The notes beneath the pieces were generated by a model. The model made no database searches, was not told the DNA's origin, and saw only the letters and a program-made list of their open reading frames with translations. The position numbers were made by a program, and so were the translations under genes. Source: Trichoplax sp. H2 (lineage: Eukaryota). Taken from it: a stretch of 64,000 bases of DNA. Positions within the stretch are counted from its first letter, which is position 1. Each line of letters starts with the position of its first letter. Below, one piece after another: positions 1-64,000 of this stretch. The stretch spans positions 310,001 to 374,000 of the forward strand of contig NOWV01000001.1 of NCBI GenBank assembly GCA_003344405.1, in the 5' to 3' direction.

Positions 1-2954
1 AATACCTAAGGTAAAACCATTCATTTGTAAAAATTTAGTAAGTAGCTTTGATACGCTTGATAGGAAAGTAGTCGAAGTATCGCCGCCATATAATTCATAA
101 CAACAATGAACTAAACCGTAAGATGTGGCGCCAAAATGAGCTTTGTCTAAGATTCCACATAACAATTCTCCTTGTCGAATAACAACTTGAGATTCGGATA
201 AAATTTCATCATATAACGGTTTATAATAGCGCGATTTCTTTTTCATACGTGTATTCACCCAACTTTTATCGGCAATTTTTGATTTGCCCAACATATTTAA
301 AGGTGTACTATTCTTGGGTAAGATATTGAGAAGGAGAGTTGATAAAACTTGCTTACCAGACCATAACTGACGTGGCTTTATAATACAAGGTGGTAATAAA
401 TGTATCGGACCATCTTTATCAGTTAATGCGAAATAAATAAGCTGAAAATATTGCTCTTTTGTAAACATTCGACCACGAATCATTAACTTCACAGAGGATA
501 CCATATGATCTTGTATCAAACCACTTATTGGCTTACCATCTTTAGGTAGGAGATACTGATATTTAGTACTTGCAATAGTATAAGCTTCAGCACGTGATAA
601 TTCGGATTGTGGAACATGCATATTCATTTCGTCACCATCAAAATCAGCATTATAGCATTTACAATTAGCGTAATGTAATCGTAGAGTTTTCTCACCTGGC
701 AAAACTCTAACCTTATGTGCCATTATACTAGGACGATGTAACGTAGGCTGGCGATTCATTAATACCACATCACCATCAACAAGATGACGATGAACTTTTT
801 TACATTGACCAACATGGGACGTATTTGGAGTTAATAATTGCTTTGCTAAGGCTTGGCGTTGATTGAAACTGTGTTGACTAATTTTCTTAATATTACCATC
901 TTCAAATTCAATAAGAGTTGCACCGGGATGCTTATTAGGCCCATTGATGACGGCATTTCTCAACTGTCTAACATTAAATGGTGTAACAGGTTGACAATAG
1001 GTCAATTTTGTAGCAAATACCTCAGGAACTCCAACTTCATCGCAATTAATTGAAAGATCAGGCGAAATTACTGATCGAGCAGCAAAATTCACTCTTTTAC
1101 CCATCATATGCTTCCTTAATAAACCTTCTTTCTTTTCAAGTATTTGCTTAATACCAGGTGCCTTATCAGATGATAATTTATCTAAATCGCTGTCCACAAA
1201 ACAGTTAACGTGCGTTTGTAATCGAAGCCAAGCATTGTGTAATCGAGCTGTAGGTGTACTGCCTGCTATCTTGATTGATCTACCACCAAAGTAATAAGAT
1301 TTCACCTTAACGTCGTGATCGTTGACATTTTTATTCTCTTCTTGTTTTAGATTATCAATTAAATCTTCTACAACGACATTATCTTCTAAAATTTTATTTA
1401 AGTTGGTAGTTTGAGGGCTTTCAAAACGACTATCACCTAATGTTGAAACCTGTCAAGTTCAAGATGATAATAGAGAATCAAACAAGGGTAAAAATGAGTT
1501 CTATTTTATTACAACGCTATAATTTCCGTATCTAGTAATATACCATTATTAACTTGTTACTCCTAAATGTGGACTGCAGTATAATTTAATTCAAGGCCAC
1601 AAGAATGTAACTATGTAATCATTGACTATTTTATATACAAGTAGCATGATACATAAATTATTTAAAAGATCCAATTATAATAACTGATTCTACTTACAGG
1701 CCTAAATCGTGTTGGTGGGACTGGGATGACATCCAAGAAGAAAGAATTTTCATTTGCTATACGTCTGTTGGAGGTAAGTTTATTAAATGTGCCAAAGACT
1801 AGCGTTAATATGCGTTTCTCATTCTTCCATAGTTGGCGTAAATGATAACGAACTTCAATAGGATGCATATATTTTTGACGAGCTAATGAGTATTCGCTCT
1901 CCATTTCGGTATTCTTTCCTTGATCAATACTGTCATTTGATAGATTACTTGTGACCTGATGTACTAAATTACCCGATTCTGTATTTTCAACTAATTCCTG
2001 AAAATCAATAGTTTTATCATAATCTTCCTGGTCATCATCATCTTCCTGATCAGCCTTGGAATTATTTTTACTCTCATTGTCATAACCTTGCCAATTTACT
2101 TTCGATTGACCATTCTCATCATCATCTTCCTCATCGTCACGGTTACTTTGATTCTTTTTCTTACTTGATACCGTCTTATCCTTGGACACGGTAGTTAATG
2201 TCATCGCATTGGACGATTTTACACGTTGTTTATAGAATACCTTAGCATGGTGCTGTGCTCGAATAATATGGGGTGGACCTTCACAACGGTTACATTTCTT
2301 CGATCCATGTGAGATACAATAATGAAAAAATTGATGTAAAATCAATTTACGACATTGAGTTACATTTTTACTATAAGTCCATTTGGAGGTATTTTTCTTG
2401 TCTTGCAATGGTATATTGGCAAGAGCATGTTGAACTTCTGCATTGATGGCATGAATGATACCTTTTTGGATTTGTTGAAAGCTCATGTCTTCACTGCTGC
2501 TAAGAGTATGAGCCACTGCATCAGCAATATCAGGTAATTCATAGCATTTAGTCAGTAATCCATACTCGAGTAATTTCATCTGGCAGACGAAAAGATTTAA
2601 AGCTGCAGGTGTACCATGTAAATGATGGCACTGAAAGCACATCCCTTTCAGCAGCATTAGCATGTGCTTAAAGAATAACGGATGATAGACAGGTAAATGC
2701 AGATCAATATGGCCAAAATGACCAGGACAATAATCCATAATTTGCCCACAGGTACTACATGGGCTTAACGTTTCAATTGGGCCTAATGCTGGATCGCATA
2801 GACCACCATGATTTGCATTCATTAATCGATCAAAAGTATGCACATTGGTAATTTGTTTAACGCTTAATTTACGGATATCCTCGCTCGTATAAGTTGAAAA
2901 GCGAACAGCTAATGGTCGTTTAATCGGTACTGTGTTATTGGACCAATTCGCCAT
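1..2954 (-). CDS. POLR1A: RNA polymerase I largest subunit (RPA1), 5' part; exons 2954-1698 and 1449-<1, continues off the window
   Basis: N-terminal zinc site (CSTC...CPGHFGHI). Spliced junction reads TRFRP|VSTLGDSRFE (donor at 1697, acceptor at 1450). Exon 2 has KQILEKKEGLLRKHMMGKRVNFAARSVISPD, NRQPTLHRPSIMAH and the catalytic YNADFDGDEMN motif (~620-655). Possible 5'UTR intron at 2970-3095. Confidence 0.97.
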
Positions 2955-3339
2955 ATTTTATCGATTCACCTTAGGATAGAAAAAGGCAAGGGAGTTGATT
3001 ACAGTATGACTACTTTTAGCAAGCATTTTGTACACAGCGATCCATCCATCAGGTCGATAATGCAATTGATCACTACGATATAGTTTACTCCTTACCGTCA
3101 ATTACAAATTTCCAATCAGAATCTTTAATAGCTGCACCTATAGTGTGTTCTTATCCTTGGGAAAATCAATCTGATCAAAGCAGAAAATATTAATGAGATT
3201 TCTCGTCTTGAGTACAACGAGTCCAACCTTTAACCACCATGATGGCCGGCATGAGATCGATTGAAAGCATGAGCAAGAGCTTGTGGTGGCTTGGTGCATC
3301 TGCGTCAACTGCAGCTTGTGGCACGCACACTATGAGGTG

Positions 3340-3600
3340 TCATGTATCGGACTGATGGATGGACTAGAAGTTGTACAGTACTGTACATTGTACAATGTAC
3401 AGTGCAGTATACTGTACACTGTACCGATCGTACTGTAATTGCAATTCACCGGCTTAACACGCACCCTATAGAAGATGGTGTAGCTATCAGACTATTTGGA
3501 ACAGTATACTATACTGAGTATAGAATACAGTCGACTACTTTCTTCTAGCTAGAGCCTACAGTATACTATATCAGACAGCAGGATACGATAGTGGTTTTTG
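3340..3600. promoter_or_regulatory. Divergent POLR1A/COA7 promoter region with a GTACAGTA/TACTGTAC motif array
   Basis: Start codons are head-to-head at 2954 (-) and 3771 (+). Dense tgtacagtactgtaca / cagtatactgtac repeats at ~3370-3570. Confidence 0.6.
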
Positions 3601-3770
3601 ACTGCAGTGTCCACGCGAATCTCTCCATCGATCACTCAATTATTCAGATAGGGTGACCTGCCTCATAGTAACCATGCAACGTAATTGCTGAGGAGAGGAA
3701 GAAGCTCAAGAGACCATGCCATGGCCATCTATGTCCATTAGTACCTCTGCGTTGTTATGAATCATAGGCC

Positions 3771-6250
3771 ATGTCTGTGGAAGATGAAGCTGGTAAAGAA
3801 TTTAAGGCAAATCTACAGAGCTTATTAAAAGAAGAATGCTTCGTTGATAATAAACCTAGATGTAAGTGGTGCTTGTATTGGCTTGCATTGCTGTTAGTCC
3901 ATTGGCGTTCATTCTTGCGAATGATTGCTAAATGAAATGTAAGCAAAGTGTGCAAGTAGATGATTGGCGTAAGCAAATAGAACTAACCACACAGTAGCTA
4001 GTTATTAAAAACTTAAGTAGAATCATGTCATCCTGCAGCAAATATAGATAGTAGTATAACTAAATCTGCGGTGAAAGATTACAAATGATAACGAGTTAAC
4101 GTTAGGCTTAGGCAATGCAAATACTGTACAGCTAAGTACTTGGTAAGCAATCGTTCAATGTTGAAATTGAATCATCGAGAGGTTATTAAAAAAAGAATGC
4201 TTCGTTGATAAGAAAACCGAGATGTAAATGCTGCTTGTATTGGCTTGTATTACTCTTTATCCATTGTCATTTATTCTTGCTAATGATTGCTAAATGACAT
4301 ATGGACTGAGTATGCGAGTGGACGATTGACGTAAGCTAGTAGAACTAACCACGTAGCTGTTAGTCATCAAAGGATACAGTAGAATCATGCCATCCTGCAG
4401 CAAGAATAGAGAATAGTATAACTAAATCTGCGGTTGGAGATTACAAATGATGATAAGTTAACGGTAACTTAAGCCAATGTAAATAATACTGTACAGCTTA
4501 GCACTTCGTAAACAGTCGTTCAATGATGAAATTGAGTCATCGAGAGCTTATTGAAAGAAGAATGTTTCGTTGATAAGAAAACCTAGTTATAAGTGCTGTT
4601 TGTATTGGCTTGCATTGCTCTTTGCCCATGGCCATTCATTCTTGCTAGCGATGGCTGAATGAGATATTGGCTAAGTATGTGAGTAGACAATTGACGTAAG
4701 CAAATAGAACTACCCACGGAGTAGTCAATCATCTAAGGATAAAGTATTGTAGATTTACCATGTCACCCTACTACAAGCGTAGATAATAGTGTAACTAAGT
4801 CCGCAGTGGAAGATTACAAATTATTGCAAGTTAACGGTAAGAGTAGACTATACAAATACGGTACAGCTAAGCGGTCTTTTAATGATGAAATTGAATCATC
4901 TTGAAGATTGTACTTGTACACTAATAGATGATAAGTATGGTGGTATACAAGCACTGCAGTTATTAAGTGACGAAGTAGAGTCATATCCTGCGGCAAGCAT
5001 GGACAAAAGCATAGTCAAGTCTAGGGTTATAATGATAAGTGAGTTAATAACAAACCTAGACAATACCAATGCAACTAGGTAGGAATCAGATGATAAATAA
5101 GGGCATCTGCAGCAAGCACGAATACAAACGTAATACAGCCTGTCTACGTTTAATATTCCAATTGTACTCACAAGCGTAGTGAAATAAAAATACAACTAAA
5201 TAGTCATCAGATGATGAAGCAAAATCATATCATTTTTCAAAACAAGCAATAATAGTAAATGAAGCACGGTAGCTTATGCGAATAATTTAGATCTTAAAAG
5301 TTTGGTTATGATCTTGTTCTATGAGAAATACATAGCGCGTTTAACAGTTTTATATACTCACAACATATGTAAACTGTACGTAGAGTATACTTACATTAAA
5401 ATAGTGAAACCATGTACTGCTGCAAAAGTAGCACAAACCAAAATATCATTTACTAATTTAACAATGAAACTATCGTGCCATTAGCTCTAGTAGACTAGAA
5501 ATATGACTGTTAATTTCACCTTAATTGAATTCTTTAATGTTTATTACAGCTTGCCATCAACTTGCAGAGCTTTATCAAAATTTTGAAAAACAGGAAGAGA
5601 AGGCATTCCATCAGTTTAAAAAAACATGCCTTGAAATGTGTTACATGCCAAGCTGTTTTGCATTGGGAATGTATTACATGCAGAAAAGAGGTAGGTTATT
5701 TAATAGTGAACGTAAGCACTAGTGCAGGAATACCAATAATATATATCTAACAATAGAAGAAATATCAACTTTAGACTTTAAATTTTCATGCAACTGATAT
5801 CTTACGCATGGAATTGTCATTATGTTATCTTAACCAGAATTCACTGGTGGTAAAGATCCTGATAAAGCTCTCAAGTACTTCTTAATGGCGTGTGAAGCTA
5901 ATATTTCTGGTGCGTGTAATAATGCTGGACTCATATTGCAACATGGTACAGAAAAAAGTCCAAAAGATGTGAAAAGAGCGGAAGCATTATTTGAGAAAGC
6001 TTGTAAAGACGACTTTGCAAACGGATGTTTTAACCAAAGTATTCTGTATCTAACTGGTAGAGAGAAGGAAATTCCTCGCGATATGGAAAAAGCTGTAGAA
6101 TTAGGTGTCAAAAGTTGCAATCTTGGTCATTTATGGGGATGCATGAATGCTAGTAAAGCATACAAAACAGGAGACGGAATAGAAGCTGATCAAGAAAAAG
6201 CTAAAAAGTTTAGCGATATCGCTTTAGAGTTGATGGGAGCCAAGAAGTGA
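3771..6250 (+). CDS. COA7: Cytochrome c oxidase assembly factor 7 (Sel1-repeat protein); exons 3771-3861, 5550-5690, 5838-6250
   Basis: Phase-consistent splicing gives MSVEDEAGKEFKANLQSLLKEECFVDNKPRSCHQLAELYQNFEK...CLEMCYMPSCFALGMYY...KALKYFLMACEANISGACNNAG...KSCNLGHLWGCMNASKAYKTGDGI. The paired-Cys Sel1-like repeats match COA7/SELRC1. Confidence 0.9.
3817..4900 (+). repeat. Three ~362-bp tandem copies starting in COA7 exon 1 and spanning its donor site
   Basis: agagcttattaaaagaagaatgcttcgttgata...gcttgtattggcttg recurs at ~3817, ~4177 and ~4542. Each unit ends in aaattga(a/g)tcatc. Confidence 0.9.
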
Positions 6251-7059
6251 AACTGACAGAGTTTTAAATTTTTATTATACTTTATTTAAGCTGCAATGTC
6301 CAAATAAAATTGAGGGCAATCTCATAAATATTACTACCCTATCCTAACTCGAATGCTGTAATCTTTTTTTAAAAATGAGGTATGCTTAAACGAAACATTA
6401 CTGTGTCCGAAAAACATAAAGTATGCAAGAGTTTTATAACTTTATTGGTATTGGCGTTATGATGTAGTAGGACTATTACAGTATGAAGTTCCTCATATAC
6501 ATATATAGCAAGAGTAGTGTAAGTGTACATGTATTATTTAATAAGTTTAATGTGAAGAAACAGATAATAGAAAATGTAAAGAAATTATTCTTAATTTACG
6601 ATTCCGTACACACGTAGCTACTTTGTAAAAGACTAAATTTACAGCAACGATTGGGGTAGTGCATTTATCAAATTTCTCTTATTCCCTTCGCTTTTTAGTT
6701 GTTGGAGATATAATGCTTCTGCCCCTTTCACTTATAATGGAATGATTTATCGTTTATATAAAATACTAGTATAAGCCTCAGCTCGCGAATTAAAATGAAA
6801 TGATCTTTCGCATTTGCGTATAGTAGCTTTTCTAGGACTTTCTGGGCCTGTATAATAGTACGATAATCGAAATAAAATAATCTGCCTTTAGGTAACCCTC
6901 CTAGGGCTATAAATGCCTAGCTAAATGCTTCGCTACATTAACAGATGCGTACAATCCCGTACAGTAATTAATATGAATGAAGTACACCTTCCTACAGTCT
7001 CCTCTTACTGTAAACACGTAGTTAAAAATTTTACTGTGCCATTAAGATACCGATGAATA

Positions 7060-7640
7060 TTGCATTGTCTGTTCGTAATTAAGCATTCTACAACTCTAGA
7101 TACTGTGTGGACTACGGTATTTGCTAGCTATCCAAATAGCATATTCATGAATATGAAATGAATAGATAATAATCACTGTAGCCTCCCTACGACATTAAAC
7201 TCTCACAGAAGCTTTCTAGAACACTGGATACCTTCTAAATTACATGTTAGCTGCGCTAATAGCTTGCTAATAATATAAAATAAATTGTCAATAACCATTA
7301 CACCCTCTTCACGACATTAATCGCTTAGACAACATGTTTTGATACTCTAGATTCACATTAATTGATTACTGTGAATTACACTACTGCTAGTAATTGATAC
7401 ACTTTCTCTGTGACATAGGTAACTTAGACACACATGTTTTGCTCCACTAGCGCCACGCTAATTAATGTAAAATGAGCTGTCCATCATAAAATGCATCAAT
7501 TTCTAGGACTCTCGATACGATACAAAATAGCTAACTGCACTAATACCCTCTCAATAATGTGAAATGAATCGCTAATCCGTGAAGCAAATTGTATAAGGCT
7601 TTAAATACCCAGACAAAATGCTTGCTGTGTCAATTGAAGA
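7060..7640. repeat. Decayed short tandem duplications (~100-120 bp)
   Basis: acgacattaa at ~7190 and ~7311; cttagac(a)acatgttttg at ~7324 and ~7423; recurrent ctctaga/cactgga and tgaaatgaat segments. Confidence 0.5.
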
Positions 7641-8282
7641 CTAATTATGGAATTACGAGAAGTACAACACGGTGTCGCGAAGACTATCACACAATGTATG
7701 CCCATGGAGCTGCCTTCGTTATGCAACAGCAATTCTACTGGATGGTATAACAGTAGGACAGCGGATTAATTAATTATACAAGGCAATAGAGCATGGAACA
7801 TAGACTGCTATAGTTTATTGCATTTAGTAGATTGTTCTCTACACAATAGGATTACCGTTACGTAGTTCTATTTGATGGAACATGTTATATATATATAGTG
7901 CAATTACGACATCTATATTCTATAGTATTTACTGTATAATGCTAATTAGATGCTATTCGTTACTCAATTAGTTGGCATAGCAACGTTTTGCAAAACTGTA
8001 GGGGGCGATAAATCGAAGACATCGCTCTTTATTGAATTAGTCGTCCTCTTTTACTCACCTAAAAGCTGCCACTTCTATTATAAAAATTAAAGGAATCAAA
8101 CTCCATCACTATCGTAAATTAGTACAAGAGTGTGATTCAGCATTCGATAAGATTAAAATAAATAGAACTGTCAATAACTTGACAACGTCAATATTTCGAC
8201 TTTTTTAATTCCTACAGTGACTATTACTGGAAGAATTTCCTTTCGACAGAATACACCGACGTCAATCGTTTTAATTACTACC

Positions 8283-8804
8283 ATGACAGATATCCAAAGA
8301 AGTGCTACTGAAGCTCGAGATCGAGCAGCTCGACTGTTAAAAAAGAAAGCAAGTTTTACGTCGGAACATCCTATCCTTAGGACAAGCGGCATGGCATCAG
8401 AACAACCAATCCACCCACAAAGTCATGAAGATACACGCAGTCAATTACATCATAAGGAAAATACTTATAAAATGGATCCGGATGTACGTTTTCCATCAGC
8501 TGCTATCAAATCAATCGTGCAAGATGTATTAGAATCTTACTTACAAAACGAATCTTATGATTCGGAAGTGTGTCGTGAAATGACAAAAACTGTATCAGAA
8601 GTAATACGAAGCCGAGTCAAAGATCTCAACTTACGTCGGTACAAGTTGGTTTCGTTAGTTTATATTGGCCAATTAACCAATCAAGGTGTCAAATTGGGTA
8701 GTCGTTGCTTGTGGGATCCAAGTAACGATAATTTTTCCTCTCATAGTTACCAAAATGCTTCCTTATTTGCCGTAGCGACTGTCTATGGGATCTATTTAGA
8801 ATAA
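8283..8804 (+). CDS. DYNLT5: Tctex-1 domain dynein light chain, TCTEX1D1/DYNLT5-like; single coding exon, 173 aa
   Basis: ATG at 8283 gives MTDIQRSATEARDRAARLLKKKAS. Tctex-1 fold: ENTYKMDP...RYKLVSLVYIGQ...SRCLWDPSNDNFSSHSYQNASLFAVATVYGIYLE. Confidence 0.88.
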   Translation: MTDIQRSATEARDRAARLLKKKASFTSEHPILRTSGMASEQPIHPQSHEDTRSQLHHKENTYKMDPDVRFPSAAIKSIVQDVLESYLQNESYDSEVCREMTKTVSEVIRSRVKDLNLRRYKLVSLVYIGQLTNQGVKLGSRCLWDPSNDNFSSHSYQNASLFAVATVYGIYLE

Positions 8805-11800
8805 AAAATAGGAATAAAATAATATAATTAGGAACTAAAACAGATTTTTTTCCCCCTTGTTCTAATCTTAGATGACGTTTCTAATTTCTCATTTACAGTA
8901 AATTTTATTTTGCCTGCTCTGTTGCATTACAATTTATTACAGCACGTTATCTGAATTAAATTGTTGAAAGGCTTTCTATGATTTTTAAATCGTAGAGTAA
9001 AATTAGTTTTCTGTTCTCCATAGCAAATGTATATGTGCCCACATATAATGTATGTTACTTGTAGGATAATGTATTGCCTACTCAATTATAACAATATTAC
9101 TATATTGGATAGAAAGAAGGAATGAATTATAACTTTATACAATTGTTGAAAAATAACATACAAGTTAATGCCTTACATCAATAATGTATATATAGATAAA
9201 TAGACACTTTTAGCATCCTGAAATGCATGAAAGTATCTGTAAATATATCTTACTATCCATAACATGTTAAAAATATAAATTTATGCTTTCGTTGTGTAAG
9301 TAGTTAGAAAGCGATTTTTAGTTCATTTTCTGTTGACTAGGAAAATTAAGTTGAACAAATAAGCCAATTAGGAACTTTTATAGGAGTCAAGCTTGTTTTA
9401 AAAGTGTTTTTTCAATTAATGTCCAAGTTTTAACTTATATTATCACAGTACCCTAACTACTACTACGAGTGATTGTTAATTTATACTATTAAATTTTCAA
9501 TTTCAATTGGATGAGCTCTAAAAAAATTATAACTGCTACGAAAATTCGATAGAATTATTGTCTATTTTCCTGTTAACGAGCGCCAATTTCTTTCAAGTAT
9601 TAATTAAATCGATCATACCAATAGACTATCTCACACTTTGTGAAATTATTTCAGTATTCTTGTATCGAAATACGGTGCTATCCCACTATATTCTACTTCT
9701 ACTCTAGCTTGGTCGTCAGAATGATTGCCAAAGAATTTAGGGTATTGACTAGATACCGTTACTATATTACCACCAAAAGTAAATCAATGATATAGTTAAA
9801 TGTTACTACAGCAACGATAATAAATACTAATTAAACACATCCAGATATTTTGCTATACTCATATAAGTAAGAGCAATTGCTTAACAATTTAAATTGAATG
9901 TTACATTTATAAAGTACTTAAAGTATACTGAAATTATGATTAATAACCAACTGGCAAAAAGCAGTTATAATTGATGTTTTAATTATGAACGAAAATAGTA
10001 GAATTAAATTTATTTTCTTCTCTTTACTCCAACTGCAATAATACCAATTGTTAGCTAATAGCTATCCTTGAAAACACCATCTATTTGTGCAAATTACTTT
10101 TTCTGTATACTAAGAAAGCAATCATTGGGACTCAATGTCTTATTGTTATTAGAGAATCCTTTTACCGTCCATGTAATTTAAAATCAAGGATAAATAAGTA
10201 AACTAATTATTTTTCAATCAGAATGATAAATTTCGCTAGCAGTTGATTTAATCTTACAATACATACGATAAAGCTTCAATTAAGGTATTGATTTAGCACT
10301 ATGTATTTATGTAGAAGTTTCAGAAGCTAAGTGATTGCATGGTTGCCAGCTATAATTTAACAGCTTTATTATAGTTACTTTTGAAGTACCGATAATTGAA
10401 TCCTTGTTAGGTATCTAATATAGGTGAATAATAAACGAGTTAATTGCTTATAGTATGCAGTGGAGTTCAATATCTTTCCATGAAACAACTAAACATTCTT
10501 AACATTTGTGAACACGATATTAAATTCAGATTTAAGCTGATATCAAAGCAATTAACAATTACCAATTTAGCCCACTCTTTAATCCATAGATTGGCCCTGT
10601 ACTACTGTCTAGGTACCTTATATAACTAATAAAAATATTAACAAGAAAAAAGGCATGCCGTATATAGTTGTTATACCCTCTTGAAAGATAAATCTGATAC
10701 TGCTATAAGATCTGTATGCATACAAAACGAGATATCTGCGATTTAATAACAGCAATTGATCCAATCGGTCATGAAACAGCCTTTTGTTCACTAATATTCA
10801 GTTTTGAACTTAAATTGCTATCCAGTATTTTATTACTTGATATTTAAACCAATGCAGGACGTTTATTCTCATAGGTTGCCTTTTTAATTAATAATTAATT
10901 ACGAAATTAATGGGTAAAGCATGTTATTCGACTGGCAATATTAGTATAGCATGAGTAGTGCTATAGGAATCCTTCTGATAGCATTGCGTCTGTTATATAC
11001 GAAAAATGAAGAACATAAATTGATAGCTGATTCTATCTAGTTGTGAAGTATCCATTGCAGCAGATACTCTGATTAATATGGTACGATATTAGATATTATT
11101 AATTGGTACTGCTAATAAATAACTCTTATTTTTGTTCATATTACAACTGATATATTAAGTTCAACTTCTGAATTTAAGTGATTTGACTGATAGGATACGC
11201 TGTCCGATTTACTGAGTATTAACGTGATATGATCAATATCGTTGAAATTCTGTCAGTTATCTCGCTTAGTCTGTAATAAACTAGAAATATGAATAGATCA
11301 CTGATTTTGTATAGAACCCAATACTAATTCTGACAAGAAACTACTTATCCACTTGCTTAAATATATTTCTACCAATTTGAGGTATACAGTAATCAATCAA
11401 CTGATTAAAATATCTATTTGATTAATAGTTTTAACATGAAATAGAAAATATTCTCGAAACCTTTCCGATGATGTCACACATCCTGCTTGCAAGAAATAGG
11501 AATATGAAATGGATCATTGATTCGGTTTAGAGGAATCTGCATTGTTTATTAGACTAGGTATCCCGATAAAATTTCAGTTATCGATTTAGTAAAGAAATAA
11601 TTTTCATATGCTGGTATTAGAGTTAATATACTGGTACTATTGCTGCCTCTGAATAGAACGAATTGACTGAATGAGTACGTATGTTGTTAGCGTTAGGCTA
11701 CTAGTGAGTAAATAATACAAATATAGTATGATAAACATTATTAAAATTCTATCGATCAGTCATCTACTTCGTGAGATTTTGAATAAAGCAAATAAGCCGA

Positions 11801-12929
11801 CAAAGTAAGTATACAGATTAACAATGTAAATAAGCTATGATAAATATTACTGAAATTCTTTCAGCTTAGTGGGGTATCTGTGCTTGATGCAGAAGAAAAT
11901 GTAGATCGATATTTCATATATAATGTGATATAAGTATGTCAAGTCTTAAATCAGTGATTTCAGTTCTAAGCACTGGATATAAAATCTTATTTCTAATACA
12001 TTTTTTATAAAGAATTACGTTTGCTTGCTTATATTACTTGATATTTTTCCTACTAGAAATGTTAAAGTACTTTTCAACGTTTCTTTTAAAGTATCCAAGA
12101 TCGAGATTTTATGTGTTTAGTAATTAGTACCGGCATAGGCACAAGTGGATTCATACTGCATAAGTGTTAGAATGATCTATTCTGACGGATATTAGGATTA
12201 TTAAAAGCAACAACTCACGACTTTTGCAAAATTCTACTAGTTAGTCAGGTATATTATACTTTAAATTATAGGAAACTGTCTATGACATCTTCTATTCTTT
12301 AAAATCAGCGGAGATTGCATTAACATAATTTTAGTCTTTATTTAAAAAATTTATACTTTCTATAGAATCGTGTTTTACTGCTTTCTATCCATCATATCAT
12401 AATGGATCTATTTTATAATTAAACAATTCAAATCGTGTTTTTTCTCGTTAAAGAGAATAATACATTATATCCTATTTATCAAATCTTTGATTGGATTATA
12501 CAGTGTCAATTGCTCTTAACTAGTCCATAAATACTTTATAATTAAATTACGACTAAGGGTTTGAAACTGAATTAATAGTCATTTCTGTACAGCATGATGA
12601 AGAAGAACCCTTACTGTAATCATTATCATCTGTATTTCATTGACATTGCAGTCTTAATGGAAACTAAAGAATCGCCAGAGATCATAAAAATGGGTATGTT
12701 ATTTAATTGTACAAAATATAGTCTACATTCTCCTTGTATATAAAGGGCTACCCGGGTAAAGTGCTCGACAATATTAGCCTAGACTGAAAGAAGTAAAATT
12801 ATGAAGAGATCAGTTATAGAATTTATTTTAATTTAAAATATTAAACTTCAATTAATTGACATTGTAATAATGACTGAATTATCCATGATTCCTCTAGTTC
12901 TCATCAATGCTTTGATCGTCTCTTTCGCT

Positions 12930-15340
12930 ATTCTTGTTTTATATTTCTTATCCCTCCGGACATACCAAGTAAAACTAATATTATTCATAAAAATGACACA
13001 TGATCTATTACTAAAAATAAATTATCAGTTATAATATTATCCACAAAGGAAACAACCAGGTACGTTTACTGTTGTTATTTCTAATAACTACTTATACCTA
13101 CGTGTATACATGATTGACATTGATTCTTACTGTTTTGCAGCTCATTATTATAACTTATAAAAGTTCCTTCCTGATCAGACATACAAAGTAAAAACAATAC
13201 TAATCTTAGCAAAATACATGATTCATTATTGCAAGTACTTCATTAATCATTATAAAATATCATAAAGGAAATAGAAAGCTCTCCTGTTCTTAATTGTAAT
13301 AGTATATCTATGTGGATACTAGATGAACTTAACTATTACTATAGGTTAGCTCATCTTACTCCTTATGCATTCTTTTCTAGCCAAATATGAACAAAATAAA
13401 ATAAAACAATTGCAAAGTTCATGATTTATTGTTGTAATTCATTAATCGCAATATTATATTGACCAATTACCCCAATATAACCTACAAATCGTAATAACGT
13501 ACAGCAAAAGGAATAGATAGTAGTTATGTTGCTCTCGCTCTAAAGCTACGTAAACCTTAGTGTGTAGTACTGAAAGTAGGTTTCAGCTTTTGAAATTGGT
13601 TAGCTCATCGTTGTTAGTTTATTAATTTGTTCTTAACCATATACGAAGTAAAGATATTGATATGTATGATTTAAATCGTGATTTATGGTCTAGTAATCAT
13701 AATATCATACCGCCAAAAGAAATTAGATACTTATTTATATTGTTCTCACTTACAGCGCACCAGTTACACCTATGTATTTGCCAGGCAGGCTTCAACTATT
13801 GCCCGTGGCACCATGTGACAGTTCATCTTTATAGATTATAAGATTCCTTTCTATCCAGATATTTTAAACAAAAATGGTACTAATCCTAGTATAATTCACG
13901 ATTTAATATTATAAACAATTTATTAATCGCTGCTTGCATGTGCTACAAAAAATATAAATATTTATCTAAGCTGCTATTCTAATATTTATGTATAGCTACA
14001 TGTGTACAAGCTACTTTTACCGTTTGATAGTTCATTTTTAATATGTTTTAAATATATCTCCAGCCTTATATACAGTAGAATTAATCCTACTTATACTATA
14101 ATGCATGTAAGGAAATCGATAGATACACTAATGATAGTTTTGCCTCCATTAATTATATATACCCTCATAGACTGCAACTCTTGCTGGCTGATAGCTCATA
14201 TTTTACTGGTTTATATGTTCTAATCTGATGTGTGAAAGTGAAAATTTCACTATTTATATCACAATGCCTAAATTCGTTATTAGAATTCATTAATCATTTA
14301 TATACTGCAAAGGAAATAGATAAGTACTTATAGCGTTCTTACTTTGATTAATTCTTGTTCCCTACACAAATACTCCATAGGCCACAATTCTTACCGTTTG
14401 GTAGTCCATTTTACTAATTTATAGATTTATTTCCTCTCTAGAACACAAAAACGAAAATAATACTATTTATAGCATAATGTGTAATGTTATTATTGCAAGT
14501 CCTGCATTAATCACAGTATAGCCTTAGGAAATAGATAAGTAGTGGTCTTCTTACTACTAATAAATTATACCTATTTTCAGATAGGCTAGATAGATTATAG
14601 ATTTATCATTCGGCATTTTAATTTCTACTACCTTCATAATACATTACAAATCAGGTTTACATAAGTAAAGTATTAATCATAAAATGAATTATGATGATGA
14701 TTACAACGAGCCCATTGAATCTTACAAGAAAAGAGAAGCATTATTCTGTCCATTGAGTTAAAATAACCATAATTGTATTAGATCAACTTTAGCTATCATT
14801 ATTTATATAATATTCCATTTAAATAGCTTCTATATTTACCCTAGATTAAACATGCAAACGAAAGAAAGGTATTTGAGCCATAATTTATTACTACAGGTAA
14901 CTCATGTTTCATCATAATACTGTACGCCACAAGCGAGAATAGATATGCTTAATAGATACGGAGATTTCCCTTCTAAATTGCTAATTTCTCCAAATAGGGC
15001 TCACTTATATCACCTGATAGCATATCTTAACTACTCTGCCGTGTATCCCATTCCTAACTCGATATACTAAAGGGACACGATTCATAGAATGATGTTCGAT
15101 GATAGATTATTCTAAGTACGTAATCCCTCGGTCGCTATGCTGCACGATCAAAAGGTACCTATACTATTCCTATTTCTTATACTATCAATATCAGCTAATC
15201 GCCTAATTTTACTAGCTTATAAATAAATTTAATTAAAAAGAGCTAGAGAACATAAAAATAGCTCTTGATCAATAATTTATCATTGGAAGTACTAGAACTC
15301 ATTCATAATAACAATACATTACAAGGAAACGGATTAGTTT
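12930..15340. repeat. Old, degenerate tandem array with ~200-240-bp units
   Basis: aaggaaatagata-like anchor near 13025, 13263, 13506, 13715, 14109, 14308, 14526 and 15322, usually preceded by ttcattaatc (e.g. ~13239, ~13437, ~14286). Confidence 0.65.
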
Positions 15341-15857
15341 CCATGCCACTCTTATGTCATATGGTGCCACTTAACCACTCATTTTTACCAGTAAATCAAT
15401 TTGATTTCAAAGTAGGTATAGAAAAAGTATGATAGCAGACTATGGATAGTGCCGACTTGAATTTAGTATTGCGAATAATGAATGATCAAATTGTAACGAA
15501 TAATTATGACCAAAAACAATACAACAAAGAGATTTTGTTCTTAAAACTTCTAAAAATGACGGCCATAGGTGGTAGTAAAACAACTTTTACATTGTCCAAT
15601 TCTCAGCAAGAGACTTAGAGACCAATTGAAAAGATGTAATGGTGATATTGATCGAATACTGTTGATTGTACCAAAAGAGTGGTATCCAATGAAATAGATG
15701 AAATAATATTTATTTCGCCATATTCGATAATTCATTGTAACTTGCAGCCACACTGTCGATTGAAAAATTTTGATGTGAATGTCCATCCATTGATAAAAAT
15801 TCCAACCGAAAAGAAATTCATACTACAGCAACCTATTAACCAAGTCAAGGCAGAAAA

Positions 15858-16448
15858 ATGAGTTCTAATTTATCCACTAATATGCATACTAGCGTGTCTC
15901 ATAATTGCTTTGCTAGTAAGAAAGCAAGTCTTGTACCTGAAAATAGTGTAAGTGATAAGCGTCATAGCGTTATTAAAGAAATGAGCAAAAGTAGTAGCCG
16001 TTACTTTGATTTTTTACATCGAAGATCGACTGTAAGTACTCGACCAGCACTGAGTAATTCAAATAGTAGGCAAATTTTCGAAAAAGAGCAGAAAGAAGTT
16101 CCTACCTATCAAACTGAGCCACGACATAAGTTTAAAGTTGATGAGGTCAATGGAATTATTTATGATGTCTTAGCTGATCATCTTAAGGATAGATCTTACA
16201 GCAGTATTCATGGTGGCCAATTATCTATCGAAATGAGTCAAACTATCCAAAATGAAGTTAAATTACGGCAAAAGTTAGAACGCTATAAAATTGTAACATC
16301 AATATGGCTAGGCCAAAACAGAGGACAAGGCACAAATGTTGCCAGTCGTTGCTTGTGGAATAGTGATTTTGATAATTATGCATCGGCTACATTCACCAAT
16401 GAAACGATCTTTGCTATTGGACTCGTATTTGCTACATACGTAGATTAA
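15858..16448 (+). CDS. Second Tctex-1 domain protein (TCTEX1D/TCTE3-like); single coding exon, 196 aa
   Basis: PTYQTEPRHKFKV...ERYKIVTSIWLGQNRGQGTNVASRCLWNSDFDNYASATFTNETIFAIGLVFATYVD, with a Ser-rich N-terminal extension. Confidence 0.9.
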   Translation: MSSNLSTNMHTSVSHNCFASKKASLVPENSVSDKRHSVIKEMSKSSSRYFDFLHRRSTVSTRPALSNSNSRQIFEKEQKEVPTYQTEPRHKFKVDEVNGIIYDVLADHLKDRSYSSIHGGQLSIEMSQTIQNEVKLRQKLERYKIVTSIWLGQNRGQGTNVASRCLWNSDFDNYASATFTNETIFAIGLVFATYVD

Positions 16449-16581
16449 TCACTAATAGGTGAAGTTTTATCAGTTATAATCAGCTTTCAATCCATCAAAT
16501 AATCCAGTCATTATCGGTCTATTCTGTACCAATTTGATATGATAACTTCTAAGTTAATCATGACTTGCAATAGATTCTCGC

Positions 16582-16829
16582 CTTATCGTTAGAGAACCAT
16601 TCAAAAAGCGATAATTAGTAATAATCTTTTCGTAAAGGACTGGATTGGACGCATTCTATACTAATTTAATTAAATTATTTTGATCAAGTTAATCGACTTC
16701 ATTGCTTTAATCAAGACTGTTAAAATAATTTTCACCCTAACGCCAGAGATCCATTCAAGAAATGGCGACAGCAACTTAGAATAATCCCTTTGTGAAATTT
16801 TGGATTGGATGCTGTGGTGTCTTTATCTT
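16582..16829. repeat. Diverged direct duplication of ~75-90 bp (16582-16655 and 16736-16815)
   Basis: agagaaccattcaaaaagcga...ataatcttttcgtaaaggactggattggacgc versus agagatccattcaagaaatggcga...ataatccctttgtgaaattttggattggatgc. Confidence 0.6.
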
Positions 16830-19800
16830 CTGATATAAAGTCAAGAATATTTACCATTCCAAAAGTGAAAGATTTTTCTTTTTAGTTCGTCAACATTAAG
16901 CATCTTAATTTTATTGGTAAAGACAAGGACATTAACCTTAAATAAGTATTATTATCCGTCATCTAATTCTTAATCTAAATCTTAACCTCTTTATGTTATT
17001 GAGGACATGGAAACGAATGTCAAATAAGTGAAATGCTCACCATGTAATGATCAAGGCCAAATTCTTTCGGATTACTGTTTGTTGTTATGTTCTTTGTAAT
17101 GGAAACTAATTTGGCAGGATTACTCTTGAAAATGACTACAGTTAGCTGTATCATATGGCTGCTATTATCTTTCTTCTAATTCCCTTATTATAGGGTAGGC
17201 AGTACTTGCTATTTCTTAATTTAACATTTGACGTAGCTAAGTAAAACAGGCACTATCGTCTACTTCATAAAGACTATCGAAACTACCTTCCTGATCGTCT
17301 AACTCACTCATCGTCATATTGCTGCCATAGAATGTATAACTATGAAATGCTCCAAATAATAATCTCGCATTTGCTTATCCGATTTAAATGTCGATGTTTA
17401 TCCTAATTTATTCGCTAAGATCTCTCAAAACGTCCGAATATACATTAGATATCTTGTAATTGTGATTAAATTCGTTAAAAATAAGCTTATATCTATTCAT
17501 TCTATTTTCAATATACAGTATGACAGTGATTGAAAATAGAGATCATGAGTTCATGTCTATTCTTCATTTTATTTCAATATATATTTAACATATCAAAATA
17601 GCAGTCCAGTATAGCCTGGTTAATTTATAACAGTAGAATGGGCAGAAAAGGTTTAATTTTGTCATTGCTAGATTATACAGACATATAAACAGTCTATAGT
17701 ACGAATATTTAGTTCCGATAGTAATTCATGGTAAATCATTCTATATGGTTGCAAATGCTTAACTAGATTTAATCAGTTGGCGATATTGACGATAAAAAGT
17801 GTTTTATCCTTTCTGCAATGATTGCCTACTGTATGAGGATTTTATTATATATGGCAACGTTATATCGTGTTTCATTTCTATCTTGATGATATCATTATAC
17901 CGGCAAATCGGCTCAGCTAATTTTAATGGTATAATGACATCTACTAAGCTAATATCCACTTTTAGTTTATTTATTCTTATCGTTTAGATTTAAGATTAGC
18001 TTCTACTCATACTTACTATACAGCATGACGGCTTGAATTTAATGTTCAGAGGTATCTTTATGAGTTACTGGTAAGATTGACTGAAATATCAGATGTGCCA
18101 TAATCTTCGTTTTAGTATTTATATTTCTTGGATAGTAAACTGAGATAAAGCATTAATACTTTAGGGTTATCCATTTACTGCTTTAAACTTTAATTTACTC
18201 TAGGATTTGTATCTATCCTATAGTTTCTAATCTAAGTACGTGAATATTGAATAATAATGAGCTAATAACTGTTAGATATGAACATTAAAATTGATTTCGT
18301 TGTATGCAAACAAGATATGCTATTTATGCTATGATACCGCATTATATCTTATCCATTCACTTTTAAACTATTTTGATCGGCTGACAGTTATGTTCAATAA
18401 CCTTGATTTCATCTAAAACTATACTTGATATATCCACTGTATCTGATTGATACTTCGTGTATTAAAAACTTTCCCTCTTAGCTGTCTTGTTTCTTATCAA
18501 TTATTAATTTGCCACCAGTGAATTAATTTAACCGAAGCTATACCTTTTCGCGTATTCCTATTACGACTTTACATCACTCTTATCCGTTAAAGAGTTTCAA
18601 AATAGCTTGATTCTATAAACAATCTCTAGTTATCCAGTTATATAATTATAAATCGATTTATTAGCTTCGATTAAGCTTACGACTACAGTTATTAAATCAT
18701 TACATCCATATGTGTAACTAAGATACAAGCCTACTATTTCAAAATTTTTTTATAACAGCAATTACTGTATTGTAATTCTATTAACTACGGTGGTTAAATT
18801 AGTTATTCCGTTTTTAACTATAATTCAATGGTTCAAATAAGGTAAGATCACTTTAGATTATTTTCTACTGGAAATAAATTAGCTTATAGTACGAATACAT
18901 CTATTCAAATTTACTTTTGAAGATTCAGTTTTGATTGAATCCGCTCTTGACCCACTAGTGTTTTCTGATGATAAGTAATAACTTTTCATGAATATTTCTT
19001 ACGCGTTGTTTGCACTTATTGTAAAGTGTACGATAGGATGTATTTTCTTAACGCCAGATAGAGCTTTGTACTCACATTGAGTATATTGAATGACCTTTTC
19101 GATTTCAATTTTATGCAGAGTTTGTTTATTTTTGTGTTTACTTACTATTCACATTGATTAATTTACCACTAACGAAACTAGTCTAAATAGCATTGAACTT
19201 CGAAAGTATAGAGTATTAGTGAATCGCATTTTTAATTTATATTTATTATAGAGTAACAAATATTAATAATAATTATAGTAGCTCTTATTTCGCTGTATTC
19301 TTTTACACAAGCAAGTATGTCGGACCTATACCCGTATATCTGTGGTATTGCTACTTCTAGTCATCTCTTTAATTGTATTCAAATTTCAAGTCTGACTGAT
19401 GCTAGAATTGCACTGGACTCAACTGTAGGGTTGTAACCAACTACGTTTGCTGTTTAACGATTCACCGAAATCTGGGCTTCCGTAGCTTGCTCCACAGTTT
19501 GTTACTGCTGGTCAAAGCTACATTAGCTTAGCCGTATTAAAATTAAGCAGCAAGTGTGATTGTACTTTAGATTTATATATACTGTACAGTACAATTATTA
19601 CTGTAATAAATTACCTATCGCTATTATCCAGTAGTAAAGACTAACGCCGAAGTTTTTGTAAACGACAAACTCCAATGCACAAAATTAGCACAAACCTATA
19701 ATGCAGAAAAAATTCATAAACAAAGCAGGGAAAATCTATTTTAATGACTAAATGACATTTGAAGTTAACCAAATTACTGCTTCCTATATCATCATTATAT

Positions 19801-20244
19801 TCAACAACCAACCGGTGATTAGTCATCTAATAAAGTTTGAATCAATTGATCGATAACAGCTAAACTAATATAGTCACTAAATCGTCGCTCGTAGTCGCTT
19901 TAAGGCCGATTAGATACGAACAAAAATGACATAAGGATATATAAATGTGAAAAAATTTTAGACGAAAATATTACATTAGGACACTGTACAGTCATTTCTA
20001 AAGTTACTATTTTATATCATGTAATCAATATACAGCAAATAATTACAATGTTAGGAGATTACGTAAGTGCATGCCATGAATACTAAGATAGCCACAATTG
20101 TGCACATATTGTTGATGCACCGGTATATCATCATTAATGCCAATAAACTAGGCGTCTATTAAAAAAGCACCTTCTTACGTATTGTAAAACGTACTAAGGT
20201 AACACATTACACATAGCCAATGGCTATCCAATTTTGTATTGTGA

Positions 20245-22692
20245 TTATTTCACCAAGGGTCGAATAGATTCTGAATCATCCGTGCATACTTGGGATTTAT
20301 ATTTGTCAACTTCAGCCATATAAGCCTTCCATGCAGAAGATTTTTCACTGTCGTCCTATATTAGTAATTTAGTATATAGATACTGTTACGGATGAGTAGT
20401 AAGAGCATTTTAGCTATTTGTGATATTTAATTAAACTACAGCATGATTATTTTACAAACAGTACTTCTATAGAATTGAATTGCAAAATAATAGTAAGCAA
20501 TGTGATAAGTTTAATTGCGATCAGGATCCAATAATTATGATAGTTCTAAAATTTGATTTTAAGACCAACATACTGCTATTACATTTGTGAATTAGTTACC
20601 AGTCACAGTCCTGATTTCTGAACAAAAATGTGTCACTAAAACTATACCATTAAACAGCAGTAACGCTAGTGTAAATTAATTAGTAAAGTACGCGTATGTA
20701 GTGTAACATATTAAAATGTACGATATCGATCAATCGAATCTTTAAAACAGTAACTGCATTAACAATCATGTCAGGTACATTGTGAAGTTATATGTTCAAG
20801 ATTTAATACTAATTAATTCATCAATATATATATAACTATAGATATCGGTCGAATTAATGACTGGAAAATTATCATAATTGACCATTTTCTGCAGTTTTAT
20901 CTAAAGAGTCTACATGAATCAGTGCATTAGTATATATTCGAAAAGAGTCTATGATACACTATTTGATTAGATATCAAAAAAAGTAACTGTAATAAACAAC
21001 AATTGGTTCATTCCTGTCATTGGACTAAAATAGTAGTACAGTTTGATCCAGCCAGTAATGTTAGAATCAAAAATCAACTCTGGTAATGTATAATTTATTC
21101 ATTCCTATTATCAGAGTGAAATAGTAGTGTAGTTTAATGTTGCTAGTGATGTTAGAATCAAAAATCAACTCTAACAATATATAATTTGTTCATTTCTATC
21201 ATTGGAATAAAGTAGTAGTGCAGCTTGATGCTGCCGGAATCAAATCAACTCTAGCAATGTACAATTCGTTCATTTCTATCATCGGATTGAAATAATAATG
21301 CAGTTTGATACCGTTAGTGATGTCCGATATTAAAAATTAATTCTAGTACTGTCTAGTTTGTTCATTTCAATTATATAATTATAATTAATTATCGACTAAA
21401 ATACTAAATGAGCGTATTATAGTCGATGGTGATGTTCGATATCAAACTGATGCTCGTAAGGTACAATTTTATCCATCTCTAGAATCGATTAAAATACTAA
21501 TATAGTAGTTAATGCTGATAGTGATGTCGAACATCAAATGAGCTGCAACAAAGTATAATTTGTTCTATTGATCATGGACTAAAGTAATACTACAGTCGAT
21601 GGTGATGTTCCATATTTTACAGATTCGCATAAGGTACTGTACAATTTTGTCCATCTCTAGCATCGACTAATATAATATACTAGTTAATGCCGGTAGTGAT
21701 GTCGAATATTAAATTGGACTGCAATAGAGTACAATTTCTTCATTTCTATCATGGGCTAAAATAACATTATAGTCGATGCTGATGTGATTATTCAATATCT
21801 ACTTTTCATTTCTATCACCCATAATAATTAATCAATGGATAGATCAATAAATGATGGGTTTGTGCAGAATCATTTAGATTGAGTCAGTGATATGTTAAAG
21901 GTTGAAAATTCTACCCTAGTAAAGTACAATTTGTTCATTTCTATGATGATTGACGATTTTACTAATCAATACAAGAAGAATCATCCATTTAATTTTATGA
22001 TGATTACAGTTTTATCTACGGATTTTATTAACTACGCATATCAACTGACTTGATCTTGCTTTTGCTTTTTTGAATCGTCCTTTGAGGCATGTGAGGTACC
22101 TTTTCTCTTGGCCTAGAAATTAGAAACTTGCTAATTAATAACTCTGTTGTTGCTAAGATTGTCGCTGTAACTTGGTGTTTGAACTTGATATATCATCCAA
22201 GAACTGTTCTAAAAATTTTTTTTGCAAGTCGATGGCGATCAAAACAATGCAATAGTAACGATCTAAAATGGATGATGGAATCGTTCTCTGGTACAAGATT
22301 AAGACTGCAGACTGTATGCACATCAGAGTACAACTTGTGGTCTAGTCTAATTGTGCATCATTGTCATCCAAAATTTAAGGATTGGATTAGAATGCTTTCA
22401 ACTGTGACTTCATCCTACAGTAGAGTAGGAAAAGAAGTAGGATAGACAACCATCTATTACTACACCAGATTGCTCATGCCTGCACCTGCAACTGATTATT
22501 TAATCTCTTTAATTTAGCTTCATTTTTTTTCTTGGTTTTCTCCTCTTTTCTCTGTTTCTCGAATTCCATTTCTTGTAATTTCTTTTTATACACTTCTAGA
22601 AAGCTTCCATCGTTGGAAAAAGTGTTGACTTTGGCGGTTATTTCCTGGTTATTTTCCTCTTTTGTATCATCGCTCGAGTTGATGGACGCCAT
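20245..22692 (-). CDS. TRIR: Telomerase RNA component interacting RNase (C19orf43) homolog, 126 aa; exons 22692-22486, 22112-22050, 20355-20245
   Basis: NTFSNDGSFLEVYKKK motif in exon 1. Last exon SSAWKAYMAEVDKYKSQVCTDDSESIRPLVK* matches the TRIR C-terminus. All introns are phase 0 GT-AG. Confidence 0.9.
20810..21950. repeat. Tandem array of ~90-bp units (about 10 copies) in TRIR intron 2
   Basis: aatttgttcatttctatc-like anchor at ~21001, 21092, 21183, 21263, 21355, 21464, 21557, 21643, 21733 and 21928; tgttagaatcaaaaatcaactc at ~21059 and ~21150. Confidence 0.85.
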
Positions 22693-22744
22693 GATGGCGA
22701 TTCGTCGTTTACTCTATGGTACCCTCGACTGACTGGAGCGAAAC

Positions 22745-22865
22745 GATCCGGTACAGTAGTTGCAGTACCGTACCGTACCGTATCGTTCCCGAGACCTGGC
22801 AGGAATTGTGTATCGCCTACCAATATTGGATAGCAATATACTGTTCAGTACGGCACTGTACTTTA
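22745..22865. promoter_or_regulatory. GTAC/CAGTA motif array just 5' of TRIR
   Basis: ggtacagtagttgcagtaccgtaccgtaccgta and actgttcagtacggcactgtac, 55-170 bp upstream of the ATG at 22692. Confidence 0.55.
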
Positions 22866-24823
22866 TAACACATACTATGAAAGATTACGGAGATGGGGAG
22901 TGCAACATGCGTTGCACCAAGTGGCTAATTTCAACTCGATCTATCCATGATAGTCATATTGTATAGAACTGATGCGTTACTTGCGTACACATACAGCGTT
23001 TTGACCGCCGATGGAGAAATAATTTCAAAATTTGATTACTATAACCCTGTTAAGACTGCTTGAAGTAAACGCAGCACTATATCTACAACAGTACTGTCAT
23101 CGATTTATGAGCATAAAATTGAGAATATTAATATTGATTCCATTTCTGCAAAAATCATTCTACGGTGCTGCATGCTGCAACACAATCTGCGCTATTTTAA
23201 TATTATTATTGTTTATTAATTGAATATTTAGTTGGTTGACTTTTTCCTAATCTAGCAGGGATCAACCATAATGTAAGGCCCCGAACACCTAGCGTAGCTT
23301 TGGCCAGGGTTTAACAATTAATTGAAGATTTATGGATGACCAAGCTCTATTACTTTATTACAGTGTGAGACAAATAGTGAAAATCAACACCAAATGGTTA
23401 ACTATGCGAGTACTGTATACGCGCATTTTCACCAACGCTGAGCCAATAGTACCGATAAACGCCTTTTTCTAGCCTAAATTGAATATTCTAGTTATAAATG
23501 AAATAAACAATAAATCTAAGAAATAAGTTAATTAAAAACATTTTACCTTCAACTACCTAAATGTCAGTCTTATCATCATTACACACAGTACAGTGCTATA
23601 TTCAGTCAGCAATCCACAAAAACATTTATCGCTAGAAGTTAGGAGTAAACTTTTACGAAAGTAAATCAAACCCAAATCAAAGTATAGCAATGCTCTATAC
23701 TATCTCATTCATTGTCTCCATCTACAATCCGTTAACGTCTATACGGACATACACATCCTGTAAATAAAATCACATTCAATTCAATCAAAGTATTCACAGC
23801 TTTAGGAGTGTAATATTTGATCCATGTTTTTTTTAATTAATTGTCTAACACGAAGAGTGATATAGAGAATAACTTCTTGCATTTAATATTGATGCGTTAA
23901 CAAAATATTTACGCATTACATATCTTGTTCATCAGTAGCGAACAAATAACAAATGTCAATAGAATGGCAATTTTACAAGCTGCACAAACAGTATGGGAGA
24001 TTAATTTCAAGTATACGCCTAATGATTGTACCATAGCTAGAAGTACAATTTGAATATGGCCAATAATAAGGTATTCATTTAATTAAAACGGAATTTTTGA
24101 ACTATAGGCAGTCTTGTTGCTAAGACCAATTAATGCTAATTTGTTGTCAATCAGTATCAGTAACAACTTCCTCTTATATAATGGAAGATAGTATAAAACC
24201 TGATGATTTAAAGCAATCGTATAATGCCCATAACTAATTTATCGAGCATCGTTTCGAGCTTTTTACAAAAGAATTTAAAACATTTTACAATCACTCATAA
24301 CAGTTCTAGCATTTCTAGCATTCGCTATGATAGCAATAAGAATTTTTGTTCTCAAACGATTATGTCGGTAAACGAGATAATTAAATAACGTGCAATACTT
24401 TCAATAACATTCGTGGTAAGAAAAGAATTCTAGCAGTACAGCACAATATAGTTAGGTTTATACAGTAAAAAGTATTATATTAATTTTTTTATCAGTATTA
24501 TAGGTAGAAAATTACTATTCGTAACTTTATCTTTAGCAGACCCAAATACCACAGTAGGGCTATAAGGACATAATCTATTCAGGTAATCGGTTGAATCTTA
24601 GTGAAATAATTTCATGACATAGAGCATGGAAACATAAAATATAAATAATCATAGATTAATAAAGTATTAAGGATAAAATGAACGATTCCTTGTCCAACAA
24701 ATACACCTAGGTGCCCTATCACCAAATCTGCATTATATGCATACCATCAAAAAATTACAAAACTAACAAAGTTATAATATTGACGTTAATACCAGATGAT
24801 GAATAACCTACCATACAAATACA

Positions 24824-27800
24824 TTAATACAAAGTAATTCCTGATGCTTTCATACTTGATTGCAGAATATCAATATACGAAAATATTTTTAAAGCCGGTC
24901 CTAATTTTAGTCCCAAGGCCGATATAACGTCTGATCTATTTAACAGGAAAAGTGCTTTGCCATCAATCTCCTGCAATAAATAATAAAAAAAATTATAATC
25001 AGTTGTTGTGCGGTAAATTTATCATAATAAGTGAATTCTGATTAAAGTAAAAGCAGTTTAATGTGCGCGATAACCTGAACTAAAAATACATGGCTAAATT
25101 CAGCAAAACCGAGCTTTTGAAAAACTAATGCTACATCGGACACTTTCCATTCCAGCGGATTGGGAAGATCCTAATTTATAACCGTAGATAAAATTCAGTT
25201 GATTGTAACCTATGTTGTACTAATATTGTCAGCATATTTTGTTAAGTTATATCTTCAAAACCTGTATTGCATCAGTTAATTTTTCAATAATTCGTCTTGA
25301 TATGAGTTTCTTTGATTTATACATAGCCGAGGGGGATGATTCGGTACAATACCCACCATTTGTTGCATTGCCTAATAGGGTAAAGTGTGAATTAGTAACC
25401 GGAAAGAAGTAAATTATTCTCTGGTAAATGGATATCGGTGCTAATGTTGAAAACATTTACCGTAGTTTGATACATTATTATAAGAAGTCGATAAACCGCT
25501 TTCTTCGTAAGTATCATCACGACGACAACAATGACAGATCCATTGACCTATTTTCAAGACATACGCTTTCATTACTATGAATACAGAGAAAATTTATCGA
25601 TATAATGAGTTCAATTTTAATCGCTAGAATTAATGTAATAAAAAAATGAACAATACCTTTCGGAGTTTCAGATAGCGGAGGATCTGTACATTCCATATGA
25701 CAACCTTTATCACAGGCATCGCACAACAAAAGGCTATCCTATATTTAAAAGTATAACGTCATTTTCACGCTAGTGTCTATATGTTATATGCGTATATACA
25801 GTTCTACCATGCGCGACTACTGTACCATTCATTATAGAGCCTAATGGAAATGATCAATTTGTAACTTATACTAACCGGACGACCAGCTTCTTGACAAACA
25901 AAACAAATTTTACAATCATTGCATTGCCATTTATCTGAGGCTAATATTTTGGCAATTAGGTGATAGTTGTATCCTAAGCAAGATGGATGTACTATAAAGC
26001 AACAACAGAAATGTTCCCCCGCAAAAATTAGCATTGACAGACTGATTAACAATTTTAGACAACGATTGAATTGGCTCAGGTCAATGTATCCATCACTTAT
26101 CTCTGTAGTGATAAAAAAAATTTCACGAAGAATAGATTTAAAATGAACTACTATTATACTGAATACCTTTTCTTCTACAATCGGAGCAAAATATAATCAC
26201 GTCACCCTGATCATCAAGAATAGGACTAGAAACTTGTAGACATAAATAACATTTGTCGCCTTGGTCTTGGTTACTGATTTGAACATTCTTATTAATAATA
26301 TTGGCCGCTTGCTAATGCGCAATATAAAGAATTTCCCGTATTAGAATAGGATTGCAACTCTTATTATTCTTATTATCCATAATACATATCACAAATTTTG
26401 AGTTGTCCTTGGTATTTTAGTTGAGTACGATCAGGTATGTATTGCAGTATTTTGCAACATGTAGAAAATTATTCAATATTAAATTACCGTCATAGTTGAG
26501 GAAAAATTGTCGTTGTTATGCTCACCTTTTCAATTATAACATAACGATTATCTTTATTTTTCATAACTAGTTTGTTTTGGATTGCTTGATCGAGTGATCG
26601 GCGTATATAGCGAGCTAAGAGAGCACCAGAATGCTCATTTGAAACTTCTTTCACAATTTCCTTAAAAAATACTCCTGATGGATTATTAGCTATAAAAGTT
26701 AAAACCAAATCATCCAATTCCTGATAATTGATTAAGGAACCATGGATTGACAAATTCTACGAGCCAAATTTATGATGAGAGGAGAAGGAAAAAAAAAAAT
26801 AATAAAATTAAAACCGGTTTCAGTTCAATTGAATGGAAAGATACCGTTTAATAAACTATATTGTAAAGAGTAACAAGGTTGCATTGCCGATGTAATGGTC
26901 AAAGTACTAGGGTCGTAAGTTATCGACGTTTTCATATTTGCAAGAGGTGATAGGGTGCTAGATTGAACATGCAATTTTCTAACTGCTAACTTTGTTTTAT
27001 GAAGCAATTTGAATAAGGCAATGACATCATAAAGATGTCAATCTCTACTCTACTCTACTACTATCATGGACCGACTGTATGTTGTTTTTGCCTTTTATTT
27101 TAATTTACTTTCATCCTTATTTTTCTGCGTTGTCTATTTTATTTCACACTCTGACCACTGCACGACATTATGAATTCATTGTCTTGACTACTTATTTGTC
27201 CTCTTTCCACGATATCATGCTAATACTGCAAGGGTAGACAAGTGTATAAGATAGAGAGAAATGGTAGACTAGATAGAAAATGGACAACAATACTTGTAAA
27301 AATGTAGACAGCATTTGCAGGATTGTTTGAACCCTTCTCGACACCATTTTTAGGCAACAATGAATAGAATAGAAGATTGAATGTATTCCTTGTACCGTCT
27401 ACTACGGTAGACTAGTGTACAAGATCGAAATGGTGGACTAAATGAGAGTATGGACAACAATGCTAGTGAAAATGGAGACAGCATTTGCAGGATTGTTGGA
27501 AGCCTTCTCGGTGGCATTTTTAGGCAACAATGAATAGAATAGAAGATTGAATGTATTCCTTGTCTCGTCTACTTTAGTCAAGTGAGAATGAAAGCAATGT
27601 TGGACTTACCAAGGTACTGACAACTTCTGGATTAATCCTATAATACAATTTGTCAATTTTTTGTATTTTGCCGCTATTAATCGCTCTTTTCAAAGCCATT
27701 TTAACGTGCTTACGTAATAGTACACCTTGATAATGGCTTGATATATATTTCTCAATGGATCTTAAGTGAACCCCCACATCAGGATTGGGACAAGAAACCA

Positions 27801-28278
27801 AGCAATTGTAGATCATTCGAGTTAATTCCGCGGTATTAATAACATATCCTTTACGACGTAAATTGCTACTAGCGACATTGTCGTGATTGTTGCTACTATG
27901 ATGATGTTCATAACTTTTACTACTCGCTTTGGGATTGGGGGGTCGATCATTGTTGGCTGATGATGATGATCTTTTCTTCCTAGGCTTAATACGATTGGCT
28001 ATACGATATTTAACTCCACCACTACGGCTGCTATCTTTGCGTATTTTACCATCAGCTACTAATTTGGATAAAATTTTAATTGTTGTCTGTGCGGGTATTC
28101 GAAATCGCTTCTGTAACATCTTAATAATATTGTCGTCATCGGCGCGGGCTTTTCTCTTGACTAAAGTGGTAATTGCTTCTTCAATGCAATTTTTCACTTC
28201 ACTAAATGTCAAATTACTTATAAGGTTGCTATTAGGCGTTGATTTCCTCTCTTCCATGTTACTGGCTATGGTGGCCAT
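24824..28278 (-). CDS. SAMD1: SAMD1/SAMD13-like chromatin reader, 560 aa: winged helix + two H15-like winged helices + double PHD finger + SAM; exons 28278-27610, 26756-26526, 26311-26167, 25991-25876, 25738-25657, 25547-25461, 25371-25262, 25170-25075, 24970-24824
   Basis: Nine GT-AG exons join in phase (1683 nt). [27 protein letters not shown]15-like: [11 protein letters not shown]...[13 protein letters not shown] and [11 protein letters not shown]...[13 protein letters not shown]. Double PHD: CYLC...CSDCRRKVHPSCL...[12 protein letters not shown]...[19 protein letters not shown]...[24 protein letters not shown]...[30 protein letters not shown]. The symbol is tentative. Confidence 0.88.
27233..27573. 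repeat. Two ~170-bp tandem copies in intron 1 of the SAMD1-like gene
   Basis: tggacaacaat...gacagcatttgcaggattgtt...catttttaggcaacaatgaatagaatagaagattgaatgtattccttgt...gtctact at ~27281 and ~27451. Confidence 0.92.
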
Positions 28279-28479
28279 GTTGATGTTAGTGGCAGTTTCA
28301 ATGTTTCAATGAAAATCTTTTTCTCTTTTTTTACCTTTCGTCTCTCTTGATGGTGTCCACCACTACTGTGTCACAGTAGGTCCAAATACCACTGGATTGA
28401 GTACACCGCTAGTCAACACTATGGACAAGAGCGGCCACTTCAGAATGAAAAAGTTCCTGCAAGCCGTATCCATATATAC

Positions 28480-29270
28480 GCCGTACAGTCCAGTAGACAG
28501 TCGTTGTCTTGCGCTCTAGCTCGGAACGTCCAGTACCGTCGTGTGAAAACAGCTGTGCTATGGCGTCCAGTACCGTACCGTACTGTCCATGACAGGACAA
28601 TGTATACAGTAATGGACCGTATTGTACCGCAGATATCTTATCTGGTACAGTACCGTACTGTACGGTGGTACTGATACAGCCAACGGTATTGTACTGGACG
28701 GTCCTGGACAGAGCGTGCGCAGTATAACCATCGGCCAGGAAATTTGCCTAGCTTATTCGGTACAGTACTGTACTGTACGGTGTCAGCCAGTTCTCAGTAC
28801 AGTACTCAAATTGAATATACTGTACAGTACATACTGTACACTCTACAGATAGATCAAGGAATTATTCAGCTTTATATTCGTACCATTTTTTTGTTGACTC
28901 TGGTGAAATTTTTTTTGGCACCTTAAAAGACTAACGTACAGTACTGTACAGTGTGAAAAGAAAAGATTGACAATCTACTGTACCGTAAAAACAGCTAAAG
29001 ATGTGTAAAATGAAATGTCAACATTTTCACCATCATCATATCAAGATGACATACTGGAGCAGTAAGATGACATACTCTTTGGCATACTATTGTTATCACC
29101 ACGTCTGTCTGGACTCTCTGTCTGTTGTTATCGTTTTCCCAATCATTCCAGTATCACATGTACAGTACACTTGTACAGTTGTACACACACTATACACTAC
29201 TGTAAAAGCACTCCAGTACTACGGCACTCATTTCTAATGTAGTACACTACACTACAGTACAGCATGAAAT
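28480..29270. promoter_or_regulatory. GTACAGTA/TACTGTAC motif arrays upstream of the SAMD1-like gene
   Basis: Dense cagtaccgtaccgtactgt, ggtacagtactgtactgtac and atactgtacagtacatactgtac at 28480-28990; second cluster at ~29158-29262. Confidence 0.6.
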
Positions 29271-29447
29271 CTGTAGTAGTTCATGGTAAAAGGGACGTAG
29301 CTACTTCGGATGATGATGCAAATCGGATCAAAATTTCCCACTGCCCTTTCTATTTTTCAGAGTCAAAGCTGTTCAGCTTGCACATCAAGACTTCCAATTT
29401 AGCTTCCACCATCAATTCATGATTGCTTATTAGCTAAGTACGTTAGT

Positions 29448-29972
29448 TGATGCATGATGTCAATGGAGCTATCATGATGAAAGCTGATGTACACATTCGT
29501 TGATGCAGCATACCAGTTGAGCTATCATGGTCAAAGCTAATGTACACATCAGTTGATGCAGGATGTCAGTTAAGCTATCATGGTCAAAGCTGATGTATAC
29601 ATTAGTGGATGCATGATGTCAGTGAATAAGCTATCATGGCGAAAGCTGGCGTACTCATTAGTGGATGCATGATGTCAGTGAATAAGCTATCATGGTCAAA
29701 GCTGATGTACATTAGTCGATGCAGGATGTCAGTGAATAAGCTATCATGGCGAAAGCTGATGTAATCATTAGTGGATGCAGGATGTCAGTGAATAAGCTAT
29801 CATGGTCAAAGCTGATGTACATTAGTCGATGCAGGATGTCAGTGAATAAGCTATCATGGTCAAAGCTGATGTACATTAGTCGATGCAGGATGTCAGTGAA
29901 TAAGCTATCATGGCGAAAGCTGATGTACACATTAGTGGATGCAGAATGTCAGCTAACCTATTATGCTGAAAG
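29448..29972. repeat. Minisatellite with 53-56-bp units, about 10 copies
   Basis: Core unit gctgatgtacattagtcgatgcaggatgtcagtgaataagctatcatggtcaaa. Unit starts at ~29483, 29536, 29589, 29645, 29701, 29755, 29811, 29865 and 29919. Central copies are near-identical and edge copies are degenerate. Confidence 0.95.
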
Positions 29973-30398
29973 CGTAATGCATTTTAATTGACGTCTGGCC
30001 ATTCTGGGCCACAGTAGGATACTGAACAGCTTTGATCATTATGGAAGAATAATTACACAATGTGCATTGTTGTCGTACATAGCACCACTACACAACAGTG
30101 TTGTATGGGCGTGAGCCATACTGCAGCCCCTTATTAGGCTTTTCAATTTGGCTAAAATTTTACGAATACAGATCACTATAACCTTGAGCAATTGCCACTT
30201 GATATTTTTTCTAAATTTGGACTGCATTATTGACTTAGTTGATCTCTTTGCAATTTCCAATACAAACCATACGTATACGTTCAATTCATCCCAAGTCGCC
30301 ATGAAATAGTGGTCGAAAATGTCATCATAAAATCAACCAAAACCAGTCAAAGTCTGCAGCATTGTACTGGAAGTCAGTACGTCCGTGGCAGGCGCGTC

Positions 30399-30405
30399 TA
30401 TAAAT
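30399..30405 (+). promoter_or_regulatory. Candidate TATA box of the GST gene
   Basis: TATAAAT preceded by GC-rich ggcaggcgcgtc, ~80 bp upstream of the ATG at 30480. Confidence 0.4.
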
Positions 30406-30479
30406 ATTGTGGTGCGTCATCGGAAAGTTTCTTACGCACCACAAGTCGCCTGATCTTGCCAACGGAGAAAGAAGGAAAA

Positions 30480-31833
30480 ATGTCGAGCATTGATTTTTAT
30501 GCCCATCTTGCATCGCAGCCATGTCGTGCTGTGCAATTATTTATGAAAGCCAACAACATCCCTTTTAATTTTCACCTCATCGATTTAACCAAAGGTAGGG
30601 ATAGACTTAGGCACGCGGTATAGTAGACTGAAGGCAATTGTACAATGTACAGTATAGTAATAACACGGCATTATTAAATAAAGACTTCCAGGCTGTTTTT
30701 ATCTACTTTTGGGGGGATGTTCATTGTCCATAAATTAACAAAAGTACAGCACTATAATCCCCAATAGCAAACAAGATTCTATAATATTGTTGTTGTTAAC
30801 ATGTATGATGGCAATGTTGTTGCGATTGGGGAAGCAATGTTTGCATTACATAAACTTATTAAACTTATTGTTGTTAATACAACGTTACCAACACTGTTTG
30901 TGAAAATGTAAAACTTGACTGTGATGCTGTTCTGCATCTGCGTAGGCGAACAAACTAAAGAAGACTTTCAAAAAGTTAACCCTATGGGGAAAGTTCCAGC
31001 CATTAAGGATGGAGATTTTTGTCTTGCAGAGGGGTAAGTACTAAAATAGTACAGTAACCTAAATTGATAGACTTTGAGCTTCAGTAATCAACGAGAAAGT
31101 CCCTTAACTGTTACGCCCATAGTCTTCAAGTCAGACACGATCGAGTGGTTAGTTACTGTTAACTTACTAGTGATATTCGTATCGTAGGTAACTTTTATTC
31201 GGTAATTACCCATTATTCATCAATTCAGTAATCAATATATTATATATATATATATAATTACCTAGTATAGCCATTGTTCAGTATTTGGCCGCTAAATATT
31301 CTACGCCCGATCACTGGTATCCTAAAGACGCTGCAGCAAAAGCAAGAGTAAATGAGTACTTAAACTGGCATCACAGCAATACTAGAGGTGGTGCTACCGG
31401 TGTATTCTTCAATGCCGTGAGTACTAGTTTTGCGATTGATCAATCATCTATACTTTTGAAATAGGCAGCCTATAAGTGTGAATTTTGACCCCATTAGGTG
31501 ATCTTACACCAGATAAGGAAGCAACCCAGAAATGAAGCTGCTATAAAGGAAGCCAAAGGAAAATTAACTGTAGCCCTCGATCTGTTCGAGAACTACTTCG
31601 TTAAGGATCGTCTATTCATTGGCGGTAGTGAAATTTGTATTGCTGATTTGTTCGCGGTTTGTGAGTTTACTCAGCTAGACCAAATCGGTATTGATGTTGG
31701 CAAGAATAGAGCCAACGTCAAGGCATGGAAAGACCGAGTTAGTGCACAGTTAGGAGCACATTTCGTAGAAGCCCACGAGGTTATAATTAATTTTGCTAAA
31801 AGTGCAAACTTTACTCCTGAACCGTTTGAATAA
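30480..31833 (+). CDS. GSTT: Glutathione S-transferase, theta class, 229 aa; exons 30480-30594, 30946-31033, 31266-31416, 31498-31833
   Basis: N-terminal SQPCRAV with the catalytic Ser; VNPMGKVPAIKDGDFCLAE; YSTPDHWYPKD...ARVNEYLNWHH; FIGGSEICIADLFAVCE. Exons are phase-consistent. Confidence 0.95.
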
Positions 31834-32963
31834 TTTAGCTACGGTGCCTTACTTTGTGCCATGGCTAAATCTACAGAATGAAAGACTGTTTCAATGTTAA
31901 TGGAGTTCAAGAAGTGTGTTAGTCTGTATCTTTACTGAGTCTTAATGTTATGTCTTTCTTTTGACAGTCTGTCAAAGTATAACTGTAGCTACTGTGTCAC
32001 TACTACGATATCGACATATATCAATAAAAGTATTTAGCTGAATTCTTGAATTGTGCATGTATCGGTATGATACAAAGATTTGTGCATAGTCTTATTACAA
32101 CGAAATGACTTCTTGACAACAATTTCAGCTTGCAGATACACATTCTAGTTCCTACTAGCTCGCAAGTCGCCATCTTACTGACGATTTGCAAGATTGACAT
32201 GAACAATCCAACTGTATTATACCTGAATCAGTTAACGCAGCCCAATACAGTATAACTCTACAGCACGAGTACACTAATGCATATCCTACCGAATTGTCAC
32301 GGCATCAATTTATACTTATGTCGGTTACATGGCAATTTGAATTGATCTCACAGCGGACAAATACGTAAACGCACGATGTCCTTCGAAACAAGGCTAGAGC
32401 TATCATGATGCAATTATTACTAATCTTACGCTAAGAATTTCATTGCATCAAAATTCAAACTACCGTAATGAACGGAACATCATAACTTGACTTACTACTC
32501 CTAATGAATTATGTAGAATTGTTTATATACAGTATATTTATTACTATCACTAGGGAACAATCTGGATACTGGAATTATGTAACGCTTATCGATTAATCTT
32601 CCCTACGAGTAATTCTATATATACTGTACTGTCCATTGCACCTTAATACTGGAGCGGGGGTTGCTTAGCCTTATCGATTCATTAATCTATATACCGTCTA
32701 TCGCACAAAAGATTAATCTTACCATGGCACCCTGTAATTTTGCTAAGAATTTCGTATAGCAAAGTCATTCGATAGTGTACTAGTGTATGGATGGATATCC
32801 AATGATCAATTTACTGCAAAAGCAGACTAGGGATCATTTGATCACCTTTGCTTCGTCTTCATTCTGCACAATTGGCCTTGCACGACATCTGGGCGTCTGG
32901 ACGTCTGGACGTCATCGGTATCCGAGGACACTTTACAGTCCGTAGCTACCGGAGTTTGCAAAC

Positions 32964-35900
32964 ATGGCAGGGCAAAATTTTAGAACTTTCTTTCAATTTC
33001 CATCGTTAAATTCGGTCCAGTGGTATCCTGGTCATATGGCTAAAGGTAAACTGGAATGTCTATCGTTAGAAAAGATAACAGCAAAGCCAACTTCTATAAA
33101 TACTTCATTACAGAAGAAATATTCCTATGCATTAATAACGCCTAACTGAATTCTAAGTTGAAAACATCTTCCTACTGTACTCTAGCTTTCGACGTGCTTG
33201 ACCCTAACATTCTTGAAAATGTGCAATCTATCTATCTGTCACATCTCTTTATCAATAGTCTTTTAATAGGAAAATCATGAAAGAATAGTTATTAAAGCGA
33301 TGCAAGTCTACCAAACCATGAAACTTTGATTAATTTGTAGCAAAGTAGATGTATTTTATGCTTATTACGAAATGATATCACGTTCTTAATATCAGACTTT
33401 TTAACTCTACCTTGTAGGCATGCACAAAATGCAAGCTGTTTTAGTTCGATGCGATTGCGTCCTAGAAGTGCGAGATGCTAGGGTAAACGAACTATCTGTG
33501 CACTATTGTGTTTCATTTAATCTAGGATGGGTAGCTCTTGCAGCCATTTATTAAGATAGTGTCGAATAAATTATGATGATTATGGAATCATAACAATGTC
33601 TACGACGATGATGAATTAGGCGTGTTGTTGATTCATATAGTACAGTATATACTATGCAAAATCGAATTGCATTTTCTTAACGTACATTTCATACTTCTGC
33701 AATGGTATTCTAGATTCCATTCTCCAGTAGAAATGAAAAATTTTCCAGAATCTTAGCTGGTAGACCTCGAGTCCTAATTTTAAATAAAGCTGACCTAAGT
33801 GCCAAAAACACCAGAAAGGTTTCATATCGTACCCTTCTCGTCTCAAATAAGATAGCTGTTTCTTTTGCACCAGCTCTTTGTAAAAGTGCTGTGCTATAAT
33901 TGTTAATTAATGCTAAGCAGATATTATTATATCTTTCAATACACGCCTTATTTTATTCTAGCTTTAGTAAAGATATCTACAGCTCTTAATCATTATTATA
34001 CGCAATGCTTGCTGATTAATTTATAGATGACGAACTTCCTGACCTGATTTGCTATCATTGATTGTCTTGCATCTATTTTTAGCAAATTGTAGAACGATTA
34101 GGAAAGCACGAAATCATTTTTACTAATAGTGCCAAGCAATATCATCCATCCATACGCCAAGTATACGATTTCGCTACTAGCTATGCGAACTGTAATATCG
34201 TAATGATCAATTCACATTTAATTAAAAATTCTCTCTTTCAGATCATACCTGCAGCATTGCGCAGTATGAATGAGCATGGCATCAGTTCGGATAACAAGAA
34301 GGTCGGTATCATCCATATTCAAGATTTGTAATCCGTAGCTTACATAGATGTGCTCGTAAAACTAATTTAGATGTTATTAGTCTCTGACGGCACATTACTT
34401 TCTACTGTAATCAGCATATTTATTCCTACCTGAATCATTTTAGGGATTCTTTAGGATTATGGTTATAGGACTACCTAATGTGGGTAAATCGTCCGTTATT
34501 AACGCAATTCGTCGTATTAGGAAAAATAAAGGTACAGTAATTCCTTGATACGTTTGAAATATCTACTGCAGTGATCATCATTTACCTACATTATTAAAAT
34601 CACCGTTAAAGGGAACGCTGCACATGTTGGCGGAGTCCCAGGTATTACCCGTGCGGTTCAGACTAATATAGAGGTTTGTTTAAACAGAGAGTACGAGTAT
34701 ATGATATGGTAAAGGTATTATTACTATGGTACTTACGTATTAGTATCATCAAAATCCTAGGTATGCAGTAATCCGAAAACATTCCTTGTAGATACACCAG
34801 GTATCATTTTCAATTAAAACTAATTCATGTTTGTTGTACAATTTTGATAAATTTCTAACTTAATTTAAAATACAGCACTGATAGCTATATATATTGAATT
34901 CTATTTTGATTTTGCGATAAAATTACAGGTATTATGCCTACCTATGTCCGAGACGTTGAAGTTGGTTTTAAGTTAGCTTTAGTAGGTTGGTCATTAATAA
35001 TAATGATAGCAAACACTGTAATAGCTAAAGGTATTAGAATGTTAGATACTTGTAATTATTGCCATGCATTATTCACTAATAAATGTATCGGAATGACTTT
35101 ACGAAAGGAACGATAAAAGATCACCTAATTGGTGAAGAATATATAGCGGATTACTTATTATTTACACTGAATCGTCAAAAGCAGTTTAGGTACATAATCC
35201 ATTATACGAGTATCTGTTATTAATAGTTGCTAACAGGAAATTCGATAAGCAATTGATTATAATTACCTACATATTAGACGTTGTTACAGCATTTATACTA
35301 GAGTAAGTGTTTAATGTAATTATTTACCCTACCTAGTTATGTCGAGTACTTTGGATTAGATGACTGTACTGATGATATAGATCAACTTCTGGTGCATATT
35401 GGTCATAAAATGGGTGCCTTAAGGAAAGGTTAGTACAGATATCAATAGCTCGTATACTAATCGACAACGTATAGATTTTTTTGAAAAATTTAACTTGTGG
35501 ATATACGTACACCAAAACCTTCAATATCTAACTATTATGCGTAGTGTAAAGTTACATCATGATGCCAATCCACCATCTATTTATAGCCTTACTGATTAGA
35601 TTGAATGTTTAATACAATATTACCCATTATAATTTTAATCAATCATAGTATTAGACTGAATCGGAGTTCTACTTTAATCGATGATAATTAACTAATCAAT
35701 AAATGAATTTGCAGTAACCAAAAGTATTCTATAGCGCTTTTGGTTTTACATTTAATCGCAGTACATCATCTACTTTATCGAAACCTAAGATCCGTAACTC
35801 TGTAATTAGGGTTATACTGTAAATAAAGATTACTGTAATATCAGTATAAGAACCACAATACAATTATGCACCAAAGCATTAACAGTAATATTGTGTTTTG

Positions 35901-36051
35901 TAATATTACTGTTAAATACTGTATTTTAAATTATTGCTTTCGCTTAGGCGGTGTCCTCGATTTGAAACAGGCTGCAACAAGATTCCTGACTAAATTCCGT
36001 CATGGACATCTCGGAACAATCTTATTAGATAAGATACACAAGACCACGTGA
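32964..36051 (+). CDS. MTG1: Mitochondrial ribosome-associated GTPase 1 (RbgA/YlqF family); 12 exons: 32964-33045, 33418-33482, 33714-33818, 34083-34160, 34242-34301, 34444-34531, 34612-34673, 34761-34800, 34929-34985, 35108-35189, 35337-35428, 35948-36051
   Basis: WYPGHMAKG, EVRDARIPFSSRN, G4 LNKADL, G1 GLPNVGKS, G2 PGITR, G3 DTPG, then ADYLLFTLN and FRHGHLG. This is the circularly permuted G4-G1-G2-G3 order. Confidence 0.94.
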
Positions 36052-36856
36052 AATTAACAATTTATTCTCCTATACTTTAAAATCTTTAATTTTTTTTAAT
36101 CGTTCTCATCATTATGATTCAATATTACATAAATAGTAGATACGTGTATCATATGCACCGGCCTAAAAAAAGTATCCGAATCAAGAGCTTTACACAAACT
36201 AGTTACGTACTATACACGTATATCATCCTATACTTTACTGCACTAGCAGAGATGCAAGCATGGAACAATTCTATCCATTTAGATAGTTCACTTAATTGGA
36301 GTGTTTCATTTCTAAAATGAACTTAACTGTTTCCGAGTTATGTTGTAACTAAGAGTCGGGTATCTTGACCATGGTTGAGGTAAAAATTACACTATATTAT
36401 TTACTGAATCAGAAATCTATAAGAACAATCTTTTTCACGCAAGGTCTCATTTGAATATGTAAATGCCAGTAATAATTTTAACTAAATAACTACTGAAAAT
36501 TTAATGTTCGAAATTACAAAAAATATATGAATGTATACACTTTACAGCAATATCGTACACAAAATAAGGCTTAGCCTCATTCTGTATATGATATCATACA
36601 ATTAAATCGTATATCATCACCAAAACAACATACGAGCAGCTAGCGCTAGCACTACTACAGCATTTTCTCCTTAGTAAAATGATTAAATAGTGTACCACTA
36701 CAACATCATTTTATGTGCATTTCTCTAACAAACGAGTATGTTACGAATACGACGATTACAGCATATGCAGCCAATAATTGTAACAATCTTGGCAGATATA
36801 AAATTTTCATGCATCGGGCCGCTGTAGCTAAAATAATTATCCGTGCAATAGCAAGG

Positions 36857-46929
<10,073 letters not shown>

Positions 46930-47009
46930 TTGGTCATCGACGGTGTACCGGTTCAGACTTCACTTGTAGCAAGAATTGAGCTTAGTGTCACGCGCTGCGC
47001 TCTGTATTC

Positions 47010-48000
47010 ATACTTATACAGTCCAGTACAGTACGGCAGCGTACAGTACGTGGTGAAGTATACTGTACACTGTACACTGTACACTACAGTGTTGTACTGT
47101 TCTAACCTCGTTTGCAGAGGTCTGCTGGCAATCGTCAGTACTGTACACTGTACTGTATGACCTGTTATGATCATACAGTATACTGTACTCCAGTGACGAC
47201 TGACCCAGTCAGTCAGTGACCATACCTGCATCACTGAGGCCATCGATGATGGATGATGCTGCAAATAATACTGTGTGCCTGGCTCACCTTGGCGATACGA
47301 TAGGTCAGTTATCGTCCCATCTTAGTCGTGGTTTGCTGGCATAGGTTGCCTGTCTACAAGACTACAACTATGGTCTACGGTAATAATTTGATACTGTATC
47401 AGGGATTACTCAAAAAAAGAGACGGGACAGGACAACAGATTCAGTGCAAAATAACGTGCAAGCTTCTTATTTTGGGGCTGATGCTACTAGACTGTACGCT
47501 ACCCATCAAATCGTATACCATACTGCTTCAAACCAACTTAGTAGGCTAACAATAGCAGCTAATGTGGATGTCAATCGCAGAAAGTATAGTGTACCATGAC
47601 AGGCATGCGATACACCTGAAATGACCAGTAAAATAATCAGCCTCCACATTGTTAGTATAATTAACAACCGCTTCCTGCCTCATCTCTTTCTTTTTAGTAG
47701 TCCCTGGCCTTACTGTCGGCCGACTGCTACTGCTTGCTGCTATTACTGTCACACGAAATACTGTTAGAGATACGTACTGTCCTGTAGTGTACACTGTACA
47801 GTATAGGACCGTTCACCCGACAGCAACAATACTGCCACTAACCGTTACAATTTTCTTTTGGCGCTTTGGACTTTTCAAAGTAGTCTGCGCAGACTCTGTG
47901 CTAACTGTGAATCACAACAAATCATGACAGTTTGTACAGTACAAGTACTGTACACTACTATACAGTACAGTACAATGCACTGTACTGTACTGTACGTGAC
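47010..48000. promoter_or_regulatory. Two GTACAGTA/TACTGTAC motif arrays upstream of KIF2
   Basis: Clusters at ~47010-47195 (tactgtacactgtacactgtacac) and ~47755-48000 (cagtacagtacaatgcactgtactgtactgtac). KIF2 ATG is at 46929. Confidence 0.6.
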
Positions 48001-49714
48001 CAGGGACTGCTCAAGAGAAAATTTGTACTCTCGCCCTCCACGCCCCCCATTCGATCCGGCCAGGCTTAACGGTCGACTTGACACTGATTGCAATAACAAT
48101 TATTATTATCATTAACTACTCGTCTAATCCACTTTGCTAGCTAGATTATTAGTGAATAGGCGTAATAATGACAGCATCGATACTACAACTACAACATTAT
48201 AAAAAGGTTAATATTGATTACATTAAATTGAACTAGTCTGTAAGTGAATAGTGAACAAGCATACAGTACAGTAAAATGATAGCTACGATGCTATGATTGC
48301 AACATTAGCAGCGGTTGTCATTGATTGTATGATACCAGGCATAGAGAAACTCAATACTCTCTACTCGCATAATTGAGTTGAGGATAGCTAACCCGTAGGC
48401 TAGTACACTTTCTAGCTAGGGTTTTCATGGGTGAACAAGTATAAAAATGATAGCTTCGATATTTCAATGGCATCGGTAATGGATAATTAAGGTAAGATTT
48501 TTATTCCCAGAAAAATATCAGAATACAGCAAAATTTTATTTCGGAGATAGTATGAGTTAAGAACTTGATGTTAATTTCCCCCCCCCCCAAATTTCTACTT
48601 TTATCGTAAATCGGCCGATGGAAATTATCCACTGCTCACTGCATGTCATACGATTCATATTGCACTAAGCTACTTGGTATATGGATGCTAATCACACTGT
48701 ACGTGCGCCCATGGAGAGTTATCGATAACCACATCGCTCAAATAGACTACTCCCAAGACGTCTTTCAAGCGACGAAAGGGATAAGCCCAATGATACTTTG
48801 CTAGCGACGTATAATAAATAATATGACAAATCGCAAGTCAATCACTTGCAAATCGCCTCTCCTATCGCACATTAAAACAAACATTTGCATTATTCGTAAA
48901 ATCTTGAAGCATGTTTATTAATCGCCATTAACCAAACGCCTTATACAGGTACATAAGGTTACAAATCTACATTCATATTCCTACATCAGACAAATTGATA
49001 CTGATAATAGTTCCCGTAAGTGTGGTAGTACAGTATAACAAGTGTATAAAATTATACTACATATTCACGACTGAAATTATAACTTCCTCTACCAATACAT
49101 ATTTTAAATCAAACGCAATCGCCACAATGTTCTTATCGCTCTGTATGTTTACCAATGAGTAAAATGATTAAAGAGTGATGCGCCCCTACTTACCATAAAA
49201 GCAATTAATAAAATACCCAAAGAGTAACCGATTGATATATTGTAAGATAACGACGCAAAATTCACAATATACAGTACGTCCATCCATCCATTATTAAATA
49301 ATGTAATAGACATTCGTATTGTAAATGAAAAGCAATGCATCGTAAAAAGAAATTACATACTAACTATATTCAGATTCTCTAACATCTTACAGTATGCTAT
49401 TAATGAAGATTAAAAAATCATAAGTGTAAAATATTGCACTTGTAATGAATATCACTGCGAAGCCTAGAATTGACAGCCATATTATTAAAGTATCACCACT
49501 TTACTATATCACTTTTTAAGTTCTGTCGTTATATACCTATCGATTTGAAAACATCTCATCAACTACTTGTCTTTGGCGATTCATACGATACTAGTAAATA
49601 ATTCAATAGCCAACTATAATCGTAACCATTTTATAACCATGGTAATATCTAGTATCACCAATGTATAGATATCTATTATTTTAAATAATCAGCTGTATTA
49701 AGTGGACGGCATAG

Positions 49715-52700
49715 TTAAGCAATAACGGCATTGCGTTGCCAAATAGTGATACTCGTACTAGATTCACAAATTTGACCTTTGCAAGCTTTTCGATAGGAAA
49801 TATTATAATTTTCTCGAAGATTAAACCTATGCCAATACAGTACAACAAACAGAATCAACATAAAGTGTAATCTGAATTTGAAAAAAAAGTTCCAGTTAAC
49901 TTACCATTTGCCGACCAAAGAATTTATGTAATCAGGCGACCTGTCGTAGTTAATAGCTACAACTAATCCATCAGTATTAACTACTTCTTTCAAACGCAGT
50001 ATCCAGGCTTTAAAGAAAAATAGTATATTACTATTCATACATCATAATAATTAACAACAAGAGAACAGTCATGCTTTTCAAAACTCAACCAGCCGATTGT
50101 TAGGAAACTAATAACACTTATCTCAAATAGAGAGTTGCAGGAAGAAAACTGAATCAGTTGCAAGAAGATAATACATGTGATATCCCGAAGGTAATTTAAG
50201 AAACTTATGTACGCTTGATCACGATCTTTATATTTTAAATAATATATAACTAAAGCAATATGTGATGCGTAAAAATGTATTGAAATTCTTGAAAGTAGTG
50301 ATTAATTCTTTCTATCTGTTAGACGCCTTTCAGATAGAAATACGAGATCCAGCTATAAATGGTGAAAAAGACAGCAATAGACCTCCACGATTTTTAACGT
50401 TTGTAACTTAGACAAGTGTAATAAAGACAATCAGGGATACGCAAAATTCATATATAGCAATACAAAATTATGTTGATACAACGTTACTAATATATATATA
50501 TACTGTAGCCCTAAAGGTCAATGTCACTGACATTCTACAACTACAATATTTACCAACCTTTGTCGTTGGCAACACGGTTCAGATGAGTAAGCAATACGAA
50601 ATCGAACATACAAATTTCATTTGGTAGCCACGTCAGCTAGAAAAAGTATACACGTTGCAATCATTATTTTTATATGCCATAATGATTCATCTATACATTA
50701 CGAGTAAATTATCATAAATAGTACCTGCATGAATGTAATCTTATCTCGATTTATCGTACTATCTGTTTTAATCACAATTTCATCATGCCCATCCTGACAA
50801 CATTTAATTTCACCGGTTTTTTTAGCCTTTAAGGCGGTATCAATTAGACGTCCACCAAAGTCGATTCCAACAACCTTAATTGTTATAATTGATTATACAC
50901 TATAATGTCTATAATTCATATCAATATATGTTTTAGATTACTGTATTCTTGATCTAATACGAGTATTACATATTGGCATACAGTAAATTGATACATATGG
51001 TACGTATCGTCAAAATGATAAATTTCACATAAAATAAACCTTATGAAAATATTTTGCGAGTTCAAAAGAATTTCTGCCAACTCCACAGCCGATATCAAGA
51101 GCACTGTCCGTATTAATACCGTACTCTTTTAAAGCCTTAATCCAAATGTTATCTACTTGAGAATATAATTCAGCCGATCCATTTTCGCAACCTACTCCGT
51201 CTATCTGAGATACCTTTGACACAAAATTATACCAAAATATTTTTATACGACTCAAATAAAATATCCAAGATGGTCATAATAACATACATTAACATTTCCA
51301 AACTGTGACAAAATGATTTCGTTTACAGCATCAATAGTATCGTATGAAAATTCTTCATTAGTACTTGATACATATCGATCATCGCAATTTTTTAGCAAAG
51401 GCTCATTGTCTGCAGTGGAAATTATCAACATTAACAAGAGACCTAATTCATATTGGAACAGAAACGTTATAGTAATAAAACATAAATAAGCCATACCTTC
51501 TACACCAACACCAAGGACAAACACTTCAGCATTGACGAGACGAACTGGGATATTAGCATCCGGATTATGACGTACAACACGAAAGCCCATATGTTGAAAG
51601 AAATGCCGTCTAAATGCAAATCGCGCATAGCAAGATGATAGACCACCTGTAGATGCCCACGAACCGTACTAAGATGGTTAATAAACAATGATAATGTATT
51701 AATGTAATCCTATTCCATTAGCTACCGGTAAATACATATATCACATTTAATACCATAATCATATTGTGCCTCCCATCAAAACAAGGAGTTGAAAAGTCAT
51801 GATAGACATAATGAGATTTGAAACCAGGTAAGCCATTAAAGTGGTCTTCAGCCCATTCCCAAACGTTTCCCATAATGTCATAGAATCCAGCAGATGATGG
51901 ACCATACAAATTAACGGGCTACAGCAAAAACGACTTAATTATAATTACAGTAGCGTCATGAGAACACTATTGTGCTTTACTTTACACTTACAGTGGAGGA
52001 ACAGTACTTCATATTTATATTACATTGAGGATTACTCTCAAACGCCATGTCACAGCGAGGAAATAGTGCAGAGTCATTAAGCTATAGAAAAATACGTGAT
52101 ATACGCTAGTTAAAATATCAAAAATTACTGAAGGCTCCTATATACTACTACAGTAAGTTTACTGGATCATAATTATATATCAATCACAAGTGGTCACATA
52201 CTTTACGACCAAGCATCAAACGGTACTCAGCCTCAGTAGGAAGGCGATAGTTTTGACCCAACCAACTACAATACGCTTTCGCTTCGTGATAATTTACTTC
52301 AACAGGCCAGTCAAGAGGCATATCAAGTACGTCGAATATTGCTCGGTATCTATAGTATGAAAATTTAATATGTACAAAATTTTTCAAGATAACACAAACT
52401 CAATAATAAATGAAAACGATTCAATTCATTGACGAATTTTATTTTATGTACTGGACACTGCTAATAACATCAATTATTATACAGTATAGAAAATGCAATG
52501 AAACTGTGGTATAATAACCATGCGATAATACAAAAAGATACCGGTAAAATCTCAGAAAAAATATTACCTATAGTTAGAATTGGAACAGTTTTGTCCATTC
52601 CGAGAATTAGAGCCATTAGTACTATCTCCATTTTGAGGTCTTCCATTACAATGTGAATAAGATGCTAGTGATGCTCCGCATCCTGATTTACATCCTAACA

Positions 52701-55700
52701 GGACACATGTATAAACGTATTTATATATAAATTATGGAATAGATTTTATTTAAAATTTATGAATAATTTGTAAATGAATGCAAATCTTTACCTTCATTGC
52801 AAACCCAGAAGGTAGGATGCTTAGCCTCTCGATATTCTTTCCAGTGCCACCCTAATTTCGAAAGAATTACGATATTAGATAATTAAGTGACGCGGTCATT
52901 AAAATGATCGCATAACTTTATTATACCTTCATCAGTCCAGAACTCTTTCTTATCATATCCTCCAGCTTTGACGAATTTTAAGAATTCATAGTTGGTAACC
53001 GGAAATTCCTGTGCTTCAAATGATGGAACCCTAAATATTAACAATTCCTAGTTAATGATACTGCATAACATTGCTAACATATAAGTATAACCTACCATAT
53101 AACGCACTATAGCACCGTAAACAGACAAAAATTATGTACGGATACTTACTCAACTGTTGCTTCTCCATACTCATTATCCCAACCAAACGAAGGAAAGTCT
53201 CTCGACTTGCCGAATTTAACAACGCTACCATCAACCCGTATAAAGGGATTTTCGTAAACACGACCATCTATCAATTGATACATAAAAGTAATGGCAATAC
53301 AGCAACTTTAGCAAGCGATATAAAACTAAAATTTTCAATCTAACTGTATACAATAGGTTAAAATTTCACTGCAGAATTACAGTAACGATTAGTTTTAGAA
53401 ATATTACTTGAACTTTCCAAGGGTCCATAATTCCAGTTAACAGGTTTCGTAACCAAATCCACGGGCATTTGACGAATTAAAACACTAGAAGTTTCAAAAT
53501 GAATTCTATAACAGAAAAATATTCGCTTGATTAGATACAGTAAAGAACATGCAAGCACTAATACTTTAATTATTAATACCTTTCATGGTCCAGGCCTAAC
53601 ATGACAGCCCACTACAATAACATAAAACAAAATTTTTTATTCTCGTCGAAATTTGCTACATACCATAGACTCAACTATAAAGATTGCATATTAACGGTAA
53701 TTTTAATGCATTCGCGAAACTCTTACCCATGGGCTATCTTGCGTAATCGGTAATACCAGTGGTGCTGTATCGATAACATCAAGCACAACTTTTCGTACTT
53801 TTGCACGATAATCAAGTATATCCTTTACAGAAGGCCATTTAAAGTTACCACCCATACGATAATTCTCCTAGCAGGGAAAAACGAAAATGATGGAAAGTCC
53901 AGTAAAATGCAATTGACTTGCTATAATACATTAAGAGATAAATATATATATATATATATGATTGTTGTAGCATTGAAGTCTCAAATAATCATTATGTGAC
54001 ACAAAGCTCCAAAATTAATTTAATTAATGATTGTAAACTGAATATTAAAAGAGTTACTGTGTTGCCAATAATAATTGCATATTATTCCTCCAACAGTAAT
54101 CAAAATTCTACTTTTCAACGAGCAAATTGACTACTATCTTATGTACCAAGTTGCAGCTTGTTTTCTAGAAATTTTGATTACTGCTAACTGGAAAGTATCA
54201 GTACAAGAACAGTCGTAACTACAACATGCAGAAAGTCTATCAACTTGTCCTATTTATATATCGACGGATTTGAGCTACTAAATGCAGGTACAGTGTACAG
54301 TATTATTACTTGGATTTATTACCGTATCATCCCAGGACATTTCATCGACGCCAGTTTCCATTAAAGTTTCGATTTCTAGATCGACACGTTCCTTCACAGA
54401 CAATATTGAAATTTTTTTAATTTATTAAAGTCCGTTAAAGGCAAGTTAAGCACTATCTTGTCTCACAGGTAAATATAGAACAATCTATAGCAAGGCTTCC
54501 TGATCTATCAAGTAACTTGCGAAAGAATTTTTGAAGATAGCCTAACATTCGTGCGCATTCTAAACTTTCCTAATATATATATTCTAATTATGTCACAATT
54601 AGGGTTTACCGTAAGCTAAAAACCTTATTTTAAAATACGCCATTAAGTAAAAATCTAGATTCAATGATAGCTTAAATTACGATGGAAACAGAACGCAGAT
54701 GAGGAACATTTCATCATGAGTTCTTACATTAATAGCATTCTACGTGTATACTGTACTGTACAATAATAATTTAACTTAAAATGTAATGCTGATTCTATGA
54801 ACTAATCAAAGCGATTACAGTATATACTAATGTACGAGCTCGTACTATACGATGGACAGCTAGTACAAGCGTTAGCGTAATTAAATACTATAGATCTACA
54901 CTCAAACCTTGATCAAACCAGCTAGCATCAACTTGTTTATAAGTACTGCAGCGGTATGTCCGTAATAGAAAATTAAAGGCAAGCGAAGACGATCGGGACA
55001 ACAGTAGAAGCTCGATTCATCTATTTAATAGAGATAGCATGAAGAATTGAAACTTAATAATTTACTCAGAATAGAATTCTTCTATCGTAATATTAAGAAG
55101 TATAATCTCAAAAAAAGAAATAACTGTAAAGTTTTCAAATATTGCGCTATACTGCTAATACAAAAGCTTAAATACGTAAAATATCATAATCATTTATTTG
55201 TACTAATATCCGTACCTATGCAATATCTTATTCATATACTATAGATTATAAATTCAGCGAGACTATTGCATGATTACTGTAGTGTACTCAAGAAAGTAAA
55301 CTTCTCCATTAGACGACAACATAGGCTGTAGTATACGTATTTAAAATCGATAAAATACAATACTTCGGAAATACCTTTTAAACTTGTAAATAAGGTTTCA
55401 TCCAAATCGTAGCCATTGATGAAATATTCTCGAATATCACTAGTGAAGGATGTTAAAAAGTTATTTTTTTTATAGTTTTTGGTTACATTAAAGCAGTAAA
55501 AGTGTATAATCACAGCATAGAAGCACATCAGGGAATTAAGCATAGTATCAGTGCTTGTTCCTCAATATAGGTATAATACTAGCATTGAAGCTCTACCATG
55601 CATCATTTTCATCGGTAGCTATATCCACAAAGGGTATGATATTTTTACGTATCATTTAACTGAAATTTAGGTACTGTAATTAGAAATTGCGTCGTGATCA

Positions 55701-57414
55701 ATGCTATGGCATCGAGTACATGGTAAAGTTGAGCTGTTGATAGGTATGGGCACGGTTCAATACTTGTTGATATTAAAGATTAATTAACATATTTCTTCAC
55801 TGTTGTACGTATACCCTCCAATGTAGCAACACTATCACTACTTTAAATAAGATATTGGTATTGATATATAACGGCATAGTCTGGCAGTATACTATACGCG
55901 TATAGTAAATTCTGCATACTTTAGCTTGTAATACCTTATGTACCCTTGTTTATTTGTTACTAATTTAATTAATTAATCTGAAAGAAAACGCTTATGAGTT
56001 ACTACCTGACCGTCATTGATCTACTTTAATAACACTTTTTAAGAAATGCATAGAACAAATCTAAATAAATAAATGACAAGAGAAATCCGTCCTGGAATAA
56101 CTAATAATTTGTTTACAGTATTTGTGAGTCTTAACATTTGGTAAAGTCCGTCAGTGTTTACGAGTGTGATGAGTATGTACATTGTACAGTAACTGACAAA
56201 TAACAATTATAGCTAATCAGTGAGATCATCACTCGAGGGCTTCTAAGTCCGTTCCTTAGTATTTACATTATAAAAGTGGGAAAAACTACAGTCCATAACC
56301 CCTCTCGGACTTGATCAACATTATAAGTTTAATTAACGTATTTGGGATGAAGTATCCACACTGCAATGTGTTAATGTATTACAGACTAGTATCCATCGAG
56401 ACATAAAGAAAGACTCTTTTACCACTCTAACTCGACGGTATTATGAGTGATTCATTATACACGTACATTACTGCTATCTGTGTAGGTATACAATATATAG
56501 GCGTAAAGTATAAAGGCCGTGCAGACTACTAAATTATTGTATGTACACTCAATCAGTACACAAAGTATGCCAAGCAGGGGTTCGACTTGTCTAGATAAAT
56601 TATTAAATAACCACAGATACAAGTTTTTTGTCTCCTTCAATGCTGTACCTATTAACTGAATTAAAGTAGGTCACGTTTACGCGTTGACGGCTATTACCGA
56701 CAAGGATTTGGAAAACAAATTACAACATGACTTAAATATACATACTATTTATACACGATGATAATTAAATGGAGATAGCGCAGCAACGGCCTATATAAAG
56801 CAAAGGCTTAGGCCGCCTATAGCTAGCTATCAACGTGTAGACAATGAGCAAGTCTTCTAAAGATGACTGCTTATGTCATTATCACGTACCCTATAGTTCA
56901 ATATCTAAATCAAGGAAGAATGTACTACTTCAGGGAAAAAATGCGCTCAAATTTCCATACTAACATCTTCATTTTAAATTAAGCAATTCATGAATATTAA
57001 CAATGATCATTATGATTCTTGAATAACAAAAAAAAGCATTCATAACTGCCATACCCACTAATGATAATCGTGTTGGAAATAAATGATATACTCATAGATA
57101 CGGAACTGTACTTTACTACTTTAGTATAGCGTATGCAATCACAAATTTGGAAATACTGTACGGTGTAAAACTTGATAAAAGTTGTTTTAGAAGTGAAAAG
57201 AGCAAATCAAAGATGAATCAAGCCACTTGCATACAATGCTGTATAGCAACTAGAATCACGTTTGAATAACATACAGTACTATTGGGTGTTAGGAACTTTC
57301 AATTAATTATTGCTTATCCGCAAACACTTACTTTCGAGAACAATTAGATAGATTGATCGAACGAGATGATGTGCAGGCTAGTGATCCAGTTAAACGACAA
57401 TCTTTTCCAACCAT
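49715..57414 (-). CDS. ovoA: Ovothiol synthase OvoA (5-histidylcysteine sulfoxide synthase): DinB-like + FGE-sulfatase + SAM methyltransferase domains, multi-exon
   Basis: Probable first coding exon 57414-57332 (MVGKDC...SINLSNCSR) splices to 55439-55375 (DIREYFINGYDL). Then DRLRLPLIFYYGHTA, ETGVDEMSWDD, iron motif HER|IHFE (HX3HXE), DWPVEVNYHEAKAYC, GNVWEW, HYVYHDFSTPCFDGRH, FAFRRHFFQHMGFR, and the MTase ALDIGCGVGRNSFELA...QLTWLPNE. Stop at 49715. The start is less certain than the rest. Confidence 0.93.
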
Positions 57415-59574
57415 ACCTATCATGTCAACAAATGGATAAAGCAATATTAATATACTGTATAATTGATTAATTAATTTAAAATTCATTCGAATGTACTATC
57501 ACTCGGTACATCAATGATTTAATCTTGCATTTAATTAAATTTATTTTAATCTAGTACCGTACTTCAATTATAATTACAATAAATTCATGACTAACTATAT
57601 AAGGTCAAGGTACAGTATTTTTTTTTCGCGGAATGATCAAGCGGGGTCGAAAAAGCCTTTAATAACAACATTATTCATTACAATTTTTTGAAAAATTAGT
57701 CCGACAAGGTGCATTACTCCTGCTACCCAAAGCAAGTAGGAATACATTATAGGAATAAATCTATCAACGCTATTCTTGACGTCGTTACACAATAGGATAA
57801 CCAACTTGTATTACGATTTGGCTCAATTTCAACGTCGTCTTCAAGGCGATACATGATTGAAAAAAATGACGATTAGGGGGGGCCCTCGATCAGGTGACTA
57901 CTTTGCAATATTGCAATAGCAGTGCTTCAACGATCGTCAGTTGATTAATTGTAATCCAAGTTAAGTCAATCATGATCAATTCCCTTCCTTCATTACAAGA
58001 GAATTTTTACGATACTGTAGTTTCACTACAGGACAGCAGTGTTTTGTAACGAAGGTCAAATGACTTAGGAAAGTATAAAACAGAAAGTATTTAAGAAGAC
58101 TAAAAATTCCGTTCTACGCGTATGAATTAATAGCAAATCATTCAAACTCATTTCGAATATGGTCCTGAAAGCAATAATGTACTGCTTTATAGGCAACGAT
58201 CCTAAATAGCGAAAACTCCTTGTTAGGAATCCGATCATACAGTACATCATAATAAAAAAAAAAAAAAATACGTCGGATACTAAGCTGTACTGTAGTCGCA
58301 AGAACTTGGATTTGATCCAACTTTCAATAACTGTTGGCGGTGATAATTTTCGGTACAGTATCATTAATTCATTAAAAGTTGACGAAGCCAACAAACAGTT
58401 AACATCAAACATACCGTATTTGCCTACAAGTTAATCACACAGGGAAGAAAGAAGAAGAAATATAACACAACGTCCATGAATACAGATTCTAACGACTCAA
58501 TCGGCCGAACAATCAAGTTATCGTTGTCATTACATTATAATTTATCATTCAATTAAGGAAGTCTTTCAATTTGTAAAAAATAAAAATGAATTTTTTATTT
58601 TTTTCATAAAGTTTTGCTGCAAAAGTTGAAACGAACCGGACAAAACCATTTCGTCCCTACCATAATGATAAAACATTACAGCGCGAGCAAAATGTAAAGC
58701 ACATGGCCCGACAAACTTATGTGCTCTGATTGAGCGTATAACTCCATCTAGTACTCGTTTAGTGCACGCTGTACAGTATGTCCAAAATGCAATTTCTATC
58801 GGACCAAACGATGGAAAATAAGGCAGCTACCTGCCGGTTTTCTGCTAGCATTCCAATACTCACCATCGCTAGCACGTTTTATCGATTTGGATTGTACAGT
58901 ACAGTAAATAACATTGCACAAGAATGTTGAGATTGAAAGAGTGAATGAGGAATAGGAAAATGGGTTGGATTTGACTCCATTAGGGTGTTGTTATGATATT
59001 CTACTACTGTCGAACACAATTTCATCATCATCATCAGACAGATCGTAACCAAGCTGCAAAACACCGTTATTAAAACGATACCTTTTTCATTTTCATGTCC
59101 TCTTCAAAATAAATAAATAAAGCAGTAGCGAATGCATGCTTTCCATGATTATCATCGACCGTACCTTGCCTCAACACTATCGGATTATGAACAATTTCTA
59201 CTGTAGTTGGAAAAGCCATTGGAGAAATCATTGCATGTTGGAAACTATCAAGTTCAAAGTACGATCGATCGTAAATTCATCATCCCTTGGTCCCCCATGT
59301 CGTTCTCACACTAGACATTATCCTATCGCACTCAATAACCAAGTCAGTTACGCATCTAGCGCAACTCTACTATGGATACAACACCTACTAAACCAATACG
59401 ATCATCGATTGCCAATGATTAACTTACTTGTTCAATCTACCTGTGATCACAAATTGAACTTTTCCACCACAAGAAAAACTAAAACAACAATTTCACGGAC
59501 GAGATTTGTTCGTCAACGGAGCGTTTCCCTTATGGGGTGGTACGCGGGTCACCTTTCATGCTAATTGACGTGTT

Positions 59575-61035
59575 GGTACAGTACGGTACGATACAGATCC
59601 CATGGCTTTCACAGCGCTCTACAGTACGCGGTACTGTAGGCCACAGTACTTCGCACAGTGGCTTACAGTACTATGTGCTGTAGACTAGAGTTTAGAAAAA
59701 AAACATACTGTACTGTAGAGCGCTTATTTAACCCAGTATGGATGGTGGTGTCGCCAGTGATGGACGCTGCGGTCTCTACCGCCGCCATTTATTAATAGTA
59801 TAGTATCGTCAAACTTTCCATACAGATCCTTTTTTATTTTTTTTTTACTTGTATGCAACTTTTCTAGGGCCATCATTACTGTACGACGTACGTCCATACA
59901 AGGCGACAAGAAACGCTTGCTCATTGCTTTAGTCCCAATGATCAACAAAAGTAACTAGGAAAATCATTGCGACCAGGCCAATGAGCAAGCGTATCTTGTC
60001 GTCTTGTAATCATGCTCCTTTTTCTAGCATCTGTCAGCTAAATTGGATCACGTTTTTTAAGGATCCGTATTGTGCTGTAAAATCATTCTGTAAATAGTGT
60101 AACATCACGAGAGGGAGGATGCGAGGGTGTAGACGTGTAGGCTAAATAAATAAGTAAATAAATAAATGTACCCAGTAGAGATCTTCAGAGAGCGACCTAC
60201 GTCATGCCCATGACATGGGTACAGTACCAAAATTAGGTCCATCTGTACTACAGTATCGTGTCTTATTGTACTGTACTGTACACTCTGTAGTACAGTATAC
60301 TGTATGGTATGTACAGTACTGTACAGTTCTACACTATCGATTAGCGATCGACCCGCTGAAATGGCAGGAGAAAACCTACAGTACTCTACACTGTGTATAG
60401 TACAGTATGTACTGTACTGAAAGAGTGTACTGTACTGCAAGGAAGCCATGGGCTTCTTCTGTAGTACCTATTTTTGAATAGTTCATGGTCAACCATGGGT
60501 TTAAAGCAAAGTAAAATAGTATGAGTTACCCACTGTTAGCAGTAAATAAATAAAGAAATAACAGTAAGATAGTCAAGTCCAGCCCCAAGAATAGAGGGAG
60601 GGAGTTCCCTTCAAAAAATTCATCGTGTCAATCGACCTTAAGTAAGCAGTAATCGACCCAAGAGCGATCATTAGCTTTTGATTAGCTGACATTGATACCC
60701 GGACACAGGCAGCTACACGACTCCGTAACGCTGGCTGATCGATCAACTTCTTTCGGTCGAAGAAGAAATTAGCAAAGAGTAAAGTTGAGAGCTACGTAGA
60801 CAAACGAAATGATGCTATTCAAATGATAATAACTTTCATGACTGAAGTAAATGATTGCAGTACTTCTGCAAACTGAACCAGCGACTTGTAAGAGAAAATT
60901 CAAATTTTCTCTTATTTCTTTCTATAAATAAACATATTCTTTGACAAGCTTCTGACTGAATATGTTGTGTACACTAGAGACCCTTCGAGAGACAGTACAC
61001 TATACTGTACTGTATAACATACGGTACGGTACAAT
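59575..61035. promoter_or_regulatory. Three GTACAGTA/TACTGTAC motif arrays; candidate promoter region for OvoA and/or an unannotated transcript
   Basis: Clusters at ~59575-59720, ~60218-60440 and ~60990-61035, with the same vocabulary as the arrays upstream of POLR1A/COA7, TRIR, SAMD1-like and KIF2. Confidence 0.5.
59897..60008 (+). other. Long inverted repeat / hairpin with 46-nt arms and a 20-nt loop
   Basis: Arm 1 is 59897-59942 (tacaaggcgacaagaaacgcttgctcattgctttagtcccaatgat). Arm 2 is 59963-60008 (atcattgcgaccaggccaatgagcaagcgtatcttgtcgtcttgta). They pair without gaps. Confidence 0.85.
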
Positions 61036-61389
61036 ATAATATATCACGAGTATCGGTTCGACCAGCTTCGACTAGTTCAATGAATTAATTAATCAGAAAA
61101 AGACCTTGGGTTTCCAATTCCGCATGGTATCGACAGGTGCTACTCAAACAGACTCAAAAGAAAGAGGCGGTCGGGAAATGGTCATTTCACCTGTGACATA
61201 CTGTATATCTGCAACCTGTCTGTACAGTAATGTACAGCAACATATTTATGCATGAAAAGCACCTTTCTGAGCCAACTAAAATGGGGAAAGCACTTGTAGC
61301 GTTTTGACGCCATGTGGTAGATTGAGCCGAGAGTAGTAGAAGAGAAAATGATCGGCTACGATATTGGCTGGGAATAGTTCTTTATTATT

Positions 61390-62354
61390 ATACCTTAAAT
61401 CAATACTGTTGAGGAGGCAAGTTTTCCTATAAAGCACGACGACATGGAATGTGCTAACGTCAGGATGTCGAAAGGTTTACACATATACTTTGCTGAGATA
61501 GCATCGCATAGTTAGGTAAGATACCTTAAATCAACACTGTCGAGGCAAGTTTTCCTAATGCAAGTGAGAATGTACTTACATCTACTGCATTATCATGCTA
61601 AAGCACGACGACATGGAATGTGCTAACGTCAGGATATCGAAAGGTTTACACATATACTTTACTGAGATAGCATCGTATAGTTAGGTAGGTGTTACGATGC
61701 GTAAGCTCGTCCTAATTATGAAGATTCCTTTTTAGTTCGTTAGTCGGTTAGATAGTCAACTAGTTTTTCAATTGATATTTAATTGTAAAGACTATAATCT
61801 TGGGTGCCAAGATTCCTTCAGTAATAAATGATAGTAAATCTCTGACTATCTCGTCTACATCATCTGTGACGCTATAATTATACCATAGTATTCGGTTGTT
61901 GGAACTGAATTATTTGGTGATATAGCTAATCTCGCCTCTTTAAGTTAGTAAGTGGCATTCTACGCAAGGATTGGCGTGTGTAGACTACTTTGTCACTAGT
62001 GGTGTGTGACAGTAGGATACCTTAAATCAACACTGTCGAGGCAAGTTTTCCTAATGCACGTGAGAATGTACTTACATCTACTGCATTATCATGCTAAAGC
62101 ACGACGACATGGAATGTGCTAACGTCAGGATGTCGAAAGGTTTACACATGTACTTTGCTGAGATAGCATCGTATAGTTAGGTAGGATACCTTAAATCAAC
62201 ACTGTCGAGGCAAGTTTTCCTAATGCAAGTGAGAATGTACTTACATCTACTGCATTATCATGCTAAAGCACGACGACATGGAATGTGCTAACGTCAGGAT
62301 ATCGAAAGGTCTACACATATACTTTACTGAGATGGCATTGTATAGTTAGGTAGG
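61390..62354. repeat. Tandem array of 169-bp units, four copies (A-B-[insert]-A-B)
   Basis: ataccttaaatcaacactgtcgaggcaagttttccta...tagttaggtagg at 61390 (internally deleted), 61521, 62017 and 62186. Confidence 0.95.
61690..62011. mobile_element. Solo-LTR-like insertion, 322 bp, with a 5-bp target-site duplication
   Basis: Termini TGTTAC...GTGACA. Flanking GTAGG at 61685-61689 and 62012-62016. Internal AATAAA at 61823. The uninterrupted junction at 62181-62186 has GTAGG only once. Confidence 0.75.
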
Positions 62355-63123
62355 AGGATACCTGTCTCATACGATGACACCTCTCTGTATACAGTTGCTC
62401 GTACTTCTATGCGTACACATATACCAAATTTGAAAAGATTTATCGTCATAAGCGACTATCTAAACTAGAAATTTCATCAATTCACTAAAATAGGACATTA
62501 CAAAGCCTTGCATGCTACATGTGCTGTCCTCCAATAAAACGAGTTCACTTTGGTCGAATCATCAAAATGCAATGATAAAACTTTTTATTAAATGTTTGCG
62601 AGATGGTAGTTCAATATTACCACATTTGCGCTTTGGAGCCTACGGCATACAAGTATCTCGTATGTCATGATAAAAGCTCGTACATGCTTGTACAAACACA
62701 TAAAATTGCTAATTCAAGCTAGCTTGGTATGCAAGTTGTTTTGTGGTAAACTGGTCATACATACATACATAACTTAAACTTGACCAAGAAACGGTGTAAT
62801 TTTAACTACTGTACTAATTATTACTATAATGCATTGCACATGACATACCTATAATATATCTATCATCGACGATAAAATAGTGACTTGTTTTCCATTACAA
62901 CTGCCAATTACAATAGCAAGAAATAATTAGCTCATCACGATGAGCTAATTGCTACTTGAAATCAGCACCAATAGATATTGTAGTGCTCGCTTTTGTTTCA
63001 TTCTCCGTACCCACAATGCATGGATGTTCGCGCAAATGACTTTCAATTTCATTTCTCGGATAATTTAATGGGATGAAGCGCTTAATAAAATGTCTCTAAT
63101 GAAGCTAATTGGATCATAGAAAG

Positions 63124-64000
63124 TTACTTAACGGTTATTGTCAATTGCGGAAAAGATAACATAATATTTATCTTAGGTGCCATGACGCAAAGAAGAAACG
63201 ACATTGCACAAGCAACTAAGCTAAAAGAAGATATGCCTGCTTGCCATGGGCCAAATGTAATAAAATAGGTCAATACCATAAATGTAAATATACACATATT
63301 AATACAACATGCAACGCACAAGTATTTAGCATCTGCAAAATTATCTGGACAATGGCGCCCTTTTATAGCTAAACCTAAATAAATAACGTTTAATATTCCA
63401 ATATAACTTAAGCTAACAATAGGGCCAACAAGACTTTGAAAATGGCACATTTCATAAATTTTATAATTGAAATCTATCCTCATATATGTCGCAATAGGAG
63501 ATAAAATTAACCATAACAGGACGATAACTATTTGAATGCAGAGTAAAAGAATAACTAGCAATGGTTGTCCTTTAGTTTTAAAGTGCTCACTATAGCGACA
63601 AGATGCCATGACTTCTGAAAATAAAGCTACAACAGCACTTGTCATTGATAAACCAATCGCTGTTAACAAAGTTGCTGAGGTTGTATACGTGACAATGGTT
63701 ACCATACAAAATTGACGGTTACGTGGTAGTAAGAATACATAGGATGATGCCAGCATATATAATAATACAATATAGCTCATATGAATTAAAATGGAGTTTG
63801 ATGAAAATATCACTTGATGATGCCTATGTAAGATAGTAATGATCCAAAATGATATTACTATAGAGCCACATATAGCTAATATAACCATCAACGTTATTGA
63901 TAGCAAGCCTCCTATATCGATCGTTACTGGAACTGCCTTCACACATGAAGTATGATTACTATTCGGAAGATAACCATATGGGCACACATGACATTGCTCT
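63124..64000 (-). CDS. Class C GPCR (mGluR/CaSR-like): end of the Cys-rich domain plus 7TM; 5' part lies beyond the window
   Basis: EQCHVCPYGYLPNSNHTSC followed by seven hydrophobic helices. Class C hallmarks: GRHCPDNFADAKYL (K.R..P.NFNEAK-like) and APKINIML (PK.Y-like). Very short C-terminal tail. Confidence 0.9.
   Translation of the reverse strand, partial: EQCHVCPYGYLPNSNHTSCVKAVPVTIDIGGLLSITLMVILAICGSIVISFWIITILHRHHQVIFSSNSILIHMSYIVLLYMLASSYVFLLPRNRQFCMVTIVTYTTSATLLTAIGLSMTSAVVALFSEVMASCRYSEHFKTKGQPLLVILLLCIQIVIVLLWLILSPIATYMRIDFNYKIYEMCHFQSLVGPIVSLSYIGILNVIYLGLAIKGRHCPDNFADAKYLCVACCINMCIFTFMVLTYFITFGPWQAGISSFSLVACAMSFLLCVMAPKINIMLSFPQLTITVK

Follow-up and report, generated by a model that had tools for sequence, protein, structure and literature searches.

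A Trichoplax gene joins a KAT6-like reader block to a SAMD1-type SAM domain and probably belongs to an animal-wide family that includes Lint-O and SAMD1

A gene on the minus strand of the 64 000-nucleotide stretch of Trichoplax sp. H2 DNA analysed here (the window, to whose first letter all positions refer) encodes a protein with two winged helices (WH1 and WH2), a double PHD finger and a C-terminal SAM domain. We read it, with a probability of about 0.75, as the placozoan representative of a single family that spans the animals and includes Drosophila Lint-O (CG2662), vertebrate SAMD1 (atherin) and a shark protein labelled SAMD13, and as a reader without a catalytic domain that would recruit MBT-type repressors. 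The Trichoplax protein retains the complete set of modules, of which flies and vertebrates have each lost a part.

The gene model was reconstructed from stop-to-stop open reading frames and splice sites and comprises nine exons (28278..24824), all in phase and with GT-AG introns (Table 1). The spliced coding sequence of 1683 nt encodes 560 residues and has one stop codon, which is terminal. Contigs from three RNA-Seq runs of a single study confirm all eight junctions at exactly the predicted positions, and a 1930 nt contig (run X6) covering 24812..28517 passes every one of them. The SAM exons therefore lie on the same spliced contig as the winged-helix exon. In exon 1 the RNA contig is unbroken across 27610-28517 and is then joined to 26756. 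The nine in-phase exons and single 560-residue product proposed in the first-pass annotation are thus borne out; the gene is real and is expressed as one spliced RNA. It could still be argued that a KAT6-like reader and a small SAM protein, encoded by two neighbouring genes, have been read as one, given that mammalian SAMD13 is described as a SAM-only protein in the available text of PMC9535798, and that a contig may span two genes and is, by the warning of the contig-mapping tool, no proof of a single transcript. This we consider extremely improbable, because the eight in-phase junctions fall inside one spliced contig with no stop ahead of the SAM domain, an independent public gene model connects the same exons, and the same build occurs in both transcript-derived and genome-derived proteins from many species. 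The stop codon is located 12 nt upstream of the donor of an intron in the 3' UTR. For placozoan biology this is an ordinary expressed chromatin gene.

Table 1. Features of the gene, with positions in the window.
Feature	Residues	Position	Strand	Content	Evidence
Exon 1	1-223	27610..28278	-	Start codon at 28278; WH1, basic/Ser-rich linker, WH2	ORF and splice donor
WH1	25-96	27991..28206	-	SAMD1-like winged helix with K41-R42-K43-A44-R45	Pfam, AF2, PDB match
WH2	150-217	27628..27831	-	H15/linker-histone-type winged helix	Pfam Linker_histone
Exon 2	224-300	26526..26756	-	Possible lineage-specific third winged-helix-like module	Junctions seen in RNA contigs
Exon 3	301-349	26167..26311	-	Linker and first half of PHD1	Splice reconstruction, RNA
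Exon 4		25876..25991	-	Second half of PHD1 and start of PHD2	Splice reconstruction, RNA
Exon 5		25657..25738	-	PHD2 core	Pfam PHD (29.2 bits from this exon alone), RNA junctions
Exon 6		25461..25547	-	End of PHD2 (a ten-residue stretch) and linker	Acceptor 25547 per RNA
Exon 7		25262..25371	-	Linker; low AF2 confidence, partly helical	RNA
Exon 8		25075..25170	-	First half of SAM	RNA
Exon 9, coding part		24824..24970	-	Second half of SAM; stop codon 24826-24824	Pfam SAM_1 on exon
3' UTR intron		24597..24811	-		Joint 24596/24812 in three RNA runs

To assess the domain content, we searched individual exons and the public protein of this gene (P0001) with Pfam. Matches were obtained to SAMD1_WH (PF21524; 35.8 bits against a cut-off of 24.5), Linker_histone (26.8 bits; cut-off 22.4), PHD (50.9 bits, in two stretches) and SAM_1 (27.0 bits; cut-off 23). 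The AF2 model is confident for four parts, namely WH1 (pLDDT 89-97, three helices and two strands), WH2 (pLDDT 88-96), the double PHD finger and the SAM domain (pLDDT 90-98 for the part in exon 9). All 16 zinc ligands of the double PHD finger are present, with C321, C324, C342 and C345 contributed by exon 3. The catalytic domains MOZ_SAS (PF01853) and zf-MYST (PF17772) gave no match at E <= 1 in the single exons or the public protein. The last residue of PHD2 is 422, and the first of the SAM domain is 486. A MYST domain comprises about 270 residues, and the 63 residues in between therefore leave no room for one. Pfam also detected neither a DPF1-3_N (Requiem) nor a SAY domain in the Trichoplax protein. 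The Pfam and PDB matches accordingly uphold the earlier description of a KAT6-like reader block (WH1, H15-type WH2 and double PHD finger) joined to a SAMD1-type SAM domain, with no acetyltransferase.

Relatives of the protein were identified by an exhaustive phmmer search against 1.84 billion representatives, which yielded 2123 matches at E <= 1e-3, 41 of them at E <= 1e-30; the majority of the best matches cover the double PHD finger, the SAM domain and the stretch between them in a single alignment. Word-indexed searches found little: exon 1 against longer proteins returned the gene's own record only, the whole protein returned one relative and a 57-row profile returned six proteins. Among the 57 top full-length matches, Pfam detected PHD in 57, SAM_1 in 48, SAMD1_WH in 46 and Linker_histone in seven, and MOZ_SAS was not among the 14 Pfam families listed for them. 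The full WH1-WH2-double PHD-SAM build is found in named proteins of 15 other species from eight further phyla (nine with the placozoan). These include arthropods (Oratosquilla, Rhipicephalus, Ischnura and Onthophagus, the last named 'SAMD1 isoform X2'), molluscs (Argonauta, Gigantopelta and Elysia) and members of other phyla (Owenia, Lingula, Tubulanus, Montipora, Patiria and Paragonimus). The novelty suggested by the first-pass annotation is thereby reduced, as the full build is present in many public proteomes and Lint-O has already been characterized (PMC9535798).

Trees were computed for the individual domains, and the Trichoplax protein forms a long branch in every one of them. In a careful double PHD tree of 54 rows hand-picked from 120, from which long-branch and many unnamed rows had been dropped, a branch (support 98/94) separates all 26 family rows, Trichoplax included, from the KAT6 and DPF1-3 types; the tree of all 120 rows gave no resolution. 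In the WH1 tree a clade (SH-aLRT 94) unites 21 of the 22 KAT6-type rows and excludes the family and SAMD1-like rows. The Trichoplax SAM domain is placed among the family rows in the SAM tree, which has one outgroup row only. The backbone of a concatenated WH1 and SAM tree is a polytomy, and an AU test of whether the SAMD1-like rows are nested in or sister to the invertebrate proteins favours neither arrangement (p = 0.43).

The public record of the gene is a 557-residue protein named "Histone acetyltransferase KAT6A". This model uses two acceptor sites that lack RNA support; for exon 6 the RNA places the acceptor at 25547 (joint 25547/25657, three runs), compared with 25574 in the public model, and in an alignment the nine-residue insert of the public model falls opposite a gap in the KAT6A double PHD finger. 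The name raises the question of whether the gene is a true KAT6A-type acetyltransferase, or a Trichoplax-specific truncated KAT6 paralogue that lost its catalytic half and gained a SAM domain. The KAT6 N-terminus has the same order of modules (WH1, H15, double PHD), and among PDB sequences the double PHD finger matches KAT6A best (E = 1.3e-20), ahead of DPF3 (3e-17) and PHF10 (1.5e-13). Against this, the two catalytic domains missing here were both detected by Pfam in eight of the nine KAT6-type matches tested, the segment between PHD2 and SAM is short, the build recurs in other phyla, and both the double PHD finger and WH1 separate from KAT6 in the trees. We therefore regard a KAT6 origin of either kind as very improbable. 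The catalytic reading is refuted by the absence of the catalytic domain from the RNA-supported protein, and the 'Trichoplax-specific' paralogue by the orthologues in other phyla. The KAT6A label of the Trichoplax gene is wrong, as the protein has no enzyme domain. Mislabelling by automatic pipelines had been foreseen, and public proteins are indeed tagged KAT6A or KAT6B-like; recognition of the family corrects a widespread mis-annotation in which 'KAT6A/B-like acetyltransferase' is applied to proteins without an enzyme domain.

The individual modules were compared with those of SAMD1, KAT6A (MOZ) and other proteins. The best PDB sequence match of WH1 is the SAMD1 winged helix (6LUI), and the SAMD1-like character first noticed in this domain is supported by a score of 23.3 bits with SAMD1 compared with 13.3 bits for KAT6A WH1. 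Of nine SAMD1 residues that contact DNA, four are identical in Trichoplax (R45, K46, R48 and R94) and one is conservatively replaced (R56 to K). The other four are changed (R43 to V, Y87 to R, K88 to S and S92 to K), including the minor-groove pair Y87/K88, so that CpG specificity may fail in the Trichoplax WH1. In the double PHD finger the residues with which MOZ anchors the histone H3 N-terminus are kept (D282, D285, P301, G303 and W305 are identical). Only three of the seven residues of the MOZ H3K14ac pocket are identical; the remaining four differ (S210 to Y, F211 to L, N235 to R and I260 to N), which makes acyl-lysine reading doubtful. The SAM domain scores 60.8 bits with SAMD1, 43.5 with Ph, 41.4 with L3MBTL3, 36.4 with Scm and 32.8 with Sfmbt (PDB sequences), in agreement with its original assignment to the SAMD1/13 type. 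At the polymer interface formed by the ML and EH surfaces, for which 14 SAMD1 residues have been defined (PMC8115922), 11 are identical and three are conservative, and both salt-bridge pairs are kept.

The function of two relatives has been studied. In SAMD1 the winged helix binds unmethylated CpG, the SAM domain polymerizes and L3MBTL3 is tethered (PMC8115922). Lint-O, which consists of two PHD fingers and a SAM domain, binds L(3)mbt SAM-to-SAM and co-represses L(3)mbt targets, and these targets are still repressed when eight PHD cysteines of Lint-O are mutated (PMC9535798). By analogy with these fly and mammalian proteins, the Trichoplax protein is most likely a non-catalytic, polymerizing reader of DNA and histone H3 that recruits MBT-SAM repressors. 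WH1 would touch DNA via a conserved Arg-Lys pair located where helix 1 ends, as in SAMD1, and WH2 may contribute an unspecific DNA contact. The double PHD finger, with its anchor residues kept and its acyl-lysine pocket altered, would grip the unmodified N-terminus of histone H3. The SAM domain is predicted to build head-to-tail oligomers and to dock on the SAM domain of MBT-repeat repressors such as L(3)mbt, which would tether repressors of this type to chromatin and repress the target genes.

A different role, that of a non-catalytic competitor of KAT6 for CpG-rich DNA and H3 tails that opposes acetylation directly and does not recruit MBT repressors, is suggested by the module types and order in common with the KAT6 reader block and by the conserved H3 anchor. 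We consider it unlikely, as nothing points to targets common with KAT6, the characterized relatives work via SAM-SAM contacts with L(3)mbt or L3MBTL3 (PMC9535798, PMC8115922), more than half of the K14ac pocket is changed and WH1 is closer to SAMD1 than to KAT6A. Competition with KAT6 is nonetheless compatible with the recruitment of MBT-SAM repressors, the reading that we prefer. In this protein a DNA reader, a histone reader and a polymerizing SAM domain may act together to place L(3)mbt-type repressors.

Vertebrate SAMD1-like proteins contain a region that Pfam calls a "small helical domain" (SAMD1_SHD). Aligned with the WH2 profile of the family, it matches with a probability of 94.7% (E = 5.7e-8, 77 columns; controls 0.1-0.3%), which shows it to be a WH2 homologue. 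Vertebrate SAMD1-like proteins thus miss only the PHD pair, and the unexplained central structured part of SAMD1 gains an identity as a vestigial second winged helix. This match and the presence of the build in nine animal phyla strengthen the idea, raised at the outset, of an ancestral SAMD1 architecture. With slightly better than even confidence, we propose that a single gene older than the bilaterians had WH1-WH2-double PHD-SAM as its ancestral build, shared the whole reader block with KAT6 and carried a polymerizing SAM domain at the place of the enzyme. Fly Lint-O, by loss of the winged helices, vertebrate SAMD1, by loss of the PHD pair and reduction of WH2 to the 'small helical domain', and SAMD13 would then be reduced descendants.

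Fly Lint-O, mammalian SAMD1 and SAMD13, which have been studied separately, would on this proposal form one family, of which the placozoan and other invertebrate proteins are the undivided form. SAMD1 has been termed 'vertebrate-specific' (PMC8115922), a status that the invertebrate relatives contradict at the family level; SAMD1 itself would not be vertebrate-specific if the proposal is true, and the axis of reader and L(3)mbt repressor would be older than bilaterians. The double PHD finger proteins of animals would also include a further class, linked to a SAM domain; the available text of a review counts only six double PHD finger proteins in mammals and mentions no SAM-bearing group (PMC8538644). 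Lint-O has been linked to SAMD13 as its sole human relative, in a paper whose available text is silent on a winged helix, SAMD1 and KAT6 (PMC9535798). Among open-licence PMC papers and bioRxiv, none was found to connect Lint-O and SAMD1 with the KAT6 reader block, none to connect SAMD1, Lint-O/CG2662, SAMD13, the PHD pair and evolution, and nothing useful emerged on Trichoplax KAT6, MYST or L3MBTL.

Exon 2 had been annotated as a second H15 domain and third winged helix. Aligned with the WH2 profile using hhalign, it matches with a probability of 29% (E = 5.9e-4; controls 0.3% and 0.7%), and a single-sequence AF2 model has a three-helix, two-strand order at low confidence (mean pLDDT 56.7). 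Pfam gave no match, a PDB sequence search gave none at E <= 10, BLASTP produced no alignment with WH2, and Foldseek returned nothing at E <= 0.001, its weak top rows being winged-helix proteins. The module is absent from the family consensus and is not conserved among relatives. The profile match to WH2 is the only hint of an H15 domain, and exon 2 might tentatively be described as a lineage-specific third winged-helix-like module.

The Trichoplax protein can be compared with five known systems. Like KAT6A/KAT6B (MOZ/MORF) and Drosophila Enok it has the module order WH1, H15-type WH2 and double PHD finger, but where those proteins continue with the MYST domain and its zinc finger the Trichoplax protein has a SAM domain, and its WH1 and double PHD finger fall outside the KAT6 clade. 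The double PHD finger of DPF1-3 (BAF45b-d) and PHF10 belongs to the same fold class; these proteins lack a winged helix or SAM domain, whereas the Trichoplax protein lacks the DPF1-3_N domain, which is carried by a DPF-type match (P0141), and the SAY domain. The Trichoplax protein shares with vertebrate SAMD1 an N-terminal winged helix of the SAMD1 type, the Arg-Lys pair that reads CpG in SAMD1, and a C-terminal SAM domain with a largely identical interface. SAMD1 differs in having no double PHD finger and in its long disordered Pro/Ala-rich regions, and its minor-groove residues are not conserved in Trichoplax. SAMD13 has the same SAM subtype and no PHD pair; the human protein has a SAM domain and no PHD domains (PMC9535798), and the shark protein named 'SAMD13 isoform X2' retains WH1, a full WH2 and SAM. 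Lint-O shares the double PHD finger and, after it, a C-terminal SAM domain of matching subtype. Among the matches is a blowfly protein with the name 'L(3)mbt interactor in ovarian somatic cells', which consists of these two parts only and falls in the double PHD and SAM groups of the family. Neither WH1 nor WH2 is seen in the dipteran protein, while the Trichoplax protein has both together with an extra insert.

Nine in-phase exons, defined by stop-to-stop frames and splice signals, lie on the minus strand from 28278 to 24824, in AT-rich eukaryotic DNA (GC 0.29-0.41). The exons sum to 1683 nt and encode 560 residues with a single, terminal stop, which reproduces the exon count and protein length of the first-pass annotation. 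Contigs from four public runs were aligned to 24400-28700; three of the runs, from one study, are recorded as RNA-Seq and the fourth is RNA by guess. All eight predicted junctions occur at their exact places in the RNA-Seq contigs (three runs), with the junction 25991/26167 present in two of the three and represented in the third by matching loose ends. A single 1930-nt contig from one RNA-Seq run (X6) spans 24812..28517 via every junction. The winged-helix and SAM exons are therefore carried on one spliced molecule, within the limits of contigs, as had been proposed. Contaminating DNA is excluded as the source of the spliced joints. A ninth joint marks an intron in the 3' UTR; an RNA contig extends past 24400, beyond this intron.

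In the public record the gene encodes 557 aa under the name 'Histone acetyltransferase KAT6A [Trichoplax sp. H2]'. This model departs from the RNA-supported one in the choice of two acceptors. A downstream acceptor in exon 2 omits the first 12 residues of the exon, and an upstream acceptor in exon 6 adds nine residues within PHD2. Both alternative sites used by the 560-aa model are backed by RNA contigs from three runs. The nine-residue insert falls on a gap of the solved KAT6A double PHD finger in the alignment, and the RNA-supported exon 6 junction brings back the usual PKGxWxC motif. The 560-aa model is therefore better than the public one.

Several other features of the window were recorded. 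Intron 1 holds a 170-bp tandem duplicate, and one contig of an RNA run omits exactly one unit of it, which suggests a copy-number difference or an assembly collapse. The 9-mer GTACAGTAC occurs 33 times (0.45 expected), clustered in GC-richer stretches. One cluster lies just upstream of the 5' end of the gene, where an RNA contig reaches 28517, and the 9-mer may serve as a motif of promoter regions. Inspected by eye, the ORF pieces next to the gene resemble a theta-class glutathione S-transferase.

Coordinates of the gene and of other features in the window
Feature	Position	Strand	Remark
Exon 1	28278-27610	minus	GT-AG, in phase
Exon 2	26756-26526	minus	GT-AG, in phase
Exon 3	26311-26167	minus	GT-AG, in phase
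Exon 4	25991-25876	minus	GT-AG, in phase
Exon 5	25738-25657	minus	GT-AG, in phase
Exon 6	25547-25461	minus	GT-AG, in phase
Exon 7	25371-25262	minus	GT-AG, in phase
Exon 8	25170-25075	minus	GT-AG, in phase
Exon 9	24970-24824	minus	GT-AG, in phase
3' UTR intron	24597-24811		joint 24596/24812; donor 12 nt past stop codon
Public model, exon 2 acceptor	26721-26756		downstream acceptor
Public model, exon 6 acceptor	25548-25574		upstream acceptor
Intron 1 duplicate	27275-27403 and 27445-27573		89% identity
Unit omitted in RNA contig	27344 -> 27515
GTACAGTAC sites	28645-29168, 47026-47995, 60219-60435, 3373-3386
ORF pieces	30243-31833	plus	resemble glutathione S-transferase

In the public protein, Pfam finds SAMD1_WH (WH1; residues 32-81, 35.8 bits), Linker_histone (WH2; residues 154-208, 26.8 bits), two PHD fingers (50.9 bits) and SAM_1 (residues 484-543, 27.0 bits). 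MOZ_SAS and zf-MYST gave no match even at E <= 1, either in this protein or in the single exons, and 63 residues separate the end of PHD2 from the SAM domain. In an AlphaFold2 model built from a 57-row alignment, WH1 forms three helices and a hairpin (pLDDT 89-97), WH2 has the same topology (pLDDT 88-96), and the double PHD finger and the SAM domain (pLDDT 90-98) are also confident. 

The third winged helix of the first-pass annotation, corresponding to exon 2, is weakly supported. This segment is poorly modelled in the whole protein (pLDDT 41-60) and, folded alone, shows a three-helix, two-strand order at a mean pLDDT of 56.7. Searches with Pfam, PDB sequences and Foldseek lent no support, and BLASTP gave no match between exon 2 and WH2. 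Comparison with the WH2 profile aligned 51 columns in register (hhalign 29%, E 5.9e-4; controls: WH1 profile 0.3%, SAM profile 0.7%), a hint of a WH2-like origin from the one comparison that speaks for it. The family consensus has no conserved module at this place; if real, the third winged helix would be an addition of the Trichoplax lineage.

An exhaustive search of 1.84 billion representative proteins gave 2123 matches at E <= 1e-3, of which 41 reach E <= 1e-30. The top matches are mostly of 380-640 aa and align in one stretch from the double PHD finger to the SAM domain at 35-42% identity. Pfam assigns PHD to all of 57 such proteins, SAM_1 to 48, SAMD1_WH to 46 and Linker_histone to seven, and MOZ_SAS is not among the 14 Pfam families listed for them. 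Our own HMMs from the 57-row alignment, which are circular for those 57 rows, sorted 160 proteins into double PHD + SAM (98), WH1 + SAM without the PHD pair (20), WH1 + double PHD without SAM (24) and other (18). Nine WH1 + double PHD proteins were tested: eight contain MOZ_SAS and zf-MYST and by these domains are true KAT6, and the ninth is a 420-aa fragment. Names were looked up for 30 proteins, nine of which have none, and one more came from a separate homologue search. The full build, sought in other invertebrates as had been proposed, is found in arthropods (Oratosquilla, Rhipicephalus, Ischnura, Onthophagus), the annelid Owenia, the brachiopod Lingula (two genes), the nemertean Tubulanus, molluscs (Argonauta, with two genes, Gigantopelta, Elysia), corals (Montipora foliosa, M. 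capricornis), the sea star Patiria and the fluke Paragonimus (2033 aa). By domain composition, the Trichoplax protein is a member of a family and not a singleton. Labels of these proteins include 'KAT6A-like', 'KAT6B-like', 'MYST3' and 'uncharacterized', with 'sterile alpha motif domain-containing protein 1' for the beetle protein; ESM Atlas clusters of 63-90 members from molluscs and arthropods with the same Pfam set are auto-named 'Histone acetyltransferase' and 'Atherin'. Mislabelling as KAT6 had been correctly forecast.

Searched alone, WH1 scores best against the SAMD1 winged helix (23.3 bits, E 5.9e-4, versus 13.3 bits, E 0.81, for KAT6A WH1) and the SAM domain against SAMD1/atherin (60.8 bits; Ph 43.5, L3MBTL3 41.4, Scm 36.4, Sfmbt 32.8). 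The nearest solved relatives of the double PHD finger are KAT6A (1.3e-20) and KAT6B, followed by DPF3 (3e-17), DPF2 and PHF10 (1.5e-13). On these scores, the earlier description of a SAMD1-type winged helix and SAM domain around a KAT6-type PHD pair is fair.

The link to vertebrate SAMD1 was examined with the 20 WH1 + SAM proteins, of which four are named, all from fishes, including a shark 'SAMD13 isoform X2' (P0107). A quick and weak WH1 tree (102 rows) recovers a clade with 21 of the 22 KAT6-type rows (SH-aLRT 94) and another with 19 of 20 WH1 + SAM rows (87), the latter placed among the family rows. A quick SAM tree (116 rows, single Scm-like outgroup) unites all 20, with the shark protein as first branch and a sea-star protein as sister (87). 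In a careful concatenated WH1 + SAM tree (28 rows) a starred clade with 10 of the 11 such rows is supported at 99/91 and the backbone is a polytomy; an AU test of SAMD1-like rows nested in versus sister to the invertebrate rows decides neither (p = 0.43). Collinearity of the modules is, from sequence comparison, stronger evidence than the trees. The invertebrate WH2 HMM matches P0107 over its full length (40.3 bits) and five further WH1 + SAM proteins in part. These five are exactly those with a strong Pfam SAMD1_SHD match (81-115 bits) at the same place, and two WH1 + SAM proteins without a WH2 match lack it. Profile-profile comparison of the SAMD1_SHD region with invertebrate WH2 gave 94.7% (hhalign, E 5.7e-8, 77 columns; 0.1-0.3% for WH1, SAM and double PHD controls). 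Judged by profile, the SAMD1_SHD domain of Pfam (PF24971, 'SAMD1 small helical domain'), central in the vertebrate SAMD1-like proteins P0121, P0128, P0139, P0124 and P0108, is homologous to invertebrate WH2. Vertebrate SAMD1-like proteins thus consist of WH1, a WH2 remnant and SAM, with the PHD pair alone missing. P0107, which branches apart from the main clade of SAMD1-like proteins, retains WH1, SAM and a WH2 of full length that contains an insert, and lacks the PHD pair; its placement and build suggest that SAMD13 represents a second, reduced paralog. SAMD1 is termed 'a vertebrate-specific protein' in the available text of PMC8115922, and the homology of its small helical domain to WH2 is absent from the portions of the SAMD1 literature examined.

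The relation to KAT6 was addressed with the double PHD finger. A quick 120-row tree gave no resolution. In a careful tree of 54 rows picked from these (26 family, 17 KAT6-type and 11 others, including the DPF1-3 type protein P0141 and multi-PHD proteins), a branch (98/94) separates all 26 family rows, Trichoplax included, from the KAT6 and other rows, which are unresolved among themselves. The family PHD pair is therefore a group of its own and no recent copy from KAT6, and KAT6 as its nearest relative is not supported by the double PHD trees. The same order of WH1, H15-type WH2 and double PHD finger in both families argues that the block is homologous as a whole. A review (PMC8538644), in its available parts, puts the number of mammalian double PHD finger proteins at six and traces every protein of this kind to ancestors of PHF10 type and DPF/MOZ type; a SAM-linked group does not feature there. 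Competition with KAT6, as once suggested, is possible, its one ground being the module types in common.

The gene was already annotated, under a wrong name, and the family has one studied fly and one studied mammalian member. In the main texts of open-licence PMC and bioRxiv we found no paper uniting Lint-O, SAMD1/SAMD13 and the KAT6-type reader block, links that orthology databases may list, and none naming the central domain of SAMD1 a second winged helix.

Residue numbering was fitted to residues named in papers, all of which fit. Compared with the SAMD1 winged helix, R45, K46, R48 and R94 are identical in WH1, R56 is K, and R43, Y87, K88 and S92 are changed to V, R, S and K; the residue pair of SAMD1 that reads CpG in the major groove is conserved, unlike the minor-groove pair. 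All 16 zinc ligands of the double PHD finger are present. The H3 A1/R2 anchor of MOZ is largely intact (D282, D285, P301, G303 and W305 identical; M300->T), and the H3K14ac pocket shares only L242, W257 and C259 with MOZ (S210->Y, F211->L, N235->R, I260->N). The SAM interface shares 11 of 14 residues with SAMD1, including both salt-bridge pairs (R498-D500, K514-D489), with S492->A, M496->L and L502->I.

Among the matches is a blowfly (Cochliomyia) protein that carries the full name of Lint-O, 'L(3)mbt interactor in ovarian somatic cells'; it combines the PHD pair with a SAM domain and has no winged helix. In the available text of PMC9535798, Drosophila Lint-O (CG2662) likewise has two PHD fingers and a SAM domain, binds L(3)mbt SAM to SAM as required for vasa and aub repression, loses the interaction on deletion of the PHD pair and functions still as an eight-cysteine mutant. 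The same text gives SAMD13 as its human relative at BLAST level and makes no mention of SAMD1, winged helices or KAT6. CG2662 is also among the SAM proteins co-pulled down with Sfmbt (PMC9451159, available text). By analogy, the Trichoplax protein is most likely a non-catalytic reader and adaptor. The direct observations are confined to the anatomy of the gene and protein, its expression, its place in the family and the conservation of residues; from the studied relatives we infer that WH1, aided by WH2, would bind DNA, that the PHD pair would bind the H3 N-terminus, and that the SAM domain would polymerise and dock MBT-SAM repressors. The outcome would be multivalent tethering and repression, as in Lint-O-L(3)mbt and SAMD1-L3MBTL3.
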